IMG/VR virus record: IMGVR_UViG_2579778894_000023
Location: 1 to 21,416 of that record
DNA length: 21,416 bases
DNA from: a virus
Lineage: Duplodnaviria > Heunggongvirae > Uroviricota > Caudoviricetes
Strand: one strand, 5' to 3'
In this document: one piece after another, positions 1-21,416 of the stretch
Layout of the letters: every line of letters starts with the position of its first letter
How positions within the stretch are numbered: the first letter of the stretch is position 1
Notes under the pieces: generated by a model
Database searches by the model: none
Told to the model about the DNA's origin: nothing
The model's input: only the letters and a program-made list of their open reading frames with translations
Program-made: the position numbers and the translations under genes

Positions 1-342
1 ATGATGAAAAAAAGTATTCTGGCGTTTCTGTTACTCACCAGTTCTGCAGCGGCGCTGGCTGCACCGCAGGTGATTACCGTCAGCCGTTTTGAAGTGGGTA
101 AAGACAAATGGGCGTTTAATCGCGAAGAGGTGATGCTGACTTGCCGACCGGGTAATGCTTTGTATGTCATCAACCCAAGTACCCTCGTGCAGTATCCTTT
201 AAACGATATCGCACAAAAGGAAGTTGCCAGTGGGAAGACTAAAGCCCAACCCATTTCGGTGATTCAGATTGATGATCCTAACAATCCCGGCGAAAAAATG
301 AGTCTGGCACCGTTTATAGAACGAGCTGAAAAACTCTGTTAA
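1..342 (+). CDS. yebY: Secreted DUF2511-family protein YebY (host gene flanking the prophage)
   Basis: Complete 113-aa ORF starting at window position 1; signal-peptide-like N-terminus ([20 protein letters not shown]); translation matches my recollection of E. coli YebY; followed by a hairpin with T-run. Confidence 0.7.
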
Positions 343-371
343 TTACCTAAAATAGCCTTTTGATTTCCAAT

Positions 372-413
372 AAAAAAACCGCCTCAGTTCTTTCACCAGA
401 ACGGGCGGTTTTT
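372..413. terminator. Bidirectional rho-independent terminator (ends yebY on +; candidate 3' end of RyeA on -)
   Basis: A-run 372-378, interrupted GC stem (accgcc 378-383 / ggcggt 404-409, inner gttct/agaac), T-run 409-413; reads as hairpin plus U-tract on both strands. Confidence 0.6.
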
Positions 414-463
414 AACATTTCAGCTGATGACCACCACGCTTTTTATTGACCATTTTGCACGCA

Positions 464-493
464 AACTGGAAAACCTGGCGTCGTCATCTATTC
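464..493 (+). promoter_or_regulatory. Candidate sigma-S-type promoter of sdsR
   Basis: ttgcac (464-469), 18-bp spacer, cTATTCT (487-493) with C just upstream of the -10, placed 7 nt before the sRNA 5' end at 501. SdsR is known to be RpoS-dependent. Confidence 0.4.
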
Positions 494-500
494 TTAAAGG

Positions 501-603
501 GCAAGGCAACTAAGCCTGCATTAATGCCAACTTTTAGCGCACGGCTCTCTCCCAAGAGCCATTTCCCTGGACCGAATACAGGAATCGTATTCGGTCTTTT
601 TTT
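501..603 (+). ncRNA. sdsR: SdsR (RyeB) small RNA
   Basis: 103-nt unit starting gcaaggcaacuaagccugcauuaaugcc and ending in a perfect terminator (ccgaauac-aggaauc-guauucgg, 571-593, plus U-run to 603). Length and sequence match my recollection of SdsR; no ORF with SD. Confidence 0.6.
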
Positions 604-734
604 AATTGTATTTAAAATCAATCAGTTGCAAACGTCTTCCCGAAATTCCCCGAAATTTACTCGAATTTCTGTATTCCGGTCTTTTTTGGTTATATCACAA
701 CCAAAATACATTTAACAATCCATTTACGTTAAAA
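604..734. other. Candidate attL region (host/prophage junction with Int arm-type repeats)
   Basis: Lies between the sRNA 3' end and the integrase stop. Three CGAAATT(T) copies at 641-647, 651-657, 662-668 (about 10-bp phasing) and a near-copy of the sdsR terminator tail (gtattccggtcttttttgg 671-689 vs gtattcggtcttttttt 587-603). Confidence 0.4.
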
Positions 735-1811
735 TCAGAGCAGTAAGTACGTTTTTTCTCTCTCATCAAGATACATTTTTGTTGTCTTCTCCGATGTGTG
801 GCCAAGTAGACGCTGAGCAAATTCTTCTCCACATGTTTCTTTGTACAATCGTCCAGCCAGACTTCTGATCTCGTGAAAAGTTGGTGGGTTTTCACTGAAC
901 TGGATACCTGTTAATTTTCTGGCTGCGACAAATTTTTTTGTCAGGCCATCCGGGTGAATGCTGCCGTCAGGGCTGTTTTTTCTAATCCCGGCACTGATTA
1001 GATAATCTCCCCGGCTTACCAGGCGGCACTGTTCAACTACTGTACCAAGCCGTAGACCAGCGACAGGAAGGCTGAGTGACAGGGGGATAGCAATCATCAT
1101 TCCTGTCTTAATTTGCCTGATGTGGAGACGATCATCATAAATATCACTAAACCGTATATTCGTTATGTCTTCGCGACGTTGTCCTGTTACAAGGGCTAAA
1201 TCCATAGCTAATGGGAACCATGCCGGAAGTTGATCTGCTGCCTCCCTGATGCAGTTGTATGTCTTTAGTTTCAGTCGTTCTCTTGTAACTACTATTTTCG
1301 GTGCTCTTGTTGGCGTTACTGGATTTTGAGATATACGTCCTTCAACAATGGCCTCACGAAACATATCAGACAACACAGAACGCATTGATCCTGCCATTGT
1401 GTTTTTCCCTCCTTCAATCCACAAATCAAGAAACTCGGCAATATGGCGAGTGGTTATTTCTGTCAGTAAAATTTCCCCCAATTTTTCTTTTATTGTCTCC
1501 AGTTGATTTACCCGAATTTTATAAGTATTTCTGGACACTTTTCTCCTTATAAGAATCGTTTTGTAACGTTCAATCCAGTCTGCCATAGTAAATGAGTCGA
1601 ACCCTTTAAGCTTTTCAATTAAGGCAGCAGGAGAGTAGTTTTTGTATATATAATGATTTGCTTCAATTGCCTGCGCTACTGCATCTCTTCTTGAAATTTT
1701 ACCTAGTGTAAATTCTTCTTTCGTCAGAGGGTTGCGCCAGTAATATGCTTTGTCCCTCCTTCGATATGTTAAGTTTTTAGGCAAATTGGGATCGTATTTT
1801 TTCCGCTGCAT
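735..1811 (-). CDS. int: Tyrosine recombinase, lambda-Int family integrase
   Basis: 358 aa; N-terminal arm-binding-like region and C-terminal catalytic motifs ([26 protein letters not shown]) align with lambda Int; SD GGAGA 9 nt upstream of ATG at 1811. Confidence 0.95.
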
Positions 1812-2064
1812 GTTTTAACTTCTCCAGTAACGGACTGTCTCTCCCTTGTCGCCCATTAGGCTGATGGTGTGTTATATCGGTATCAACCTTATTTGGGTTG
1901 ATATAGAAAGCCTCCGGAACCACCCTGTAACTCCTCCCGTGTAGTTCAGGTGCAGGATAAATGTTTCCATTCCTTGCCCATCGTCTCAGCGTTGATATTG
2001 ATGGTGGGTTATCCGGATATCTGAGTTTTCCCCACGTTTTGAGTGTCACAAGATTCATTGCCAT
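1777..2064 (-). CDS. xis: Excisionase (Xis-like)
   Basis: 95 aa; resembles lambda Xis pattern (L.TL..W...P....TLRRW.R...I.P); overlaps int start by 35 nt as is typical; SD AAGAGG upstream. Confidence 0.8.
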   Translation of the reverse strand: MAMNLVTLKTWGKLRYPDNPPSISTLRRWARNGNIYPAPELHGRSYRVVPEAFYINPNKVDTDITHHQPNGRQGRDSPLLEKLKHAAEKIRSQFA

Positions 2065-2168
2065 ACCTCTTACGATATGACCGCCAGCCAGTAAATATAC
2101 AGAATACTGGCGGATGTGGTTGATTTTTAATAATCAGCTATGAAGTTCTAATTTGTATATAATGCAAC

Positions 2169-2357
2169 TCACGAGGACAGAAGTTTCTCGCAATTAAAAT
2201 TTATCAGCTTTACTTTCTGCTCTCTGGAAACGCCTGCTTCTTTTTTCCCTGAGAGCATTTTTTCGCATTCTGATTTCGTTAATTTAGATTTTGAATATCT
2301 TGTCCAGTTAGTAGGAGTGCCACCTTCCTTTTCAATAGTGGCAGTAATTTTATACAT
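2169..2357 (-). CDS. Small hypothetical protein (YdaC-like position in Rac-type prophages)
   Basis: Start chosen at internal ATG 2357 (MYKITATIEKEGG...) because of SD AATGGAGGTG 5 nt upstream and a 2-nt gap after the ralR stop; the longer ORF start at 2426 would overlap ralR. Confidence 0.55.
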   Translation of the reverse strand: MYKITATIEKEGGTPTNWTRYSKSKLTKSECEKMLSGKKEAGVSREQKVKLINFNCEKLLSS

Positions 2358-2544
2358 GAACACCTCCATTATTATTTCCAGTAGTTCGTTTATTCCATCT
2401 TTCGAGTGCTTCTTTTTCACTTCCACTATAGCCGGTTCGGGATTCGCATCCGTTACACTTTGCGCGGTAATATCCTGAAATGGCTTTCACCGTTACTGAT
2501 GGACAACCACAAAACGGACATGGTTTGACTTTTTCATACCGCAT
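2350..2544 (-). CDS. ralR: Restriction alleviation protein Lar/RalR
   Basis: 64 aa from ATG 2544 (MRYEKVKPCPFCGCPSVTVKAISGYYRAKCNGCESRTGY...), near-identical to recalled Rac RalR; Cys-rich zinc-ribbon-like motif. Confidence 0.85.
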   Translation of the reverse strand: MRYEKVKPCPFCGCPSVTVKAISGYYRAKCNGCESRTGYSGSEKEALERWNKRTTGNNNGGVHV

Positions 2545-2607
2545 TGTCTTTTCTCTCATAAAATAAAGTTTTGTTATGGCGGTGAGGCTACACCGCCATA
2601 GTAAATA

Positions 2608-3660
2608 TCAGGAGCCGATATATTCTGGTTTCATATCTGTCAGTGTCGTTTTATACGCCTCATATAATTCTCCCAGATGTGGTCGTGCAGCATTCAGCGT
2701 ATTTTCCAGAGCAATAAATTTTTGTTCTGCTTCTGGATCACCTGATGAAGGCAGGTCATTTATCATCGTCTCAATACGGGCAATAGCATTGAGACGGTGA
2801 TGACGCTGAACCACTTTTCCTTTAAGTTCTGTGTAGAGAGCGCCAAGTGTATTTTTATGATCTTCCACTTCCTGGCGAAGTGATGTTGTTTCTCCGGTGC
2901 TTTGTGCCTGCTCAATACGTTCACGGAAAGCACTGATCCAGTTTTCCCCGGCATCCTGCTCAATAATTGTTGTTTCACGTTCCGCACGGCAGGCGGATGT
3001 ATTTTTATGTTCCTGAACCGGATTAATGATTTTTTCCTGTGGTTCGTCCAGTTCGTCCCGGGTGTGCACTCCAAGAATCACTTCAGGGCAATAAAGGCGC
3101 GCCCAGCGTTTCAGTGCCAGATAGGCAAGCTGCTGGCGAGGATCATCGGCCCATAACGTTGAGTTACGTGTTCTGGCCTGTGCCAGAAGTAACTCCAGTA
3201 CGCGTGGCTTGCTCTCTCCGCGTAGTGTTGCCTGGACGCGAACTCCGATCCCGTTTTCATCGGCCAGCTTCCAGCTAGGTACACGATATTCTTTCCCCTT
3301 GTCGTTCTTCCTGATTTCAAATTTCCCGATAATTTTTTCCCACGGCCCGAACCAGTCATATTCAATACGCCCGGTTAGCGGCCCACGAGTACTGATTACG
3401 GCATTAACCAGTTGCGCTTCATATCCGAGCATACCATTCACAACGAAAGTTTTCTGAGCTACTGCGTAAGGGTTCATTTGCCACTGCATCGCCTGCATGG
3501 TGATGGCCATGCAGTCTGATGGATTTCCCCGGAGGTGTTCCGGTACAGTAGCCATGCCGGAAGCCATTACCTGGGAAAATGTCTGAATTGCAGCCAGGGA
3601 CTGAGGGCTGAAAACCGCAACATTAGAGTTAATATTTTCTTGTTGAGTTAATTCGTTCAT
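2608..3660 (-). CDS. Phage single-strand annealing protein, RecT-family-like recombinase
   Basis: 350 aa immediately downstream of the RecE-like exonuclease (stop/start 12 nt apart, SD GAGGAAGG). The segment LAYLALKRWARLYCPEV resembles the conserved RecT helix (AIRRLFKYLP). Family call rests on synteny plus this motif. Confidence 0.6.
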   Translation of the reverse strand: MNELTQQENINSNVAVFSPQSLAAIQTFSQVMASGMATVPEHLRGNPSDCMAITMQAMQWQMNPYAVAQKTFVVNGMLGYEAQLVNAVISTRGPLTGRIEYDWFGPWEKIIGKFEIRKNDKGKEYRVPSWKLADENGIGVRVQATLRGESKPRVLELLLAQARTRNSTLWADDPRQQLAYLALKRWARLYCPEVILGVHTRDELDEPQEKIINPVQEHKNTSACRAERETTIIEQDAGENWISAFRERIEQAQSTGETTSLRQEVEDHKNTLGALYTELKGKVVQRHHRLNAIARIETMINDLPSSGDPEAEQKFIALENTLNAARPHLGELYEAYKTTLTDMKPEYIGS

Positions 3661-3671
3661 TGTGTCCTTCC

Positions 3672-6600
3672 TCAGATGCTCAGTGCTTCAAGACGACGAA
3701 GATCAAAGTCGTTTAATTCGTCGGTATAACTTTCGGTAATCGGTGCTGGCCAGTTGTTTGTCTCCAGAGCTTCGTTTATCTGTCGTAGTGTCCGGCGATA
3801 TTCCTGTCGACCAAGTTCCAGGAGTTCCTGCGAGGCTTCCACGACGGCCACCCAGTGATAGCCAGCATCTTTGTTGACGAAGATCCAGAAAAATTTGTCC
3901 AGGTTTGCCACATCGCAATACATTGCTGCGCTGAGGTGATAATCACGTTCAATAATTTCACGGTGCAGGCGATCTTTCAGTCGTTCCTGTCGCACATAAC
4001 CGAGGCTGACTGACTTCACGTCGGCGCAAATGCTTTCGTATGGCAGCCGGATTTCGATATCAGGACGGACCCTGATTTCCAGCCCGGTTTCTTCATCAAA
4101 CCCGAAATAGCTGATTTCAGATTTGCGATCCGGGTGGTTGAGTAGCCTTGCTGCATCAGTATTGTTTTGCAGTGCTGCGTGAATATTTTTTGCCTGTTCA
4201 TACATATCCGGACTGATAAACGTTTTCCCGGCGTTTTCTTCTTGCTGGCGTTTTTGCCAGTCCTCCAGTGTTACCAGTTCCGGGCGAATTTTCCGGGCGA
4301 TTTCGGTTAATTGCTCTTTTGTGCCACTGATGTTGTAAGGCAAAGATTTAGCACGTTCTTTTTTTGCCAGTTCTGGATCTACAGTTTCAATTTGCTCCAG
4401 GAGCTGCTCTCGTGTTCCACTGGCTTTCAGCAGAGGAGGGAGGCTTGCGTTGTATTCTTTAATACAGGCTTTCATTGCTGATGCTGTGTGTTTTTCCCCC
4501 TCAGGAATACGCCGGAATTCCTCCGGAAGCGAACCGTAAAGGATGCCTGTTTCTTCGGCCCCGGCACTTACCGACAGTGGCTGTATAAGAGTGCTGTTGT
4601 AGCTTTCGATCCACTCTTTCATCTGCTCTGGTGTCATCAGTGCTGGCAGACTGGCATTGTGTTTTTTAATGATGGCGATCAGTTCGTTAGAAGTAGTAAC
4701 CACATATTCAGGAACCGGTACCGGGATGGCATACTCATCAGCGAATTTATCCGTTTCCAGAACATAGCTGTGAATAATCCGCCCACGCAGCAATGCATCA
4801 CTTTCCTCGCCCGGAATAGTTCCGGCAATGTGCCGTCCGTGGTAATACATCAGGCTGATGCGGGCATCCTTCAGCATTGTGCTGCTTATTCCGTTGGCGG
4901 AGTGATAAACCTCGTTCGGGAGGTTTTCATAGCGGCCAGGCTCGAAATATGACGGCCACATGATTTCAGTTACTACAGGTGCTGTCGTTTCACCAGCTTC
5001 ATCACTGCAATCGCAATGCGGATTGCTGCCAGCGTTCTCCTTGTGCGGATGTTCAGCACCTTCCATTTCCTCCAGACCTTTTTCCTGATATTCATTCTGA
5101 TTTTCTTCATTAAAGGTTTTCTGATACGTTGCGTCGCCCATCACCGCGCCACAGTCAGGACAGTTGCCGCCGCCAGCCTTACCGCAGGCGGTGCAAACTT
5201 TCTCCGTTTCCTGTTGTTGCACTACTGGCTCAGGCTGTTTCGTTTCTGGCTCGTTTTGTTGCGTATTTGGGTCGTTCTGTTCCGTTTCTGGCTGATTCTG
5301 GTACACAGAATCGCGGGTCTGGATCCCCTTAACCCATTTCGGATCATTCGGGTCGCTAATCCCTTCAACAAATTCTCCGCGAGAGGCAGCCAGTAATTTG
5401 TCTGCATCGACAGGATTTTTGGGCGGAATGTTTTTCCGGGCTTCATAGAGTTCTGCCCGCAGTTTCTGATATTTCGCATCAACAGAATTTACCTGTGACT
5501 GAGCATCCAGCGGCTGCGTGTCCTGATGATGTTCAGTTGCATCCGGTTCCACTGTTTCAGCCGTTGCCTGTTCATCTGCCATTGCGCAAGATGGTTGCAG
5601 TTTTTCTTCATCATCCTGTTTTTCTTCTTCTGTTACACGCTGCGGCATCGGGGCAGAGGAACGACCGCAGGCAATATCCACGATTTCTTGATCAGGGGTG
5701 GCATGATCAGTTTCAGTCAGTACTTTGTTAAGATATTCAGTGACGTGTGCGGGGATAACCTCGATCCCAATTGGTGCTTCTTTTACGGACGCAACCACGA
5801 TGGCGCGGGAATAATCCAGCCCGCCAGGCATGGTGATGAATTTGTCGCGGAAAACAGAAAAGGGCGGTTTATTTTCAGCGATAATTTCCTCGACACGTTT
5901 AGCGTGTGCCGGATGAAGGTTATAAATGTCCACGTCCATTGAACGAGCCAGTACGCCAGTGGCTACGTCGCGCGCCAGTGACGTCAGATCGTGAACGAAA
6001 CCTTCGCCGCGATCGGTGAGGTTCCCGCCGCCAGCATTAGCGCCGGAAGCCGTGCGCGTGATGCGTGAAACACGATTTCCTTTCATCCACTCTTTTGTCA
6101 GCAGACCGCGATCGGTGTAGTCTGCGTCCAGGTATGCTTCGAAAAAAGCAGTCATCAGCCCCAGGCTTGAATTGCCTGGATTAGGGAAAACTCTGTCAGT
6201 ATCACGCACCAGTTTGTGGAGATCGCGAATTTCCAACGGGTCGAGCAGGCTGGTTTTGTGGGAAACAGCCAGGGCAGTAACAGCTGGTAGTTCTTCAGCT
6301 CGTGCAATGTGTAATGCCTGTAGTCCGTCGCGTGAAACGTGCGTTACCGGTTTTTCGCTGCCGTGTTGAGCAAGCCAGCGAATGGGCAGCTCCTGACCGG
6401 AAATCGGGAGTAGCATATTCTCCTCAATCTCCGTCATGTCTTCGCCATTAACATTGGTATTGTCAGTGCTGGCTGGTTTGTCCTGCGCAGAGGATGAGGG
6501 CGCGATAAATACCATTGTGATGCCATCTTCCCCGCCTTTTTCGTAACGGTTGCAGAATTCCGTATCAAATACGCCTTCTGGTGGAAGGTCATCAACAACG

Positions 6601-6800
6601 GGCAAGTTGACGCGAACAGGTTTTTTAAAGTCATCTTCATCGTAGCCAGCATCGTCAATCGCAACAGCACCACGGGAGATGGCAATGGATAATTTTTTCG
6701 CTTCAGCCCAGTAGAAACCGCCTTTAATACCGAGACGTTTTCTTACTTTGTCATTTTTTGCTTCGTAATACAGTGGGTAAACTTGTTTATCGGTGCTCAT
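3672..6800 (-). CDS. recE: Exodeoxyribonuclease VIII (RecE-like), 1042 aa, with an extra repeat-containing insertion in the nuclease domain
   Basis: The N-terminal two thirds align with recalled E. coli RecE ([24 protein letters not shown]..., [16 protein letters not shown] zinc ribbon). The C-terminal PD-(D/E)xK region (IRVRPD...DVK) is diverged and carries a ~150-aa insertion. Confidence 0.9.
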
Positions 6801-6870
6801 TGTTTTTTAACCTCAACTCAGATTAAAATTAATGCGAGTGATGAATAAATGTCCCAGGTTCTTCACTCAG

Positions 6871-6900
6871 GCCTGCACAGTGTGCAGGCTTTCTTTTTTT
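6871..6900 (+). terminator. Orphan rho-independent terminator on the non-coding strand between racC and recE
   Basis: Perfect palindrome gcctgca-cagtg-tgcaggc followed by tttcttttttt on the plus strand; the minus strand has no U-tract after the hairpin. Confidence 0.5.
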
Positions 6901-6928
6901 CAGATTTCACCTTTTAATTTCATTGCAA

Positions 6929-7174
6929 TCAGAGTTGCCAGAAATTCGGCTTTTTTTCTGCGGGCAGATTCTTTCCTGTGTGCACCAGACACATTTTTTT
7001 AACACCATCGTTAAGTGTTTTAACGTTGCCTGATGGACCGTCGATATCAACCACAGTGAATGGGGTTTCTTTATTTTCTGTCTTAATCACGTAGCCAATA
7101 CGCTTTCCTTCCAGGGTAACTTCGTGAACAATGTTATCAGTAGTAACAACAGTGGCTTCATAACTGGTAATCAT
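6929..7174 (-). CDS. racC: RacC-like protein
   Basis: 81 aa from ATG 7174 (MITSYEATVVTTDNIVHEVTLEGKRIGYVIKTENKETPFTVVDIDGPSGNVKTL...), matching recalled Rac RacC; SD AAGGAG 6 nt upstream. Confidence 0.8.
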   Translation of the reverse strand: MITSYEATVVTTDNIVHEVTLEGKRIGYVIKTENKETPFTVVDIDGPSGNVKTLNDGVKKMCLVHTGKNLPAEKKPNFWQL

Positions 7175-7248
7175 GTTTTTCTCCTTAATTAAGGTTGAGC
7201 GAATCCCTGCCATTGCTGGCATAAATTCAGTTTCGGATAGTCAGTTAA

Positions 7249-7419
7249 TTAAAGTTCGTGTGCCATCTGGTCTTTTTCGGCACAGATTTCACTACAATAT
7301 TTTTTCATTTCCGTCGTTGGTATAACTCCACGCATGAAATGAAGTGGTCTTGTAATGATTTTGCTTTCTTCAATTTCTTTATTGCAAAGGTGATAAGCAC
7401 ATTTTATTTTCTTAGTCAT
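7249..7419 (-). CDS. ydaE: YdaE-like small zinc-binding protein
   Basis: 56-aa ORF translated by hand ([56 protein letters not shown]); below the ORF-track size cutoff. Start overlaps the kilR stop (ATGGTAATGA). Confidence 0.7.
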   Translation of the reverse strand: MTKKIKCAYHLCNKEIEESKIITRPLHFMRGVIPTTEMKKYCSEICAEKDQMAHEL

Positions 7420-7640
7420 TACCATGACTCCGCCTTTACAGGTAAACCATCACGACCGAGGAAGACTCTAATCATGCAGTCAGAAATGCATGTTTTTGTA
7501 GTCAGGCTACGAATATAAAGTTTTCGCTTTTTAATATTGTTTGCCGAGGCGATATATGTCCGACCTTCATGAAGAACATAATCGCCAGGGGTCACACACT
7601 GACGTGGTATTTCATCAGTTCCGAAGTGATGAGCAATCAT
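7419..7640 (-). CDS. kilR: Kil protein (FtsZ-targeting cell-division inhibitor, KilR-like)
   Basis: 73 aa from ATG 7640 ([42 protein letters not shown]...), matching recalled Rac KilR; SD GGAG 6 nt upstream. Confidence 0.8.
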
Positions 7641-8048
7641 AATTATCTCCATTTTTACAAATGAATTTTGTCGATGCGGTGCCTGGTGCCTCCAGGTGAC
7701 GTTAACCAGTTAACAATTAACGCCGGATAATCCACCCATAACACTGATGCTTTTAACTGTGCCGCGTGCGCTTAGCCGCATTCACCGCATCACAAAATTC
7801 ACTTTAAAAAGGGGCGGCAGGGCAGCCACGGAGTAGAACTGATGCCGCCAAAGACTACACATAGCAATGTCGTTATTTACAACCGGAGGCGCACTCCCAC
7901 CATTTAAATTTAACAGACAAGACCGACTCTTTATGGATACCGGAAATGCGCCTTCGTGTTGTGCCCGGTTTTATTTCACCACCTCCGGGCTTTGGTGGCC
8001 TCGGCTATACCCCTACAGCAAGAATATTGAATTAATCCAATAAATGGT

Positions 8049-8201
8049 TTAGCTGGTATTTTTGGCAAGCCAGCGACGTGCGCCAGCTTCGGTTTTAAAC
8101 GATTTGCTTTTGGTATACGTCATGGCGGTGAATGTGCCGTCCTGATTGGGAAACACGCCACATACCAGAGATTCGTTGTTGCCAAGATCGATAGTATCCA
8201 T
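8049..8201 (-). CDS. ydaG: YdaG-like small protein
   Basis: 50 aa from ATG 8201 (MDTIDLGNNESLVCGVFPNQDGTFTAMTYTKSKSFKTEAGARRWLAKNTS); SD GAGGT 4 nt upstream; first gene downstream of the inferred PL. The longer track ORF begins at a TTG. Confidence 0.6.
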   Translation of the reverse strand: MDTIDLGNNESLVCGVFPNQDGTFTAMTYTKSKSFKTEAGARRWLAKNTS

Positions 8202-8381
8202 GTTGACCTCATTTCCCCTTAACGCCGGGTGGCGGAACGTTTTATCTACTGCGCTTTGTATCAATCAACAACTGCCGTCATGTTCGTATGCCTCAGGCTG
8301 GCTACTTAGCCCTGTTCAGTGGCTGGATAACTCGAGGTATTGTCCTGCCGTTCTCTGGTAGGGCGTTGTTTGGATATGCTT

Positions 8382-8423
8382 ATTAAACACAATGCGTTTT
8401 CTTGTGTCAACACGAAATGTGTT
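8382..8423 (-). promoter_or_regulatory. Early-left promoter (PL-like) with operator palindromes
   Basis: Minus strand reads TTGACA (8410-8405), 17-bp spacer, TTTAAT (8387-8382). Operator-type palindrome aaCACgaaatGTGtt (8409-8423) overlaps the -35; second inverted repeat acacaa-N9-ttgtgt (8387-8407) sits in the spacer. Confidence 0.5.
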
Positions 8424-8450
8424 TTGTGGTGGGTGTCATATGATGATGGT

Positions 8451-8478
8451 ACAAAAAAAGCCCGCTGATAGCGGGCTG
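8451..8478 (-). terminator. Rho-independent terminator of the repressor gene
   Basis: Minus strand reads agcccgc-tatca-gcgggct followed by ttttttt, 30 nt after the repressor stop. Confidence 0.7.
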
Positions 8479-8507
8479 ATTGGCATATTACTGTGATAGC
8501 AAGATCA

Positions 8508-8927
8508 TTACTCCGGTGGGGGATTATCTTTAAGCCTGCCTCTCAAATATTTTTCTACATACTCATCGATTTCTTTTAGCCGGACTTCAAATAGCTCAAT
8601 CATTCGTTGTTGTTCTGAGCCCGGTAGCTGGTTAAACAACTCAAGAAGTTTTCGTTGGGATTCATTTAACCACAATTCAGAAGATTCCTGTTCTCCAAAG
8701 AGGAGCTCAGGAGGAGATATGCCAAGTGCCTTTCCCAATACGACAGCGTCATGCACTCCAACATTTCTGCTGCCCGCCTCATAGTTACCTATACGCGATT
8801 GCGTCCATCCGCAGATTTCAGCAAGTTTTCCTTGAGATAAACCAAGCTTCTGCCTGCGCTCTTTAAGACGCATTGCAATTTTGTCATTGAGCCTACTAGC
8901 GGCAATTTTTTCGTTTTCTTTTTCCAT
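8508..8927 (-). CDS. Prophage repressor, XRE-family helix-turn-helix (RacR/CI-like)
   Basis: 139 aa; HTH segment RQKLGLSQGKLAEICGWTQSRIGNYEAG; transcribed divergently from the Cro-like gene across an operator-rich intergenic region; no S24 peptidase domain. Confidence 0.85.
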   Translation of the reverse strand: MEKENEKIAASRLNDKIAMRLKERRQKLGLSQGKLAEICGWTQSRIGNYEAGSRNVGVHDAVVLGKALGISPPELLFGEQESSELWLNESQRKLLELFNQLPGSEQQRMIELFEVRLKEIDEYVEKYLRGRLKDNPPPE

Positions 8928-9023
8928 TGCATCCTTGTATCACGAATCGTGATTTATATAAAACACAAAACAGCTTGACCATATAACACAAGATGTGTTT
9001 AAAATTGTCATTGGAGGTTTTCA
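8928..9023. promoter_or_regulatory. Divergent PRM/PR promoter-operator region (OR)
   Basis: Two 15-bp palindromes with the same CAC-N5-GTG architecture: atCACgaatcGTGat (8941-8955) and aaCACaagatGTGtt (8985-8999), the latter between TTGACC (8975-8980) and TAAAAT (9000-5) of the rightward promoter. SD GGAGG before ATG 9024. Confidence 0.6.
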
Positions 9024-9266
9024 ATGAACAAAATTTCAACATATCGAAAACAGCTTGGGCTGTCTCAAAGACAACTTGCTGTTCAGTTAGGGTGGATACA
9101 AAGCCGACTGGCAAATTACGAAGCAAATTTTCGTACCCCTGGACTAGAGGAGTGCAGAAAAATTGTTTCTACCCTTAATCGGCTTGGCGCTCATTGTGGA
9201 CTTGACGATGTATTCCCCCCAGACGGTAAGCATAGCGAAAACAGCATAGGAGCGGTTGATTCATGA
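9024..9266 (+). CDS. ydaS: Cro-like HTH regulator (YdaS-like)
   Basis: 80 aa; HTH segment RKQLGLSQRQLAVQLGWIQSRLANYE; first gene of the rightward operon; stop overlaps next start (ATGA). Confidence 0.8.
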   Translation: MNKISTYRKQLGLSQRQLAVQLGWIQSRLANYEANFRTPGLEECRKIVSTLNRLGAHCGLDDVFPPDGKHSENSIGAVDS

Positions 9267-9685
9267 AAATCAGGCATGAGCACATCGAATCAGTGTTGTT
9301 AGCCCTGGCAGCCGAAAAAGGGCAGGCGTGGGTCGCTAACGCAATTACTGAAGAATATCTGCGCCAGGGGGGCGGCGAATTGCCCCTTGTACCAGGCAAG
9401 GACTGGAACAATCAGCAGAATATCTATCACCGTTGGTTGAAAGGTGAAACGAAAGCGCAAAGGGAAAAAATTCAGAAACTGATCCCTGCGGTTCTGGCAA
9501 TTCTTCCGCGCGAGCTGCGTCACCGACTCTGCATCTTCGATACCCTGGAACGCCGTGCATTACTGGCGGCGCAGGAAGCGTTGAGTACGGCAATTGATGC
9601 GCATGATGATGCAGTCCAGGCCGTTTACCGGAAAGCACATTTCAGCGGTGGTGGGTCGCCCGGCGATTCTGTCGTAGTGCATTGA
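9263..9685 (+). CDS. ydaT: YdaT-family protein (CII-position regulator / putative toxin domain)
   Basis: 140 aa; MKIRHEHIESVLLALAAEKGQAWVANAITEEYLRQGGGELPLVPGKDW... closely matches recalled Rac YdaT; translationally coupled to ydaS. Confidence 0.8.
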   Translation: MKIRHEHIESVLLALAAEKGQAWVANAITEEYLRQGGGELPLVPGKDWNNQQNIYHRWLKGETKAQREKIQKLIPAVLAILPRELRHRLCIFDTLERRALLAAQEALSTAIDAHDDAVQAVYRKAHFSGGGSPGDSVVVH

Positions 9686-9730
9686 TTGAAATTAATCGTG
9701 CCGGATTGTTTTGTTCGGTATCAGTTAAAT

Positions 9731-10172
9731 GTAACGCTGCGAGCGTTACAAGGTGAAAACAAATGGCTTCAAACTGGATAAAGCTCGAGGTTATTACGCC
9801 GGATAAGCCGGAAATATTCAGGCTTGCTGAGATTCTGAATATTGATCCAGATGCCGCATTAGGGAAGGTTATTCGCTTCTGGGCATGGGCGGATCAACAA
9901 ATGATAGACGGTAATGCAGATTGTAACGCTCGCGGCGTTACAAAAAGTGCAATAGACCGCATCACTTTTATGGCTGGTTTTGCTGATGCGTTAATTCAGG
10001 TTGGATGGCTGGTCGAAAATGACGGTGGGCTTTCTCTACCTAACTTTGAACGTCATAACGGAAAAAGCTCTAAAAAACGGGCGGTTACAAACGAGCGAGT
10101 TACAAAAATACGCGAACTGAAACGAAAAGGTAACGCTGGCAGCGTTACACAAACGGATCAAAAAGCGTTACC
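9731..10172. repeat. Array of GTAACGC/GCGTTAC palindromes and half-sites (candidate replication-origin iterons or initiator operator sites)
   Basis: gtaacgct-gcg-agcgttac 9731-9749; gtaacgc-tcgcg-gcgttac 9923-9941; gtaacgct-ggc-agcgttac 10130-10148; half-sites gttacaaa at ~10084 and ~10099, gcgttacc ~10165. Confidence 0.6.
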
Positions 10173-10551
10173 AGAGGAAGAGGAAGAGGAAGATATAAAT
10201 ACTGATCTCCCCCTAAATCCCCCTCGCCAAAAACGAGCGTCTAAAAAATTCGAGCCGGAGGCTATTGAGCTGCCCGATTGGTTGCCGGAAACACTCTGGC
10301 ATGAGTGGGTCCGGTTCAGACAGGCATTGCGAAAACCGATTCGAACGGAGCAGGGCGCTAACGGGGCGATACGGGAACTGGAAAAATTCCGTCAGCAGGG
10401 TTTTACACCTGAGCAGGTGATTCGACACAGCATCGCCAATGAATACCAGGGCTTGTTCGCACCGAAAGGTGTTCGGCCTGAGACGTTGCTCCGACAGGTT
10501 AACACCGTCTCGTTGCCGGATAGTGCGATCCCGCCAGGCTTCAGGGGGTAA
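9763..10551 (+). CDS. ydaU: Phage replication initiation protein (YdaU-like, O-protein analog)
   Basis: 262 aa; position immediately upstream of the DnaC-like loader; acidic linker EEEEEED; SD AAGGTGA; palindrome array lies within/around the gene as with lambda O/ori. Confidence 0.8.
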   Translation: MASNWIKLEVITPDKPEIFRLAEILNIDPDAALGKVIRFWAWADQQMIDGNADCNARGVTKSAIDRITFMAGFADALIQVGWLVENDGGLSLPNFERHNGKSSKKRAVTNERVTKIRELKRKGNAGSVTQTDQKALPEEEEEEDINTDLPLNPPRQKRASKKFEPEAIELPDWLPETLWHEWVRFRQALRKPIRTEQGANGAIRELEKFRQQGFTPEQVIRHSIANEYQGLFAPKGVRPETLLRQVNTVSLPDSAIPPGFRG

Positions 10552-10557
10552 CAGACC

Positions 10558-11304
10558 ATGAAAAATATTGCGACAGGCGGCGTTCTGGAGCGTATCCGCA
10601 GACTGACCCCACCACATGTAACCGCCCCATTCAGAACGGTAGCGGAGTGGCGCGAGTGGCAACTTGCTGAAGGCCAGAAACGTAGCGAGGAGATCAACCG
10701 CCTGAATCGCCAGTTGCGGGTGGAAAAAATTCTGAATCGCTCAGGCATCCAGCCGTTGCACCGTAAATGCTCGTTTGCGAATTACCAGGTGCAGAACGAC
10801 GGCCAGCGATACGCGTTAAGCCAGGCGAAATCCATCGCCGATGAACTGATGACCGGGTGTACAAATTTTGCGTTCAGCGGAAAACCTGGTACCGGGAAGA
10901 ATCACTTAGCGGCAGCTATCGGGAATCGCCTGCTGAAAGACGGTCAGACAGTGATTGTGGTTACCGTGGCTGATGTTATGAGCGCCCTGCACGCCAGCTA
11001 TGACGACGGGCAGTCAGGCGAAAAATTTTTGCGGGAACTGTGCGAAGTGGATCTGCTGGTTCTTGATGAAATTGGCATTCAGCGCGAGACGAAAAACGAG
11101 CAGGTGGTACTGCACCAGATTGTTGATCGCCGGACAGCGTCGATGCGCAGCGTGGGGATGCTGACAAACCTGAACTATGAGGCCATGAAAACATTGCTCG
11201 GCGAGCGGATTATGGATCGCATGACCATGAACGGCGGGCGATGGGTGAATTTTAACTGGGAGAGCTGGCGTCCGAATGTTGGTCATCCAGGAATTGAGAA
11301 GTAA
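10558..11304 (+). CDS. ydaV: DnaC-like helicase loader, AAA+ ATPase (YdaV-like)
   Basis: 248 aa; Walker [14 protein letters not shown], Walker B LLVLDEIG; characteristic DnaC/IstB layout. Confidence 0.9.
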
Positions 11305-11326
11305 TTTTTACCGGGAGGAAATTTTA

Positions 11327-12070
11327 ATGGAGACTGTTTTTGACGCACTGAAAGCAATGGGAAAAGCCACGTCGGTAGAGCTGGCTGCGCGACTTGATAT
11401 CAGTCGTGAAGAAGTACTGAACGAGCTGTGGGAACTGAAAAAGGCTGGCTTCGTTGATAAAAGCGTATACACCTGGCGTGTGGCTGATAACAACGTTCAG
11501 CAGGAACAGCCAGCGCCAGAAGAACAGCCGGAAGAAACCACCACGGCGACAGTGGCGAAAATCTCAGAGTACGATTTAACCGCGACGATTGAACAACGCG
11601 GACCACAAACGGCGGATGAACTGGCTACGCTGTTCGGTACAACATCCCGCAAAGTGGCTTCAACGCTGGCAATGGCAATCAGCAAAGGTCGTCTGATTCG
11701 TGTTAATCAGAACGGTAAATTTCGTTACTGCATGCCGGGCGGTAATTTACCAGCAGAGCCGAAAGCGGCATCGGTAGCGGAAACTGATGGTAAAGCCTTT
11801 CCTCAGCCTGCATGTGTTGCGTTACCAGTACAGGAAGCTGCAACACAGGAAGATATTAAAACAGAAACTGTGGCAGACATTGTGCAGCCGCTTGAGAAGC
11901 GAGTGGATAATCTGGTTCTGCCATCGCTGCGACAGGCAAATCGCGAACTGCGTCGGGCGAAAAGTGATATCCGGAAATGGGAGCGAGTCTGTGCCGCGCT
12001 GCGGGAGCTGAATAAATATCGCGATATTGTCGCCCAGCTTTGCCAGGAGGAAACCTGTGAGCGAAATTAA
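11327..12070 (+). CDS. Hypothetical phage protein with two winged-helix-like repeats and C-terminal coiled-coil (YdaW-position)
   Basis: Start at ATG 11327 ([30 protein letters not shown]...) with SD GGAGG; second wHTH-like repeat ([30 protein letters not shown]). The track start at 11276 overlaps ydaV. Confidence 0.7.
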
Positions 12071-12569
12071 CTATCAGGCGCTGCGTGAGGCGGCAGAAGC
12101 AATAAAAATAGCAGCCACACCACAAAAATTTCTGGCATTTCGTATGAAAGCCACACCTCAGGTTGTGCTGGAACTGCTGGATGAACTGGAAATTAAAAGC
12201 AAACGAATTAACGAGTTAATCAAGGGTGGTGAAAACGCCAAATACGTGACTGAAATTTTCCGACTTGAGAAAAAACGCATGACGCTGGCGGCGGAGAATG
12301 AGCTGGCTCGTAAAGCAGTTCAGGCATTCTGCGATGTTGTTGGCGACAACACTGAGGTTATCTGTGAGGAGGTTGGGAGAGATGGCGTTCTGGTTATTTT
12401 GGAGGCCATGAAGGCAACAGGAAATATGCCAGCCACCGACGCTTTCCTGGCTGAAGTACGGGCGCAGGGGGTTGAGATGATGCGCGAACACCCATCAATC
12501 AAACTTTGCTCTTTGACGCACATATGTGACGAGTTAGCCGCTCAGCTTCGCAAAGGAGGCAACCAGTGA
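12057..12569 (+). CDS. ead/Ea22-like family protein (paralog 1)
   Basis: GTG start at 12057 ([17 protein letters not shown]...) with SD AGGAGG 6 nt upstream; N-terminus shared with the paralogs at 12566 and 13210; coiled-coil-like middle region. Confidence 0.6.
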
Positions 12570-12766
12570 GCAAGATTGACTACCAGGAATTGGCTGCTGC
12601 TAACGCTTTTCTGGCGGATGTTCGGGCAGGGGCGTTTAACGACCTTTGCGCGGCGTTTGTCAGGCACGCAAAAATTGCAGGACTGGATGATGGCGACACT
12701 GTGACGCTTAAGGAAGCGACTGATGCGCTGCTGCACTGTGCGGAACAGCTTCGCGCTCCAGAATAA
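12566..12766 (+). CDS. ead/Ea22-like family small protein (paralog 2)
   Basis: GTG start ([20 protein letters not shown]...) with SD AAGGAGG 6 nt upstream; overlaps the previous stop (GTGA). Confidence 0.55.
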   Translation: MSKIDYQELAAANAFLADVRAGAFNDLCAAFVRHAKIAGLDDGDTVTLKEATDALLHCAEQLRAPE

Positions 12767-12832
12767 TTAAATTTTTCACTGTAAATAAAATTTAATCCTT
12801 AACCGGAGGGGTTTCTGCACCCTCAGAACATC

Positions 12833-12864
12833 AGGAGGCCGCCCGAAAGGGCGGTAGTGAAATG
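12833..12864 (+). promoter_or_regulatory. SD-hairpin-AUG translation initiation structure
   Basis: AGGAGG (12833-38) directly followed by the hairpin ccgccc-gaaa-gggcgg (12839-54, GNRA loop), then 7 nt to ATG 12862. Folding would reduce the 23-nt linear SD-AUG distance to ~7 nt. Confidence 0.4.
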
Positions 12865-13044
12865 AGAAAGTTCAAAATAATTATTGAAACGGGAATAGCC
12901 GGTGGAGATTTCGAGGATGAATTCGAAGTGGATGATGATGCGACACCAGATGAAATACAGGATGAAGCTAAAGATATTTTCTTTAACCACTGCAATTACT
13001 CATACCACGAAATAAAAGACGAAGAGGAAGAACAAAATGGCTGA
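12862..13044 (+). CDS. Small acidic hypothetical protein
   Basis: 60 aa, very acidic (DFEDEFEVDDDATPDEIQDE...EEEEQ); start preceded by the SD-hairpin arrangement. Confidence 0.5.
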   Translation: MRKFKIIIETGIAGGDFEDEFEVDDDATPDEIQDEAKDIFFNHCNYSYHEIKDEEEEQNG

Positions 13045-13213
13045 TTTTGGTTCAACTAAATATAACGCCAGTTTTGAAGAATGGCATGAACTGTTAATGG
13101 ATTATGCAGAGTTACGCGGTGGAAGTGGCGCTGATGCTGAAGCATGGCGTGATGATTATGAAGCAGGGAAAACTCCGGTCGAAGCATATTGTGATGAGTG
13201 GGGCGATGAATGA
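13037..13213 (+). CDS. Small hypothetical protein (58 aa)
   Basis: Hand-translated ORF MADFGSTKYNASFEEWHELLMDYAELRGGSGADAEAWRDDYEAGKTPVEAYCDEWGDE; SD GAGGAAG upstream; overlaps the previous stop by 8 nt and the next start (ATGA). Below the ORF-track cutoff. Confidence 0.4.
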   Translation: MADFGSTKYNASFEEWHELLMDYAELRGGSGADAEAWRDDYEAGKTPVEAYCDEWGDE

Positions 13214-13569
13214 GCGAGATTAATTATCAGGAAGGGCATGAAACGGCAGAGCAGGCAAAACCAGTTGCATGGCGATATCGCTACGTGAAAAAAGGCGTTA
13301 CGGACTTTCAGGGGAAGCAGTGGGCTGGTGACTGGAAATATGTCCCGACAAAAGAAGATTGCAACGACAGGCCGAGCTATGAGATTCAGGCCTTATTCAC
13401 TGCCCCGCCAGTTCCGGTGACATCAGAAGGACTGGTTAAAGCCGTGCGCTTTTATGAACAGGTAAAGTGTGAGAATCCGCCAGCTGAAACCGGAGCATGG
13501 AAAGACGCTGTTGACTGGGTACTCAAGGAGGCCTGCCAGGCTGTAAACATTGGCAACAAAGGAGAGTGA
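13210..13569 (+). CDS. ead/Ea22-like family protein (paralog 3)
   Basis: 119 aa; N-terminus MSEINYQEGHETAEQAK shares the SEINYQ motif and its DNA (gagcgagattaattatcag) with the paralog at 12057. Confidence 0.6.
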   Translation: MSEINYQEGHETAEQAKPVAWRYRYVKKGVTDFQGKQWAGDWKYVPTKEDCNDRPSYEIQALFTAPPVPVTSEGLVKAVRFYEQVKCENPPAETGAWKDAVDWVLKEACQAVNIGNKGE

Positions 13570-13570
13570 T

Positions 13571-13789
13571 GTGCCTACATTATTCAGAAAAGAATATCCG
13601 CGAAAAAGTAGAGCGACAGAATTTTTGTTTCTCATTCTGTTTATCGTGTTGATGACACCGATATCCCCGCTAATTTTTGTCTGGGCAATCGGGAAAATAA
13701 TTGAGCCAGTTATTGAATTGTATAACGACGTGGTACGGGCGTCGTTCAATACACTGCACAATAAAATTAATCCATATAAGGAAAACTGA
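13571..13789 (+). CDS. Small membrane protein (one hydrophobic helix)
   Basis: GTG 13571 with SD AAGGAG 6 nt upstream (alternative ATG at 13550); hydrophobic segment FLFLILFIVLMTPISPLIFVWAIG. Confidence 0.45.
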   Translation: MPTLFRKEYPRKSRATEFLFLILFIVLMTPISPLIFVWAIGKIIEPVIELYNDVVRASFNTLHNKINPYKEN

Positions 13790-13790
13790 A

Positions 13791-14156
13791 ATGGCACTGA
13801 CGAAAAAACAACGTGCAGAGCTGCGCATGAAGTTCGGCGGTCGCTGTGCTTATTGCGGCTGCGAACTTGGCGAAAAGTGGCATGCAGACCATGTAAAACC
13901 GGTCATTCGTTTTGCTGGAAATATGCTTCACCAGGAACGTGACGATATATCCAACATGGTTCCGGCATGCCACCCATGCAATCTGCACAAGCATTGCAGC
14001 AGCCTGGAAGATTACCGGCGAATTATCAGTGATGGTCGTCGTGAATTCCTTGCATCCGGGAAAGGCAAAGCGCTGGTTCGCATGGGATTGGTTGAAATGA
14101 AACCTGACCCGGTTGTGTTCTGGTTTGAAAAATATCAAGAAGGGGCTACGGCATGA
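13791..14156 (+). CDS. HNH endonuclease
   Basis: 121 aa from ATG 13791 (MALTKKQRAEL...); classic HNH zinc-finger spacing CAYCGC...HADHVKP...N...ACHPCNLHK; SD AAGGAAAA. Confidence 0.85.
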   Translation: MALTKKQRAELRMKFGGRCAYCGCELGEKWHADHVKPVIRFAGNMLHQERDDISNMVPACHPCNLHKHCSSLEDYRRIISDGRREFLASGKGKALVRMGLVEMKPDPVVFWFEKYQEGATA

Positions 14157-14845
14157 CCACTTTTACCAATAGCAAACAAACAGACGAATACGTTTCAAAT
14201 GCAACGTTGATTCGGCTCATTCTGTGGGCTGACCAGCACAATAGCCATTATGTTGTAGCGGCTCTGCGCGAGCTACAGGAGCGCCGCAAGGCTGATAGTG
14301 TGCCTGTAGAAATCAACGACGACATGGCTTACGCATTTCACCATGCGCTTTCTGACTCATCGCTTGGCTCTGATGAAATCGAAGAAATTAAAACAGGGTT
14401 GCGTGCTGCCTTTGCCAATGTCACCGTCCAGCCGGTGCTGATAGTGCCGGATGAAATGGATTTGCTTACCTGCCATCTCGACGGTGTAACTGAAACATAT
14501 GCTGATGGCTGGAACGCCTGCCGAGTCGCCATGCTTCAGGCCGGAAACTTTCGGGAAAATAAAGATTCGTCAACCAGCAATTTTCGGGAAATCTCGGAAA
14601 CGTCAACCAGCTCTCCGGGAGTTCCGGCTGGCTGGATAAGCTGTAGTGATGCAGTTCCTGCTGAATATTGCGATGTGATTCTGTGCGATGATCTCGGGAA
14701 TGTATTCCCCGGTTCCTGGGACAAGGTTTTTTGTCCCACTCGTGGCGGGAATAAGATGGCTTTTGTGGACAAAGACGGCGTCGAAGTAGAGAGCTCAACT
14801 CACTGGATGCCACTACCGGAACCACCGCAGGAGGTGAATCAATGA
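14153..14845 (+). CDS. DUF551 domain-containing phage protein
   Basis: 230 aa; C-terminal segment WISCSDAVPAEYCDVILCDDLGNVFPGSWDK...THWMPLPEPP is the recalled DUF551 signature; ATGA overlap with the HNH stop; internal tandem repeat NFRENKDSSTS/NFREISETSTS. Confidence 0.75.
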   Translation: MTTFTNSKQTDEYVSNATLIRLILWADQHNSHYVVAALRELQERRKADSVPVEINDDMAYAFHHALSDSSLGSDEIEEIKTGLRAAFANVTVQPVLIVPDEMDLLTCHLDGVTETYADGWNACRVAMLQAGNFRENKDSSTSNFREISETSTSSPGVPAGWISCSDAVPAEYCDVILCDDLGNVFPGSWDKVFCPTRGGNKMAFVDKDGVEVESSTHWMPLPEPPQEVNQ

Positions 14846-14925
14846 CCTGGCCTGAAGCGTTCACAACGGTAGGAATTGCAATGGCGGTGGCGCTGGTGGT
14901 GTATTCGATTTGCCGCTGGGGATAA
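14842..14925 (+). CDS. Candidate 27-aa membrane microprotein
   Basis: MTWPEAFTTVGIAMAVALVVYSICRWG; strong SD AGGAGGTG 6 nt upstream; ATGA overlap with the previous stop; followed 6 nt later by a terminator. Below the ORF-track cutoff. Confidence 0.4.
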   Translation: MTWPEAFTTVGIAMAVALVVYSICRWG

Positions 14926-14930
14926 CAAAC

Positions 14931-14961
14931 AAAAACCCCGGATTGATGGTCCGGGGTTTTT
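14931..14961. terminator. Bidirectional rho-independent terminator ending the moron operon
   Basis: aaaaa-ccccgga-ttgatgg-tccgggg-ttttt: 7-bp GC stem with an A-run on one side and a T-run on the other. Confidence 0.7.
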
Positions 14962-15184
14962 GAAGGAAACAAAACAGAAACAACAATTGCCGTTATCTGT
15001 TGTTACCATGGCAAGTAAACGTATCTCAGGCGAGCGCATTGCGCCGTTCTGACGCAGATAAATTAGCCTGGATAGATGGTGCTGGCAATAAAAAATAGCG
15101 TTTTCTTATCGGTGTCGGTAAGATTGCTGCGGGTGCTTGAGGCTGTCTGCCTCGGGCATGCCACTGTAAGGCAGACAGAGAAAA

Positions 15185-15285
15185 GCCCCAGTTAACATTA
15201 CGCGTCCTGCAAGACGCTTAACATTAATCTGAGGCCATATCTATGCGACACATAGAGATTAGCCTCTTACGGACCGAAAGGTCAA
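15185..15285 (-). ncRNA. Candidate sok-like antisense RNA and its promoter (approximate)
   Basis: Minus strand reads TTGACC (15285-15280), 18-bp spacer, TAATCT (15261-15256); predicted start ~15249 would make an RNA complementary to the mok-like start region. 3' end not defined. Confidence 0.25.
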
Positions 15286-15302
15286 GGAGAAGCAGGCTAT
15301 GA
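15243..15302 (+). CDS. Candidate mok-like leader ORF (19 codons) coupled to hok
   Basis: ATG 15243 lies inside the hairpin ctatg-cgaca-catag; ORF MRHIEISLLRTERSRRSRL ends in TGA overlapping the hok ATG (cTATGAag). Confidence 0.3.
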   Translation: MRHIEISLLRTERSRRSRL

Positions 15303-15454
15303 AGCAGCAAAAGGCGATGTTAATCGCCCTGATCGTCATCTGTTTAACCGTCATGGTGACGGCACTGGTAACGAGGAAAGACCTCTGCGAGGTACGAATC
15401 CGAACCGGCCAGACGGAGTTCGCTGTCTTCACAGCTTACGAATCTGAGGAGTAA
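15299..15454 (+). CDS. hok: Hok/Gef-family type I toxin (small membrane peptide)
   Basis: 51-aa ORF translated by hand: MKQQKAMLIALIVICLTVMVTALVTRKDLCEVRIRTGQTEFAVFTAYESEE, with the Hok signature LTRKxLCE(V/I)R...EVAAF-like...AYES. Below the ORF-track cutoff. Confidence 0.85.
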   Translation: MKQQKAMLIALIVICLTVMVTALVTRKDLCEVRIRTGQTEFAVFTAYESEE

Positions 15455-15511
15455 GAGACCAGGCGGGGGAGAAATCCCTCGCCACCTCTCATGTGTCAGG
15501 CATCCTCAACG

Positions 15512-15536
15512 CACCCGCACTAAACCCGCTTCGGCG
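15512..15536 (+). terminator. Rho-independent terminator of the hok mRNA
   Basis: acccgc-uucg-gcgggu stem with UUCG tetraloop followed by a T-run. Confidence 0.75.
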
Positions 15537-15729
15537 GGTTTTTTGTTGCGCGCTGAATGCGCAGGGTGAAAAATAACCATATATTTGATTATATACACAA
15601 CAAAAAATAAAAGTCATTGCACCTGCACATTAAATAATCAAATATACGACGTGAAATAAATATTTTTCAGATTAATATTTTTGTCTCTATGTGAATATAA
15701 CCGTTTGTACTTATAAACCTGGAGGCATC

Positions 15730-15942
15730 GTGGAAAAAATAAAGAAACTATTTAGTAGCAAATATGCAGTCATACGTCGTGATGACCTGTCAATTATAGT
15801 CGAAATGGATTACTTCCCTGAAACCAAAAAATCAATGATGTATCGTAATGGTCGAAAGGCAATTTTTTTACCGATGAGGGTAAGTGACATTATGGGAAAT
15901 GATAAACTGCTGGATGAATTGCGAGTCAGAGCATCCTGTTAG
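15730..15942 (+). CDS. Small hypothetical protein in an AT-rich moron
   Basis: GTG 15730 with SD GGAGG (alternative ATG 15691 without SD); 70 aa VEKIKKLFSSKYAVIRRDDLSIIVEMDYFPETKK...; upstream ~170 bp very AT-rich, compositionally unlike its neighbours. Confidence 0.45.
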   Translation: MEKIKKLFSSKYAVIRRDDLSIIVEMDYFPETKKSMMYRNGRKAIFLPMRVSDIMGNDKLLDELRVRASC

Positions 15943-16013
15943 TATTGGCATTAATTCTGGTATACTACATAACGGGCTGAACACCCATTCTACTGCGCCA
16001 GCGGAGAACTACG

Positions 16014-16613
16014 ATGGCGCATATACAACTGGTCAAACAAACCTCTTCAGGATTACTTCTCCCGGCGACGCCGGAGAGTTGCGATTTTTTGCATCAAATA
16101 AAAATAGGTGAGTGGATACACGCAGACTTTAAGCGTGTGCGTAACTACGCATTCCACAAGCGTTTTTTCAAACTCCTGCAACTGGGATTCGATTACTGGA
16201 CTCCGGTCGGTGGGGCGATCACGCCTCGCGAACGAAAACTGGTATCAGGCTTCGTTGATTACCTGTGCGAATCAGTAGGTCGGGAACATACACCAGCTCT
16301 GAGCGAAGCCGCAGAGCAATATCTGAATACAGTTGCAACACGCAGAACCCGGGATACGGCATTGCTAAAGTCGTTTGACGCTTTCCGCGAGTGGGTAACC
16401 ATTCAGGCCGGATTTTACACCGAGCATATTTATCCGGACGGTAGCCACGGGCGTCGGGCGAAATCCATCGCTTTTGCGAATATGGACGAAACCGAGTTTC
16501 AGCAGGTTTATAAAGCCGTACTGAATGTGCTGTGGAACTGGATCCTGTTCCGTAAATTCTCCTCTCCGGAGGAAGTCGAAAATGTGGCCGCGCAGCTGCT
16601 GGAGTTTGCGTAA
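16014..16613 (+). CDS. Nin-region phage protein (possibly DUF1367 family)
   Basis: 199 aa; SD GGAGAA; sits directly upstream of the YbcO-like gene and Q, as in nin regions. Family name is from memory and uncertain. Confidence 0.65.
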   Translation: MAHIQLVKQTSSGLLLPATPESCDFLHQIKIGEWIHADFKRVRNYAFHKRFFKLLQLGFDYWTPVGGAITPRERKLVSGFVDYLCESVGREHTPALSEAAEQYLNTVATRRTRDTALLKSFDAFREWVTIQAGFYTEHIYPDGSHGRRAKSIAFANMDETEFQQVYKAVLNVLWNWILFRKFSSPEEVENVAAQLLEFA

Positions 16614-16903
16614 TGGTGGATTTACGTAAAGCGGCAAAAGGTCAGATGTGTACAGTCAGAATTCCTGGCTACTGCAATCACAATCCCGAAACGTCCGTGC
16701 TGGCGCATTACAGGCTGGCGGGGACGTGTGGAACAGCGACAAAACCACACGATATGCAGGCAGCGATTGCCTGTAGCTCATGCCACGATTTAATCGACGG
16801 GCGGGTAAAAAACAGCGATTACACCAAAGAAGAATTACGCCTGATGCATGCAGAAGGTGTTTTTCGCACACAAGAAATCTGGAGAAAGGAAGGTTATTTA
16901 TGA
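16613..16903 (+). CDS. YbcO-like (DUF1364) Cys-rich putative nuclease
   Basis: 96 aa; DLRKAAKGQMCTVRIPGYCNHNPETSVLAHYRLAGTCG...IACSSCHDLID matches the recalled DLP12 YbcO pattern; ATGA-type overlaps on both sides. Confidence 0.75.
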   Translation: MVDLRKAAKGQMCTVRIPGYCNHNPETSVLAHYRLAGTCGTATKPHDMQAAIACSSCHDLIDGRVKNSDYTKEELRLMHAEGVFRTQEIWRKEGYL

Positions 16904-17454
16904 TTTACCCAACAAATACAGGCAAAAGCGGGGAACACCTTCGTCTCACCACGCTGGAAAGTGTCTGGATTCAGGGAAAACTGCGCATGTGGGGGCGCTG
17001 GTCGTATATTGGCGGCGGTAAGACGGGAAATATGTTTAACCAGTTGCTGGCATCCAAAAAATTGACGAAAACAGCCGTCAATGAAGCCCTGCGCAGGATG
17101 AAAAAAGCGGGAATAGAGAAACCTGAGCTGGAAGCGTTTTTGCGGGATATGATCAACGGCAAGCAAAAAAGCTGGCTGGTGCATTGTACTGATGCAGAGG
17201 CGTTATGCATTGATCGGGTGATTAGTGAAGTGCTGGCAGAACACCCAGGATTGATTTGTATCCTCCGGCAACGATATGAAGGGCGGGGGATGAGTAAGCG
17301 CAAAATGGCTGAATTGCTAAATGATGCACACCCTGAGTGGTGTTTTCGGACGTGCTGCAGTCGGGTAGATGTATGGCTAAATCTTGCTGAATATATGCTC
17401 TATCTGCCGATGCGTGATGCATTCTCTTCCGGGTATTTAAAAACTGTCTGTTGA
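16900..17454 (+). CDS. Late-gene antiterminator Q (Q-like family)
   Basis: 184 aa from ATG 16900 with SD AAGGAAGG; followed by a strong promoter and short-leader terminator (PR'/tR' layout); weak resemblance to recalled Q-family motifs (LES.W...WGRW, C.DAEALCI). Confidence 0.65.
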   Translation: MIYPTNTGKSGEHLRLTTLESVWIQGKLRMWGRWSYIGGGKTGNMFNQLLASKKLTKTAVNEALRRMKKAGIEKPELEAFLRDMINGKQKSWLVHCTDAEALCIDRVISEVLAEHPGLICILRQRYEGRGMSKRKMAELLNDAHPEWCFRTCCSRVDVWLNLAEYMLYLPMRDAFSSGYLKTVC

Positions 17455-17479
17455 CTCAATCTGTTATCCGGGGCTATAT
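17450..17479 (+). promoter_or_regulatory. Late promoter PR'-like
   Basis: TTGACT (17450-55), 18-bp spacer, TATATT (17474-79), overlapping the end of the Q gene. Confidence 0.55.
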
Positions 17480-17540
17480 TCCTCACGCGCCAGCAAAATC
17501 TGGCGTCGGGATTAGGAACCCCGGATAGAGACCGCGACAG

Positions 17541-17566
17541 ACACACGCCGCGAGCGTGTTTTTTAT
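17541..17566 (+). terminator. tR'-like terminator of the short late leader RNA
   Basis: acacgc-cgcga-gcgtgt followed by tttttt, ~80 nt after the predicted PR' start. Confidence 0.65.
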
Positions 17567-17727
17567 TGTCGTATGCACGCGCACATCTGAATTATGGTGG
17601 GGCGTATGGGGGAGCTGAAAAGCTCGCCGGTTGGTTTCCCGGTAGTTCCTAACCCTGTACGTCTCACCACCCGATGATTAGGAACCTGACGGTGGTGATG
17701 GTTTAGAAACCACCAGAGGGCGTCATT

Positions 17728-18309
17728 ATGACAACTCAAATTTCTGTTGAAACTCTCTCCCCGATCACCCATAACCAGATTCCTGTTATTACCACCGAAC
17801 TTTTGGCGCAGTTGTACGGTGCTGAAGTTAAGAACATTCAAAATAACTACGCCAGAAATGCTGAGCGCTTTATTGAAGGAAAGCATTTTTTCAAAGTGGC
17901 TGGCGATGCCCTGATAAATTTGCGGGTAGCTTTAAACTACTCACAAAATTTGCAACCATCTTTAAGAGGGTTACAAATTTCCCCGAAAGCCCGCTCCCTC
18001 ATCCTCTGGACAGAACGCGGAGCAGCCCGTCATGCCAAAATGCTCGAAACCGATCAGGCGTGGGATGTGTTCGAAAAGCTGGAAGACTGCTATTTCAGAC
18101 AAAAGGATCCGTCAGCGCCAGTTTCATGCCAGAAAAGTTACGACACGCGAGTTCTCTGTTATCAGCGAGGCGGTGTCACTGTTTCCACAATTCAGTTGCG
18201 GGATGATGATATTGTTATTTCCCTTGAGTCATGGCTGGAACTGGCGAGAGCCAATGGTTGGTTTGTTGTTCGCAGAGATAAACTGGTGGAAAGGCTGATG
18301 CAGCTTTAA
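17728..18309 (+). CDS. ORF6N-domain DNA-binding protein (moron between Q and lysis genes)
   Basis: 193 aa; ITTELLAQLYGAEVKNIQNNYARNAERFIEGKHFFKV matches the recalled ORF6N pattern (LAELYGV..+.LNQAVKRN..RFPEDFMFQL). Confidence 0.75.
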   Translation: MTTQISVETLSPITHNQIPVITTELLAQLYGAEVKNIQNNYARNAERFIEGKHFFKVAGDALINLRVALNYSQNLQPSLRGLQISPKARSLILWTERGAARHAKMLETDQAWDVFEKLEDCYFRQKDPSAPVSCQKSYDTRVLCYQRGGVTVSTIQLRDDDIVISLESWLELARANGWFVVRRDKLVERLMQL

Positions 18310-18404
18310 AAAACTTCTTGCATTTTTGCACATAAACTGCTTCAATTCCGGTACGCTTCGCAAAGCTGTATCGCGAGGCGAATCAAGCGCATGAACTTTA
18401 CCAG

Positions 18405-18433
18405 AACCCGCCATTGAGCGGGTTTTGTTGTTT
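18405..18433 (+). terminator. Rho-independent terminator after the ORF6N gene
   Basis: aacccgc-cattga-gcgggtt followed by ttgttgttt. Confidence 0.6.
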
Positions 18434-18646
18434 CTGACGGATAGAAAAATGAAATAGCTAAATAAAAAGAATGCATTGGATGCCATATATTGGCAACGTG
18501 ACGACAGCGTTAATCTGGTCGGGCTCCCATGGCGACGTAGTGAGGGAGAGGAAGCGTAAAGCATCACTGAGTTACGGTTGGCACCCGGTTTAACGCGTAA
18601 GTGGCCTGATAAAGAGATAGTGCGCCGCGGCACTCACAGCGGCAAC

Positions 18647-18670
18647 GATTAACTGACCTCGGCATTTGCC
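18647..18670 (+). terminator. Second rho-independent terminator upstream of the holin gene
   Basis: cctcggc-attt-gccgggg (one G-U pair) followed by tttttt. Confidence 0.5.
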
Positions 18671-18804
18671 GGGGTTTTTTATTTAAGGCCGCAGACAGGC
18701 CCATTTAGTGCAACGCCTTTCCCCGTTTCCGCTCCTGGAATATTCGGGGATTTTTTATTCCCTCAATTTGCACCCGCGATATGTGCGAGGTGAGAGATGA
18801 TGAA

Positions 18805-19140
18805 ATGCCTCATAACCCAAATACCTGGCCGGACTGGCTGGAGTTGTTTCAGAGCTGGGGGCGTGGAGACACTCCGCTGGGCGCAGTGATTATGTCGATC
18901 GTTATGGCTGGTTTGCGCATCGCCTATTTTGGCGGTGATGGGGGCTGGAAACGAAAAACGCTTGAGATTTTGCTCTGTGGTGCCCTGACGCTGACCTTTG
19001 CATCCGCGCTTGAGTATGTCGGATGGCCTAAATCACTTTCTGTTGCCATTGGTGGTGGGGTGGGGCTGATTGGTGTTGATGCTATTCGTGGTGCGGCAAT
19101 GAGGGTCATCGGTAACAAGTTCGGTGCCCATAAGGAGTAA
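18805..19140 (+). CDS. Class I holin (lambda S-like, three predicted TM segments)
   Basis: MPHNPNTWPDWLELFQ...VIMSIVMAGLRIAYFGGDGGWKRKTLEILLCGALTLTFASALEYVGW... parallels lambda S topology; in-frame upstream ATG at 18781 would add MCEVRDDE. Confidence 0.8.
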   Translation: MPHNPNTWPDWLELFQSWGRGDTPLGAVIMSIVMAGLRIAYFGGDGGWKRKTLEILLCGALTLTFASALEYVGWPKSLSVAIGGGVGLIGVDAIRGAAMRVIGNKFGAHKE

Positions 19141-19143
19141 TTA

Positions 19144-19620
19144 ATGCAGACACTTAATTCCCAGCGTAGAGCTTTCCTTGATATGGTGGCATGGTCAGAA
19201 GGAACAGATAACGGACGGCAGAAAACCAGAAATCACGGTTATGATGTTATTGTCGGCGGCGAACTGTTCACTGATTACTCCGATCACCCCCGCAAACTTG
19301 TCACGCTAAATCCGAAACTCAAATCAACAGCCGCCGGACGTTACCAGCTTCTTTCACGCTGGTGGGATGCCTACCGCAAGCAACTTGGCCTGAAAGATTT
19401 TTCTCCAGAAAGTCAGGATGCTGTAGCGCTGCAGCAGATTAAAGAGCGTGGCGCTTTACCGATGATTGACCGTGGCGATATTCGTCAGGCAATTGACCGT
19501 TGCAGCAATATCTGGGCGTCGTTACCTGGTGCAGGTTACGGTCAGTATGAACATAGAATCGGTGACCTGATTGCCCGATTTAAAGAAGCGGGTGGGGTGG
19601 TAAATGAAGCTGAGATATAA
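19144..19620 (+). CDS. R: Endolysin, lambda R-type lytic transglycosylase
   Basis: 158 aa, nearly identical to recalled lambda R (NSQRRAFLDMVAWSEGTDNGRQKTRNHGYDVIVGGELFTDYSDHPRKLVTLNPKLKSTAAGRYQLL...). Confidence 0.95.
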   Translation: MQTLNSQRRAFLDMVAWSEGTDNGRQKTRNHGYDVIVGGELFTDYSDHPRKLVTLNPKLKSTAAGRYQLLSRWWDAYRKQLGLKDFSPESQDAVALQQIKERGALPMIDRGDIRQAIDRCSNIWASLPGAGYGQYEHRIGDLIARFKEAGGVVNEAEI

Positions 19621-19996
19621 GCTGGTTATTGTTGCCTTCTTTGTTACCGTCATCGGTTCTTTTATCTGGTCTGCCGGGCATTACTACAGCAAATATCAAC
19701 ACGAAAAGGAGCGCGCTGATGAGGCTGTACGAAATGCTGAATCAGCAACAGCCATTACCCGTAACGTCCTGCAATCACTGCAAATCATCAACACAGTTAT
19801 AGAGGCTAACCAGCATGCAAAACAGCAGATCGCACTGGAGTCACAGAGAACCCAGGAAGATATCAAAGTGGCTGTTGCGGATGATGATTGCGCTGTTCGT
19901 ATCGTTCCTTCTGGCGCAGTTAAGCGGTTGCACGAATACGCGAACGGTATACGTGTCGGTGCCGGTCGTTCCGTTACCATCCAGTCTGACGGATGA
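19604..19996 (+). CDS. i-spanin (Rz-like): N-terminal TM helix plus periplasmic coiled-coil
   Basis: 130 aa; TM segment LVIVAFFVTVIGSFIW; start overlaps the endolysin end; position after R. Confidence 0.75.
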   Translation: MKLRYKLVIVAFFVTVIGSFIWSAGHYYSKYQHEKERADEAVRNAESATAITRNVLQSLQIINTVIEANQHAKQQIALESQRTQEDIKVAVADDDCAVRIVPSGAVKRLHEYANGIRVGAGRSVTIQSDG

Positions 19997-20159
19997 AACA
20001 CCCCGGCCAGATTTACCCGACCCGTTTACGTGGGGAGCCAGCCTTAACCTGAATGTTGCGTTGTTGTCAGCGTTAGCACAGTGCAACAGGGATAAGGCTG
20101 ATATCAGGACTTTTGAGAAAAACAGGGCAGCACAAACCAATGGCACGATTAAACGTTGA
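19815..20159 (+). CDS. o-spanin (Rz1-like lipoprotein), overlapped rather than embedded
   Basis: +1 frame within the Rz-like gene; lipobox LLAQLSG-C; proline-rich mature part (VPVVPLPSSLTDETPRPDLPDP); extends 163 nt past the Rz-like stop; SD AGAGG 9 nt upstream. Confidence 0.6.
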   Translation: MQNSRSHWSHREPRKISKWLLRMMIALFVSFLLAQLSGCTNTRTVYVSVPVVPLPSSLTDETPRPDLPDPFTWGASLNLNVALLSALAQCNRDKADIRTFEKNRAAQTNGTIKR

Positions 20160-20325
20160 AGTTATCCCACCAGACAGCGAAACGATGAACGGGATTTTTG
20201 CAGAGATTGAACGTAAATATGCGCATCAGCCGATGACGCCAAAAGTTATCGATGAAATGCAACGCGAAGCGGCGCGCCTTGTACGGCGAGCGACAAACAC
20301 GAAGGTTACGTTCGTTCGGGACTGA
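20140..20325 (+). CDS. Small hypothetical protein between spanins and terminase
   Basis: 61 aa from ATG 20140 (MARLNVEVIPPDSETMNGIFAEIERKY...); weak SD; overlaps the o-spanin 3' end by 20 nt. Confidence 0.35.
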   Translation: MARLNVEVIPPDSETMNGIFAEIERKYAHQPMTPKVIDEMQREAARLVRRATNTKVTFVRD

Positions 20326-20385
20326 CATTACAGAAGCTCCTTTGATAAGGGGCTTCGATAATGTTAACAACTTGTGGAAACCATC

Positions 20386-21003
20386 ATGGCATCGAAAAAG
20401 CTAACGGCAGAACAGCAGCGCCTTTTCGATGTGCTGACTCCGCTTCAGAAAAGATTCAGCTTAGCCATTATCAAGGGCAAGAATCAGACAGAGGCTTACC
20501 GCAAAGCCGGAGGGAAAGCGAAGGGCGACAACCTCCGCAAAGCTGCGCACGTAATTGCGACAAATTGCGACGTTCAGGCGTTCATTAAGTCTGTTCAGCG
20601 TGAAATCATCGATGAGGCCATCATGACCCGCGAAGAAGCTCTTAAGCGTTTGTCTAAAATAGGCCGTGCTTCAATCGCCGATATCGCCGAGTTTAGTAAT
20701 AGCATCGTGGGGGAGGATGAAGACGGGAATCCTGTCTATCAAGCCGTCTGGAGCTTCAAGGATTCTTCCCTTCAGGATCCTGACGCGATGAGCGCAGTAT
20801 CAGAACTGACCTCAGGGAAAGATGGTATCAAATTGAAGATGCACGACCCGAAAGCAGCAATAAAGCAGTTGGCTGAATTGCAGGGGTGGGAAGCACCTAA
20901 GAAAACCGAACTGACTGGCGCGGAGGGTGGACCGATCAAGACCGAGACAACCAATCTCACCGCAGATCAGGTCGCAGAGATTTACCGCAAAATGATGGGG
21001 TGA
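20386..21003 (+). CDS. Terminase small subunit
   Basis: [67 protein letters not shown] follows the recalled TerS N-terminal pattern (KKLT.KQ..F...Y......A...AGYS...A...); lies directly upstream of TerL. The track start at 20374 is a GTG. Confidence 0.75.
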
Positions 21004-21005
21004 TC

Positions 21006-21416
21006 ATGCCTCTTCCGTTTAAATTCGATTTCAGAAACCCTGATTACCAGATGGTTTTTGAATGGCGGATGGAACGCTTACAGCGCATTCGCCAGAACCC
21101 TGAAATATTGCCCGTATTGAAGCAGTTTTACCGAACCAATCCGGCTCAGTTCATCATCGACTGGGGCATGACAACGGACCCGCGTAATATTGATTATGGC
21201 CTGCCGGTGACCATTCCGTTTTTACTCTTCCCTAAGCAGGAGGAGTGGATCCACTGGATTATGGAACGCTGGGGCAATCGGGAGAATGGTATTACCGAAA
21301 AATCCCGTGAAATGGGGCTCAGTTGGACCGCGATCGGACTGGCCTGCTCGCTTTGTCTCTTCAACAAAGAAATGGTTATCGGTTTCGGCTCCCGTAAAGA
21401 GGAATACGTCGACAGC
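21006..21416 (+). CDS. Terminase large subunit, N-terminal part (ORF runs off the window end)
   Basis: Open frame from ATG 21006 ([61 protein letters not shown]...) with SD GGGGTGA; 3 nt after the TerS stop. Absent from the ORF track because it has no stop in the window. Confidence 0.75.

Follow-up and report, generated by a model that had tools for sequence, protein, structure and literature searches.

A Rac-like lambdoid prophage very probably joins the chromosome of E. coli at the end of a small RNA gene. Positions 573-734 carry what appears to be its left attachment site, attL (B-O-P'), with strand exchange within ACAGGAATCGT (578-588). On this model, a lambda-family integrase would use the terminator of sdsR (also called ryeB) as its chromosomal attachment site. 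The attL at sdsR is a well-built but ordinary attachment site. The DNA analyzed, referred to below as the window, is a stretch of 21,416 nt from the IMG/VR record IMGVR_UViG_2579778894_000023, and the right end of the prophage lies beyond it.

The host locus

SdsR is a conserved stationary-phase regulator whose reported targets include ompD, tolC, and mutS. In E. coli, the antisense RNA RyeA (also called SraC) counteracts SdsR, and the neighboring gene pphA is fed by read-through from sdsR (Choi et al., PMC6610125). The host portion of the locus contains the following features:

1-342 (+): yebY, the host gene to the left of sdsR (ORF of 113 aa; annotated as YebY in matching E. coli genomes).
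374-413: a perfect inverted repeat of 10 bp, with an A-run and a T-run on its flanks (inverted-repeat search).
463-607 (-): the SraC/RyeA body, antisense to SdsR (Rfam RF00101), which here is without its native 5' end and promoter.
501-604 (+): the SdsR/RyeB sRNA gene (Rfam RF00111), with 501-588 being host DNA and 589-604 supplied by the phage.
569-597 (+): the SdsR terminator hairpin (terminator scan and fold), whose arms are the core inverted repeat CCGAATAC / GTATTCGG.

A sequence-only reading of this DNA had placed a prophage at the bidirectional sdsR/ryeB-ryeA locus, and that placement is borne out: both RNAs are matched in Rfam, and phage DNA is present from the 3' end on. The SdsR_RyeB family (RF00111) matches over its full length at 504-603 (+) with 118.1 bits against a gathering score of 38, which disposes of the possibility that 501-603 is not SdsR at all. 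The SraC_RyeA family (RF00101) also matches over its full length, at 607-463 (-), with 179.1 bits against a threshold of 37. The K-12 annotation gives sdsR a length of 104 nt, and positions 440-588 of the window are identical to E. coli K-12. Farther to the left, we infer that the inverted repeat at 374-413 is probably a two-way terminator for yebY and RyeA; RyeA is included because the 3' ends of K-12 RyeA, which are 261-270 nt from its start (PMC6610125), fall there.

The junction and the crossover

The junction was located by a four-way alignment in which the window represented attL, MG1655 and a K-12-like strain represented attB, and related records represented attR and attP. The attR was taken from strain CFS3292, in which the junction is 99.8% identical and a prophage of about 44 kb ends between pinE and pphA, and the attP came from a phage record with a 96.6% identical int. 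The alignment defines two nested features:

573-604: a longer, imperfect match of phage and host around the core, CGAA.ACAGGAATCGT.TTCGGTCT.TTTTTA.
578-588: the strand-exchange segment ACAGGAATCGT, 11 bp, the sole stretch identical in attB, attP, attL, and attR.

The segment is bounded at position 577, where the host has T and the phage A, and at position 589, where the host has G and the phage A; at 598, the host allele is C and the phage allele T. In attL, the host alleles are on the left and the phage alleles on the right, and in attR the order is reversed. Among loci fetched later, this pattern is kept in 52 of 54 E. coli-type attL and in 36 of 37 attR, and a few sites (L059, L087, and L165) carry the opposite allele at 577 or 589. 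The earlier suggestion that the junction lies at 604 is correct in part. The BLAST-level break against prophage-free genomes is indeed at 604, but the four-way alignment, which includes prophage-free K-12, places the core and the actual exchange further left, at 578-588. The matching core expected at the other end of the prophage is present at attR, about 43 kb away in the related genome (CFS3292).

Within the segment, the 7-bp overlap is likely to be AGGAATC at 580-586, an assignment made by analogy with lambda. AGGAATC is the 7-nt loop between the inverted arms GAATAC and GTATTC in both attB and attL, and the 11-bp identity is centered on this loop, the cleavage positions being presumed. The stem arms of the SdsR terminator would supply the inverted repeat that is typical of core-type integrase sites. 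In attP, the stem of the core hairpin is not restored by the left arm of the phage (-4.2 kcal/mol, z = +0.4).

By the same alignment, the exchange falls in the loop of the SdsR terminator, and the last 16 nt of SdsR, comprising the 3' stem arm and the U-tail, are phage-derived. The phage copy of the right half of the terminator rebuilds SdsR with two substitutions relative to K-12: G589A, which turns a U.G pair into a U-A pair in the terminator, and C598U, which lengthens the U-tail from 5 to 7. The terminator hairpin folds with -15.8 kcal/mol, a value equal in the lysogen and K-12.

The distribution of the element was surveyed with megablast in 5,426 complete E. coli genomes, and intact sites were counted with a K-12-type attB probe that runs from sdsR through the pphA spacer. 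Every genome matches window positions 343-604, and 228 of the 5,426 continue into 605-760. The element is present in these proportions (228/5,426) always at sdsR, and its hosts include strains of O55:H7, O111:H8, O103:H2, and O121; attB is uninterrupted in 5,191 of the 5,426. Two cases of a split site without an intact copy of the junction were examined as possible insertions of other phages in E. coli, and both turned out to be insertion sequences (IS1 in the P' arm in one and ISApl1 beside sdsR in the other). An integrase scan of viral contigs returned 80 loci, some of which are 69-74% identical and lie in different host flanks. A scan of a genome collection gave only three loci, including Entomohabitans (70%) and Shigella flexneri (94%), so the taxonomic spread rests on the viral contigs. 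All of the diverged integrase loci sit at the 3' end of sdsR.

These comparisons also bear on whether 604-734 could be host DNA, with the true junction elsewhere, which is now so improbable that it can practically be dismissed. Matches stop at window position 604 or earlier in all 5,198 genomes without this int. In the 5,191 genomes whose attB is intact, sdsR runs straight into the pphA spacer, and none of them has 604-734 contiguous with host DNA. The stretch is found in the phage attP, and it is contiguous with phage P-arm DNA in the phage record and in attP-like loci in the middle of contigs. Nor is the K-12 spacer detectably homologous to the P' arm; a hint of homology between the two in a MAFFT alignment was set aside, as the local alignment scores are within the shuffle range for 8 of 8 arms.

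The integrase and its probable arm-type sites

Two recombination genes lie beyond the junction:

735-1811 (-): integrase, a lambda-family tyrosine recombinase (ORF of 358 aa; Pfam PF09003, PF22022, and PF00589).
1777-2064 (-): excisionase (Pfam PF07825, E = 6.5e-14; same annotation in matching genomes).

The integrase has an arm-DNA-binding domain (PF09003, 28.1 bits with a cut-off of 22), a central domain (PF22022, 41.2 bits), and a catalytic domain (PF00589, 60.7 bits). Aligned across 97% of its length, it shares 41% identity with the Int of HK022 and about 39% with that of HK97. Since it carries the lambda Arm-DNA-binding domain, arm-type sites are expected. The gene had been estimated to end about 130 bp from the 3' end of SdsR, and by measurement its stop codon is 131 nt beyond that end. 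The P' arm is 131 bp long and contains the following:

616-628 (+): an IHF-consensus site, AATCAATCAGTTG, placed as H' is in lambda, with the core on one side and the repeats on the other.
639-668 (+): three tandem candidate arm-type sites, P'1, P'2, and P'3, with cores CGAAATT at 641-647, CGAAATTT at 651-658, and CGAATTT at 662-668.

The consensus WATCAANNNNTTR has a single match in the whole 21.4-kb window, the one at 616-628, and the predicted IHF site is kept in most of the diverged lineages. The three copies of CGAAATT(T) that had been described at helical-turn spacing at 641-668 were all found, and they are phased, with start-to-start spacings of 10 and 11 bp. A search for the phased three-copy pattern gave one occurrence in the window, and none of 100 shuffles contained it. 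Taken singly, the 8-mer YCGAAWWT shows no enrichment across the window (12 occurrences compared to 10.2 expected), so the nonrandom signal is the phased cluster and not the word.

Conservation was examined in an alignment of nine lineages, in which Int is 69-100% identical, and the variability of each block was expressed as the mean minor-allele frequency:

Three repeat cores: 0 to 0.05.
Core: 0.012.
3' end of the int coding sequence: 0.23.
10 bp preceding the repeats: 0.47.
Triplets that separate the repeats: about 0.5.

The variable triplets are informative in themselves. The triplets before the three repeats change together in each lineage (as CCC/ACT, CCT, GTC, or ATC/TTC), and the triplet types correspond to versions of a short variable segment in the Int N-domain (around residues 17-24). 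This covariation has one exception, L075, which combines CCT-type repeats with an N-domain otherwise paired with ATC/TTC repeats. The P arm was sampled as 54 distinct P-arm sequences joined to the core, which were found by means of a conserved P-arm word. In each of three lineages, the P arm contains a pair of copies of the repeat motif, spaced 11 bp apart at about -159 to -141 relative to the core center, and the pair is followed by the conserved TAACTAATTGAAT. The repeat number is three in 74 of 75 int-linked arms adjoining sdsR, although these samples are not independent of each other. Two or five repeats are seen only in the inner elements of tandem arrays, and int is degraded in 7 of the 10 for which its state is known.

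Xis, Fis, or a phage regulator might bind tandem repeats of this kind, or the repeats could simply be prone to slippage. The copy number of 2 to 5 in some elements is in keeping with such a reading, and lambda Xis, too, binds tandem direct repeats. However, the repeats occupy the position of lambda P'1-P'3, their motif recurs in the P arm, and the bases flanking them covary with the Int N-domain, all of which speaks against sites for another protein. In lambda, moreover, the Xis and Fis sites belong to the P arm rather than to the interval from core to int. In the present element, three copies are kept wherever int is intact and adjoins sdsR. On balance, sites for another protein or a slippage product are unlikely. 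The earlier proposal that the repeats are Int arm-type sites is supported by all of the comparative tests run, and the repeats at 641-668 are probably the arm-type sites of this integrase.

The P' arm of lambda consists of the core, an IHF site, and three tandem sites, with int reading toward them. The P' arm of the window would be lambda-like, with the IHF site at +33 to +45 from the core center and three arm-type sites at +58 to +85. Int would bind the arm repeats through its N-terminal domain and act at the core through its C-terminal domains. The P arm would add two copies of the motif at about -159 to -141, as well as an IHF-like site. The repeat motif CCGAAAT resembles the core half-site CCGAATA and may also be bound by the core-binding domain.

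A second copy of the SdsR tail

Between the arm repeats and int, the P' arm contains an additional element:

671-687 (+): a second copy of the right half of the core and its T-run, GTATTCCGGTCTTTTTT (repeat search), a conserved P'-arm element.

Comparison of GTATTCGGTCTTTTTTT (587-603) with GTATTCCGGTCTTTTTT (671-687) gives a 17-nt near-copy with one extra C. Searched with one position left free, this pattern has a single occurrence in the window compared to 0.02 expected. The near-duplicate reported between 587-603 and 671-689 is thus real, including its extra C, but it ends at 687, as the last two G residues do not match. Its interpretation as a duplication made at the junction has to be abandoned. 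The near-copy is not an integration product, since it is found in attP and in all of the diverged lineages, and the true second core is at attR.

The near-copy varies among lineages. The extra C is absent from some, and one has a TCTC form of the tail. With a minor-allele frequency of 0.157, it is more variable than the functional motifs and less so than the spacers. The third repeat and the near-copy together read CCGAAT-TTCT-GTATTCGGTCTTTTT, which resembles the complete SdsR terminator apart from its shorter loop. In contig L028, the two copies are joined, and 84 bp with the IHF site and all three repeats have been lost; the near-copy can therefore recombine with the core. The near-copy may be a core-type Int half-site, a part of the start region of a promoter, or a fossil maintained by gene conversion.

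The likeness of CCGAAT...ATTCGG and the T-run to the SdsR terminator suggests that the near-copy and the third repeat could form a back-up intrinsic terminator on the + strand, which would halt SdsR read-through, or late transcription in the attP state, before it enters int in the antisense direction. Read-through from SdsR is substantial in K-12 (PMC6610125), and the hairpin of the L070 type folds at -7.4 kcal/mol (z = -4.3). However, the hairpin in the window has only -2.5 kcal/mol (z = +0.1), and those of three other lineages reach -2.5 to -4.2 kcal/mol, so that the structure is weak in 4 of 5 lineages. The terminator scan reported nothing at 659-689, and the extra C, which breaks the stem, comes and goes with no compensating change in the 5' arm. 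The near-copy was rejected as a terminator on these grounds, and a back-up terminator is improbable.

A better case, though still a doubtful one, can be made for a functionless fossil of a core duplication or nested integration, in which gene conversion between repeats 84 bp apart keeps the two alike. The near-copy varies more (0.157) than the core (0.012) or the arm sites (0-0.05), and its variants mirror those of the core (presence or absence of the extra C and TCTC for TCTT). The copies do recombine, as the contig without the intervening 84 bp demonstrates, and tandem arrays of P arm, core, and P' arm are common in Salmonella-like contigs. Yet the near-copy is in the same position in every lineage, including those in which Int is 69-70% identical and the one from another genus (Entomohabitans), and the surrounding nonmotif sequence has diverged far more across the same span.

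The promoter and 5' end of RyeA

The consequences of integration for RyeA follow from where its transcription begins. The start of RyeA in K-12 is 38 nt beyond the 3' end of SdsR, and its promoter is just beyond that start (Choi et al., PMC6610125). Because both the start and the promoter lie to the right of the crossover, the host RyeA promoter goes to attR. By this comparison with K-12, the native promoter and the first 38 nt of RyeA have moved about 43 kb, to attR beside pphA, and a RyeA transcript from attL has to begin within phage sequence. In the related lysogen, the native RyeA promoter at attR points into the P arm of the phage, and pphA is about 43 kb from sdsR. One candidate for a replacement was found in the phage DNA:

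689-718 (-): candidate phage-borne promoter toward sdsR (conserved blocks and spacing).

The candidate has a -35 element, TTGTTA, at 718-713, a spacer of 18 nt, and an extended -10 element, TGaTATAAC, at 697-689, with a predicted start at about 682. It coincides with two blocks that are invariant at attL, TTATAyCACA (690-699) and TTTAACAwT (711-719), whose minor-allele frequencies are 0.03 and 0.007, respectively, compared to 0.23 for the spacer between them. The 18-nt spacing, within the 16-18 bp range of sigma-70 promoters, is kept in the three lineages that were checked by hand (the window, L066, and L088). The proposed -10 element (TATAAC or TATAAG) is without the conserved final T in all lineages, and it was absent from the consensus scan. 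Whether the conserved blocks are a phage-borne RyeA promoter firing toward sdsR is, on present evidence, evenly balanced. With such a promoter, lysogens would make a RyeA-like antisense RNA that extends about 40 nt further at the 5' end than the RyeA of K-12, and the near-copy would lie around the predicted start of this longer RNA.

There is published support of an indirect kind. On blots, Frohlich et al. (PMC3333887) found that the SraC of Salmonella and Shigella exceeds that of E. coli by about 35 nt, and they placed a potential -10 box about 35 bp further upstream in Salmonella and Shigella. A Shigella flexneri genome has the same P' arm at sdsR. The fit between the predicted position of the phage promoter and the longer SraC is good but indirect.

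Other elements in this part of the P' arm were also considered. A promoter match on the minus strand at 632-605 (TTTGCA-16-TACAAT) is not favored, as its hexamers are not conserved in the diverged lineages, though it could work in the lineage of the window. A hairpin at 684-706 and a longer pairing at 670-710 were rejected, since the complementary bases are not kept in other lineages.

In E. coli, RyeA serves as the antidote to toxic SdsR. A more ambitious proposal, to be held only tentatively, is that the phage repairs both sRNAs, providing SdsR with a new 3' end and RyeA with a new start. The RyeA promoter of Salmonella and Shigella would then be phage-derived, and the near-copy would be a part of this device or a core-type site that couples Int occupancy to RyeA output.

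Comparison with known systems

The attachment site resembles those of lambda and HK022 in many respects. The Int has the same length and three domains, with 39-41% identity, and the Xis belongs to the lambda Exc family. The arrangement of the arms is shared as well: int borders the P' arm and reads in its direction, an IHF-type site separates the core from three tandem P' sites (about +58 to +85), and the P arm has sites at about -160 to -140. It differs from lambda in its core and arm sequences and in its target, which is an sRNA terminator and not the gal-bio spacer. Also, all of the arm repeats in the window element share one orientation, and an extra stretch of about 65 bp from P'3 to int contains the core-like copy and two conserved blocks, which have no counterpart in lambda.

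Integration at the 3' ends of tRNA and tmRNA genes (thrW, leuX, and ssrA) offers another parallel, in that the symmetric stem of a small structured RNA gene is targeted and the gene is left intact by a replacement 3' end. The difference here is that the target is a bidirectional pair of sRNAs. Repair of the SdsR strand cuts off the promoter of RyeA, and pphA is separated from sdsR read-through.

The closest precedent is in Salmonella, in which the ryeA/ryeB locus is a phage hot spot (Balbontin et al., J Bacteriol 2008, as summarized in PMC7380047; PMC3333887 and PMC3603311 also refer to it). According to PMC7380047, the insertion point of PhiW104 lies in the last 23 bp of ryeB, and the phage alters the 5' part of ryeA; the same review states that lysogeny lowers ryeA and raises ryeB. 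The PhiW104 site is in the same part of the gene, with att within the last ~23 bp of ryeB and internal to ryeA, and with the 5' part of ryeA replaced. The exchange in the window is 16-26 nt from the 3' end of SdsR. Integrases in Salmonella-like flanks are 69-74% identical to the Int of the window, and the whole layout of the P' arm is common to them. Compared to PhiW104, the window belongs to the lineage of E. coli and Shigella, its early region is Rac-like, and its repeat flanks are of another type.

Implications

The hot spot and its effect on both sRNAs have been known since 2008, and no new principle is added here. What may go beyond published knowledge is the conserved core-like copy, the covariation of the repeat flanks with the Int N-domain, and the likely phage origin of the RyeA promoter in lysogens, all of them details of a system already described. 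The site also offers a clean, naturally occurring data set on how the arm-binding domain of an integrase and its arm-type sites change together.

About 4% of complete E. coli genomes carry the prophage, and many of these are large genomes of the Shiga-toxin type (O111, O103, O121, and O55:H7). The presence of a prophage at sdsR means that the SdsR tail is chimeric, the native RyeA promoter is displaced, and pphA is cut off from sdsR. Caution is therefore called for when SdsR and RyeA results from K-12 are applied to such strains, in which lysogeny could shift the regulation of stress responses, porins, and the mutation rate relative to nonlysogens.

Tandem arrays and disruptions of the sdsR locus

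The P' arm is not uniform in its number of arm-type repeats, the putative integrase-binding sites. Where a P' arm sits behind the P arm of another phage, in Salmonella-like tandem arrays, the count ranges from 2 to 5, with two repeats in L096, L107, L147, L158, and L159 and five in L150. In most of these two- or five-repeat P' arms, the int gene is degraded. Many contigs carry an uninterrupted P arm–core–P' arm, as expected if insertions into one core are repeated.

In the viral contig L028 (IMGVR_UViG_2728369554_000022), a natural 84-bp deletion falls in the region equivalent to window 587-689, so that the GTATTC(C)GGTCTTTTTT in the core is fused to its second copy. The deletion takes out the integration host factor (IHF) site together with every one of the three arm repeats; int stays intact, and a prophage deleted in this way probably could not excise. 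In another contig, L082 (IMGVR_UViG_2574180332_000004), the P' arm ends abruptly at GGTCTTTTTGG and is joined to DNA resembling a leucine-rich-repeat effector gene. Within the joint, a segment is duplicated and one base is an N. This structure may have arisen in assembly, or it may represent a second junction, located at the second copy.

The sdsR locus is also broken up by insertion sequence (IS) elements. In an E. coli O121 genome (L177, NZ_CP119441.1), IS1 is inserted between sdsR and int, and in L178 (NZ_CP051158.1), ISApl1 lies directly downstream of sdsR at an otherwise empty site.

The phage record used for attP (L004, PP818812.1) is named "Actinobacillus phage vB_Apl-pPE4," with Actinobacillus pleuropneumoniae as its stated host. 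Its attP has the 3' end of enterobacterial sdsR as its core, and its int shares 96.6% DNA identity with that of the E. coli prophage in the window. The Actinobacillus label looks doubtful.

Early region and small RNAs of the prophage

The prophage has a Rac-like early region, made up of RalA/ralR, recT/recE-type genes, and kil, and carries further small RNAs matched in Rfam.

Features in the window
2173-2351 (+) and 2350-2559 (-): RalA antitoxin RNA (223.8 bits) overlapping the ralR toxin gene
2608-6800: recT/recE-type genes; these and kil come after RalA/ralR
7812-7863 (-): DicF, a phage-borne small RNA (Rfam)
15131-15301 (+): sok small RNA, with hokD (Rfam)
17474-17674 (+): isrK/C4 antisense RNA pair and its a1b1 target (Rfam), adjoining an ORF6N/antirepressor-type gene

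Consequences for RyeA and SdsR

The native RyeA promoter is displaced to attR, as seen in strain CFS3292 (L003 43890-43960). It should still be active, reading into the core and on into the P arm of the phage, and its transcript should run antisense to the pinE end. The predicted RNA would be an orphan, complementary to the SdsR tail over only ~27 nt.

SdsR itself is changed in the lysogen. At window 589, in the terminator stem, the G of K-12 SdsR is an A, turning a U.G pair into U-A. At 598, in the tail, the K-12 C is a U, giving a U-run of 7 versus 5; some attL variants (L023, L024, L057, and L061) keep the C. These changes could alter termination efficiency and Hfq binding.

Follow-up and report, generated by a model that had tools for sequence, protein, structure and literature searches.

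The recE gene of this locus raises the question whether the nuclease domain of its product has acquired an inserted segment of repeated modules and, if so, what such a segment would contribute to the enzyme. Recombineering relies on two workhorse systems, of which RecE/RecT is one. In the enzyme of Escherichia coli K-12, a loop projects from the channel rim of the tetramer and is presumed to capture dsDNA, these rim loops being disordered without DNA and partly ordered with it, and in the K-12 RecE crystals DNA could not be visualised (PMC11611040). The window, i.e., the whole stretch of 21,416 nucleotides analysed here, was followed up with regard to the build of recE, its insert and the annealase encoded next to it.

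A mosaic recE gene

The initial annotation had recognized a RecE-like exonuclease, and this is borne out by sequence families as well as by structure. The ORF matches PF06630 (Exonuc_VIII; E = 4.5e-38, 131.6 bits against a cut-off of 25), which represents the RecE-specific N-terminal region, and the nuclease domain matches PF12684 (DUF3799; E = 3.9e-13, 50-54 bits against a cut-off of 26) in Pfam. The RecE structure 3H4R is found with the nuclease domain by sequence (phmmer, E = 7.8e-6) and is also its best Foldseek match in the PDB (E = 3.4e-10, probability 1.0), the AF2 model of the domain having a mean pLDDT of 92 (92.4). In addition, E. coli genomes with 99.5% identity carry the ORF under the name recE in their annotation.

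The two parts of the protein have different relatives. Window positions 4989-6462 share 89.7% nucleotide identity with K-12 Rac recE, and residues 118-600 are approximately 90% identical to K-12 RecE (BLASTP), whereas the nuclease-domain DNA (3675..4988) shows no nucleotide similarity to K-12 and the encoded domain approximately 29% protein identity (BLASTP). Proteins named "Gifsy-1 prophage RecE", in turn, cover this domain over its full length (100%) at 52% identity, with every repeat unit of the insert being aligned, but differ in their N-terminal region. The Rac K-12-type N-terminus of the window protein thus marks the gene as a Rac/Gifsy mosaic, in which the fusion of the Rac-like N-terminal 604 residues with a nuclease domain of Gifsy type falls, judging from the alignments, precisely on the domain boundary. 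The nuclease domain entered together with a different RecT. H677, D914, D927 and K929 are invariant in the 36 sequences of alignment A3 and pair with the catalytic residues of K-12, and as far as can be read from sequence the active site is intact despite the insert.

Position and reality of the insert

Positions 4239-4709 of the minus strand code for residues 698-854 of the 1042-aa ORF and had been described as an insertion of approximately 150 aa in the nuclease domain, located between the first conserved block and the RVRPD...DVK catalytic block. This insertion is real and amounts to a net gain of approximately 140 aa over K-12 RecE. Residues 630-700 of the window protein match K-12 606-676 and residues 893-1023 match 727-854 (phmmer against 3H4R, BLASTP, MAFFT), and the bounds of the insert were anchored on H677=H652, F686=F661 and G858-K-T=G693-K-T (Table 1). 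No other domain family, e.g., of inteins or homing endonucleases, was found in the insert by comparison with Pfam.

One BLASTP HSP aligns a portion of R1 with the loop and helix of K-12 at low identity, which indicates that local alignments can hide the gap and lends some support to the reading that there is no real feature, i.e., that the region is ordinary RecE sequence, an alignment artefact or of low complexity. Nevertheless, this reading is already refuted and its remaining probability is negligible: the difference of 140 aa lies between unambiguous anchors, the insert has a confident predicted structure (AF2 pLDDT 92 for the whole nuclease domain and 89 for the insert alone), its repeats are significant against shuffles, and it is kept in more than 50 species.

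Table 1. Features of the recE-annealase locus in window coordinates, with the evidence for each.
Feature	Position	Strand	Evidence
RecT-family annealase, 350 aa	2608..3660	-	PF03837 E = 6.7e-41 (residues 30-209); PHROG 561 E = 1e-142
RecT C-terminal tail, residues 206-350	2611..3045	-	goes with this nuclease clade
recE, mosaic exodeoxyribonuclease VIII, 1042 aa	3672..6800	-	ORF and translation, Pfam
Gifsy-type PD-(D/E)XK nuclease domain, residues 605-1042	3675..4988	-	Gifsy-1 RecE similarity, AF2, Foldseek
Catalytic D914 ... D927-V-K929 (PD...DxK) = K-12 D748, D759, K761	4014..4061	-	alignment A3, BLASTP, codons checked
Expanded rim loop, residues 690-863, 174 aa	4212..4733	-	alignment anchors; corresponds to K-12 RecE 665-698 (34 aa)
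R3, residues 813-846	4263..4364	-	R2-R3 z = 7.8; profile E = 5.6e-7; basic loop
R2, residues 773-812, most conserved unit	4365..4484	-	profile E = 4.8e-19; loop net basic
Linker, residues 757-772, conserved LPxEFQRI motif	4485..4532	-	conservation across 54 homologues
R1b, overlapping unit, residues 724-756	4533..4631	-	profile E = 5e-6; DNA repeat D1 copy 4596-4622; AF2 helices, model residues 110-122, 134-142
R1, residues 704-736	4593..4691	-	repeat statistics; profile E = 3.6e-11; AF2 helices, model residues 90-103, 110-122
H677 = K-12 H652, active site	4770..4772	-	invariant column in alignment A3, BLASTP, codon checked
Rac-like N-terminal region, residues 1-604	4989..6800	-	similarity to K-12 Rac recE

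Repeat units and predicted fold

The insert consists of three full repeats and one overlapping unit, each of approximately 35 aa. The Smith-Waterman score is 64 for R1 with R2 (shuffles 19.6 +/- 4.2; z = 10.7) and 53 for R2 with R3 (shuffles 20.2 +/- 4.2; z = 7.8), with 0 of 2000 shuffles scoring as high in either case, and the direct comparison of R1 with R3 by the same procedure gave no significance. An iterated repeat profile detects four units including the overlapping R1b, the first helix of which is the second helix of R1 and thus shared by both. Of the three degenerate repeats originally proposed, the repeat character holds, as the units exceed their shuffles, and the number does not; likewise, the register of the third copy, in which "YNIS" was set with "YNAS", is shifted and another register aligns better. 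On the DNA level, a 27-nt repeat in three copies (starting at 4449, 4596 and 4656) with 67-70% identity corresponds to the helix-1/Y-N parts of R2, R1b and R1. An N is invariant in the repeat alignment, and a G and an L occur in at least 90% of the units.

The expectation that the repeats are helical is supported by AF2, which models the insert alone with a mean pLDDT of 89 and eight confident helices, arranged in units of helix, extended loop and helix. The pTM is 0.70 although the pLDDT is high, suggesting a flexible attachment of the array. By this high-confidence prediction, the insert is a folded array of helix-loop-helix repeats.

Resemblance to SAP/HeH motifs

SAP motifs are often attached to DNA-repair enzymes, and a HeH/SAP-like nature had been considered for the modules. 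In the AF2 model, i.e., in predicted structure, the units show the organization of this type with approximately 35 aa, a helix, an extended loop and a second helix that opens with a Gly turn and a basic residue. SAP is also the Pfam family matching most repeat units: PF02037 matches 5 of 25 (best E = 0.0022, under the curated cut-off) and SAP_new25 matches 3 of 25. The whole insert yields Ish1 with E = 0.025 and SAP_new25 with E = 0.062 (13.4 bits against a cut-off of 26.3), the MKL1 SAP domain 2KVU meets the repeat profile with E = 0.28, and hhalign against a SAP profile put together ad hoc gives a probability of 29% (P = 6e-4; reversed-sequence control P = 0.11). As no match in Pfam, the PDB profile search or hhalign reaches a curated or conventional significance threshold, membership in SAP/HeH is not established. 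The proposed likeness hence stands with regard to architecture and recurrent weak matches and fails at the profile thresholds, so that a resemblance of the modules to SAP/HeH motifs is suggestive. The best PDB profile match, the WH2 motif of N-WASP, was rejected, with only 11-13 residues being aligned and WH2 being a eukaryotic actin-binding motif.

Distribution, copy number and selection

RecE of Salmonella Gifsy-1 has the array as well, as do dozens of Enterobacterales species, and relatives feature 0, 1, 2, 3-4 or 5-6 copies. Between G..H and RPD lie 98 aa with no copy, 143-144 aa with one, 191 aa with two and 242 aa with three to four copies; P0129, P0159 and P0162 have five to six profile matches each. 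Every junction between the copy-number variants lies at equivalent repeat positions and thus in register, and the array probably arose by in-register tandem duplication of the rim loop. Two sets of apparent repeat-free forms were discarded. L058 and L059, taken as close relatives, are artefacts, their frame being broken by runs of masked N, and P0155, P0161, P0167 and P0168 look truncated or deletion-derived rather than like natural zero-copy forms, part of the nuclease domain being missing. When viral contigs were searched with P0174, a zero-copy relative, the only loci recovered had 1 or 4 copies. A description of the repeat array of Gifsy RecE was not found in the searchable literature; the variant is apparently undescribed but common, and it is shared with Salmonella Gifsy prophages.

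Within E. coli alleles, the insert has a dN/dS of 0.15-0.20, and at this sequence level it is under purifying selection. These data bear on the reading of the array as a structural spacer or a steric gate that binds no specific ligand, in which expansion is merely tolerated at a permissive surface loop and which might widen or shield the channel mouth, e.g., to exclude non-end DNA or host nucleases. The site is indeed a hot spot, since a sister clade holds an unrelated 22-aa repeat of the "KPTxxQ..Y..W..G.PEP" type in the same position, and both repeat types, with 0 to approximately 6 copies, leave the conserved nuclease blocks in place. Moreover, conservation is lowest in R1 and R3, with mean identities of 41% and 33%, and the K-12 nuclease core functions without the insert. 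Nevertheless, R2 is conserved like the catalytic block (62% mean identity to homologues versus 58%), N715, N735, N784, K792, R797 and G826 are invariant down to approximately 27-29% identity, and the four-unit form is maintained across dozens of Enterobacterales species, which together with the low dN/dS makes a mere spacer unlikely. If it were one, the finding would amount to no more than a footnote on the domain architecture of a gene that is already well annotated.

The net charge of the insert is -5 in the window protein and -8.7 on average in homologues. A basic DNA clamp deduced from net charge was accordingly ruled out, the insert being acidic overall and basic only at the loops of R2 and R3. 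R1 and R1b are without basic loop residues; conserved basic residues occur in the loops of R2 and R3 as well as in the loop of one-copy variants, which is rich in lysine.

The annealase and its C-terminal tail

The gene of the RecT-family annealase starts 11 nt downstream of recE on the same strand, and its product has no BLAST similarity to K-12 RecT. It was correctly described as longer than K-12 RecT, the reason being a C-terminal tail of approximately 140 aa for which no match was found in Pfam or the PDB. The suspected variant RecET pair is confirmed as well, as this RecT and the diverged nuclease domain both match the type found in Salmonella Gifsy-1. Every annealase beside 1-, 2- and 4-copy nucleases of this clade carries the tail, including annealases with a K-12-like RecT core (L025-27, L084-88), and it is missing beside distant 0-copy nucleases (L073-78). 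All the 1-, 2- and 4-copy nucleases pair with RecTs of 345-386 aa. RecT length or type tracking the repeat number was thereby ruled out: with one, two or four copies the tail is the same in length and sequence type and thus follows the nuclease clade, not the array.

The array might be a protein-docking platform instead of a DNA binder, candidate partners being the cognate RecT tail, by analogy with the Red-beta C-terminal domain on lambda Exo, the SSB of the host or a further factor of phage or host origin. Such a role would agree with the association of the tail with repeat-bearing nucleases of the clade even on a K-12-like core, with its absence beside distant nucleases lacking the repeat, with the acidic net charge of the insert and with protein contacts being another known role of HeH-type folds, e.g., in LEM-BAF. 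It would likewise agree with the partner specificity of RecE-RecT pairing, as summarized in PMC11611040 from Muyrers (2000). Still, the tail is unchanged with one, two or four copies, and in the case of the distant nuclease P0271, retrieved with the repeat-bearing profile A2, the protein encoded next is Gp3-like and has no such tail. Furthermore, the lambda annealase docks on the face of 3' ssDNA exit, whereas the loop lies on the rim of dsDNA entry (PMC11611040). A docking platform is therefore considered rather improbable.

Proposed function and implications

The reading given preference here, at about even chances, is that the insert forms an enlarged, structured DNA-end-capture collar, its DNA binding being inferred mainly from its location. 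Transferred from the position in K-12 RecE, the array would sit in the loop on the toroidal tetramer's rim, at the side of duplex DNA entry. If the enzyme is a tetramer like K-12 RecE, four arrays would surround the channel mouth as a structured collar, by which the dsDNA end would be caught and kept in place as its 5' strand enters an active site. The conserved Lys/Arg residues and the S-G-T/S turn that opens helix 2, as present in R2, R3 and the single unit of one-copy relatives, would most likely contact the DNA backbone, and the acidic R1 and R1b most likely act as scaffold or spacer. Counted for the collar are the location at K-12 665-698, the predicted fold, the repeats, their modularity, selection, the SAP-likeness, the charge of R2 and R3 and the function of Gifsy recET; counted against it are the acidic net charge, the missing basic loop residues of R1 and R1b, the flexible attachment suggested by the pTM and the sub-threshold SAP/HeH matches.

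A further-reaching generalization is possible, albeit on balance doubtful. The RecE-type rim loop may be an evolutionary "expansion slot", in which short helical DNA-binding repeats, SAP-like in the present case and of the "KPTxxQ" type in the sister clade, are duplicated and deleted in register and thereby tune the capture and retention of duplex ends, with the copy number (0 to approximately 6) as a dial for processivity or end tethering. In this case, the ordered Gifsy-type array would make a RecE-DNA complex structurally tractable. In any case, a folded and conserved variant of the rim loop offers a better target for the structure of an enzyme-DNA complex, natural variants with 0, 1, 2, 4 or 6 copies provide a set to test rim modules against end capture and processivity, and the array supplies parts for the engineering of recombineering exonucleases. 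Besides, the mosaic shows that nuclease domain and annealase travel as a single cassette, the cut falling precisely on the domain boundary, and the C-terminal tail of the annealase goes along with the type of nuclease. Such "shuffling of partner interaction domains" was left unanalysed in PMC12315714.

Comparison with known systems

The units share with SAP/HeH motifs (SAF-A, Ku70, MKL1, Ydc2, Rho N-terminal domain) the length of approximately 35 aa and the sequence of amphipathic helix, extended loop and second helix, the latter opening on a turn with Gly and a basic residue (S-G-T-K/R-x-x-L-x-x-x-I/L), and weak matches recur in sequence as well as in structure. They differ by a loop that is approximately six residues longer, a conserved Tyr/Phe-Asn capping helix 1, their chaining by shared helices within a catalytic domain instead of at a terminus, and the acidic overall charge of the array. 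Lambda Exo with the Red-beta C-terminal domain (6M9K) resembles the window system as a toroidal 5'-3' exonuclease with an annealase that bears a partner-specific C-terminal domain, and the RecT tail, going with the nuclease type, is comparable to the latter in evolution. However, lambda Exo is a trimer without rim-loop repeats, and the tail has no detectable similarity to any solved chain.

K-12 Rac RecE (3H4R) has the N-terminal 600 residues (at approximately 90% identity), the PD-(D/E)XK fold and the catalytic His/Asp/Asp/Lys in common with the window protein, and its locus is the same kind of prophage early-left operon with the annealase downstream. In contrast, K-12 RecE has a disordered rim loop of 34 aa where a predicted helical repeat array of 174 aa is found in the window, and K-12 RecT belongs to a different subfamily lacking the extra tail. 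The systems of Salmonella Gifsy-1 and Gifsy-2, in turn, possess a RecT of the same type as the window, and their recET orthologues are reported to relieve recombination defects once mutations, known as recB suppressors, have switched them on (PMC3121763).

Prophage context and mosaic recET

The window originates from an E. coli Rac-like prophage. Its recE is 99.5% identical to the gene annotated 'recE: exodeoxyribonuclease VIII' in E. coli strain PEC41, which is accompanied there by xisR, ralR, a RecT-family recombinase, kilR and ydaT-like genes, and the Pfam content of the ORFs around recE in the window (integrase, excisionase, DUF1187, HTH repressor, YdaT, replication genes) agrees with such a setting. 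The left end (1-2118) is unlike that of the closest E. coli Rac-type prophage, located at ttcA (L002), which points to a different integration module or site. Pfam places an Exonuc_VIII match at RecE residues 52-189 (E = 4.5e-38) and a match to the PD-(D/E)XK family DUF3799 at residues 855-1019 (E = 3.9e-13). The linker in between features a CxxC-x9-CxxC motif, conserved with K-12 RecE, which may form a zinc ribbon.

Positions of the recET genes and of further features in the window
Feature	Position	Strand	Remarks
DUF2511 gene	1-342		left end
Lambda-type integrase	735-1811		left end
Exc-family excisionase	1777-2064		left end
RecT-family annealase	2608-3660		next gene downstream of recE; 350 aa; Pfam E = 6.7e-41
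RecT tail	2611-3045	minus	RecT residues 206-350, C-terminal ~140 aa
recE ORF	3672-6800	minus	1042 codons
CxxC-x9-CxxC motif	5142-5195	minus	RecE residues 536-553, linker ahead of nuclease domain

Nucleotide identity to K-12 Rac amounts to 89.7% over 4989-6462 (RecE residues ~113-604) and 93.7% over 2119-2565, with no detectable nucleotide similarity over 2566-4988, i.e., the nuclease domain and recT. This gap between flanks of ~90-94% identity indicates, at the level of sequence comparison, that nuclease domain and annealase were exchanged together as one cassette. The variant RecET pair suspected in the initial annotation is borne out. Within RecE, the switch at residue ~604/605 falls exactly on the domain boundary, where the crystallised K-12 nuclease domain begins (residue 606), and a one-cassette exchange fits the RecE-RecT partner specificity for which PMC11611040 cites Muyrers 2000.

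The insertion and its repeats

The only PDB match of the window RecE in phmmer was the K-12 RecE nuclease domain (3H4R), split in two (window 630-~700 on K-12 606-~676; window 893-1023 on K-12 727-854), and BLASTP against K-12 RecE as well as a MAFFT alignment gave the same picture. Anchored at H677, E682, F686 and G858-K-T (K-12 H652, E657, F661 and G693-K-T), the 34 aa of K-12 RecE 665-698 are matched by 174 aa in the window RecE (residues 690-863). Thus, the ~150-aa insertion within the nuclease domain proposed earlier for bases 4239-4709, which translate on the minus strand to residues 698-854, is real, with a net gain of ~140 aa. The catalytic residues H677, D914, D927 and K929 (K-12 H652, D748, D759 and K761) are invariant in a 36-sequence alignment and, judged from it, intact. 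In K-12, the expanded segment is the rim loop of the tetramer channel, which is presumed to capture dsDNA and is disordered without it but partly ordered in its presence (PMC11611040); the 219 modelled residues of the 265-residue chain in 3H4R are consistent with this.

Repeat units R1 (704-736) and R2 (773-812) align with a score of 64 (shuffles 19.6 +/- 4.2), and R2 and R3 (813-846) with 53 (shuffles 20.2 +/- 4.2), values reached by 0/2000 shuffles each; the direct comparison of R1 and R3 had no significance on its own in this test. An iterated profile added a fourth unit, R1b (724-756), whose helix 1 is helix 2 of R1. Of the three degenerate repeats described initially, the repetition itself therefore stands, but the third motif was one register off and one unit was missed. 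In the nucleotide sequence, three copies of a 27-nt element (67-70% identity) span the codons for 'helix 1 + Tyr-Asn' in R2, R1b and R1.

AlphaFold2, supplied with a 36-sequence alignment, predicted residues 615-1042 with a mean pLDDT of 92.4, a pTM of 0.70 and no low-confidence segments. The repeats form confident helices in this model, the insert comprising eight of them in the succession helix (~14 aa), extended loop (6-11 aa) and helix (~11-13 aa), with unchanged secondary structure when modelled alone (pLDDT 89). A structure search of the PDB with the whole-domain model returned 3H4R first (E = 3.4e-10), followed by the PD-(D/E)XK nucleases MGME1, Cas4, lambda Exo and AddAB/RecB.

The HeH/SAP-like nature considered for these helices is suggested by matches that recur yet stay below threshold. 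The whole insert matched Ish1 (HeH family, E = 0.025) and SAP_new25 (E = 0.062) in Pfam, and among 25 diverse single units SAP (PF02037) was most frequent (5/25, best E = 0.0022), followed by SAP_new25 (3/25). Against PDB sequences, the unit profile found the MKL1 SAP domain (E = 0.28, stretch SLPVSGTKTELIERLRA); WH2 matches ranking higher were judged spurious. With a small SAP profile built on six sequences entered by hand, which calls for caution, hhalign gave a probability of 29% (P = 5.8e-4; reversed-sequence control 0.5%, P = 0.11), pairing helix 1 with helix 1 and the S-G-x-K/R turn with the SAP G-x-K turn, although the loop of the unit is ~6 residues longer. Accordingly, the units are termed SAP/HeH-like and are not assigned as SAP domains.

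Distribution, copy number and origin

Among 5426 complete E. coli genomes, 192 contain the insert DNA and 4706 show some recE similarity; the insert DNA is also found in phage Rac-SA53. Salmonella proteins that go by the name 'Gifsy-1 prophage RecE' share 52% identity with the whole nuclease domain, every repeat unit included. When a single genome was scanned for each species, a sampling that favours relatives of the query, 76 loci came up in genera including Salmonella, Citrobacter, Enterobacter, Kluyvera, Klebsiella, Serratia, Proteus, Morganella, Pectobacterium and Erwinia, and HMMER (all-against-library) found 3515 relatives. Several copies of this kind of recE are decayed: recE of E. coli ETEC1718 (L097) is truncated beside an IS100/IS21 element, and P0155, P0161, P0167 and P0168 carry apparent in-frame deletions fusing the N-terminal region straight to the RVRPD strand. 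Unexpectedly for a Pasteurellaceae phage, 'Actinobacillus phage vB_Apl-pPE4' (PP818812.1) bears this E. coli-type recE (~95% identical nucleotides across 78% of the gene), perhaps owing to contamination or to a wrongly assigned host.

Across the HMMER relatives and loci, the number of residues separating the G..H helix and the RPD strand takes discrete values of 98 aa (no unit; K-12 and most ~280-aa stand-alone DUF3799 proteins), 143-144 aa (one), 191 aa (two) and 242 aa (three to four); P0129, P0159 and P0162 show five to six repeat-profile matches each. In the one-copy form, the head of R1 passes into the tail of R3 at the S-L-P loop; in the two-copy form, R1 is fused with R1b, and R2 with R3. 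All these junctions are in register, the expected product of unequal recombination between repeats. The latter half of the unit is still recognised in zero-copy proteins, at the position where K-12 RecE carries NAGKEEEKAFLME; thus, the array looks like an elaboration of the native loop and helix and would not be an imported domain. In a sister clade of RecE-like nucleases (P0165, P0173, P0179, P0183, P0187, P0191 in the representative search), another ~22-aa repeat, 'KPTxxQxxxYxxWxxxGxPEP', occupies the same loop in 1.5 to ~6 copies, which marks the rim loop as a hot spot for repeat expansion.

Possible function of the array and the RecT tail

Mainly because of its place at the K-12 rim loop, a DNA-capture role is suggested for the insert by homology. 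The array would then consist of duplicated SAP/HeH-like modules which enlarge and structure the rim that would capture DNA in a RecE-type ring exonuclease, a reading with roughly even chances, with R2 and R3 as the probable units in contact with DNA. In R2 and R3 the loops have a net positive charge, and the loop of the one-copy form is rich in lysine (NADKPKAEQLKLTGKKEE); the insert as a whole has a net charge of -5 (mean -8.7 across homologues), the entire domain being likewise acidic. With regard to this charge, the array could also be a protein-docking platform, which appears rather unlikely. A spacer or gate without ligand, slightly less probable still, has to be weighed against the constraint on the units: over 54 homologues, identity to the window protein is 62% for R2, 58% for the C-terminal catalytic block, 41% for R1 and 33% for R3, and N715, N735, N784, K792, R797 and G826 stay invariant even in homologues of only ~27-29% identity. 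In comparison with two E. coli alleles for which dS is not saturated, the window recE shows a dN/dS of 0.15-0.20 in the insert (small counts, 5 non-synonymous vs 7-9 synonymous differences), 0.27-0.29 in the N-terminal 600 residues and 0.01-0.03 in the catalytic C block.

The RecT tail, without match in Pfam or PDB, occurs on essentially every full-length annealase 3' of repeat-bearing nucleases of the same clade (>60 genome loci, 10 viral loci), even where the RecT core is K-12-like (L025-27, L084-88). It is unchanged with one, two or four copies and absent beside distant zero-copy nucleases. One distant nuclease retrieved with the repeat-bearing profile A2, the 427-aa stand-alone P0271 (L080/L081 5298-6554, metagenome contigs), is followed in place of RecT by a 418-aa 'Gp3-like' (PF18897) protein without this tail. 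The C-terminus of the Gp3-like protein is an acidic 'DGDDGEVF' stretch that recalls those of SSB proteins. As the RecT tail tracks the nuclease clade and not the copy number, it is probably a nuclease-docking adaptor with no tie to the array specifically.

No description of the repeat array was found in the searchable literature; the enzyme type is already known from Gifsy recET (PMC3121763, PMC12315714). The tail of the window RecT is probably comparable, as a partner-docking adaptor, to the Red-beta CTD.

Follow-up and report, generated by a model that had tools for sequence, protein, structure and literature searches.

The closest described counterparts of the locus analysed here are antisense RNAs of phages, prophages and plasmids. 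The OOP RNA of phage lambda is a 77-nt antisense RNA to cII, and the sar RNA of phage P22 is a 68-69-nt antisense RNA of the arc-ant intercistronic region. RalA (RF02694), the partner of RalR, is a plus-strand sRNA of 179 nt that forms its own Rfam family, is directed against a leftward gene and serves as the antitoxin to a DNase toxin. A further pair of systems, CopA/tap/repA of plasmid R1 and Sok/mok/hok, is known for antisense control through a coupled leader ORF.

We analysed a stretch of 21,416 nt (IMG/VR virus record IMGVR_UViG_2579778894_000023, positions 1 to 21,416; hereafter the window). The window is a Rac-type prophage in which racC lies just upstream of recE on the same strand, with ydaE and kil beyond. 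On the strand opposite to the racC-recE spacer we predict a small antisense RNA of ~61 nt (6836-6896, plus strand). It is most likely a prophage cis-antisense small RNA, that is, an RNA of a known sort and no new kind of system, whose 3' end has already been published for K-12.

The likeness to OOP is considerable. Both would be short constitutive RNAs of lambdoid prophages with their own promoter (here predicted) and a strong intrinsic terminator, both are directed against the junction of two genes in an early operon, and action is expected via a perfect duplex. Whereas OOP extends into the 3' end of the gene before it, the RNA described here overlaps racC little if at all; it is located in the leftward recombination operon, mainly over the leader of the next gene, and has no similarity to OOP in sequence or in Rfam. 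With sar it shares its size and its place as a small antisense RNA in the intercistronic spacer of a phage operon, as well as a promoter (here predicted) located within the translation-initiation region that belongs to the operon of the downstream gene. In contrast to sar, which covers the ribosome-binding site of ant, the predicted RNA starts 36 nt upstream of the recE AUG, and it is the candidate promoter itself that occupies the recE SD and AUG. RalA belongs to the same prophage and opposes a leftward gene of the same operon; the RNA described here differs from it in having neither a family nor an identifiable toxin partner. The geometry of the arrangement may also resemble CopA/tap/repA and Sok/mok/hok, in that a predicted local hairpin would take up the SD of the main gene, an upstream ORF ends in this hairpin or on the SD, and the antisense RNA would cover the start of this ORF. 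The SD hairpin is weak here, however, and the mini-ORF is possibly due to chance.

An intrinsic terminator in the racC-recE spacer

The recE gene (3672-6800, minus strand) encodes a protein of 1042 aa with an Exonuc_VIII and a PDDEXK-like domain. The start codon, CAT on the plus strand, occupies 6798-6800; the SD, which reads GAGG on the minus strand, is found at 6811-6814. The racC gene (6929-7174, minus strand) contains a T-run at 6952-6958 that consists of seven T in the window; the 159 copies fetched for comparison have eight T in 136 cases, seven in 16, nine in 5 and four in 2. With seven instead of eight T, the window's racC has lost its frame close to the 3' end; it terminates at 6929, not at 6900, where the intact frame would end. 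The racC-recE spacer comprises 100 nt.

The plus strand of this spacer carries a hairpin (6869-6891) whose core stem, GCCTGCA-CAGTG-TGCAGGC, can be read off the sequence (arms 6871-6877 and 6883-6889, loop 6878-6882); the core inverted repeat is extendable to 10 pairs. Directly 3' of the stem follows the T-run TTTCTTTTTTT (6890-6900, plus strand), whose last T also serves as the opening base of TCA (6900-6902), the ancestral racC stop codon. The hairpin thus combines the G+C-rich stem, the short loop and the U-rich tract 3' of the stem by which intrinsic terminators are recognised, and a standard scan calls it as a 10-pair stem that includes 6 G-C pairs and closes on a 3-nt loop. A stricter scan, in which a site needed 7 or more perfect pairs, 5 or more G-C pairs and a minimum of 7 T among the 10 bases that follow, returns four sites on both strands of the 21-kb window, against 0.02 +/- 0.14 expected from 100 dinucleotide shuffles; the other three are located at 8477-8459 (minus strand), 14956-14936 (minus strand) and 18405-18424 (plus strand).

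The hairpin is a working, conserved intrinsic terminator of the plus strand. In this respect the original prediction, which described it as a textbook case, is borne out alike by the strict scan, by the RNA 3' end known from K-12 and by the conserved helix. The additional remark that the terminator opposes every gene within 6 kb was overstated, as the plus strand carries the RalA gene (2173-2351) as well as a CDS at ~8170-8364 of the window, annotated in a near-identical genome and ~1.3 kb downstream of the terminator.

RNA 3' end in the K-12 orthologue

The Rac prophage of E. coli K-12 MG1655 has the same arrangement, with a hairpin GCCTGCG-CCATA-CGCAGGC at 1417461-1417479 and the hexamer TAAAAT at 1417410-1417415. 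A published Term-seq data set reports a plus-strand 3' end at 1417486 (Adams et al. 2021, eLife 10:e62438, Supplementary file 1), 7 nt past the stem and inside the T-run. The end is classed as 'antisense, racC'; 185,664 reads support it in LB at OD 0.4 and 146,140 in a second condition sheet (Adams et al. 2021, eLife 10:e62438); the coordinate is counted three times in this file of three condition sheets, with read values taken from two of them. For scale, the same source gives 66,698 reads for SokC, 103,354 for the FtsO region and 6,222 for SgrS on the same strand and sheet. The text of Adams et al. 2021 does not discuss the 3' end at 1417486, and no coordinate beginning with 14174 occurs in three other supplementary files of that study, including the table of Rho termination (file 2).

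In vivo, the RNA of the K-12 allele accordingly ends a few nt into the U-tract and has no Rho signature: an abundant plus-strand RNA ends at the terminator in the K-12 orthologue. The original prediction had made its case depend on a plus-strand transcript ending at ~6900, and the K-12 allele has an RNA that ends there. This 3' end could also be what protection by the hairpin has left of a longer antisense transcript. Among the rows listed of the LB OD 0.4 sheet there is no other plus-strand 3' end between 1411575 and 1417486.

A side observation concerns RalA, whose K-12 end is located at 1413734. It has no plus-strand 3' end among the LB OD 0.4 rows listed for 1411575-1417486, and the unnamed RNA, with its 185,664 reads, appears far more abundant than RalA under this condition.

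Two alleles and the strand of the conserved helix

We compared 165 copies of the element, obtained from two IMG/VR anchor searches and from genome loci. These copies form two deep alleles, a K-12 type and a window type. The K-12-type element is found in 1,594 and the window-type element in 268 of 5,426 complete E. coli genomes (1,862 in total), and no ncRNA is annotated at the matches in these 1,862 genomes or in NC_000913.3. Strain O55:H7 CB9615 is one carrier of the window type, with a match of 100%. RacC itself is restricted to Escherichia and Shigella in a one-genome-per-species GTDB set, with matches in 6 phage records. Owing to this narrow range, the covariation described in the following draws on two deep alleles and their minor variants within one genus.

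The 9-pair helix of the terminator is paired in 243 of 243 cells, taken over 27 distinct variants. Two helix pairs are compensatory between the alleles (A-U/U-A and A-U/G-C). Three helix pairs show G-U states, and the same changes correspond to A-C mismatches on the minus strand. One-sided stem transitions within an allele keep the pairing of the plus strand in 5 of 5 cases (sign test, p ~0.03, a small sample). Since the G-U pairs and the one-sided transitions pair only if the plus strand is the RNA, we conclude that the helix is conserved as plus-strand RNA. The possibility that the hairpin is a relic, which had been left open initially, is thereby answered: the compensatory and plus-strand-only wobble changes, together with the 3' end found in vivo, identify it as no relic. 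The T-run consists of 6-8 T in most loci, and two variants carry CTTTTTCCC.

Upstream of the terminator, folding predicts a 5' stem-loop (GAGUGA.GAAU / GUUC.UCACUC with an 11-nt loop; 6836-6868, plus strand). Two C-to-T changes within an allele retain G-U pairs in this stem. MAFFT leaves the 5' stems of the two alleles out of register, and we therefore make no claim of covariation for the 5' stem.

Variation is highest in the terminator loop and in the 6 nt that follow the putative -10. In the transcribed spacer, 12 of the 39 window bases match between the alleles (~31%). The alleles agree in every base of a 38-nt block (window 6793-6830), in which the recE start, its SD and the two promoter hexamers are located, and they are almost the same over the final ~60 nt of racC.

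We note two further features of this region. Among near-identical copies the terminator loop is found in both orientations, namely CAGTG/CACTG and CCATA/TATGG (K-12 1417468-1417472); as far as the sequences tell, such a two-way loop is the signature of a loop inversion by template switching within the palindrome. The 38-nt block, in turn, is flanked by heavily diverged alleles on one side and by unalignable recE 5' ends on the other, and two loci (L163 and L164, at about 1700-1870) join a window-type spacer to a K-12-type recE 5' end. These junctions identify the block as a recombination junction between modules.

Candidate promoter and predicted RNA

The proposed promoter consists of a putative -35 element TTGTTT (6800-6805, plus strand; 3 of 6 matches), which overlaps or abuts the recE start codon, and a putative -10 element TAAAAT (6824-6829, plus strand; 5 of 6 matches), separated by 18 nt. 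It is not called by a sigma-70 scan, because its -35 matches at only 3 of 6 positions. Candidates were ranked by an approximate position-weight score, whose hexamer frequencies are suited for ranking only. On this score TTGTTT-18-TAAAAT ranks 19th among 213,810 position/spacing combinations in the window, equivalent to about one equal site per 2.2 kb of strand. Among the plus-strand candidates in the 400-550 nt before the terminator (550 nt in K-12), it ranks first in K-12 and joint first in the window, where an equal score goes to a site of the recE 5' segment not shared with K-12; no other promoter candidate is common to both alleles. The putative -10 is invariant in both alleles and the putative -35 has a single variant (TTGCTT) among the 165 loci. 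This conservation is confounded, as the same 38-nt block carries the ribosome-binding site and the start codon of recE.

The positions between the -10 and the predicted +1 (6830-6835) are hypervariable, with substitutions as well as indels, and constraint returns where the 5' stem-loop begins. The pattern of variation fits a start near G6836 (G1417423 in K-12), which we adopt as the putative start site; the Cappable-seq supplement has no matching 5' end entry. What had been proposed originally is thus retained in part. The promoter is the best upstream candidate shared by the alleles, and the RNA would measure 61-64 nt against the ~65 nt noted earlier; its -35 is weak and the scan does not call it.

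The predicted RNA extends from this putative 5' end to the 3' end provided by K-12 Term-seq (6836-6896, plus strand, ~61 nt), and its K-12 orthologue would comprise ~64 nt (1417423-1417486, plus strand). Folding of 6836-6900 (65 nt) results in two adjacent hairpins with -26.8 kcal/mol (z = -4.6). The K-12 allele, despite its different sequence, also folds as a 5' stem-loop abutting the terminator (z = -3.9). The predicted RNA has perfect complementarity to the junction of racC and recE: within the recE leader it would pair with positions -36 to -96, and it would stop shortly before the racC stop codon. The earlier claim of an RNA antisense to the recE leader would hold for this interval and does not extend to the recE SD and AUG, which are left uncovered. 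As both are located outside the predicted RNA, a simple masking of the ribosome site is impossible.

The RNA has no counterpart in the resources that we consulted. No Rfam family reaches its gathering score in 6300-7400, in either a gathering or a permissive scan. No racC- or recE-named RNA occurs in the Hfq RIL-seq or Hfq CLASH tables, although the absence from RIL-seq is weak evidence, because RalA is missing there too. A size-selected small-RNA survey (Shinhara 2011) has no entry for the predicted RNA, and a search of the literature for racC or recE in connection with antisense, Hfq or small RNA, as well as for the hairpin sequence, found no description. Elsewhere in the window there is no complementarity of more than 10 nt, only chance 8-10-mers. 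With regard to the Hfq-dependent trans-acting sRNAs, we find no recovery in the interactomes, and the unpaired regions differ between the alleles. With regard to type I antitoxins, the opposite strand offers only a mini-ORF of 14-19 codons, which is non-hydrophobic and poorly conserved between the alleles.

Two candidate annotations were rejected. A match to OmrA-B (RF00079) at 6817-6896 scores 21 bits against a cut-off of 40 (E = 0.29) and is due to a similar terminator. A plus-strand ORF of 56 codons (6832-7002) begins before the predicted +1, crosses the terminator and has no counterpart in K-12.

Proposed function and alternative explanations

Silencing of racR derepresses racC, recE, recT and others together. 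A sense partner for the predicted RNA therefore exists, with racC and recE co-derepressed and the element located between the racC stop and the recE start. The silence of recE is already explained by RacR, which represses the whole leftward operon, such that RacR and not the RNA is to be regarded as primary.

We consider the element rather probably an independent, unannotated sRNA gene in the racC-recE spacer, opposite to the early-left operon, whose product likely acts as a constitutive cis-antisense damper in the lysogen. We infer the start site and the function of this sRNA, and with them any regulatory effect on recE, along the following lines. A putative sigma-70-type promoter would overlie the start and the ribosome-binding site of recE and point away from the gene; transcription would start near G6836, and the RNA would form the 5' stem-loop (6836-6868) and stop at ~6896 at the terminator, by the racC stop codon. 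Produced constitutively in the lysogen, the RNA would pair perfectly with the racC-recE junction of leaky leftward transcripts. The resulting duplex may mark the leftward transcript for duplex-dependent cleavage, with decay of its recE-proximal part much as OOP brings about on cII, or else reduce the expression of recE and of the downstream genes recT, ralR, xis and int, and polymerase at the sRNA promoter would possibly add direct interference with leftward transcription. The antisense RNA would thus represent a second safety layer beneath the repression by RacR, similar to OOP or sar.

An unlikely alternative is that the terminator acts solely as an insulator, which stops pervasive or read-in transcription of the plus strand and involves neither a dedicated promoter nor an sRNA gene. 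The transcripts would stem from the AT-rich recE/recT region, from RalA read-through or from the host side, the terminator would shield racC, kil and the immunity region, and the Term-seq peak would represent the protected 3' end of heterogeneous longer transcripts. The strength and the conservation of the terminator are in line with this explanation, and the 5' end of the RNA is a predicted one, downstream of a promoter match that is modest and not called by the scan. recE itself contains further promoter-like sites, such as TTGTCA-15-TACAGT at 6748/6769, but these are not shared and belong to the recE 5' segment in which K-12 and the window differ. Read numbers above those of SokC and FtsO on the plus strand are moreover hard to achieve via spurious antisense initiation, and no further plus-strand 3' end is among the LB OD 0.4 rows listed for 1411575-1417486. 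Finally, both alleles keep the 5' stem-loop abutting the terminator, with constraint that begins ~7 nt past the -10, which speaks for a defined RNA rather than for the terminator by itself.

Slightly less probable again is a trans-acting sRNA that uses Hfq or ProQ to act on RNAs of the host or of other phages, as DicF or the prophage anti-sRNAs do, with an incidental position over the recE leader. The architecture of 5' stem-loop, terminator hairpin and long U tail is that of enterobacterial sRNAs, the RNA is abundant in K-12 with its coordinate present in three Term-seq condition sheets, and the window harbors other prophage sRNAs (RalA, DicF-like, sok, IsrK, C4). Against a role in trans stand the lack of a clear single-stranded seed common to both alleles, the absence of window complementarity beyond 10 nt outside the cis site, and the lack of an Rfam family at threshold (OmrA-B remains at 21 bits against 40), along with the missing racC- or recE-named RNA in Hfq RIL-seq and CLASH, a weak argument given that RIL-seq misses RalA as well. 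It is very improbable that the element functions on the minus strand or as DNA, be it as a stabiliser of the racC 3' end, a processing site or a protein-binding repeat, or that it is the leftover terminator of a lost plus-strand gene. The hairpin does form in minus-strand RNA too, right after the racC stop, and a palindromic protein-binding site likewise predicts symmetric changes of the inverted repeat. The G-U states at three positions and the 5 of 5 one-sided transitions, however, pair only on the plus strand, the T-run is found on the plus-strand side only, and the plus-strand RNA 3' end observed in vivo by Term-seq largely refutes such readings; a relic in particular is at odds with the maintenance of the element across two deep alleles and 1,862 genomes.

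Whichever function applies, E. coli K-12 is heavily annotated, yet an RNA with a strong plus-strand Term-seq 3' end has neither a gene name nor a family nor an annotation there. The element sits at the entrance to recET, the recombineering genes, and upstream of ralR, xis and int. It has been described that recET triggers retron defence and that RacC acts as a blocker (Bobonis et al.). If the RNA dampens leaky leftward transcripts, it would form a second layer of prophage silencing under RacR, with a bearing on basal RecET activity, on prophage stability and on the triggering of phage defence. If it has no effect in cis, it would still be a new and widespread prophage sRNA gene to be added to interactome maps.

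The recE leader and a possible coupled ORF

The recE leader may fold into a hairpin of its own (UUUUAAUCU / AGGUUAAAA, 9 bp; 6805-6828, minus strand) that pairs the recE SD. The hairpin is weak, with -7.4 kcal/mol including flanks and z = -1.8, and its sequence is invariant and hence beyond covariation. The leader also contains a mini-ORF of 17 codons (6813-6866, minus strand) that starts with GTG at 6866-6864 and whose stop codon TGA (6815-6813) overlaps the recE SD. In 38 of the 39 spacer variants, from both alleles, the mirrored terminator hairpin is followed after 1-4 nt by the start of a mini-ORF of 14-19 codons, whose stop falls in the 5' arm of the SD hairpin or is a TGA overlapping GAGG. 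The C-terminal frame is variable and one variant has no start codon. We note that the mini-ORF was noticed post hoc and that so short an ORF is not unlikely by chance.

The predicted antisense RNA would cover the start of the mini-ORF. By analogy with the coupled leader ORFs mentioned above, the RNA might form the antisense arm of a translational switch of recE, with the two alleles as specificity types, although we regard this as quite unlikely. In such a switch, translation of the mini-ORF would open the SD hairpin and the antisense RNA would block the start of the mini-ORF. The prophage would then silence recET only of those incoming phages that share its own allele type.

Other features of the prophage

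The recombination genes adjacent to the element differ from those of K-12. RecE of the window has residues 1 to ~600 in common with the K-12 and the M19 protein. The C-terminus (3672-~5000) consists of a different, larger PDDEXK-like nuclease domain (Pfam DUF3799) with an insertion of ~150 aa, and the adjacent RecT (2608-3660) has 350 aa versus 269 aa in K-12. Judged from the sequence, the recombinase module appears to have been swapped, with the N-terminus of RecE conserved ahead of it.

The integrase end of the prophage (463-607, 735-1811) adjoins the sRNA locus ryeA (SraC)/sdsR (RyeB); the prophage is therefore inserted there and not beside ttcA as in K-12. Several further RNAs of the window reach the Rfam gathering score, namely RalA (2173-2351, plus strand), sok (15131-15301) and a cluster of isrK, C4 and c4-a1b1 (17474-17674). 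In addition, an RNA of the DicF family (60.9 bits, cut-off 48) is located upstream of kil (7812-7863, minus strand). The DicF-like region is 83% identical to the K-12 KilS locus (L002 7406-7503), with a diverged KilS 3' hairpin, and on the basis of the family match and this identity KilS appears to be a relative of DicF.

Follow-up and report, generated by a model that had tools for sequence, protein, structure and literature searches.

Where does a Rac-like prophage that encodes its own replication initiator begin to replicate? The question is raised by a stretch of 21,416 nucleotides of viral DNA (hereafter the window) in which palindromes with the arms GTAACGC and GCGTTAC lie just upstream of, and inside, a gene called ydaU. 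The original prediction was that this gene may carry its own origin, as the O gene of phage lambda carries ori-lambda.

The three full palindromes on which this proposal was founded are all perfect 19-bp copies of the consensus GTAACGC-N5-GCGTTAC (n = 3 in the window). P1 (GTAACGC-TGCGA-GCGTTAC, 9731-9749) is non-coding: it lies in the spacer between ydaT and the initiator gene, stops 13 nt short of the start codon (ATG, 9763) and adjoins a Shine-Dalgarno-like AAGGTGA. The distal site P2 (GTAACGC-TCGCG-GCGTTAC, 9923-9941) and the proximal, or core, site P3 (GTAACGC-TGGCA-GCGTTAC, 10130-10148) are both included in the 5' half of an ORF of 262 codons (9763-10551), so that the predicted placement of one copy upstream of the start and the others within the gene holds. 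With up to two mismatches allowed, the window contains three such palindromes against 0.04 expected from shuffled sequences, and no shuffle reached three. The GCGTTAC heptamer is also enriched (11 copies against 2.1 expected) and is not evenly spread, 7 of the 11 copies being located within 9731-10171.

At least three additional half-sites sharing the GCGTTAC core had also been proposed. One is exact (GCGTTAC, 10165-10171, plus strand); its distance to the right arm of P3 is 23 nt, which corresponds to two helical turns. The remaining ones are degenerate: a left arm GTAATGC (9911-9917) located 12 nt upstream of P2, the right-arm half-sites GCGGTTAC (10081-10088) and GAGTTAC (10097-10103), and possibly a left-arm half-site GAAACGA (10119-10125) located 11 nt upstream of P3. 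The GTAATGC copy belongs to an insertion of 12 nt (four codons, DCNA in the alignment) that is peculiar to the clade of the window. Compared with its homologs, the window has a somewhat degenerate core, with imperfect upstream half-sites in a different orientation; at the position of GAAACGA, homologs carry exact GTAACGC direct repeats. A scan of the window for the DnaA box TTWTNCACA gave two matches, both distant from the palindromes (4769 and 18324), and a scan for the IHF consensus gave no match in the palindrome region. A terminator-like match on the minus strand (10148-10130) was given no weight, as it merely consists of P3 and a weak T run.

The exact half-site at 10165-10171 is directly followed by a polypurine GA tract (10173-10193, plus strand, AGAGGAAGAGGAAGAGGAAGA). 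This tract starts with AGAGAAGAGAAG, and encodes an EEEEEED linker; no other homopurine run in the window is as long as its 21 nucleotides. It is followed by TATAAATACT. The short A+T-rich segment at 10194-10209 (TATAAATACTGATC), where similarity to K-12 Rac starts again, contains a GATC and has a G+C minimum of about 0.375 over 40 nt. The GA tract is a candidate DNA-unwinding or strand-capture element; as it is not especially A+T-rich, the unwinding role is proposed by analogy.

The gene that contains these sites (9763-10551, plus strand) encodes a protein of 262 aa that matches PHROG 2509 at 1.2e-89, a family annotated as 'replication initiation protein'. Three parts can be distinguished: an N-terminal 'MAGDWIK-family' domain (PHROG 2509, residues 1 to about 120), a disordered charged linker (residues about 121-150) and a domain similar to the DnaT C-terminal domain (residues 150-262; DnaT 2ru8, E 3.5e-5), which is common to the YdaU protein of K-12. 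The N-terminal domain is predicted to be a DNA-binding domain and would be the part of the protein that binds P1-P3 and the half-sites. The secondary structure of its AF2 model is compatible with a winged helix (pLDDT 69.6). P2 encodes a loop of low pLDDT, C-N-A-R-G-V-T, located between helices 2 and 3 of this domain. A Pfam search with the whole protein (E<=0.01) matched no family, including DUF1376, Phage_rep_O and Rep_3/WH1-WH2, and a sequence search for solved structures related to the N-terminal domain found none. Similarly, hhalign gave this domain probabilities of 0.1% against DUF1376 and 0.2% against the N-terminal part of lambda O. Directly downstream, ydaV (10558-11304, plus strand) encodes a DnaC-like helicase loader (PRK12377 at 1.5e-153, DnaC at 2.6e-91) that is proposed to be the partner of the C-terminal domain. 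The PHROG annotation, the DnaT-like C-terminal domain and the adjacent loader gene together fit an initiator.

The initiator family, described by the profiles PHROG 2509/9474/3926, includes 6689 cluster representatives at E<=1e-3 (about 6700 clusters defined at 50% identity) and 4234 at E<=1e-10. Nearly all homologs with at least 44% identity in the N-terminal domain carry a palindrome of the same type as the window at +148 and another at +346 to +384, in phages whose hosts include E. coli, Pseudomonas, Xanthomonas, Ralstonia, Achromobacter, Akkermansia/Verrucomicrobiota, Stieleria/Planctomycetota and an Acidobacteriota MAG. The intragenic P2 and P3 sites are therefore near-universal among these homologs; P1 is confined to an E. 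coli/Shigella Rac-like clade. In all these palindromes the arms are constant and the spacers variable. The same holds at shorter distance: in a set of 58 unique close relatives, every arm variant is a singleton, and 10 of the 15 spacer positions are polymorphic. Within P2, synonymous codons are fixed in genes whose G+C ranges from 0.36 to 0.67: 56/56 genes use GGT for Gly (against 19% in the rest of the same genes), 56/56 use AAC for Asn (against 69%) and 53/56 use GTT for Val (against 31%). Furthermore, the proximal palindrome is found in two reading frames among homologs and never in the one that would give a TAA. The fixed synonymous codons, the use of two frames, the non-coding nature of P1 and the singleton-only variation of the arms all indicate that selection at the palindromes acts on the DNA rather than on the protein.

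More diverged lineages use other arms, such as GTCACGC, GTTGCGC, GTCACC, GTCCGC[AT] (including GTCCGCA) and GTAGACG, among others. In each lineage, the arm is identical in both palindromes and in the half-site closest to the GA tract, so that the three change in concert, and 134 of the 201 unique genes carry exactly two same-arm palindromes. At the distal site, the GTCACGC lineages have a His codon in place of the Asn codon. A search for specificity residues using the consensus sequences of the arm classes was uninformative, as arm class and phylogeny are confounded.

The half-sites are also arranged regularly. Same-orientation half-sites are separated by 11/12, 23, 34/35 or 45/46 nt and opposite-orientation ones by 25, 36/37 or 47-49 nt; half-site hexamers are denser in the 5' part of the gene (10.1 per kb) than in the flanks (0.63 per kb). 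No consistent helical phasing was found for the distance between distal and proximal palindromes, which varies from 189 to 312 bp among homologs. A conserved palindrome located 200 bp from the core lies outside the lambda paradigm.

The GA tract is invariant across the specificity classes and always lies in the same place and orientation beside the last half-site. Its nucleotide-level conservation extends to phages of Planctomycetota, Verrucomicrobiota and Proteobacteria, and the homologous genes between them use all three of its reading frames (PEKRREEK, REEKRRED and QRREEKRR). The exact GA 25-mer occurs in at least 120 viral contigs, and in all 85 that were inspected among the matches listed, apart from a few fragments at contig ends, it lies in or at a gene of the 'MAGDWIK...' family. 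The window thus has the family layout, i.e. two same-arm 19-bp GT...AC palindromes, a cognate half-site after the proximal one and a GA tract. Judging from these comparisons, thousands of related phage genes, from several bacterial phyla, have this layout of palindromes, phased half-sites and unchanging GA-rich tract. It does not seem to have been described before: searches of the literature on oriJ, ydaU, DUF1376 replication, DnaT-like phage initiators and epsilon15 turned up no description of these palindromes, and no binding, unwinding or replication assay for the initiator family. Among plasmid records, the initiator is found in only two phage-like circles, so that a minimal replicon is not available as evidence.

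The Rac prophage of K-12 provides an informative comparison. It resembles the window in prophage type, gene order and integration neighbourhood, but a cassette extending from 9686 to about 10190, which includes P1, is swapped: homology stops at the ydaT stop codon and resumes at about 10188. YdaV is 95% identical between the two elements, whereas the window protein is 81% identical to K-12 YdaU over residues 139-262 only. The name ydaU is thus justified only for the C-terminal half of the gene, its residues 1-138 being unrelated to those of K-12 YdaU, whose N-terminal domain is a DUF1376 (2.7e-26). K-12 Rac is devoid of GTAACGC palindromes but carries its own cluster of ATGTTCAAAC repeats at the equivalent place, in the middle of ydaU. 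As in the window, this repeat cluster is followed by a purine-rich tract that ends at the common sequence AAGATnTAAAnACnGATC-CCCCCTAAATCCCCC. The mosaic boundaries at about 9686 and about 10188, together with the co-variation of arms and N-domain lineages, indicate that the sites and the N-terminal domain form one exchangeable specificity module and that the C-terminal domain is tied to the helicase loader. Rac has been reported to contain a functional origin, oriJ (PMC3945230); its mapped position was not found in the papers searched. K-12 Rac has also been described as replication-defective after excision (bioRxiv 10.64898/2026.09.06.749655), a defect that concerns the K-12 cassette, which differs from that of the window.

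These data can be confronted with other explanations of the palindromes. They could be operators rather than parts of an origin, the initiator or another regulator repressing initiator synthesis, with P1 occluding the ribosome-binding region and P2 and P3 acting as a transcription roadblock or forming a loop. Such an arrangement would resemble the inverted-repeat operators of the Rep proteins of iteron plasmids, in which inverted repeats are involved in autorepression and direct repeats in initiation (PMC5043065). The position of P1 against the Shine-Dalgarno-like sequence suits this explanation, as does the coexistence here of palindromes and isolated half-sites, which recalls iteron plasmids (PMC5043065). 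However, homologs outside the E. coli/Shigella clade all lack P1, whereas the two intragenic sites are present nearly everywhere; no sigma-70-like promoter is predicted around P1 (9686-9762); and the proximal site always belongs to a phased half-site array ending at an invariant polypurine/AT tract, which an operator does not need. It is therefore unlikely that the palindromes are operators as a whole. P1 taken alone may be either an accessory initiator site or an autoregulatory operator, and an additional operator role restricted to this site is plausible, if still the less favoured possibility.

Could the palindromes act instead as single-strand hairpins, either as mRNA stem-loops affecting stability or translation or as ssDNA signals for primosome assembly or priming? 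As RNA, each of them folds into a hairpin of 8-10 bp (-10 to -12 kcal/mol, z-scores of -3.2 to -5.1), the arm changes between lineages are two-sided and thus preserve pairing, and the C-terminal domain of the initiator resembles DnaT, a ssDNA-binding protein. Nevertheless, conservation within a lineage extends beyond pairing to the arm sequence itself, across phyla, while the loop varies freely, and most single-arm variants (GCGTTAG, GTAACGG, CCGTTAC) break a pair without compensation. Furthermore, half-sites that have the arm sequence but no pairing partner recur beside the palindrome with a phasing of 11-12 bp, an arrangement that makes sense only for a protein reading duplex DNA, and a search of 9600-10300 against Rfam matched no family, so that hairpins are a very improbable explanation. 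It is equally improbable that the sites are bound by a protein unrelated to the initiator, such as the prophage repressor, a Cro-like or YdaT-like regulator or a host factor. Regulators are indeed encoded directly upstream, but the neighbouring genes vary widely at homologous loci (antirepressor, methylase, CII, Rha and others), whereas the palindromes stay with the initiator gene and differ according to its lineage; the repressor/cro intergenic region does not contain GCGTTAC, and the distribution of hosts over several phyla argues against a host-specific factor. Finally, P2 and P3 share a frame in the window and both encode N-A-x-x-V-T, as would be expected if the repeats were a mere by-product of protein coding. 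But P1 is non-coding, the proximal site of homologs is in another frame where it encodes V-T-x-x-A-L, the synonymous positions are fixed, and the encoded residues, which lie in a low-confidence loop and in the disordered linker, follow the DNA site, as in the change from Asn to His. Coding is effectively refuted by the frame and synonymous-site data, and chance is hardly tenable either given the 0.04 palindromes expected; this is the least probable of all these explanations.

Taken on sequence comparison, the best explanation is that this Rac-like prophage quite probably has its replication origin at 9731-10209, lodged, like that of lambda, in the gene for the initiator it encodes, and that the palindromes very likely serve as binding sites of that initiator. 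The lambda-type arrangement put forward in the original prediction is strongly supported, on comparative grounds, by the DNA-level conservation, across phyla, of sites located inside homologous genes, by their change in concert with the initiator lineage, by the helically phased array followed by a strand-asymmetric purine tract and A+T-rich DNA in the linker-coding part of the gene, where ori-lambda lies in O, and by the replacement, compared with K-12 Rac, of sites and N-terminal domain in a single block. According to this model, dimers of the N-terminal domain would bind the 19-bp palindromes, i.e. P2, P3 and the clade-specific P1, and further initiator subunits would fill the flanking half-sites on one face of the helix with a pitch of 11-12 bp. 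The resulting nucleoprotein complex would destabilise the adjoining GA tract and A+T-rich segment (10173-10209), where unwinding is expected to occur if the element fires as an origin. The DnaT-like C-terminal domain would then, with the DnaC-like YdaV, bring in the host DnaB. Rightward early transcription (cro-like gene, ydaT, initiator gene and ydaV) would cross the origin, as it does in lambda.

The closest parallel is ori-lambda, together with its equivalents in P22, phi80 and 82. In both cases the origin is located within the initiator gene, in the part that encodes a linker between the origin-specific N-terminal domain and the C-terminal domain that engages the helicase loader, the gene belongs to an early rightward operon, and specificity is exchanged as a cassette that comprises the N-terminal domain with its sites. 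Even the positions are nearly identical: in lambda, 18-19-bp dyad iterons occupy nt 349-433 of O and are followed by a purine-asymmetric A-rich tract (PMC5043065), and in the window the array covers nt 319-409 and the GA tract nt 411-431 of the gene. However, lambda has four tandem iterons whereas the window has one proximal palindrome with phased half-sites, and a second conserved palindrome, located about 200-290 bp upstream, distinguishes the window from lambda. The two initiators also display no sequence similarity, the window combines a DnaT-like C-terminal domain and a DnaC-like loader where lambda uses P as loader, and the A+T-rich part is shorter in the window. Furthermore, unlike in lambda, the tract is in this family a fixed GA repeat of the (AGAGA)n type that is kept across specificity classes.

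Other origins share some of these features. In iteron plasmids (P1, F, R6K, pPS10, RK2), half-sites are helically phased beside the unwinding region and one recognition sequence occurs both as palindromes and as single half-sites (PMC5043065); in the clade of the window, a palindrome also lies just upstream of the initiator gene. The window differs from these plasmids by its pitch (about 11.5 bp versus about 22 bp), by the location of its sites within coding sequence and by its lack of any Rep_3/WH1-WH2 signature and of DnaA boxes near them. With unwinding elements of the DnaA-trio type, the window shares a short-period, strand-asymmetric repeat that abuts the last initiator site in a fixed orientation; but its repeat unit is GA-rich and pentamer-like, and its initiator is not an AAA+ protein. 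A capture of ssDNA by the GA repeat is speculative.

A bolder and more tentative proposal, rather doubtful at this stage, is that the GA tract is not just a stretch that melts easily but a specific, family-wide origin-opening or strand-capture element recognised by a conserved part of the initiator that is not involved in specificity. Recognition might concern either the duplex or the purine single strand. If this proposal is true, the DnaA-trio principle would have a phage counterpart in this tract, used by thousands of phages in several phyla whatever their palindrome. As a corollary, the origin would dictate residues of the initiator, namely the G-N-A..V-T loop and the E/K/R linker.

More broadly, the likely origin is pinpointed here for a prophage cassette that is present in 689 of 5426 complete E. 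coli genomes, including O157:H7 strains. The comparison also provides a rule for finding the origin in this initiator family, i.e. find the GA tract, read the half-site that precedes it and seek the two palindromes with that arm. This rule applies to a large uncharacterised family, about 6700 clusters at 50% identity with hosts in several phyla. The locus is moreover a clear case of a cis-element that constrains the protein it overlaps, as the DNA is kept in three frames and the residues follow the site. Finally, the lineages defined by their arm classes offer a naturally occurring set of initiators matched in specificity to their DNA sites, which may be used to study how initiator specificity changes and to build orthogonal replicons.

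The window carries a Rac-like Escherichia coli prophage that adjoins yebY, with the gene order int, xis, ralR, recT, recE, kilR, repressor, cro-like gene, ydaT, initiator, ydaV, late and lysis genes. The ydaV product is a DnaC-like helicase loader with 95% identity to K-12 YdaV. The original prediction had called the initiator gene (ORF 9763-10551, + strand) ydaU, a name that suits only residues 139-262 of a mosaic protein, which are 81% identical to K-12 YdaU, whereas residues 1-138 have no similarity to it. DUF1376 makes up the N-terminal domain of K-12 YdaU; the window initiator matches no Pfam family and falls into PHROG 2509 (annotated as "replication initiation protein"), with a C-terminal domain similar to the ssDNA-binding domain at the C terminus of DnaT (PDB 2ru8, E 3.5e-5). 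Rfam matches above the gathering score in the window correspond to SraC/RyeA and SdsR/RyeB (host junction), the RalA antitoxin sRNA, DicF, sok (beside hokD), and isrK with the C4 antisense RNA and a1/b1 targets; they cover 463-607, 2173-2351, 7812-7863 (-), 15131-15301 and 17474-17674.

As had been predicted, three full palindromes lie in or near the initiator gene. They are perfect 19-bp copies of GTAACGC-N5-GCGTTAC, located at 9731-9749 (P1), 13 nt before the ATG, and at 9923-9941 (P2, distal) and 10130-10148 (P3, proximal), both in the 5' half of the ORF. With up to two mismatches, the 21.4 kb window holds no further match, and the shuffled window gives a mean of 0.04 palindromes and never reaches three. 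The GCGTTAC heptamer is enriched (11 occurrences vs 2.1 expected), seven copies being clustered within 9731-10171. The additional half-sites were only partly recovered: the sole exact one outside the palindromes lies at 10165-10171, and the others (9911-9917, 10081-10088, 10097-10103 and 10119-10125) are degenerate. The window clade differs from all other homologs by a 4-codon (D-C-N-A, 12-nt) insertion directly 5' of the distal palindrome (9909-9922), which resembles a partial left-arm duplication (GGTAATGCAGAT and TGTAACGC) and moves the distal site from +148 to +160. A consensus scan also called a terminator-like element on the minus strand at 10130-10148 (P3 and downstream CTTTTCGTTT), probably incidental because the A-run lies 5' of the palindrome on the coding strand.

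N-domain homologs were gathered from cultured phages, one genome per bacterial species, and IMG/VR. The family comprises 6689 clusters at 50% identity (E<=1e-3), and the window cassette is found in 689 of 5426 complete E. coli genomes. In almost all homologs with at least 44% identity, the gene contains this palindrome twice, at nt +148 and at +346 to +384, with conserved arms (at most two mismatches) and an N5 spacer that is free to vary. Their hosts include Enterobacter, Pseudomonas, Xanthomonas, Ralstonia and Achromobacter, but also Akkermansia and other Verrucomicrobiota, Stieleria and other Planctomycetota, and one Acidobacteriota MAG; P1 is confined to the E. coli/Shigella clade. Exactly two same-arm 19-bp GT...AC palindromes occur in 134 of 201 unique gene 5' ends. 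Two circular phage-like genomes filed as plasmids, from Pusillimonas sp. T7-7 (L279, NC_015459.1, 41 kb) and E. coli (L280, CP088505.1, 52 kb), encode an initiator of this family beside an ATP-binding loader and may be extrachromosomal prophages or phage-plasmids.

The palindromes are constrained as DNA. Among 56 unique genes (G+C 0.36 to 0.67), the site Gly codon is GGT and the site Asn codon AAC in all 56 (vs 19% and 69%, respectively, elsewhere in the same genes), and the site Val codon is GTT in 53 (vs 31%). The proximal palindrome is read in two frames, N-A-x-x-V-T or V-T-x-x-A-L, the frame yielding TAA never being used. In 58 unique close relatives of the window, arm variants are singletons only and the spacer is polymorphic at 10 of 15 positions. 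These frame and codon data exclude coding constraint or chance as the source of the repeats. In the modelled protein, P2 falls within a low-confidence loop and P3 within a disordered linker, the parts best able to bear a DNA-imposed sequence. Among near-identical E. coli prophages (loci L078-L157), the central P3 spacer base alternates between G and C (TGGCA or TGCCA) at high frequency.

Distant lineages display different arms, all copies within one genome sharing the same arm: GTCACGC/GCGTGAC in Caballeronia, Rhodanobacteraceae and some viral contigs, GTTGCGC/GCGCAAC in one Planctomycetales MAG and one viral contig, TGTCACC-N7-GGTGACA in Fimbriiglobus, GTAGACG in several viral contigs, and GTCCGC[AT]-N5-[AT]GCGGAC at +65 and +344/353 in Epsilon15-like phages. 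An A to C change in the arm turns the encoded Asn into His (GGT AAC GC to GGT CAC GC); the encoded residue follows the DNA site. One lineage, seen in two IMG/VR contigs (L168 and L196), has four GTCCGAC direct repeats that recur every 11-12 nt ahead of the GA tract; the 60 nt upstream of this tract show no evident palindrome, and the arrangement is nearer to plasmid iterons than that of other family members.

The homologs share a layout, absent from the original prediction, that comprises, in order, one to three left-arm half-sites, the palindrome, a cognate right-arm half-site a few nt further on, C[C/T]AGAGAAGAGAAGAGAAGAGAAGA and A+T-rich DNA. In diverse homologs, C[C/T]AGAGAAGAGAAGAGAAGAGAAGA directly abuts the GA-proximal right-arm half-site. 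The half-site co-varies with the palindrome, and the GA tract is identical across all specificity classes. Homologs read this tract in all three frames (PEKRREEK, REEKRRED, QRREEKRR), so it is conserved as DNA, and it can sit in coding sequence because every frame yields an E/K/R-rich linker. More than 120 viral contigs among the matches listed contain the exact 25-mer CAGAGAAGAGAAGAGAAGAGAAGAT; in every entry inspected (85 of the 120 printed), it lies in or at a gene of the "MAGDWIK..." family and is preceded by the array, a few entries being contig-end fragments. In intact genes its distance to the called start is typically ~375-605 nt. Measured from the GA-proximal half-site in 155 unique cores, distances are 11 (71 cases), 12 (6), 23 (36), 34/35 (5) and 45/46 nt (3) in the same orientation, and 25 (90), 36/37 (105) and 47-49 nt (8) in the opposite one. 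Such spacings make up an array on one helix face with a pitch of ~11.5 bp. The density of half-site hexamers is 10.1 per kb over the 5' gene portion and 0.63 per kb in flanks. The window core (10081-10209) consists of degenerate half-sites, P3, the exact half-site, which is 23 nt (two turns) from the P3 right arm, the purine tract AGAGGAAGAGGAAGAGGAAGA (21 nt, 10173-10193), which is the longest homopurine run in the window, and then TATAAATACTGATC. GA tract length differs by 6-nt (GAGGAA) indels among the same near-identical prophages, as expected for repeat slippage.

The likeness to the lambda O/ori arrangement that had been proposed holds for both parts and position. In the lambda record, nt 349-433 of O hold four dyad iterons of 18 bp, followed by CACAAAAGACACTATTACAAAAGAAAAAAGAAAAGATTA; the window array occupies nt 319-409 of its gene and the purine tract nt 411-431, in the same kind of operon, although the initiator has no detectable homology to O. 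Ori-lambda is located within O and is built from a 19-bp sequence that recurs as nearly perfect inverted repeats and is bound by O dimers, the neighbouring A+T-rich region, with highly strand-asymmetric purines, being opened; plasmid iterons are in phase with the helix (PMC5043065).

Taken from sequence, the window element is quite probably a replication origin. A purely regulatory role of the palindromes would account for neither the phased array nor the GA tract; promoter prediction around P1 found none, and P1 itself may serve the origin as an additional site or act as an operator that covers the ribosome-binding region. The palindromes could also act as hairpins, which are predicted to be stable as RNA, but conservation follows the sequence of the arms and not their pairing, and changes in one arm occur without compensation; furthermore, unpaired phased half-sites would make no sense and no Rfam family matches. 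That a different protein binds the sites is unlikely, since the sites stay with the initiator across changing gene neighbourhoods and hosts. Neither DnaA boxes nor an IHF consensus were found near the palindromes.

At such an origin, N-domain dimers would most likely bind the palindromes, with further subunits filling the phased half-sites; the initiator complex would then open the GA/AT tract, and YdaV with the DnaT-like C-domain would recruit DnaB. The N-domain model, of moderate confidence only, orders its elements helix-helix-helix-helix-hairpin, as in a winged helix. The conserved distal palindrome could serve in looping, in wrapping or as a roadblock.

An origin within the initiator gene is a textbook principle. 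In the open literature searched, no description was found of the family's sites, the universal GA tract or the oriJ position.

DNA homology to K-12 ends at ~9686, directly after the ydaT stop codon, and restarts at ~10188, within AAGATnTAAAnACnGATC-CCCCCTAAATCCCCC. Therefore, the swapped cassette comprises P1, the entire N-domain, all palindromes and half-sites and the purine tract. K-12 has no GTAACGC palindromes at the equivalent place; instead, a cluster of ATGTTCAAAC-type repeats, both direct and inverted, occupies the middle of its ydaU (spacings 33, 33 and 12 nt; positions 3472-3590 of L002, the K-12 locus NC_000913.3 1418000-1424000), at a position equivalent to the window array and followed by a purine-rich tract. 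This cluster is a likely candidate for the oriJ core. Shigella flexneri and E. coli loci (L010, L011) and the proteins P0007, P0021 and P0063 have the same N-domain and palindromes, but their C-terminal part differs or is truncated (210 aa), or they are called as DUF1627 fusions, which suggests recombinant or decayed initiator genes. The cassette swap itself follows the classical lambdoid pattern, in which origin and N-domain make up a single specificity module, the C-domain being paired with the loader.

Follow-up and report, generated by a model that had tools for sequence, protein, structure and literature searches.

A predicted stand-alone HNH nuclease gene among mosaic accessory cassettes of a probable lambdoid prophage of Escherichia coli

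T4 MobE and I-HmuI are free-standing HNH homing endonucleases of phages. In many phages an HNH gene is located next to cos and the terminase genes (PMC3592412). A preliminary description of the locus studied here took this to be the usual arrangement in lambdoid phages; that source bears it out for the HK97-type cos phages, but it does not hold for lambdoid phages generally. The exo-xis genes, in turn, are small and overlapping, with early transcription and a strongly mosaic make-up (PMC8614690, PMC10834534), and the DUF551 domain is portable between unrelated N-termini (PMC10834534, PMC4776307).

The window (the whole stretch of 21,416 nucleotides that was analysed) contains an integrase, RecET, a repressor, replication genes, a Q-like antiterminator, lysis genes and a small terminase subunit (TerS). 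It is very probably a Rac/Qin-like lambdoid prophage of E. coli, in which positions 12027-14925 form the distal part of the early-right operon. Equally, these positions in all probability hold translationally coupled small accessory genes of the ea/exo-xis type with a single terminator, each gene being an independent cassette. The block, which is placed behind the replication genes, includes Ead/Ea22, DUF7167, DUF4014, HNH and DUF551 genes and a gene for a 27-aa peptide, hereafter called pep27. This architecture, taken together with the reading of the HNH protein as a stand-alone accessory nuclease which is neither a packaging factor nor part of a three-gene system, is considered likely.

All genes of the block are on the + strand. 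The upstream part (12027-13569; Pfam, phrog_660 and ORF list) consists of overlapping or abutting ORFs, namely an Ead/Ea22-like gene (12027-12569), a 66-aa ORF, a DUF7167 gene (12862-13044), a 58-aa ORF and a 119-aa ORF (13210-13569). It is followed by a gene for a small membrane-type protein of the DUF4014 family (13571-13789; PF13198, E = 4.6e-23; phrog_1832), the GTG start of which was assigned after RefSeq homologues and is not that of the longest ORF, which begins at 13550. The last three genes are the HNH ORF (13791-14156, 121 aa), the DUF551 ORF (14153-14845, 230 aa) and pep27 (14842-14925), which was recognised as an ORF and by its conservation. The ATG of the DUF551 ORF overlaps the HNH stop codon as ATGA, and the pep27 start overlaps the DUF551 stop in the same way. 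The succession of HNH, DUF551 and 27-aa peptide genes, the ATGA coupling of the first two and the terminator behind them had been reported in the preliminary description and were all confirmed, but ATGA coupling is common to every junction in the block and is not peculiar to the HNH and DUF551 genes.

The early-right accessory operon ends at a strong bidirectional intrinsic terminator hairpin (14930-14962; -23 kcal/mol, z = -4.8), which has an A run on one side and a U run on the other. Directly 3' of it is a hokD-type toxin gene (15299-15454, + strand; PF01848), with a match to sok RNA at 15131-15301 (+ strand; Rfam RF01794, 104.7 bits). In 933W, too, pep27 is followed by hok. Upstream of the block a single + strand promoter-like site was detected, a PR-like promoter candidate at approximately 9005-9034, identified by its match to the consensus. 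In consensus scans, no other + strand sigma-70-like promoter was found from this site up to 16100, and no + strand promoter-like or terminator-like site was found between approximately 9034 and 14930. The block would be transcribed from the PR-like candidate, and since no + strand promoter was found in 9034-16100, expression from a repressed prophage is not indicated. Of the two features expected of a moron, its own promoter and its own terminator, the terminator is present, and the consensus scans showed no + strand sigma-70-like site between 9034 and 16100.

The HNH ORF matches Pfam PF01844 with E = 1.5e-6 (28.7 bits, gathering cut-off 21.4) and phrog_2118, 'HNH endonuclease', with E = 1.1e-56. 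Two CxxC pairs (C19/C22 and C60/C63) and the residues H31, D33, H34, N55 and N64 are invariant in 62 HNH homologues. The AlphaFold model (mean pLDDT 92.4) shows a catalytic core and, C-terminal to it, three helices, and no recognisable DNA-recognition domain is seen in it except these helices. The PF01844 score, the invariant residues and the match of the fold to HNH cores place the protein in the HNH superfamily, and from its sequence it is predicted to be an intact, stand-alone beta-beta-alpha-Me zinc endonuclease. The gene is under strong purifying selection (pN/pS 0.073 and pS 0.17, 42 haplotypes). Foldseek comparison of the model with the PDB gave generic HNH cores only, none with E ≤ 0.001, so the mechanistic options are not separable by fold, and a search of NCBIfam gave only matches far below threshold, to IscB and to retron HNH proteins. 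The catalytically intact, zinc-binding nuclease would be produced early in the lytic cycle by read-through from the PR-like promoter; it would act alone and be kept by selection, and packaging would proceed without it.

The match of PF04448 to the DUF551 ORF (E = 2.9e-19; 70.1 bits, cut-off 22) covers the full length of the 68-residue domain, with residues 160-226 corresponding to profile positions 1-68, and places the protein in this family. The 230-aa protein has two modules, an N-module (residues 1-129) and a C-terminal DUF551 module (residues 151-230). Elsewhere, as found with BLASTP, the N-module is a separate 132-aa gene (93 % identity over residues 1-129) and the DUF551 module ends a separate 121-aa gene (91 % identity over residues 151-230), while the exact 230-aa protein, WP_032276397.1, is found on one contig. 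The linker holds an imperfect 33-nt duplication, which went unreported by Tandem Repeats Finder. AlphaFold modelled the whole protein poorly (mean pLDDT 45.4; 65-73 for the DUF551 part alone), and a sequence search of the PDB with DUF551 gave no match at E ≤ 1. The two modules would be portable ones of the Ea22/EaA/YfdS kind that are fused in this protein. No paper functionally linking DUF551 and HNH was found in the literature.

The sequence of pep27 is MTWPEAFTTVGIAMAVALVVYSICRWG. A GGAGG motif is located 7-11 nt upstream of the start codon, and the peptide has a GRAVY of 1.09 overall and 2.09 for residues 8-24. Homologues were sought with tblastn in phages and with megablast in E. coli genomes. 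The conserved DNA in 1300 E. coli genomes has the start and stop codons of pep27 as its limits, the homologues hold the length of 27 aa down to 60 % identity, and pN/pS is approximately 0.25; the ORF is therefore more than a chance occurrence. It represents a real, conserved gene family encoding a hydrophobic peptide, probably translated as a single-helix membrane microprotein. In RefSeq the gene is unannotated in 933W and BP-4795, so that a conserved family of 27-aa membrane peptides, missed in well-studied Stx phages, is a by-product of this analysis.

It had been proposed that the HNH, DUF551 and pep27 genes form one three-gene unit, a nuclease-based module for exclusion or defence. In favour of this, the window has the three genes translationally coupled in front of a single terminator, their order is identical in a few other E. 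coli genomes, and HNH is followed by DUF551 in a Klebsiella phage. Conserved co-occurrence, the lack of which the preliminary description had named among the grounds for refuting its proposal, was however not seen: the exact trio was found in only 3 of 70 non-redundant close HNH contexts, and at least 80 % of 13500-15200 was covered in one of 5426 complete E. coli genomes. The frequencies in these genomes are also unequal, HNH being present in 385, pep27 in 1300 and DUF551 pieces in 1489. In 10 of the 70 contexts DUF551 was the gene immediately downstream of HNH, in 22 it was the second or third, and in 38 there was no DUF551 gene within 1.5 kb, and in 29 distant loci from other genera it was directly downstream in one, the Klebsiella locus with a 61 %-identical HNH homologue, an order which may reflect a loose functional link. 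Across the 70 contexts HNH had at least eight upstream and at least eight downstream partner genes, joined through the same short junctions. In addition, the DUF551 gene itself fuses two otherwise separate genes, no promoter belonging to the three genes was found in the consensus scans, and profile searches of the three proteins, a step called for in the preliminary description, gave in PADLOC no match for DUF551 or pep27 and only generic core matches for HNH (PtuB, PDC-M01B). A joint module is thus very improbable. Related phages carry the three genes in independent assortment, and these are therefore mosaic accessory genes of an ordinary kind rather than a three-gene nuclease system. Along the whole lambdoid accessory chain, genes are in general adjacent, ATGA-coupled and served by a shared terminator, and none of this should be taken as evidence of a system.

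The junctions suggest how such combinations could arise. A conserved stretch of approximately 70 bp (14106-14174, + strand) is made up of the terminal 50 bp of the HNH gene, the ATGA overlap and the opening 18 bp of the gene that follows, and all downstream partners of HNH begin with ATGAC(C)ACT(T/A)TTACC. The terminal 50 bp of HNH are present in approximately 320 genomes without an HNH gene, and in E. coli 042 they supply the 3' end of a chimeric ORF of 55 aa. The junction between HNH and its next gene as found in the window occurs in 16 of the 385 HNH-positive complete E. coli genomes. Upstream of HNH the joint is AAGGAG-TGA-N-ATG. Judged from these sequences, 14106-14174 appears to act as a mosaic recombination joint, and cassettes would be swapped by recombination at the short conserved joints on either side of HNH. 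With independent cassettes exchanged at joints, the order HNH, DUF551, pep27 is a rare combination among others rather than a system. As a further by-product, the comparison yields a map of the short junctions where cassettes swap. DUF4014 is the commonest upstream neighbour of HNH but is not obligatory. A fixed DUF4014-HNH pair was also considered and rejected, the order being reversed in HK225 and DUF4014 occurring without HNH in 933W and E. coli 042.

The HNH gene lies far upstream of the terminase genes, as the preliminary description had noted, with 6.2 kb between its stop codon and the small terminase subunit gene (Terminase_2; 20374-21003, + strand) downstream. No HNH gene was found between the lysis genes and the terminase of the window. 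A packaging co-factor of the HK97 gp74 type, displaced from its usual place and stimulating terminase cleavage, would agree with the size of the protein (121 aa, gp74 119 aa) and with the HNH genes that adjoin cos and terminase in many phages (PMC3592412). Yet BLASTP of the HNH protein against gp74 gave no alignment at E ≤ 100, and the HNH family is found with three terminase types (Terminase_2, lambda GpA-type and DUF2280-type), always in the early region, as in Klebsiella, Yersinia, Salmonella and HK225 phages. In phage ArgO145 the HNH gene is 28 kb from its terminase; the TerS, TerL, portal and major capsid proteins of ArgO145 are 100 % identical to those of 933W, in the searched parts of which no member of the HNH family was found. 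Identical packaging proteins with HNH found only in ArgO145 indicate, as an indirect test, that the HNH family is dispensable for packaging, and the pair provides a clean natural experiment separating the family from packaging. With neither adjacency nor a sequence relationship, a gp74-type factor was rejected and its probability is close to nil. The earlier suggestion that the protein is something other than a packaging factor is thereby upheld, and the evidence supports that it is not terminase-associated.

As to what the stand-alone nuclease does, the favoured, though tentative, reading is that it may be a free-standing homing-type or nicking endonuclease which spreads itself into HNH-less alleles of the block. 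Its gene is sporadically present at a conserved locus and has relatives in unrelated genomes, which is the pattern asked of a homing gene: homologues with 30-60 % identity occupy non-syntenic sites in unrelated phages, including RB49, where the homologue adjoins DNA ligase, and Acinetobacter, Vibrio, Streptococcus and Caulobacter phages, the Caulobacter homologue being annotated as a homing endonuclease. HNH-less alleles keep a 15-residue HNH tail as a remnant, and on sequence grounds the scattered homologues and the remnant are compatible with a mobile nuclease. However, all genes of the block, nuclease or not, show cassette exchange, so that sporadic presence is weak, non-specific evidence for homing. 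The HNH-less allele is moreover a replacement (an 87-aa gene and a 55-aa gene) and not a clean empty site, which counts against homing, and strong purifying selection (pN/pS 0.07) would fit equally well a function useful to the phage.

The protein could instead help with the DNA metabolism of the phage. It would then be a nickase or structure-specific nuclease that supports recombination or recombination-dependent replication, or that stops host replication early in infection. T4 endonuclease VII, NinG/Rap of lambda and the Gp16 HNH nickase of the staphylococcal phage PhiNM1 are analogues, and there is precedent for an early-expressed phage HNH nickase (PMC12817073). The gene is in an early operon and under strong purifying selection, and secondary PHROG matches were to 'endonuclease VII' (phrog_1035, E = 3.6e-12; phrog_2914, E = 2.3e-8), with NinG below threshold. 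In Yersinia, Klebsiella and HK225 phages the family is found amid nin-region genes, beside NinB/DUF1367, NinX and NinG. A helper role is nevertheless unlikely, since the gene is missing from most sibling prophages as well as from the searched parts of 933W, it co-occurs with RusA or NinG and replaces neither, and the similarity is limited to the HNH core. Membership of the NinG/Rap family (PF05766) itself was rejected, as the 19.9 bits scored fall short of the 25.4 required and only the HNH-like segment aligns.

Alternatively, the HNH protein alone could be a competition or exclusion nuclease, degrading host DNA or that of co-infecting or co-resident phages during lytic growth. It is encoded by an accessory gene of variable presence among non-essential early genes, the nuclease is apparently intact and under selection, and a hot spot for genes of defence and addiction (ParDE, hok, a KwaB-like gene) follows immediately downstream. 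A consistently linked immunity or self-protection partner is lacking, though, no promoter for expression in the lysogen was found in the consensus scans, and the PADLOC matches are only to the generic HNH core, which makes competition quite unlikely. More doubtful again is the proposal in which a homing HNH protein cuts the HNH-less ea/exo-xis alleles of co-infecting or co-resident lambdoid phages; if this were true, break repair at the short conserved SD-stop-start joints would drive the exceptional cassette shuffling at the locus. A second and separate possibility is that pep27 is a functional family of membrane microproteins, which would close such blocks in roughly one in four E. coli genomes and also in Stx phages of the 933W type.

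Among known nucleases, the HK97 gp74 type resembles the HNH protein of the window as a small stand-alone phage HNH protein of approximately 120 aa with a CxxC...CxxC zinc site. The window's HNH protein differs in having no detectable similarity to it, in not being adjacent to terminase or cos and in being, as the comparison of ArgO145 and 933W indicates, dispensable for an identical packaging machine. With phage homing endonucleases such as T4 MobE and I-HmuI it shares an apparently intact, partnerless HNH gene, a conserved slot that is only sporadically occupied, relatives dispersed over unrelated phages and remnants after loss, whereas it has no separate DNA-recognition domain and its gene is replaced in the alternative allele rather than missing from an empty site. 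The closest matches in sequence and fold, the Gme HNH nicking endonuclease (PDB 4H9D) and the HNH domains of Cas9 and Cap5, share the beta-beta-alpha-Me core and the zinc site, but are weak and limited to the core (phmmer E = 0.044; Foldseek E of at least 5e-3, TM approximately 0.48). The core also matches the PADLOC models of Septu PtuB (best E = 3.5e-8) and, below the cut-off, TIGR02646 of the retron HNH effectors (NCBIfam score 21.8, cut-off 52), but the protein is approximately half the length of PtuB. Neither a PtuA ABC-type ATPase nor a reverse transcriptase was found in the HNH flanks in the window, and with a match to the generic core only, a Septu or retron effector was rejected.

The DUF551 protein is comparable to YfdS of CPS-53, EaA of P22 and the C-terminal domain of Ea22 V2 in that the C-terminal 70 residues match PF04448; its N-module, on the other hand, is a different, helical and poorly modelled segment, and no function is transferable. 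The block as a whole runs rightward and is not in the leftward operon, which sets it apart from the exo-xis (ea) region of lambda and Stx phages, and the classical lambda region has no HNH gene. In ArgO145, 933W and BP-4795, the homologous block belongs to the leftward exo-xis region, with the recombination genes on one side and xis/int on the other, and the exo-xis region and the block of the window have the Ead/Ea22, DUF7167, DUF4014 and DUF551 families in common.

The three open reading frames claimed in the preliminary description were present in the window exactly as it had them. The first (13791-14156) encodes a stand-alone HNH protein of 121 amino acids, which scored above the threshold of the Pfam HNH profile and also matched phrog_2118, 'HNH endonuclease' (E=1.1e-56). 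The second (14153-14845) starts within the HNH stop codon (ATGA overlap) and encodes a protein of 230 amino acids, in which residues 160-226 form a full DUF551 domain. The third, pep27 (14842-14925), starts at a second ATGA overlap with GGAGG upstream and encodes the 27 amino acids MTWPEAFTTVGIAMAVALVVYSICRWG, the core of which is strongly hydrophobic. A terminator follows at 14930-14962 (hairpin of -23 kcal/mol, z = -4.8, with A and U runs on its flanks). The small terminase subunit gene (TerS, Terminase_2) starts at 20374, 6.2 kb downstream, and no HNH gene adjoining it was found in the window.

The window contains a lambdoid E. coli prophage of the Rac/Qin-like kind. Its left end is a chromosomal flank with RyeA/RyeB (Rfam match at 463-607), followed by integrase, RalA (Rfam, 2173-2351; the antitoxin RNA of RalR), RecT and RecE, DicF (Rfam, 7812-7863), a cI-like repressor, a cro-like gene, YdaT, an O-like protein and a DnaC-like loader. 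DUF1627, Ead/Ea22-like, DUF7167, several small ORFs, DUF4014, HNH, DUF551, pep27 and the terminator come next, then sok/hokD, rem, DUF1367, YbcO and a DUF1133 Q-like protein, and at the right end the isrK/C4 RNAs, an ORF6N protein, holin, lysozyme, spanins and TerS. RyeA/RyeB lies at the chromosomal edge, and its position is probably that of the integration site, adjoining a DUF2511 (YebY-like) gene. The isrK and C4-antisense pair (Rfam, 17474-17674) lies just 3' of the Q-like gene and 5' of the ORF6N gene. YbcO, a putative nuclease gene (16613-16903), separates DUF1367 from the Q-like gene. In related prophages RusA takes this place, and the nin-type region of the window thus carries a different candidate junction nuclease. 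The slot between the block terminator and the hok/nin genes (14963-15130), compared with the same slot in the loci L001, L002 and L137 (ArgO145), is a hot spot of addiction and defence genes: E. coli 2013C-3252 and ArgO145 have a ParDE-type pair there, strain CEA224S has a KwaB-like (Kiwa) gene with a partner, and the window has nothing but sok/hokD. Consensus scans found no promoter-like or terminator-like site on the + strand from a PR-like site (~9005-9034) to the hairpin at 14930, and from these scans we infer that HNH, DUF551 and pep27 are the tail of the early-right operon and not an autonomous unit.

HNH, DUF551 and pep27 are not a unit. Among 5426 complete E. coli genomes, the full HNH gene was found in 385/5426, pieces of the DUF551 gene in 1489/5426, mostly without HNH, and the pep27 ORF in 1300/5426; the junction from HNH to the next gene as in the window occurred in 16/5426, and at least 80 % of 13500-15200 was covered in 1/5426. 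From 80 viral contigs and 36 loci in genomes, all with HNH, we obtained 70 close contexts, free of redundancy, and 29 distant contexts. DUF551 was directly 3' of HNH in 10 of the 70 close contexts and in one distant locus of 29 (Klebsiella, 61 % identity), was the second or third gene from HNH in 22/70 and 1/29, and was absent within 1.5 kb in 38/70 and 27/29. The most frequent gene 3' of HNH encoded an unrelated 114-amino-acid protein. The preliminary description had proposed a three-gene nuclease module and had named a lack of conserved co-occurrence among the grounds against it. Conserved co-occurrence was not seen, the exact order being found in 3/70 close and 0/29 distant contexts, and we regard such a module as very improbable.

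The sequence AAGGAG..TGA-N-ATG is the common end of at least 8 different genes upstream of HNH, and ATGAC(C)ACT(T/A)TTACC the common start of at least 8 different genes downstream. With so many partners on each side sharing the same joint sequences, the ATGA coupling is a property of every joint in the block (12027-14925), and the genes look coupled because of these shared junctions. The 3'-terminal 50 bp of this gene, HNH, are kept in ~320 genomes without it. In E. coli 042 (L129:2384-2551) they form the end of a chimeric ORF of 55 amino acids, reading MTTITKERIELF...SLEAEPVVFWFEKYQEGATA, which retains the last 15 HNH residues there and in the ~320 other genomes. As this tail, PVVFWFEKYQEGATA, is conserved across the whole HNH family in the homologue alignment, the chimera would be a remnant of HNH loss, and it looks like a leftover from replacement of the HNH cassette. 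The DUF551 protein of the window is itself a fusion: residues 1-129 have 93 % identity to a free-standing 132-amino-acid protein, and residues 151-230 have 91 % identity to the end of a free-standing DUF551 protein of 121 amino acids. The linker between the modules contains an imperfect two-copy direct repeat of 33 nt (14546-14611; 25/33 identical, counted by eye), encoding NFRENKDSSTS / NFREISETSTS, which Tandem Repeats Finder did not report.

Among the elements at the end of the block, pep27 is the best linked, but not to HNH. In E. coli genomes, DNA conservation starts at its ATG and stops at its stop codon, and both flanks differ: in the loci compared, at least 3 unrelated genes on the 5' side each supply the GGAGG, and at least 4 unrelated sequences lie on the 3' side. 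Homologues from 90 phage records have exactly 27 codons and keep M-x-W-P-E-A-F...V-G...A-V...Y-S-x-x-R-W-G/R, and substitutions in their hydrophobic core are conservative; variable sites are mostly third codon positions (pN/pS ~0.25). We conclude from this conservation that pep27 is very probably a real membrane microprotein. Some GenBank genomes list the exact sequence as a 'bacteriophage protein' or 'hypothetical protein', and RefSeq annotation was absent in the loci inspected, including 933W (L135:2501-2581, MTWPEAFANVGTVMAVVLVVYSICRWR) and BP-4795 (L136:2001-2081, MNWPEAFTAVGVAIAVAFILYSLFRWG). Wherever it was seen, pep27 closed a block of the Ea22/DUF551 type.

The HNH gene is predicted to be functional. 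C19/C22, C60/C63, H31, D33, H34, N55 and N64 were invariant among 62 aligned homologues, down to ~50 % identity, the AlphaFold model was confident (mean pLDDT 92.4; an HNH core, then three helices), and pS was 0.166 and pN 0.012 among 42 haplotypes (pN/pS 0.07). The comparisons also support the preliminary view that HNH would not be a packaging factor, a role we consider extremely improbable. BLASTP gave no alignment with HK97 gp74, and homologues lie in the early/nin region of phages of Klebsiella (Terminase_2) and Yersinia (lambda GpA-type and DUF2280-type terminases) and of HK225. TerS, TerL, portal and major capsid proteins are 100 % identical between ArgO145, which has HNH, and 933W, in which stretches 1-40000 and 56332-61409 contained no annotated HNH and gave only weak chance-level or NinG-motif matches in tblastn (the remainder is mostly one giant gene).

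Foldseek and PDB sequence searches returned only generic HNH cores (Cas9 HNH, Cap5, Gme nicking enzyme, McrA), and matches in PADLOC and NCBIfam covered the core only, far under family thresholds. Relatives at 30-60 % identity occupy unrelated positions scattered over very different phages, including RB49, beside DNA ligase, and Acinetobacter, Vibrio, Streptococcus and Caulobacter phages. A free-standing nuclease of homing or nicking type is the tentatively favoured reading, though short of an even chance; its main weakness is that non-nuclease neighbours shuffle likewise, and an active homing nuclease seeding the shuffling at the locus is improbable. A helper of phage recombination or replication, for which an early HNH nickase is a precedent (PMC12817073), seems unlikely, and a lone competition nuclease slightly more so. 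A Salmonella phage with a 49 %-identical homologue has on its contig (L121:15246-16426) a different second HNH gene (HNH_5) directly after a cytosine DNA methylase, with Dam and N6/N4 methylases in between.

The exo-xis (ea) region of Stx phages contains the same families in the same overlapping small-gene style as the window block. This region is described as early-expressed, highly mosaic and having a part in the lysis-lysogeny decision, and DUF551 as a domain that is portable and occurs in both Ea22 variant 2 and YfdS (PMC8614690, PMC10834534, PMC4776307, PMC3824215). The leftward operon of ArgO145 comprises Ead/Ea22, DUF4014, HNH, the 114-amino-acid gene and pep27, adjoining the ParDE-type pair. 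In 933W, DUF4014 is followed by a 95-amino-acid gene and a DUF551 (EaA-like) gene, and a second Ea22 block ends with the pep27 homologue immediately before sokW/hokW; in BP-4795 the homologue follows the DUF551 gene ORF5. Both the gene families of the region and its mosaic behaviour were known before, which makes the finding an ordinary one. The sole unusual point of the window's block is its rightward placement behind the replication genes, as in related E. coli prophages, whereas in ArgO145 (L137:5098-8760) and 933W (L139:2410-4876) the block is leftward, between the recombination genes and xis/int.

Follow-up and report, generated by a model that had tools for sequence, protein, structure and literature searches.

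Positions 15119-15547 of the window, by which we mean the whole 21,416-nucleotide stretch of viral DNA that was analyzed, very probably hold an intact hok/sok-family type I toxin-antitoxin (TA) cassette of the hokD/hokW lineage, with the predicted switch and antisense control of that family. An earlier note had proposed a hok/sok-type type I toxin module here, and Pfam, Rfam, homology to phage 933W, predicted folds and covariation all agree with that identification. The cassette is an ordinary, apparently complete copy, in a lambda-like E. coli prophage, of a long-known and very common element.

The Hok toxin gene and the extent of the cassette

The 51-aa Hok-family ORF that the earlier note had claimed is present at 15299-15454 on the plus strand. 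Its product matches the Pfam family HOK_GEF (PF01848) over model positions 1-42 of 42, with an E value of 1.1e-22 and a score of 79.8 bits against a cut-off of 22 bits. At E <= 1e-5 we collected 626 Hok homologues, and PF01848 was found in 626/626. The closest toxin is that of hokD (relF) in the K-12 Qin prophage, with 48/51 residues identical; HokW is identical at 46/51, leaving 5 residue differences. Gene calls for the identical NCBI contig, JICG01000016.1 (GCA_000690985.1), include the 51-aa gene, and the closest E. coli relatives carry the RefSeq/PGAP name hokD. Within the gene, the Tyr47 codon TAC and the G that follows it (TACG, 15437-15440, plus strand) form a candidate context for TadA A-to-I editing, and editing from Tyr to Cys at the corresponding site has been reported for hokC/D/E (PMC12214031).

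At the RNA level, the Rfam sok/hok-leader model (RF01794) matched in full, with model positions 1-157 aligned to 15131-15301 on the plus strand (104.7 bits, E 4e-23; gathering threshold 59 bits), and the match takes in the tac/ucb stem and the Sok-target hairpins. Identity to loci annotated as mok/hok/sok in phages 933W, VT2-Sakai and Rac is 91-94% from 15123 to ~15545, and across E. coli prophage and phage loci as a whole nucleotide identity ranges from 91 to 97%. Homology to phage and plasmid loci extends from 15123 to ~15558. Thus, the range of 14966-15549 first given for the module does contain it, but starts about 150 nt 5' of the conserved cassette. The upstream region 14966-15122 contained no supported ORF and no RNA family, and its entire length is conserved in just 26 of 5,426 E. 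coli genomes; it lies outside the cassette, except possibly for a -35 element.

Several sub-threshold matches from the Rfam scan of 14900-15700 were rejected. These were isrK on the hok 3'UTR (30.6 bits), as well as ncr1015, STnc30, His/Thr leaders and others on the hairpin at 14925-15085. All fell below their gathering scores, and a generic hairpin followed by a U-tract is the simplest explanation for them.

The predicted mRNA switch, the mok leader and the putative Sok RNA

The transcription start was placed at about 15131 from homology with the R1 and hokC promoters. The putative -10 element, TAAGAT (15119-15124, plus strand), aligns with the R1 -10 box TATGAT, which has been validated by loss-of-function mutations (PMC9841398), and hokC loci have TATAAT at an equal distance from GGGTGC. 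The -35 is poorly defined, and the sequence 5' of ~15123 is unconserved among relatives. From the Rfam start and homology, the full-length hok mRNA would run from 15131 to 15547 (plus strand, ~417 nt), ending in the T-tract of an intrinsic terminator with an 8-bp stem (15522-15547, plus strand), which both a terminator scan and the fold indicate. The minimum free energy (MFE) of this RNA is -176.1 kcal/mol, with z = -7.6 relative to shuffles.

The earlier note had also described almost perfect complementarity between a 5' and a 3' element of the hok mRNA, and folds, shuffles and covariation uphold this fold-back, with corrections to its position and length. The 5' element gctgcgggtgcttgagg occurs once, at 15126-15142 and not at 15124-15140, and the 3' element cctcaacgcacccgcac also occurs once, at 15504-15520 and not at 15493-15509. 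Fifteen positions pair, with one bulged C at 15510, but about 5 of the 17 nt probably precede the transcription start. We therefore dropped the full 17-nt pairing and kept 12 nt: the additional 'gc(t)gc' lies 5' of the start placed by homology, and neither the hokC nor the Photorhabdus lineage conserves it. The transcribed pairing joins tac, GGGUGCUUGAGG, at the mRNA 5' end (15131-15142, plus strand; seen in the predicted folds and conserved in 38 loci) to fbi, CCUCAA(C)GCACCC (15504-15516, plus strand), with 12 bp in the MFE fold and a duplex energy of -21.1 kcal/mol. When the 3'UTR was shuffled 2000 times with its dinucleotides preserved, only 7 shuffles bound the 12-mer equally well or better, and among all 12-mers of the mRNA, the 5'-terminal one binds the 3'UTR most strongly.

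Conservation was assessed in the 38 loci, which come from Escherichia, Kluyvera, Citrobacter, Pantoea and Photorhabdus, together with one R1-type plasmid. The tac/fbi helix is 91% paired across these loci, compared to 32-55% for slid controls. At alignment columns 4/428 the pair types are UA (24), CG (12) and UG (1), a compensatory change between U-A and C-G. The native tac/fbi duplex has an energy of -17 to -25 kcal/mol in every locus. A column-wise count gave 10-13 'unpaired' rows in the second half of the helix, which we do not take as real unpairing because the Photorhabdus and Pantoea rows, which have no bulged C, pair one column over; in register-free duplex energies these rows pair perfectly.

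The predicted folds reproduce the published R1 hok mRNA folding model (PMC9841398): tac/fbi in the full-length mRNA, tac/ucb together with mok SD/dcb once the mRNA is truncated, and, at an intermediate length, a metastable 5' hairpin. The last of these, a concept that comes from R1 (PMC9841398), appears in the fold of 15131-15500 as an 11-bp helix between 15133-15143 and the tac partner at 15149-15159 (plus strand). In the 3'-shortened fold, tac pairs instead with ucb, an anti-Shine-Dalgarno (SD) box with the sequence AAGCCCC (15183-15189, plus strand), through a helix that belongs to the Rfam consensus structure and is 99% paired in the 38 loci. The mok SD, GAGG (15231-15234, plus strand), lies 8 nt 5' of the mok ATG and aligns with the R1 GAGG. 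In the full-length fold it is sequestered by ucb, with GCC at 15185-15187 paired to GGC at 15233-15235; in the truncated fold it pairs with dcb, GCCUC (15262-15266, plus strand), to give the predicted Sok-target hairpin, and this helix is 97% paired in the 38 loci. The full-length fold also predicts 15 bp between the mok start region (15243-15257) and a 3' segment at 15486-15503 (plus strand). Toward the 3' end, a GC-rich stem-loop (15462-15483, plus strand) forms a 9-bp helix in both folds and is 95.5% paired, with three covarying pairs in the 38 loci. It is the expected protective 3' end of the processed mRNA, and its R1 counterpart is required for the stability of the truncated mRNA (PMC9841398). 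Apart from tac/fbi, the helices are 93-99% paired in the 38 loci.

The 19-codon leader ORF overlapping the hok start, as described in the earlier note, is likewise there. This mok frame (MRHIEISLLRTERSRRSRL; 15243-15302, plus strand) starts at an ATG at 15243 that aligns with the annotated mokW ATG, has its own SD, runs through the hok SD and ends with a TGA at 15300-15302 that overlaps the hok ATG (ATGA). The overlap falls within a hairpin, as had been claimed: the hok SD, GGAG (15286-15289, plus strand), which lies in a local hairpin at 15265-15290, and the hok AUG are both paired in the predicted folds. AAGGAG at the hok SD is invariant across the 38 loci. A mutational scan of R1 showed that mok translation is needed up to the hok SD and not past the hok start (PMC9841398), a requirement that the 19-codon mok, judged from its sequence, would satisfy.

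Offsets of 56, 57 and 58 nt between mok and hok were all found among relatives, with 56 nt here. We had considered whether mok is always out of frame with hok and rejected this, as most loci have the in-frame 57-nt offset and R1 has 58. That all three frames occur among close relatives agrees with the published view that translation reaching the hok SD matters, and not the Mok product. A 19-codon mok whose stop lies on the hok ATG is a common natural variant. At least 1,230 E. coli records match this stretch almost identically, and the 19-codon mok recurs in hokC-type loci of E. ruysiae (L022) and E. whittamii (L023) and in a hokD-type locus of a metagenome bin (L029). Whereas the 57-nt variants encode Mok and Hok in one frame, as a 70-aa fusion, the 56-nt variant would make no such protein. 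We consider it unlikely, though worth naming, that the 56-nt offset is a distinct regulatory variant in which Hok would be made by termination-reinitiation rather than by read-through.

The predicted Sok RNA (15181-15249, minus strand, ends placed by inference) would be ~69 nt long, with a single-stranded 5' tail, a long hairpin and a UUUU tract. Its complementarity to the mRNA takes in the mok SD, the mok AUG and ucb. The calculated folding energy is -30.5 kcal/mol (z = -5.2), and the misc_RNA annotated as sokW in 933W maps to ~15181-15251 on the same strand. The minus-strand promoter that had been reported to face the leader (TTGACC/TAATCT) lies at 15285-15256 as given, with the -35 TTGACC at 15285-15280, an 18-bp spacer and the -10 TAATCT at 15261-15256. 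Its key positions, A(-11) and T(-7) of the -10 and TTG of the -35, are invariant in the 38 homologous loci, although conservation of the TTG is ambiguous evidence because it overlaps the hok SD. The homologous -10 position was the one mutated in a promoter-less hokW-sokW construct (PMC8621323). A generic sigma-70 scan reported neither the hok nor the Sok promoter, giving only two unrelated minus-strand sites at 15588-15670; in the case of Sok this is because the -10 matches the consensus at just 3/6 positions. Both promoters are weak consensus matches, and their assignment thus rests on homology and not on consensus strength.

Known relatives and the prophage setting

The same order of elements is found in hokW-mokW-sokW of the Stx2 phages 933W and Sp5 (VT2-Sakai) of E. 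coli O157:H7, with 91.3% nucleotide identity from the -10 region to fbi. Some differences are evident. In 933W, mokW (whose ATG aligns with 15243 of the window) is a 70-codon in-frame extension of hokW with an offset of 57 nt, whereas the window has 19 codons and 56 nt. The Sok promoter of 933W reads TTGCCT/17 bp/TAACCT compared to TTGACC/18 bp/TAATCT here, and the two loci diverge just 3' of fbi, so that their terminators differ. 933W also has a small hydrophobic ORF (corresponding to 14842-14925 of the window) just upstream of hokW, and a hokW cloning primer (PMC8621323) matches 14838-14860; in the window, unlike 933W, about 200 nt that include a terminator hairpin separate the upstream ORF from the cassette. 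Experiments established hokW-sokW as a type I TA system, in which HokW kills or arrests cells through damage to the inner membrane and is neutralized by Sok, an antisense antitoxin that depends in part on RNase III and Hfq (PMC8621323).

K-12 hokD shares with the window the hok SD, coding sequence, 3' stem-loop, fbi and terminator, and in related phages a rem-like small gene comes next. However, K-12 hokD is truncated: homology begins at the hok SD, and relBE sequence replaces the tac, ucb, mok and sok regions. It is regarded as having no canonical TA components (PMC12214031). Because the window has the full leader, it represents the intact form of the hokD lineage.

R1 hok/sok (parB) has the same tac, metastable hairpin, ucb, mok SD, dcb, hok SD, 3' stem-loop and fbi, and its Sok, too, is antisense to the region where mok translation begins. 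Nucleotide similarity outside these core motifs is limited, the toxins are ~40-45% identical, and R1 mok has 70 codons in the +1 frame, with an offset of 58. The tac/fbi pairs differ in a compensatory manner, with GGCGCUU/AAGCGCC in R1 and GGGUGCUU.../...GCACCC in the window. R1 hok/sok is plasmid-borne and acts in post-segregational killing.

The Escherichia chromosomal locus hokC/mokC/sokC (gef) shares the leader motifs and the tac/fbi logic of the window copy, and some hokC-type loci (those of E. ruysiae and E. whittamii above) share the 56-nt offset and 19-codon mok. Nevertheless, hokC is a different lineage: its toxin is ~80% identical, its leader is ~19 nt shorter, and its tac/fbi helix contains G-U pairs. 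Its site is chromosomal and non-prophage, and in K-12-like strains hokC is interrupted by an IS element.

Our cassette belongs to a lambdoid/Rac-like prophage of an Escherichia chromosome and occupies the early-right (nin-like) part of it. It is flanked by DUF551 upstream and by DUF1367, YbcO and DUF1133 (a Q-like antiterminator) downstream, and the surrounding prophage genes (Ead/Ea22 ... DUF551, hok, DUF1367, YbcO, DUF1133) are all on the plus strand. Between the cassette and the upstream genes there is a terminator-like hairpin at 14930-14962. The prophage also bears the antitoxin RNA of a second type I TA system, RalA, and is therefore dense in RNA regulators.

Proposed mechanism and role of the prophage copy

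Transcript ends, processing, Sok expression, toxicity and role are taken here by analogy with R1 hok/sok and Sp5 hokW-sokW. A weak constitutive promoter, with its -10 at 15119-15124, would give a stable ~417-nt mRNA, the 5' end of which would be held in the metastable hairpin during transcription. In the finished full-length mRNA, pairing of tac (15131-15142) with fbi (15504-15516) would go along with sequestration of the mok SD and AUG, and because of this sequestration the mRNA would be open neither to translation nor to Sok binding. Slow shortening from the 3' end as far as the stem-loop at 15462-15483 would remove fbi; the structural prerequisites for such processing, a protective stem-loop and an fbi located downstream of it, are present. 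After the loss of fbi, tac would pair with ucb (15183-15189) and the mok SD with dcb, producing the target hairpin and a translatable mRNA. The unstable ~69-nt Sok, made from the minus-strand promoter at 15285-15256, would pair with the mok translation-initiation region and block mok translation, and with it the coupled translation of hok, and the duplex would be cleaved, partly by RNase III. As Sok declines, ribosomes would translate the 19-codon mok through the hok-SD hairpin and stop on the hok AUG (ATGA), the 51-aa Hok peptide would then be synthesized, and the inner membrane would be depolarized.

At prophage induction, loss of Sok and production of Hok likely help lysis and phage release, a role that we propose with lower confidence, by extension from a single study on another phage, whose locus is 91% identical. 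In that study, hokW-sokW was activated by mitomycin C induction and raised phage release roughly two-fold (PMC8621323). It is possible, at somewhat below an even chance, that the cassette is functional but serves mainly to stabilize the prophage, through killing after its excision or loss, or to effect abortive infection or exclusion. R1 hok/sok both stabilizes plasmids and lowers T4 plating (PMC8621323), in prophages hok genes are enriched about four-fold and their function is not settled (bioRxiv 10.1101/2025.08.07.668861), and the 933W GenBank record labels the locus 'prophage maintenance'. However, the sole direct experiment on a prophage copy, that with hokW-sokW, found help with lysis and release and not defence (PMC8621323), and hok loci show no enrichment near defence systems (bioRxiv 10.1101/2025.08.07.668861). 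No sequence feature separates the lysis, stabilization and exclusion roles.

The private features of the cassette are limited to two substitutions in Hok, I19M and V41F. Among 116 cluster representatives, position 19 is Ile in 112 and position 41 is Val in 114, and the exact 51-aa protein is recorded on a single contig. Taken together, these observations could mean that the toxin is attenuated. One may go further and view the cassette as a decaying, harmless relic with intact RNA elements, in which the toxin is attenuated or the short mok couples poorly, a status commonly ascribed to many chromosomal hok loci; consistent with this, the K-12 genes hokA, C, D and E are considered to have been inactivated (PMC12214031), and E. 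coli chromosomal hok loci tested for post-segregational killing were reported not to show it (bioRxiv 10.1101/2025.08.07.668861). We judge such decay quite improbable. The cassette has no frameshift, stop or IS element, and all of its regulatory elements are kept and conserved. Of 45 diverse Hok homologues assayed, 42 were toxic (bioRxiv 10.1101/2025.08.07.668861), which indicates that Hok tolerates much sequence variation. As for the short mok, its recurrence in E. coli records and in the three loci named above suggests that it is tolerated or functional, and the R1 data require mok translation only up to the hok SD (PMC9841398).

Finally, that the 5'/3' complementarity and the antisense promoter arose by chance, with neither an RNA switch nor antisense control and the Hok ORF expressed by read-through of the early-right operon like truncated K-12 hokD downstream of relBE, is exceedingly improbable, for although both promoters fail the generic consensus scan, K-12 hokD has no leader and shares only the SD, coding sequence and 3'UTR, and the early genes around the cassette share its strand, the leader scores far above the Rfam covariance-model threshold, very few shuffles match tac/fbi, which covaries across genera, the key promoter positions are invariant, and the terminator-like hairpin separates the cassette from the upstream genes.

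The value of identifying this apparently complete hok/sok copy lies mainly in annotation, with a small toxin gene and its predicted antisense RNA recovered from a kind of locus that gene callers often overlook or label in differing ways. Public records call this locus type hokD, Hok/Gef, MokW, 'host killer protein' or 'RelF inactive antibacterial toxin protein', or give it no name. If Hok were made by termination-reinitiation at the 56-nt offset, the amount of Hok or the time of its appearance at prophage induction would vary from one mok variant to another. For the family, the prophage copy provides the intact form of a lineage whose truncated remnant is K-12 hokD.

The hok/sok cassette and its toxin

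The toxin ORF encodes 51 aa at 15299-15454 (+), covers the whole Pfam HOK_GEF model (E 1.1e-22), and shares 48 of its 51 residues with HokD of the K-12 Qin prophage and 46 with HokW of the Stx phage 933W/Sp5 locus. An earlier note had read a hok/sok module into 14966-15549. This interpretation is supported and the observation behind it is confirmed, with coordinates corrected; the cassette does lie inside that range, but 14966-15122 falls outside the conserved mobile unit. Phage and plasmid homology has a sharp onset at 15123 and ends at ~15521-15558, indicating that the mobile unit is the transcript plus its -10 box. Of 5,426 complete E. coli genomes, 4,720 carry related sequence, and the nearest relatives (96.6% over 14940-15560) have it annotated as hokD; in the same set, 14966-15122 is common at full length to only 26 genomes. 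We conclude that this is an already known element, a standard hok/sok cassette belonging to the hokD/hokW prophage lineage. Loci of the hokD type were also seen on contigs labelled Veillonella parvula MAG, Acinetobacter idrijaensis and Xanthomonas pisi (L006, L025 and L032 of the relatives set; 93-95% protein identity) and in an 'Actinobacillus phage' record (H21, a nucleotide match; 94% nucleotide identity). These odd hosts probably reflect contamination or mislabelling, not real cross-phylum transfer.

Window positions 12299-18454 match NCBI contig JICG01000016.1 (GCA_000690985.1) at 100%, and the 51-aa gene is annotated there, the only contig on which this exact protein is recorded. Two substitutions are private to it: V41F (codon 41, 15419-15421), where 114 of 116 cluster representatives have Val, and I19M (codon 19, 15353-15355), where 112 of 116 have Ile. 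Because F41 and M19 are unusual residues, the toxicity of this allele, judged from its sequence, is not certain. When diverse Hok homologues were assayed, 42 of 45 were toxic (bioRxiv 10.1101/2025.08.07.668861). The Tyr47 codon and the following G (TACG, 15437-15440, +) conserve the motif at which TadA A-to-I editing, with a Tyr-to-Cys change, has been reported in hokB, C, D and E (PMC12214031).

In phage 933W (AF125520), mokW, hokW and the sokW antisense RNA are annotated in the stretch homologous to the cassette, with the mokW ATG aligning to 15243 and sokW to ~15181-15251 (-). What K-12 hokD (relF) has in common with the window is limited to the hok SD, the coding sequence and a 3'UTR that includes the fold-back inhibition element (fbi), its leader being replaced by relBE sequence, which agrees with the view that K-12 hokD is without canonical TA components (PMC12214031). 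Since the leader is present here, the window copy is the intact form of the hokD/hokW lineage.

Predicted mRNA states and the Sok antisense RNA

When the whole window was scanned with Rfam, the full RF01794 ('sok antitoxin') model matched at 15131-15301 (+), scoring 104.7 bits where the gathering score is 59. The match is on the sense strand and its 3' limit is the hok ATG, so in practice the model describes the hok mRNA leader; the window fits all its features, namely the tac/ucb stem, the long 5' hairpin, the Sok-complementary hairpin and the mok SD/dcb hairpin. The mRNA 5' end was set at 15131 by aligning the -10 box TAAGAT (15119-15124) with TATGAT of plasmid R1, which has been validated by mutation (PMC9841398). 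A G lies 7 nt after the box in both R1 and the window, and hokC loci have TATAAT at an equal distance.

The 17-nt complementary strings noted earlier each occur once, at positions other than those given: gctgcgggtgcttgagg at 15126-15142 instead of 15124-15140, and cctcaacgcacccgcac at 15504-15520 instead of 15493-15509. The 12-nt 5' element tac is predicted to pair with fbi. The additional 'gctgc' of the 17-mer falls before the inferred start and shows no conserved complementarity beyond the window's lineage.

The full-length mRNA (15131-15547) folds at -176.1 kcal/mol (z = -7.6). In this predicted fold, the partner of tac (15131-15142) is fbi (15504-15516, C15510 bulged); ucb contributes GCC 15185-15187 to a helix with GGC 15233-15235, which overlaps the mok SD; the mok start region (15243-15257) is paired to 15486-15503; and a local hairpin at 15265-15290 holds the hok SD (all +). 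When the RNA is shortened to 15492, so that a GC-rich stem-loop (15462-15483, +) stands at its 3' end, the predicted partner of tac becomes ucb (15183-15189, +) and that of the mok SD becomes dcb (15262-15266, +), leaving the mok AUG in an apical hairpin. The fold of RNA ending at 15500 has an 11-bp 5' hairpin, 15133-15143 with 15149-15159 (+), corresponding to the metastable structure. The three predicted states match the published R1 model (PMC9841398). The cassette ends in a terminator, an 8-bp stem at 15522-15541 (+) followed by a T-tract. The hok 3'UTR with its GC stem-loop and terminator (15463-15544, +) also matched isrK below threshold (30.6 bits, gathering score 50, E 1e-4). This probably reflects generic shape, though there is a true isrK 2 kb further downstream.

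The duplex of tac with the 3'UTR has an energy of -21.1 kcal/mol; when the 3'UTR was dinucleotide-shuffled 2000 times, only 7 shuffles did as well, and tac is the strongest 3'UTR binder among all 12-mers of the mRNA. Using the Hok protein, we collected and aligned 38 distinct loci, which come from Escherichia species, Shigella, Kluyvera, Citrobacter, Pantoea, Photorhabdus, an R1-type plasmid, and phages 933W and Rac. Across them, the tac/fbi helix is 91% paired, compared to 32-55% with the 3' partner slid by 1-3 columns; native duplex energies are -17 to -25 kcal/mol in every locus, and position 4 is U-A in 24, C-G in 12, U-G in one and mismatched in one. Pairing reaches 93-99% in the tac/ucb, 5' hairpin, SDmok/dcb and 3' stem-loop helices, with covariation at several pairs.

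On the minus strand, the predicted Sok RNA (15249 to ~15181) consists of a 5' tail, a long hairpin and UUUU (-30.5 kcal/mol, z = -5.2). Its complementarity extends over ucb, the mok SD and the mok AUG, with the single-stranded tail of ~13 nt complementary to the mok AUG region. The proposed promoter hexamers are present, TTGACC at 15285-15280 and TAATCT at 15261-15256, spaced by 18 bp. A generic consensus scan did not report this promoter because the -10 matches at only 3 of 6 positions. Nevertheless, its critical -10 positions A-11 and T-7, as well as the -35 TTG, are invariant in 38 of 38 loci, although conservation of the TTG is ambiguous evidence since it overlaps the hok SD. The homologous -10 position was the one mutated in a promoter-less hokW-sokW construct (PMC8621323).

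The mok leader

The 19-codon leader ORF is as described, running from ATG 15243 to TGA 15300-15302, with its stop overlapping the hok ATG as ATGA. Among relatives, the offset between the mok and hok ATGs is 56, 57 or 58 nt. At 57 nt, the commonest offset, mok and hok share a frame and form a Mok-Hok fusion of ~70 aa (mokW and mokC are examples); an offset of 58 nt, found in R1 (PMC9841398), puts mok in the +1 frame with ~68-70 codons; and 56 nt, as in the window, always gives 19 codons and an AUGA end on the hok start. Loci of the hokC type in E. ruysiae and E. whittamii share the 56-nt form, as does a hokD-type locus of a metagenome bin (L029), and the 116-nt stretch 15205-15320 is near-identical (≥99%) in at least 1,230 E. 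coli records. Thus, the 19-codon mok is a common natural variant and no novelty. Because a mutational scan of R1 found that mok translation is needed up to the hok SD and not past the hok start (PMC9841398), it should still couple with hok.

Prophage context and role

The window is a Rac/lambdoid prophage adjoining the host ryeA/sdsR locus. Rfam matches to the core-genome sRNAs SraC/RyeA (-) and SdsR/RyeB (+) at 463-607 mark the host chromosome flank and suggest integration nearby. A full-length match at 2173-2351 (+; 223.8 bits, threshold 170) to RalA, the antitoxin sRNA of the Rac-prophage RalR/RalA type I TA, indicates a second RNA-controlled toxin system in the same prophage. DicF (7812-7863, -) and isrK, c4-a1b1 and C4 antisense RNA (17474-17674, +) also exceed their gathering scores, the isrK/C4 matches lying directly upstream of an ORF6N antirepressor-like gene (~17728-18309).

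The cassette is flanked by a DUF551 gene on one side and by DUF1367, YbcO and a Q-like gene on the other, all on the plus strand. Ahead of it, a 13-bp GC-rich hairpin with A-runs and T-runs on its flanks (14930-14962) resembles a bidirectional terminator separating the early genes upstream from the hok cassette; 933W lacks a stretch of ~200 nt containing it. A 27-aa hydrophobic ORF, MTWPEAFTTVGIAMAVALVVYSICRWG (14842-14925, +), begins with an ATG overlapping the DUF551 gene stop (ATGA). Because its 3' coding sequence recurs immediately upstream of hokW in 933W, its product may be a conserved small membrane peptide.

Work on the Sp5 copy (Takada et al. 2021; PMC8621323) showed that HokW is toxic and that sokW from its own promoter neutralises it, in part via RNase III and Hfq. 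Upon mitomycin C induction, sokW is lost and HokW is made in a RecA-dependent manner, and deletion of the hokW-sokW locus halves phage release (PMC8621323). Several primers of that study are near-exact in the window, including YO-432 at 14838-14860, upstream of the cassette. More broadly, prophages are ~four-fold enriched in hok genes (bioRxiv 10.1101/2025.08.07.668861). Prophage stabilisation or phage exclusion is an alternative role that the sequence would also allow; by analogy with hokW-sokW, the cassette would most likely aid lysis and release on induction.

Follow-up and report, generated by a model that had tools for sequence, protein, structure and literature searches.

A probable GfoA-family antirepressor gene without a LexA box in a lambdoid prophage of the Rac/Qin type

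In the Gifsy prophages the antirepressor is encoded within an operon of the form dinI-gfoA/gftA-irsA, the middle gene of which is small and starts with GUG (Lemire et al. 2011, PMC3121763). The short repressors of this class are not cleaved, and need an antirepressor (PMC3121763). FsoA of Fels-1 acts on Gifsy-2, and both cross-talk and control by means other than LexA have been documented (PMC3121763). In the Qin prophage of Escherichia coli K-12, Rem has been shown experimentally to be an antirepressor of DicA (Ragunathan & Vanderpool 2023, PMC10448788). Tum of phage 186 and AntC of N15, both controlled by LexA, and the Ant, KilAC and ORF6N types found in P22 and P1 likewise inactivate a repressor without cleavage, but are larger proteins than the one considered here.

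The gene that we describe lies in a stretch of viral DNA of 21,416 nucleotides, all of which was analysed and which we call the window. Among lambdoid prophages it belongs to the Rac/Qin type. In the first part of the window the gene order is integrase, RecT/RecE, a short helix-turn-helix (HTH) repressor, YdaS/YdaT-like genes and replication genes; in the later part it is hok/sok, a 70-aa open reading frame (ORF), DUF1367, YbcO, a Q-like gene and the lysis genes. The DicF sRNA (7812-7863, minus strand; Rfam RF00039, 60.9 bits) is encoded 3′ of a DicA-like repressor gene, as in K-12 Qin. At its left edge the window has SraC/RyeA and SdsR/RyeB (463-607 and 2173-2351), which place the insertion site of the prophage beside ryeA/ryeB, and the RalA antitoxin sRNA (224 bits) is found near the integrase end.

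To the left of the 70-aa ORF is a hok/sok type I toxin-antitoxin locus (15131-15454, plus strand), in which sok matches Rfam RF01794 with 104.7 bits (15131-15301) and the hokD coding sequence (15299-15454) matches Pfam HOK_GEF at 1.1e-22. The terminator scan places the intrinsic terminator of hok, with its T-tract, at 15522-15547 on the plus strand, the hairpin itself being called at 15522-15541. To the right, a conserved 5′ region and the irsA/DUF1367 gene extend from 15974 to 16613 on the plus strand. The coding sequence (16014-16613; Pfam DUF1367, 1.7e-98) starts 72 nt past the 70-aa ORF, and is followed by YbcO/DUF1364 and then by a DUF1133/Q-like gene. The ORF thus lies after the hok terminator and before the nin genes, as a preliminary description of this DNA had placed it. 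The terminator scan finds no terminator between 15942 and 16014, so the irsA/DUF1367 gene is probably co-transcribed with the 70-aa ORF, comparable to the arrangement in the Gifsy operon.

Called mechanically, the ORF runs from 15691 to 15942 and has 83 aa. The supported start is the GTG at 15730, giving a protein of 70 aa (15730-15942, plus strand, with a TAG stop). A strong Shine-Dalgarno sequence, GGAGG, can be read at 15721-15725 on the plus strand, 4 nt ahead of the GTG, and the N-termini of the family align with this start. The same CDS is called by NCBI PGAP in an O157:H7 genome, where the identical protein is named 'hypothetical protein'. The product is the small basic protein that had been described, with a mass of 8.3 kDa, a pI of 9.6 and 15 K/R residues against 10 D/E. 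Its gene has a G+C content of 0.37 and a GC3 of 0.34, and the neighbouring hok and DUF1367 genes have G+C contents of 0.51-0.52, so that base composition bears out the statement that it is unlike the phage DNA around it. The repressor gene at 8508-8927, too, has less G+C than the genes beside it (G+C 0.43, GC3 0.37).

The reading frame is intact in all 26 of the 26 distinct variants of the ORF. Comparison with an allele of 86% identity gives dN/dS of 0.12/0.52 = 0.23, and of the 34 sites that vary 17 are at third codon positions. Conservation in the family reaches down to 30% amino acid identity across host genera, with R16, D19, P30 and R39 invariant. By these measures of sequence variation the ORF is under purifying selection.

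The 70-aa protein has no Pfam family, including the Ant and ORF6N types, in the Pfam set searched, which lacked PF27490. Its AlphaFold model has a pLDDT of 81.8 and no solved or viral structural neighbour, so the structure prediction that had been proposed as a check provides no confirmation of a mechanism. All source names of homologues are 'hypothetical protein' except for two 45-aa fragments named 'bacteriocin', and as these are truncated copies we regard the name as an annotation artefact. A match to the GTP diphosphokinase YjbM (the small alarmone synthetase YjbM/RelQ) reaches 17.7 bits against an NCBIfam cutoff of 320 and is unsupported by the fold, and was set aside as due to chance. 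We found no paper that mentions WP_000411315.

To compare the protein with GfoA, we recovered the latter by searching IMG/VR with the published gfoA forward primer (PMC3121763). In 59 prophage contigs the primer marks the start of an 82-aa ORF that has dinI on one side and an irsA/DUF1367 homologue on the other, and the 3′ end of this ORF agrees with the reverse primer at 20 of 22 bases. GftA was taken from the Gifsy-2 record, where it agrees with its own primers. BLASTP of the window protein against GfoA gives an E value of 6e-5, and the two are connected through SPN3UB_0059, which matches the window protein at 3e-13 and GfoA at 2e-15. Both match phrog_1813, a family of unknown function, the window protein at 2.2e-32 and GfoA at 3.5e-11 over its full length. 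A family profile of 62 sequences, with the window protein first, aligns to GfoA in hhalign with a probability of 98.5% and an E value of 3.9e-15 over 75 columns. The same profile found only 49 proteins among 1.84 billion cluster representatives. These include representatives of the GfoA type (library-wide E ≤1e-3) and an intermediate that carries the RVTPPSD tail of GfoA.

The position of the gene is shared as well. Searching phage genomes with tblastn, we find relatives of 30-52% identity in phages whose hosts are Salmonella, Citrobacter, Klebsiella or Aeromonas. Directly upstream of the homologue is dinI in SPN3UB, Chris1, pAEv1818 and ST846-OXA48phi9.1, and directly downstream of it is the DUF1367 gene in SPN3UB, pAEv1818 and ZC-S1_prp. 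The slot directly upstream of DUF1367/irsA is the same in every E. coli relative examined, and in Gifsy-1, Gifsy-2, SPN3UB and pAEv1818. The window gene and GftA start with GTG, and GfoA with TTG or GTG; the GTG start of the window ORF agrees with the GUG reported for the Gifsy antirepressor, and we count this in favor of kinship with GfoA.

From profile comparison and gene position, the 70-aa protein is a homologue of GfoA, which serves Gifsy-1 as antirepressor. The likeness comprises homology over the full length, a size of 70-82 aa, a start codon other than ATG, a position in the nin region, outside the immunity region and directly upstream of irsA/DUF1367, and a prophage whose HTH repressor is short, non-cleavable and of the DicA/GfoR group. 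The two proteins differ in that they are only about 18-31% identical and in their pI, 9.6 for the window protein and 7.9 for GfoA. They differ also in what lies upstream: the GfoA locus has dinI and a LexA box, whereas the window has neither, and instead has hok/sok, a terminator and an AT-rich leader. The profile search that had been proposed therefore gives an answer where the preliminary description had the function as unknown, for the gene is a GfoA homologue at the position of GfoA.

No similarity is detectable between the window protein and GftA (PHROG 4847). GftA of Gifsy-2 is nevertheless comparable in its size class, its role (PMC3121763), its slot between dinI and irsA and its GTG start. 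FsoA, compared by description only, is of the same size class and role (PMC3121763), and shows that control need not be by LexA.

Rem requires a closer comparison. The slot between hokD and ydfU in K-12 holds rem, at the same place as the window ORF. Rem is also about 80 aa long, comes after the hokD terminator and ahead of the next gene of the nin region, has no LexA box, and belongs to a prophage with DicF near a DicA-type repressor. It is unlike the window gene in its leader, which at 51% G+C is not AT-rich, and in its next gene, the DUF968-type ydfU and not DUF1367. We considered whether the window ORF might itself be rem, given the shared slot and the 83-aa length of the mechanical ORF, but BLASTP finds no alignment of the two proteins. 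The DNA between the shared flanks is unrelated in the window and K-12. Direct alignment of the two profiles is collinear but not significant, with an E value of 0.044 and a probability of 1.2%. Rem and GfoA both match phrog_340 at about 1e-21, one member of the window family (P0115) carries PF27490 as do all Rem homologues, and a joint alignment with Rem is collinear with G, L, L and AG positions in common. The AlphaFold models of the window protein and of Rem both have the order helix, four strands, helix, the Rem model being a poor one (pLDDT 62). Through such indirect links the GfoA family may be distantly related to Rem of Qin. Since FsoA and Rem are also without LexA-dinI control, that feature defines GfoA and GftA and not the functional class.

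The presumed target is encoded in the same prophage. The repressor gene at 8508-8927 (minus strand) encodes a short protein of the DicA/GfoR type, 139 aa long, to which Pfam assigns HTH_3 but not a peptidase domain. Aligned with DicA over the full length it shows 29% identity (E 2e-15), and its C-terminal LELFNQLP motif is common to the Gifsy repressors GfoR and GtgR. Eight relatives have enough flanking sequence for four genes to be compared with their window copies. The identities of repressor, antirepressor, Cro and irsA are, in that order, 100, 93, 100 and 97% in L081-L084; 98, 86, 100 and 96% in L074 and L075; 70, 78, 96 and 97% in L071; and 65, 56, 75 and 63% in L079, from Salmonella. 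In L071 the repressor and the antirepressor have diverged, and cro and irsA have not. Over the few independent lineages available, such co-divergence of repressor and antirepressor would be the pattern expected of a specificity pair.

The leader of the gene (15560-15729, plus strand) has a G+C content of 28.2%, which confirms the sharply AT-rich segment reported at about 15560-15730 and makes it the minimum of the window. The lowest value for any 200 nt of the 21.4 kb is 0.26, at 15571, about 4 standard deviations below the mean (0.475, sd 0.054). Among 60 relatives in IMG/VR the leader is about 96% identical. It contains an inverted repeat with arms of 16 bp, TATATTTGATTATATA at 15580-15595 and TAAATAATCAAATATA at 15631-15646 (no strand assigned), which is a candidate operator. 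The arms are 94% complementary, and an equally good repeat occurred in 2 of 1000 dinucleotide shuffles. The right arm is kept in leaders of the E. coli type, and overlaps the −10 element of a candidate promoter at 15617-15645 (plus strand), made up of a −35 TTGCAC (15617-15622), a spacer of 17 nt and a −10 AAATAT (15640-15645). Both the E. coli lineage and that of Salmonella have the block GTCATTGCA(C), and it is about equally far from the start codon in the two.

No sigma-70 promoter was found on the plus strand at the threshold of the consensus scan, and TTGCAC-17-AAATAT scores below it. The term 'promoter-like' used for the A/T tracts therefore depends on this conserved sequence, which we regard as a weak candidate for the promoter of the ORF. 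Two promoter-like sites on the minus strand (15617-15588 and 15670-15641, with 10 and 9 of 12 matches) point toward the 3′ end of hok. As 2.2 such sites are expected in shuffled sequences they are not significant, and are probably due to chance in AT-rich DNA.

We find no LexA site of the form CTGT-N8-ACAG in or near the leader. With a LexA position-specific scoring matrix (PSSM) the leader scores no more than 5.2 bits, where real sites have 15.5 bits or more, and among 139 loci, which are of either the window or the Salmonella type, none has a site of 15 bits or more. The matrix was made from E. coli SOS boxes, and was validated by its recovery of the sites upstream of dinI in Gifsy-2, SPN3UB, Chris1 and pAEv1818. 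In these four and in the GfoA locus the sites upstream of dinI score 25-28 bits. An E. coli allele that follows hok without dinI (P0011) has a site of 25.4 bits 27 nt upstream of the ORF, and a second allele without dinI (P0013) has a similar box. The boxes of the two alleles lie 24-27 nt before the start codon (9955-9974 in L071, about 900-925 in L077). L071 agrees almost completely with the window in irsA and in the C-terminal half of the protein, and departs from it in the protein's N-terminal half, in the leader and in the repressor.

Other means of control were considered. The palindromes of the immunity region, ATCACGAATCGTGAT and AACACAAGATGTGTT, are absent from the leader, and control by the prophage's own repressor was rejected on these grounds. 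A Fur box was sought in the window leader and gave 11 of 19 matches, which is the level of chance. In the minimum-free-energy fold of the RNA the Shine-Dalgarno sequence lies in a GUCUCUA:UGGAGGC helix, but with a z-score of 0.11 we rejected a hairpin or thermometer hiding it; its accessibility equals that of shuffled sequences, and the anti-Shine-Dalgarno positions are hypervariable in the Salmonella lineage. The silencing by H-NS that had been proposed is plausible for a leader of 28% G+C.

The orthologues of the Salmonella lineage (52-56% amino acid identity) have a Fur-box-like site just 3′ of the common promoter-like block, at about 3577-3595 in L003 and at about −88 from the start codon in L154-L226. 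Most of them match GATAATGATAATCATTATC at 14 of 19 positions (P of about 0.01-0.03 against shuffles), and the site in L220 does so at 17 of 19 (P<0.0005). To judge from these sites the Salmonella-lineage orthologue may be an iron-controlled antirepressor; we found no paper on a Fur-controlled antirepressor of this type. Two independent insertions of IS1 are found in the AT-rich leaders of relatives, at about 9100-9876 in L075 and upstream of the ORF in L086-L089. The TTGCAC block is kept with IS1 at −125 and removed with IS1 at −51 (five IMG/VR contigs). In L075 the InsA ORF can be seen, and the left arm of the inverted repeat is gone where IS1 is inserted.

We consider it probable that this prophage has its antirepressor in the gene, a GfoA-family member that has lost control by LexA and dinI. 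This is based on its homology, its position, the type of repressor resident with it, co-divergence and the absence of a LexA box. Once made, the 70-aa protein would bind the non-cleavable DicA-like repressor encoded at 8508-8927. The bound repressor would leave its operators, and the early operons would be derepressed, including the one that bears DicF. With DicF 3′ of the repressor gene in the layout of Qin, derepression should release it. As there is neither dinI nor a LexA box, expression must be set by the AT-rich leader, and the inducing signal would be something other than canonical SOS, or else the gene would be kept silent.

If this is correct, a probable induction switch has been identified for a Qin/Rac-like prophage carrying DicF, and phrog_1813, whose members are named 'hypothetical protein' apart from the two fragments, gains a testable function. 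The separation of the gene from LexA control raises the same question as Rem does, namely which signal induces these prophages. A ready comparative system for that signal is provided by the alleles, some of which have a LexA box, some a Fur-like box and some neither of the two. A more tentative extension, to which we would give about one chance in four, is that the leader of the antirepressor gene acts as a swappable sensor, in the form of a LexA box, a Fur-box-like site or an AT-rich leader with an inverted repeat. Induction here would then be by a specific signal other than SOS, through a DNA-binding protein or by relief of H-NS, and prophages of the DicA/GfoR type could choose their induction trigger through the antirepressor promoter.

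The alternative that survives best shares the identity of the gene and denies its expression: the LexA promoter would have been replaced by non-functional AT-rich DNA, leaving an antirepressor in decay or permanently silent, and a prophage that cannot be induced through it. With no convincing promoter found the gene could be silent, no LexA box is present here or in the 139 related loci while the sister alleles P0011 and P0013 keep one, and IS1 has removed the leader in some relatives. Against decay are a frame intact in every variant and a dN/dS well below one, and a strong Shine-Dalgarno sequence is retained. The leader, too, is conserved and contains a non-random inverted repeat, and its TTGCAC block is kept in the Salmonella lineage. 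We therefore regard a decaying or permanently silent gene as unlikely.

A little less likely again is an antirepressor acting in trans, with the repressors of other prophages in the cell as its main targets and with control by a phage regulator in place of a host signal. FsoA is a precedent for both cross-talk and control without LexA (PMC3121763), and several lambdoid prophages reside in the E. coli strains with the cassette, where a single genome has up to 8 matching places. The gene co-diverges, however, with the repressor of its own prophage, and the immunity-region palindromes ATCACGAATCGTGAT and AACACAAGATGTGTT are not in the leader.

The preliminary description had read the locus as a moron, an independently acquired accessory gene possibly silenced by H-NS; on such a reading the product would act on the host and not in phage regulation. 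The distribution of the DNA agrees with acquisition. Part of our query is matched in 3569 of 5426 complete E. coli genomes, and at least 80% of it in only 173, among them O157:H7 and O55:H7, and it is these that have the cassette. The remaining matching genomes (about 3400) have only 15460-15547, the 3′ UTR and terminator of hok. The left border of the cassette is at 15547/15548, where similarity to K-12 stops, and similarity to K-12 and Gifsy restarts at about 15974, the junction sequence at that point being present in both K-12 and Gifsy-2. After the hok terminator, K-12 and O111 RM9322 have a phrog_340 (Rem-type) gene, and two other genomes pass from hokD straight to a phrog_1212/DUF968 module. 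Among relatives the left neighbour may be hok/sok, relE-HTH, PIN-Phd or an AAA/S8-peptidase pair, while leader, ORF and DUF1367 stay linked; the unit is thus mosaic, and mobile by recombination. Independent acquisition, as an exchangeable cassette with sharp borders, is in this sense upheld.

As a moron the locus fares less well. Its composition fits, with a leader at the G+C minimum of the window and an ORF also below the mean, as do its presence or absence among otherwise similar prophages, the lack of a Pfam family, and the twofold insertion of IS1 in the leaders of relatives, which is typical of silenced AT-rich DNA. But the gene has no terminator of its own, and no plus-strand promoter at the scan threshold. 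It has significant, full-length homology to GfoA, it co-diverges with the repressor, and its position relative to irsA/DUF1367 is kept across phages of several host genera. This last comes close to the conserved sequence of related prophages that the description had named as contrary to its own reading. Homology and position together indicate that the cargo of the cassette is probably a phage regulatory gene and not an accessory one, against a dispensable function of benefit to the host, and a host-directed moron seems improbable to us. That the ORF is untranslated, and the region just a non-coding AT-rich spacer or RNA element, we dismiss: the fold that puts the Shine-Dalgarno sequence in a helix is no better than in shuffles, and the protein is conserved across host genera with four invariant residues, half of the sites that vary being at third codon positions and dN/dS being below one.

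Some further observations concern the neighborhood of the slot and the rest of the window. The gene upstream of the antirepressor slot often belongs to a toxin-antitoxin pair (L071-L084 and L002; relBE and hokD in K-12), and in one lineage an AAA ATPase and an S8 peptidase are found there as a pair. A hok gene and an antirepressor of 94% amino acid identity are present in L070 (PP818812.1, 'Actinobacillus phage vB_Apl-pPE4'). Its leader aligns closely with the E. coli cassette, and the downstream block has gene sizes equal to those of DUF1367, YbcO and the Q-like gene in the window, which is unexpected in a phage whose label gives it a host in the Pasteurellaceae.

Between 17474 and 18309 the window has an isrK-like RNA (69 bits), a C4 antisense RNA (67 bits) and c4 a1b1 target elements. 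Directly 3′ of the C4/isrK-like RNAs is an ORF (17728-18309) that in related loci is named an ORF6N-domain protein. The RNAs and this ORF constitute a second, unrelated antirepressor-like module in the window, which we take to resemble the P1 c4/ant system and the isrK-anrP module of Gifsy-1. The ORF6N module could be the true inducer of the prophage.

Follow-up and report, generated by a model that had tools for sequence, protein, structure and literature searches.

A gap upstream of prophage lysis genes as a probable Q-dependent late leader with a portable RNA cassette

Introduction

Why should some 470 bp without a credible gene separate a phage moron from its lysis genes? The question is raised by the window analyzed here, a 21,416-nt stretch of Caudoviricetes DNA from an E. 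coli prophage (IMG/VR record IMGVR_UViG_2579778894_000023, positions 1 to 21,416). The original prediction described this gap as non-coding, bracketed by two intrinsic terminators, and possibly the source of a small RNA. Comparison with related prophages suggests a more specific layout. We consider it probable that the gap is the 5' leader of a Q-dependent late operon of lysis and morphogenesis genes, containing a displaced pR' promoter, its terminator tR', and a portable accessory RNA cassette.

A non-coding interval with two intrinsic terminators

The untranslated stretch extends from 18310 to 18804, with the holin gene starting at 18805 in the PGAP annotation of a sister genome (L001, L001 3496). 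The proposal that the ~470 bp upstream of the lysis genes are non-coding was borne out by Pfam, homologous reading frames, periodicity, and PGAP. Pfam returned no match for the 40-codon ORF on the + strand (18471–18593) or the 134-codon ORF on the - strand (18229–18633). Indels of 1–3 nt set homologues apart within the conserved core, none of the reading frames stays open in every one of them (the best is open in 24 of 48), the variable positions lack 3-periodicity (counts 9/9/10 and 10/9/11), and most sister genomes have no PGAP gene in the gap. The 40-codon ATG frame, which had been judged not credible as a gene, indeed has no Pfam match and is not open across homologues. An SD and a 2-codon mini-ORF in the interval had been overlooked.

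Both terminators are genuine. T1 occupies 18405–18433 on the + strand, with a stem AACCCGC/GCGGGTT at 18405–18424 and a U-tract that extends to 18433; its folding energy is -16.1 kcal/mol (z -4.75 against shuffles). T2, which forms the 3' end of the cassette, occupies 18656–18684 on the + strand, with a stem ACCUCGGCA/UGCCGGGGU at 18656–18675, a U-tract to ~18684, and an energy of -15.4 kcal/mol (z -4.59 against shuffles). Each hairpin is followed by a run of 4–6 U within a longer U-rich tail, as in intrinsic terminators, and a consensus scan ranked the two as the best terminator-like sites in 16000–21416. The coordinates first given for T1 were exact, while those given for T2 (18647–18670) lay ~10 nt too far 5'. 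T1 is kept 3' of at least three different Q/promoter types. The T2 hairpin is kept by compensatory changes among sister subclasses (ACCUCGGCA/UGCCGGGGU versus GCCUCGGUA/UACCGGGGC), and some late-leader sister subclasses have the hairpin and no U-tract.

The remaining 18685–18804 (+ strand) form the holin leader, which is inherited with the holin gene (Pfam Phage_holin_3_1) and includes the SD GAGGUGAG at 18787–18794. One relative, L009, has 18675–18790 and the holin in common with the window, and its upstream DNA is different. A third terminator-like hairpin in this leader, at 18733–18758, is weak (z -1.0) and failed the terminator test. With two terminators 5' of the holin, endolysin, and Rz genes, the lysis genes should need a terminator-resistant polymerase, which supports the earlier view that they are reached only by antiterminated transcription.

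A predicted late promoter displaced from Q

The left part of the gap is explained by a mosaic junction. Aligned by blastn with the sister prophage L002, the window is homologous over 16000–17355 and 18308–19300, and L002 has 74 bp in place of the window's 953 bp; the right end of this ~950-bp insertion falls at 18308–18317. The inserted DNA encodes an alternative Q C-terminus, the isrK promoter and isrK, a C4 RNA, and an ORF6N antirepressor. Rfam places isrK at 17487–17564, c4-a1b1 at 17474–17527, and C4 at 17590–17674, and the antirepressor was found by Pfam. The window Q, a DUF1133-type protein weakly related to Pfam Phage_antitermQ, is 89% identical to L002 Q, and most of the differences fall in its C-terminal third. 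On this reading, recombination placed an immI-like cassette, made up of the isrK promoter, isrK, the C4 antisense RNA, and the ORF6N antirepressor, within the last ~33 codons of Q, and the cassette now stands between Q and its late promoter. In relatives that lack this isrK-C4-ant cassette, the first ~125 bp of the gap directly follow Q, which contradicts the earlier reading of the gap as a spacer within a transcript from the moron. Because the insertion in the 3' end of Q displaced Q from the late promoter, the gap begins with this predicted promoter.

The predicted Q-linked pR' spans 18318–18346 on the + strand and consists of a -35 element TTGCAT (18318–18323), a 17-nt spacer, an extended -10 TGc (18338–18340), and TTCAAT (18341–18346). 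Its prediction draws on a conserved motif and on position: homologous sequence begins 5–15 bp after the DUF1133/Q stop codon in L002, L003, L010, and L087 and in phages H27–H31, and the pattern TTGnnn-17-TGCTTSAAT is common to two otherwise divergent promoter types. The hexamers match the consensus poorly (3/6 and 4/6, together 7/12), and the site was not reported by the promoter scan. A promoter with a 10/12 consensus match lies at 17451–17480, directly 3' of Q in the window, and could be the Q-responsive promoter instead.

At lambda pR', a sigma70-dependent promoter-proximal pause at a -10-like element serves Q loading. A conserved -10-like TACGCT lies at the predicted transcription start of the window (18352–18357, + strand) and recurs as TACGCT or TATGCT (TAYGCT) in both promoter types; by analogy with lambda, it is a candidate pause element for Q loading. 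Given the conserved extended -10 architecture in the first ~125 bp of the gap, T1 is most likely the tR' of this promoter. Together, pR' and T1 predict a short late-promoter RNA of ~80 nt (18353–18433, + strand) that has a 5' hairpin at 18354–18380, ends at T1, and folds with -29.3 kcal/mol (z -2.84). The isrK model gives a weak full-length match to 18355–18428 that is not significant (11.6 bits, E 7.4), and the Rfam isrJ model gives none in the short-RNA region. By position, the short RNA is predicted to be an analogue of lambda 6S RNA and Gifsy-1 IsrJ.

A structured RNA core behind a mini-ORF

The interval between T1 and T2 contains the RNA cassette. Its boundary lies right after GTTTCTG, since at that point the sequence of phage vB_EcoS-666R9 gives way to a protein moron. 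The 5' end (18440–18457, + strand), defined by comparison of upstream sequences, holds an SD region and a mini-ORF of two codons, ATG AAA TAG, at 18449–18457. In 48 of 51 distinct upstream sequences, an SD is followed by ATG, zero to four codons, and a stop, the arrangement of a leader minigene. The encoded variants are MK*, MKH*, MKQ*, MVH*, MHN*, MVY*, MV*, and M*, and AAA/AAG as well as TAG/TAA interchange within them. The SD region of the window copy is degenerate (GAUAGAAAA, against GGAGGAUGG in relatives), and hairpin H1 is missing in its subclass; for these two reasons, the window copy may be partly decayed. Members of the L003 type have both features intact. A reading of H1 as boxB was dropped, since class D leaders already have boxA-proximal hairpins of their own. 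Hairpin H2 (UGCCA-UAUAU-UGGCA, 18481–18495, + strand) abuts the core and is supported by covariation. Of 42 distinct sequences, 38 have a hairpin at this position, and its stem takes 22 different forms, among them UGCCU/AGGCA, CCUGA/UCAGG, and GCCCUG/UAGGGC, and H2 of L010 contains a U·G pair that is compatible only with the + strand. On the 3' side of the core, sequence comparison and MFE folding identify a subclass-specific hairpin, AGUGC-GCCGCG-GCACU (18619–18634, + strand), that replaces the GNRA hairpin and the GCCAC/GUGGC hairpin of other lineages.

The core itself is a conserved multi-helix RNA of ~100 nt (18497–18597, + strand), recognized by our covariance model R1 and by covariation. 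Its helices are P_a (18498–18500/18594–18596), P_b (18502–18505/18518–18521), P_c (18524–18528/18544–18548), P_d (18549–18555/18561–18568), and P_e (18575–18577/18585–18587), all on the + strand. With R1, the window copy reaches 133.8 bits (18493–18608). Columns average 85% identity across contexts with unalignable flanks, and the core is kept at ~85% across elements of Photorhabdus, Pectobacterium, Erwinia, Pantoea, Salmonella, Citrobacter, and E. coli. The covariation score of 0.103 exceeds that of all 500 shuffles (0.060 ± 0.003), and it drops to 0.029 or less once the pairing partners are slid. Only 5 of 24 core pairs are changed on both sides because the sequence is so conserved. Compensatory changes are seen in P_b, P_c, P_e, and H2, and an extra hairpin in three members is confined to the loop of P_d. 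With compensatory pairs, strand-specific G·U, and no coding signal, the T1–T2 interval holds a structured non-coding RNA. Folding energy gave no support for the core (z +0.27 against shuffles; -1.16 for the whole interval). A long-range helix, GCGUUAA/UUAACGC, competes with P_a and is 92.9% paired; put in place of P_a, it fits about as well and no better, as it lacks double changes. The MFE helix CGUAA/UUACG of the window is, by inspection, not conserved in other classes, and the likeness of the core words CGUAG, CGGUUGG, and AUCAC to the 16S 3' end was too weak to use. No complementarity of the core loops to the SD region or T2 was found by eye.

We compared the interval with all 4227 models of Rfam 15, including isrJ, isrK, C4, riboswitches, and ribozymes, at gathering thresholds and at E ≤ 10. 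The sole T1–T2 match at E ≤ 10 was a chance hit to STnc480 (18439–18484, 18.8 of 72 bits, E 5.2) that stands 5' of the core. No Rfam model matched the core (18497–18597) in the window or its counterpart in L008, and none reached a gathering score on the cassette in nine member loci. The Rfam and covariance check suggested earlier therefore finds no known family, but comparison of the homologues does reveal covariation. ARAGORN detected no tRNA or tmRNA in the window, and the Rfam tRNA model matched only the genuine tRNA genes of L005 and L064. A search of the window and 130 loci with R1 found no second, divergent copy above E ~0.4. A full-text literature search for the invariant core words returned unrelated primers only, and the literature on put, minigenes, and start-stop elements offered analogues only.

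Distribution and contexts of the cassette

The core is nearly invariant in ~118 loci, in prophages of Enterobacterales, viral contigs, and phage-plasmids; among these loci, only one, on a contig labelled Martelella alba, falls outside the Enterobacterales. The cassette was found in 42 + 33 viral contigs, 12 species-representative Enterobacterales genomes, 21 metagenome contigs, and 4 of 65 phage-plasmids, and most E. coli copies share over 92% identity. The pR'/T1 segment occurs in 1188 E. coli records and the cassette in only 38 genomes, which marks the cassette as optional cargo, and it is optional even among otherwise near-identical prophages. A blastn search of 50,697 phage records recovered the boxA leader in 113 of them and the pR'/T1 part in 7, but the cassette in none.

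There is one copy per locus, always co-oriented with the flanking genes, on the coding strand. In late leaders the cassette follows tR', and in pL/N-gene leaders it follows boxA, a portability that the original prediction had missed. Among 65 distinct contexts, 28 are terminator-bracketed and at least 22 are preceded by boxA without terminators. Of the 28 contexts with an upstream terminator, 22 have a downstream one as well, and in at least 35 of the 65 no terminator stands 3' of the core, which leads straight into N or other genes. In L061 and L064 the next gene encodes an N_peptide antiterminator, and in L054 it matches N_peptide weakly, below the threshold; many pL-leader contexts have no N gene immediately 3' of the cassette. 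The same slots are occupied in other phages by isrK/C4/ant, tRNA genes, or protein morons. The promoter scan detected no sigma70-like promoter between T1 and the SD or core of the cassette, T1 and the SD being ~10 nt apart. Given this lack of a promoter and the contexts that have no 3' terminator, release at T2 cannot be how the RNA is generally produced. The T1–T2 interval, proposed earlier as a possible source of a small RNA, does hold an RNA-level element, as conservation and covariation show.

A model of the leader and its alternatives

In the model that we propose, pR' would make, without Q, an ~80-nt RNA that ends at T1; read-through would halt at T2, and the holin would stay silent. Q, loaded at the promoter-proximal pause, would carry the polymerase past both terminators and the cassette between them and on to the lysis genes. 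The cassette comprises a ribosome-binding site with a 1–4-codon mini-ORF, one or two hairpins, and the ~100-nt core, closed by T2 in the window copy. It occupies the classical moron slot just 3' of tR' and, in other phages, the part of the leader that separates boxA/nutL from N or other early-left genes. Having no promoter of its own and lying always 3' of an antitermination loading site, it would be made only within antiterminated transcripts of the lytic cycle. The mini-ORF, if translated, would load a ribosome that insulates or stabilizes the RNA. The invariant core would offer a conserved host or phage factor a platform to bind, and it would act either in cis on the leader or after being processed out, like C4 RNA and the phage tRNAs of the same slots.

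We favour such an accessory leader RNA, produced by antiterminated polymerase only, over a free-standing sRNA gene, an unlikely alternative in which termination at T2 yields a product of ~190–250 nt that works in trans on mRNAs of host or phage. The strong T2 directly 3' of a conserved RNA would suit such a gene. So would the late-leader and phage-plasmid copies, terminator-bracketed as is typical of morons, and the character of the cassette as accessory cargo; prophage Q-to-lysis regions do carry sRNAs such as IsrJ and IsrK (PMC4825925). However, the ~10 nt between T1 and the SD hold no sigma70-like promoter, more than half of the distinct contexts have no terminator after the core, the T2 U-tract is missing in some late-leader subclasses, and a strong SD with a mini-ORF would be unusual for a base-pairing sRNA. 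It is quite unlikely that the core is a cis sensor, riboswitch-like or a ribosome-dependent attenuator, which decides whether transcription stops at T2 and so serves as a metabolic or translational checkpoint of lysis, with the variable 3' domains elsewhere as alternative expression platforms. No convincing anti-terminator pairing with T2 was seen by inspection, no Rfam riboswitch matches, and the early-leader copies and most non-late contexts lack a terminator to control. Arriving polymerases are moreover expected to be modified by Q or by N/Nus and hence terminator-resistant, so that a switch at T2 would be moot. What the idea does accommodate is a highly conserved, aptamer-like core followed by lineage-specific 3' domains, a 3' CGC with two mutually exclusive pairings (P_a versus GCGUUAA/UUAACGC), and a mini-ORF stop 1–5 nt 5' of H1, as in translational attenuators. 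Leader minigenes are also known to modulate downstream genes (PMC3262186, PMC8708949).

We give little credence to a processive antiterminator or anti-pausing RNA that binds RNA polymerase like HK022 put and reinforces or replaces N or Q. It is true that the cassette is always sense, that it lies in the 5' leaders of both kinds of operon that need processive antitermination, that many pL-leader contexts have no N immediately 3' of it, and that put works without protein factors from the same positions (PMC9378689). But the cassette resembles put neither in sequence nor in architecture, HK022 was not matched by blastn in the phage collection, which should include it, and put has no ribosome-binding site or mini-ORF. 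The late-leader copies stand 3' of T1 and so cannot help a polymerase pass tR'. The cassette also coexists with Q, boxA, and, in some phages, N, and is optional within otherwise near-identical prophages. The least credible reading, already disfavoured, is that of a decaying remnant, a pseudogene or recombination scar that looks conserved through recent kinship of the prophages. The loss of H1 and of SD strength in the window's subclass, the unremarkable folding energy of the core, and the close identity of most E. coli copies fit with decay. Against it, the core keeps ~85% identity across enterobacterial genera with unalignable flanks, P_b, P_c, P_e, and H2 show compensatory changes, the hairpin insertion is confined to a loop, and SD-ATG-stop is kept while codon identity changes.

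Our preferred reading thus remains a Q-dependent late leader with an accessory RNA cassette. More tentatively, the SD-mini-ORF-core cassette may represent a new class of phage RNA that is ribosome-loaded, tRNA-sized, and multi-helix, has N/Nus- or Q-antiterminated transcripts as its only source, works on a conserved host machine in the lytic phase, and spreads between phages as an "RNA moron"; we regard this as possible rather than probable. Possible targets would be RNA polymerase/Nus complexes, the ribosome, or an RNA-targeting defence system. For a common type of E. coli prophage, the analysis redraws the gene map by placing a predicted late promoter and tR' inside the "gap", and the corrected map predicts which deletions affect lysis control. 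It also describes a cassette of ~118 loci that has no counterpart in Rfam 15 or in 50,697 deposited phage genomes. The coupling of a start-stop or mini-ORF to this RNA, in a position behind an antitermination loading site, is an unusual combination that is experimentally tractable. As protein morons, tRNAs, C4-type immunity RNAs, and the cassette replace one another in the slots after tR' and nutL/boxA, the cassette may be accessory rather than part of core phage regulation and may belong to the host-interaction or anti-defence repertoire.

Comparison with known systems

The gap resembles the lambdoid late leader, with its Q, pR', qut pause site, lambda 6S RNA, and tR', in several respects. 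The predicted promoter lies immediately 3' of Q in cassette-free relatives, a -10-like element is found at the predicted transcript start, a strong terminator follows ~55–80 nt downstream, the lysis genes come next, and the slot 3' of tR' is used for accessory cargo. It differs in that the window's Q and promoter are 950 bp apart, separated by isrK-C4-ant, in that Q is of the DUF1133 type and the predicted promoter relies on an extended -10, and in the presence of a second strong terminator ~220 nt further on. The isrK locus of Gifsy-1 has the gene order antQ-isrK-orf45-anrP-isrJ-lysis (PMC4825925). The same order is seen in the window, where isrK scores above the Rfam threshold at 17487–17564 and an antirepressor-like ORF is followed by a non-coding interval with a predicted, terminated small RNA and then by the lysis genes. 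Unlike in Gifsy-1, no similarity of the interval to the Rfam isrJ model can be detected, and a C4-type RNA lies between isrK and ant; the conserved cassette is unreported for Gifsy-1.

The C4 RNA of P1/P7 and the CI immunity RNA of P4 (Rfam clan CL00128) are processed from a longer transcript and coupled to translation of a small upstream ORF. Like them, the cassette is a structured RNA in an operon leader that uses the same phage slots, and PA2-type Stx2a phages have isrK, C4, and ant in its place. Unlike them, it shows no covariance-model similarity, no complementary target boxes were recognized, and its mini-ORF has only 1–4 codons. HK022 put, a ~70-nt two-stem RNA that makes RNA polymerase terminator-resistant without proteins (PMC9378689), is likewise a cis-transcribed RNA of pL/pR leaders, where it takes the nut-site positions. 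The cassette is larger, with at least five helices and a mini-ORF, and its sequence is unrelated; the action of put on RNA polymerase is proven. Finally, the lambda bar, EHEC LEE1 leader, and axe-txe minigenes share with the cassette an SD, an AUG, a few codons, and a stop in an untranslated leader. In contrast to these minigenes, the mini-ORF of the cassette is coupled physically and evolutionarily to a conserved structured RNA, its AUG is mostly followed by a Lys codon instead of the rare AUA, and some variants pass directly from start to stop.

Terminators and coding potential of the gap

The window holds a lambdoid prophage of E. coli adjoining ryeA/sdsR, and its border at SraC/RyeA and SdsR/RyeB is likely the integration site. 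RalA, DicF, sok, isrK and C4 RNAs are all carried. Rfam-level RNAs away from the gap lie at 463–607, 2173–2351, 7812–7863 and 15131–15301; the RalA antitoxin RNA is among the window's set, DicF sits on the minus strand of the early-left region, and sok lies beside a hokD-type toxin. The gene order runs from DUF1367, YbcO and a DUF1133-type Q (about 16900–17454) through a promoter-like site, TTGACT-18-TATATT (17451–17480), isrK (17487–17564), C4 antisense RNA (17590–17674) and an ORF6N antirepressor-like gene ending at 18309 to the non-coding gap (18310–18804) and the holin (Phage_holin_3_1, 18805–19140), with endolysin and Rz downstream. For the holin there are in-frame ATGs at 18781 and 18805, of which PGAP takes the second; an out-of-frame 30-codon ORF beginning ATG ATG AAA at 18797 lies near this start (18781–18889), and a weak hairpin with a U-run (18733–18758) precedes the holin SD.

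The two intrinsic terminators of the original prediction are both genuine and followed by U-tracts: T1 at 18405–18433 (−16.1 kcal/mol, z −4.75) and T2 at 18656–18684 (−15.4 kcal/mol, z −4.59), the latter about 10 nt further 3′ than first placed. The further terminator-like site of the holin leader folds no better than chance. The claim that the interval holds no credible ORF was likewise borne out: a Pfam search of its ORFs returned no matches, indels among homologues break the reading frame, no frame is open in every member, and codon periodicity was absent across homologues.

A predicted displaced late promoter

Compared by blastn with the sister prophage L002 (APEC-O117H42), the window is collinear over 16000–17355 and homology resumes at 18308, with 953 bp between the blocks in the window versus 74 bp in L002. 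The extra DNA comprises an alternative Q C-terminus, the isrK promoter and isrK, C4 RNA and the ORF6N gene. Q is 89% identical between the two prophages, and most of its differences lie in the C-terminal third. The insertion is an immI-like cassette (17355–18309; promoter, isrK/c4-a1b1, C4 antisense RNA and ORF6N antirepressor) that recombined into Q, a DUF1133 gene, within its last ~33 codons.

A homologue of 18317–18436 starts 5–15 bp past the Q stop in L002, two other compared loci (L003 and L010), vB_EcoS-666R9 and four related phages. Twenty-two distinct versions, in two divergent sequence types, were aligned. Both types keep TTGnnn, a 17-nt spacer, an extended −10 (TGcTTSAAT), a −10-like TAYGCT five nt beyond it, and the T1 hairpin. 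By analogy, these features would make up a Q-dependent late promoter with its promoter-proximal sigma70 pause element and tR′, and we liken the predicted unit to lambda pR′ from established knowledge. The left quarter of the gap would then hold a late promoter that has been displaced together with its terminator. The hexamers match consensus weakly (7/12) and a consensus promoter scan does not list the site, so promoter activity is something we infer. The predicted ~80-nt RNA of this unit (18353–18433) folds at −29.3 kcal/mol (z −2.84). The pR′/T1 segment is common, with 1188 E. coli records matching the gap, and the sequence beyond T1 is found in only 38 of 5426 genomes. The terminators and the pR′-tR′ unit are ordinary lambdoid features.

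A conserved RNA cassette between T1 and T2

Aligning the window with loci of wholly different contexts revealed a near-invariant block with unalignable flanks. The T1–T2 interval is a conserved RNA cassette, constrained at the RNA level, whose parts keep a constant order: SD/mini-ORF, hairpin H1, hairpin H2 and core. At the 5′ end, a strong SD is followed after 7–9 nt by ATG, 0–4 sense codons and a stop, an arrangement that 48 of 51 distinct variants share, with synonymous and stop-codon changes (MK*, MKH*, MKQ*, MVH*, MHN*, MVY*, MV* and M*). H1 (GCGG-AUAGA-CCGC) comes next in most lineages, and H2, retained with 22 different stem sequences, adjoins a core of ~100 nt that contains helices P_a to P_e. 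Past the core, many non-E. coli members have a CCGG-GNRA-CCGG hairpin and a GCCAC/GUGGC hairpin. In the window's subclass, the SD is degenerate (GACGGAUAG versus GGAGGAUGG) and H1 is missing; the mini-ORF (18449–57), H2 (18481–95), core (18497–18597) and T2 are retained.

Across 74 distinct sequences the covariation score was 0.103, against 0.060 ± 0.003 for column shuffles (none of 500 reached the observed value) and at most 0.029 with partners slid. Five pairs changed on both sides, among them P_b C-G to A-U, P_c U-A to C-G, and P_e C-G to U-A or G-C. Three members carry an extra hairpin exactly in the P_d apical loop. Invariant G.U pairs and U.G intermediates place the RNA on the plus strand. 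As caveats, most pairs are invariant, the core folds with a predicted energy no better than that of shuffles, and another long-range helix has about the same fit as P_a. The three extra-hairpin members (L093 1366–1498, L106 1102–1234 and L115 4719–4850) share a 17-nt insert, GGCGC-AUA-GCGCU, and also differ in P_e (UGGAC.../...CCCGA); they are a divergent subfamily that would be useful in structure testing.

Distribution and contexts

Pattern scans and the covariance model R1 collected the cassette from IMG/VR viral contigs (42, then 33 further) and from 21 metagenome contigs. Twelve species-representative genomes also carry it, from Pectobacterium, Photorhabdus, Erwinia, Pantoea, Citrobacter, Enterobacter, Buttiauxella, Salmonella, Symbiopectobacterium and, by the label of one contig, Martelella, as do 38 E. 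coli genomes, about 48-kb phage-plasmids among them. There is one copy per locus, and none was found at blastn sensitivity in 50,697 deposited phage genomes. The sole carrier outside Enterobacterales is L061, titled Martelella alba, an alphaproteobacterium; its neighbouring N_peptide gene and boxA have an enterobacterial-lambdoid look, which makes a contaminated or mislabelled record likely. The 15.4-kb IMG/VR contig 3300022758_000254 carries two different cassettes (L015 and L036, subclasses A2 and A1) in opposite orientation near its two ends; a pair of late leaders or an assembly chimera could account for this.

Two groups emerge among the 65 distinct contexts. In 28, comprising late leaders and phage-plasmids, an intrinsic terminator stands immediately 5′ of the SD, joined in 22 cases by another 3′ of the cassette; the late leaders follow at least three Q/promoter types and precede holins of different families. 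In at least 22 of the 65, terminators are missing and a boxA (CGCTCTTTAACAA) stands instead 150–290 nt upstream; ahead of it come a LexA/CI-like repressor gene and then a pL-like promoter that bears the repressor's operator. Among these, L061 and L064 have an N_peptide-family antiterminator as the next gene, and L054 a weak match to one; elsewhere that gene encodes a RelA/SpoT-domain protein or one of unknown family. In two pL-leader loci (L008 3306–4379 and L075), the RelA/SpoT-domain gene lies directly downstream; judged by its domain, the product may be a CapRel-like defence toxin, and the RNA would then head a possible defence moron.

The cassette always has sense orientation, and an antitermination loading site (qut/tR′ or boxA/nut) always precedes it. 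Since related phages lack it or fill its slot otherwise, it is portable, optional cargo. vB_EcoS-666R9 diverges directly after T1's GTTTCTG into a protein moron, related phage-plasmids have only the downstream terminator in common, and Stx2a phages of the PA2/TL-2011c/P13374 type share the boxA-proximal 165 nt and fill the slot with isrK, C4 and an antirepressor gene, without the cassette. In PA2 (L086, 1380–2110), TL-2011c, P13374 and about 100 Stx2a phages, a pL-like promoter, boxA TGCTCTTTAACAA and the conserved 165-nt leader precede isrK, C4 and a Rha/antirepressor gene; ~600 nt show no N-like ORF, which suggests a long boxA-protected non-coding leader. Genes for tRNA-Ile (L004 3992–4067, L005 1337–1412) lie in Q-holin or phage-plasmid intergenic tracts that also house the cassette, consistent with general RNA-gene slots.

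Proposed role of the cassette

The comparisons establish the cassette's anatomy, its constraint at the RNA level, its distribution and its contexts; how it works is proposed from these. We favour a role as accessory leader RNA that is made solely when transcription is lytic and antiterminated. In the window, polymerase started at pR′ (18318–46) would terminate at T1 unless loaded with Q, and T2 would be a second barrier ahead of the holin. Q-modified polymerase would make the cassette as the opening ~250 nt of the late mRNA. The 5′ mini-ORF may load a ribosome that insulates folding from variable upstream RNA, stabilises the 5′ end or melts H1, and the invariant core may bind a conserved factor, in cis or after excision. 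The C4 RNA and phage tRNAs that occupy these slots are themselves excised.

Other explanations rank lower than the leader RNA. One is an autonomous small RNA ended by T2; a recognisable promoter of the cassette's own was never found in its contexts. Two more are a riboswitch or attenuator governing T2 and a put-like, polymerase-binding antiterminator, and the cassette does not qualify as put. The fourth, a functionless remnant, is the only one close to excluded.

Comparison with known systems

The suggestion that the interval encodes a small RNA holds only in so far as a conserved RNA element lies there. No Rfam family is matched by the window copy or by divergent members. ARAGORN found nothing, a full-text literature search for the cassette's invariant words returned nothing relevant, and membership fails for every curated RNA family and for tRNA/tmRNA. 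We rate this late-operon leader as containing an undescribed RNA family; that the cassette represents a genuinely new functional class is less likely than not. The cassette resembles C4/CI RNAs in placement only and lambda bar or leader minigenes in the mini-ORF only. The wider locus reproduces the Gifsy-1 order, antQ-isrK-orf45-anrP-isrJ-lysis genes (PMC4825925). IsrJ occupies the position of the predicted ~80-nt RNA, which the Rfam isrJ model does not match. The immI-like cassette is the E. coli counterpart of the antQ-isrK-orf45-anrP locus, and the displacement of pR′-tR′ by isrK-C4-ant is a variant of the Gifsy-1 arrangement.
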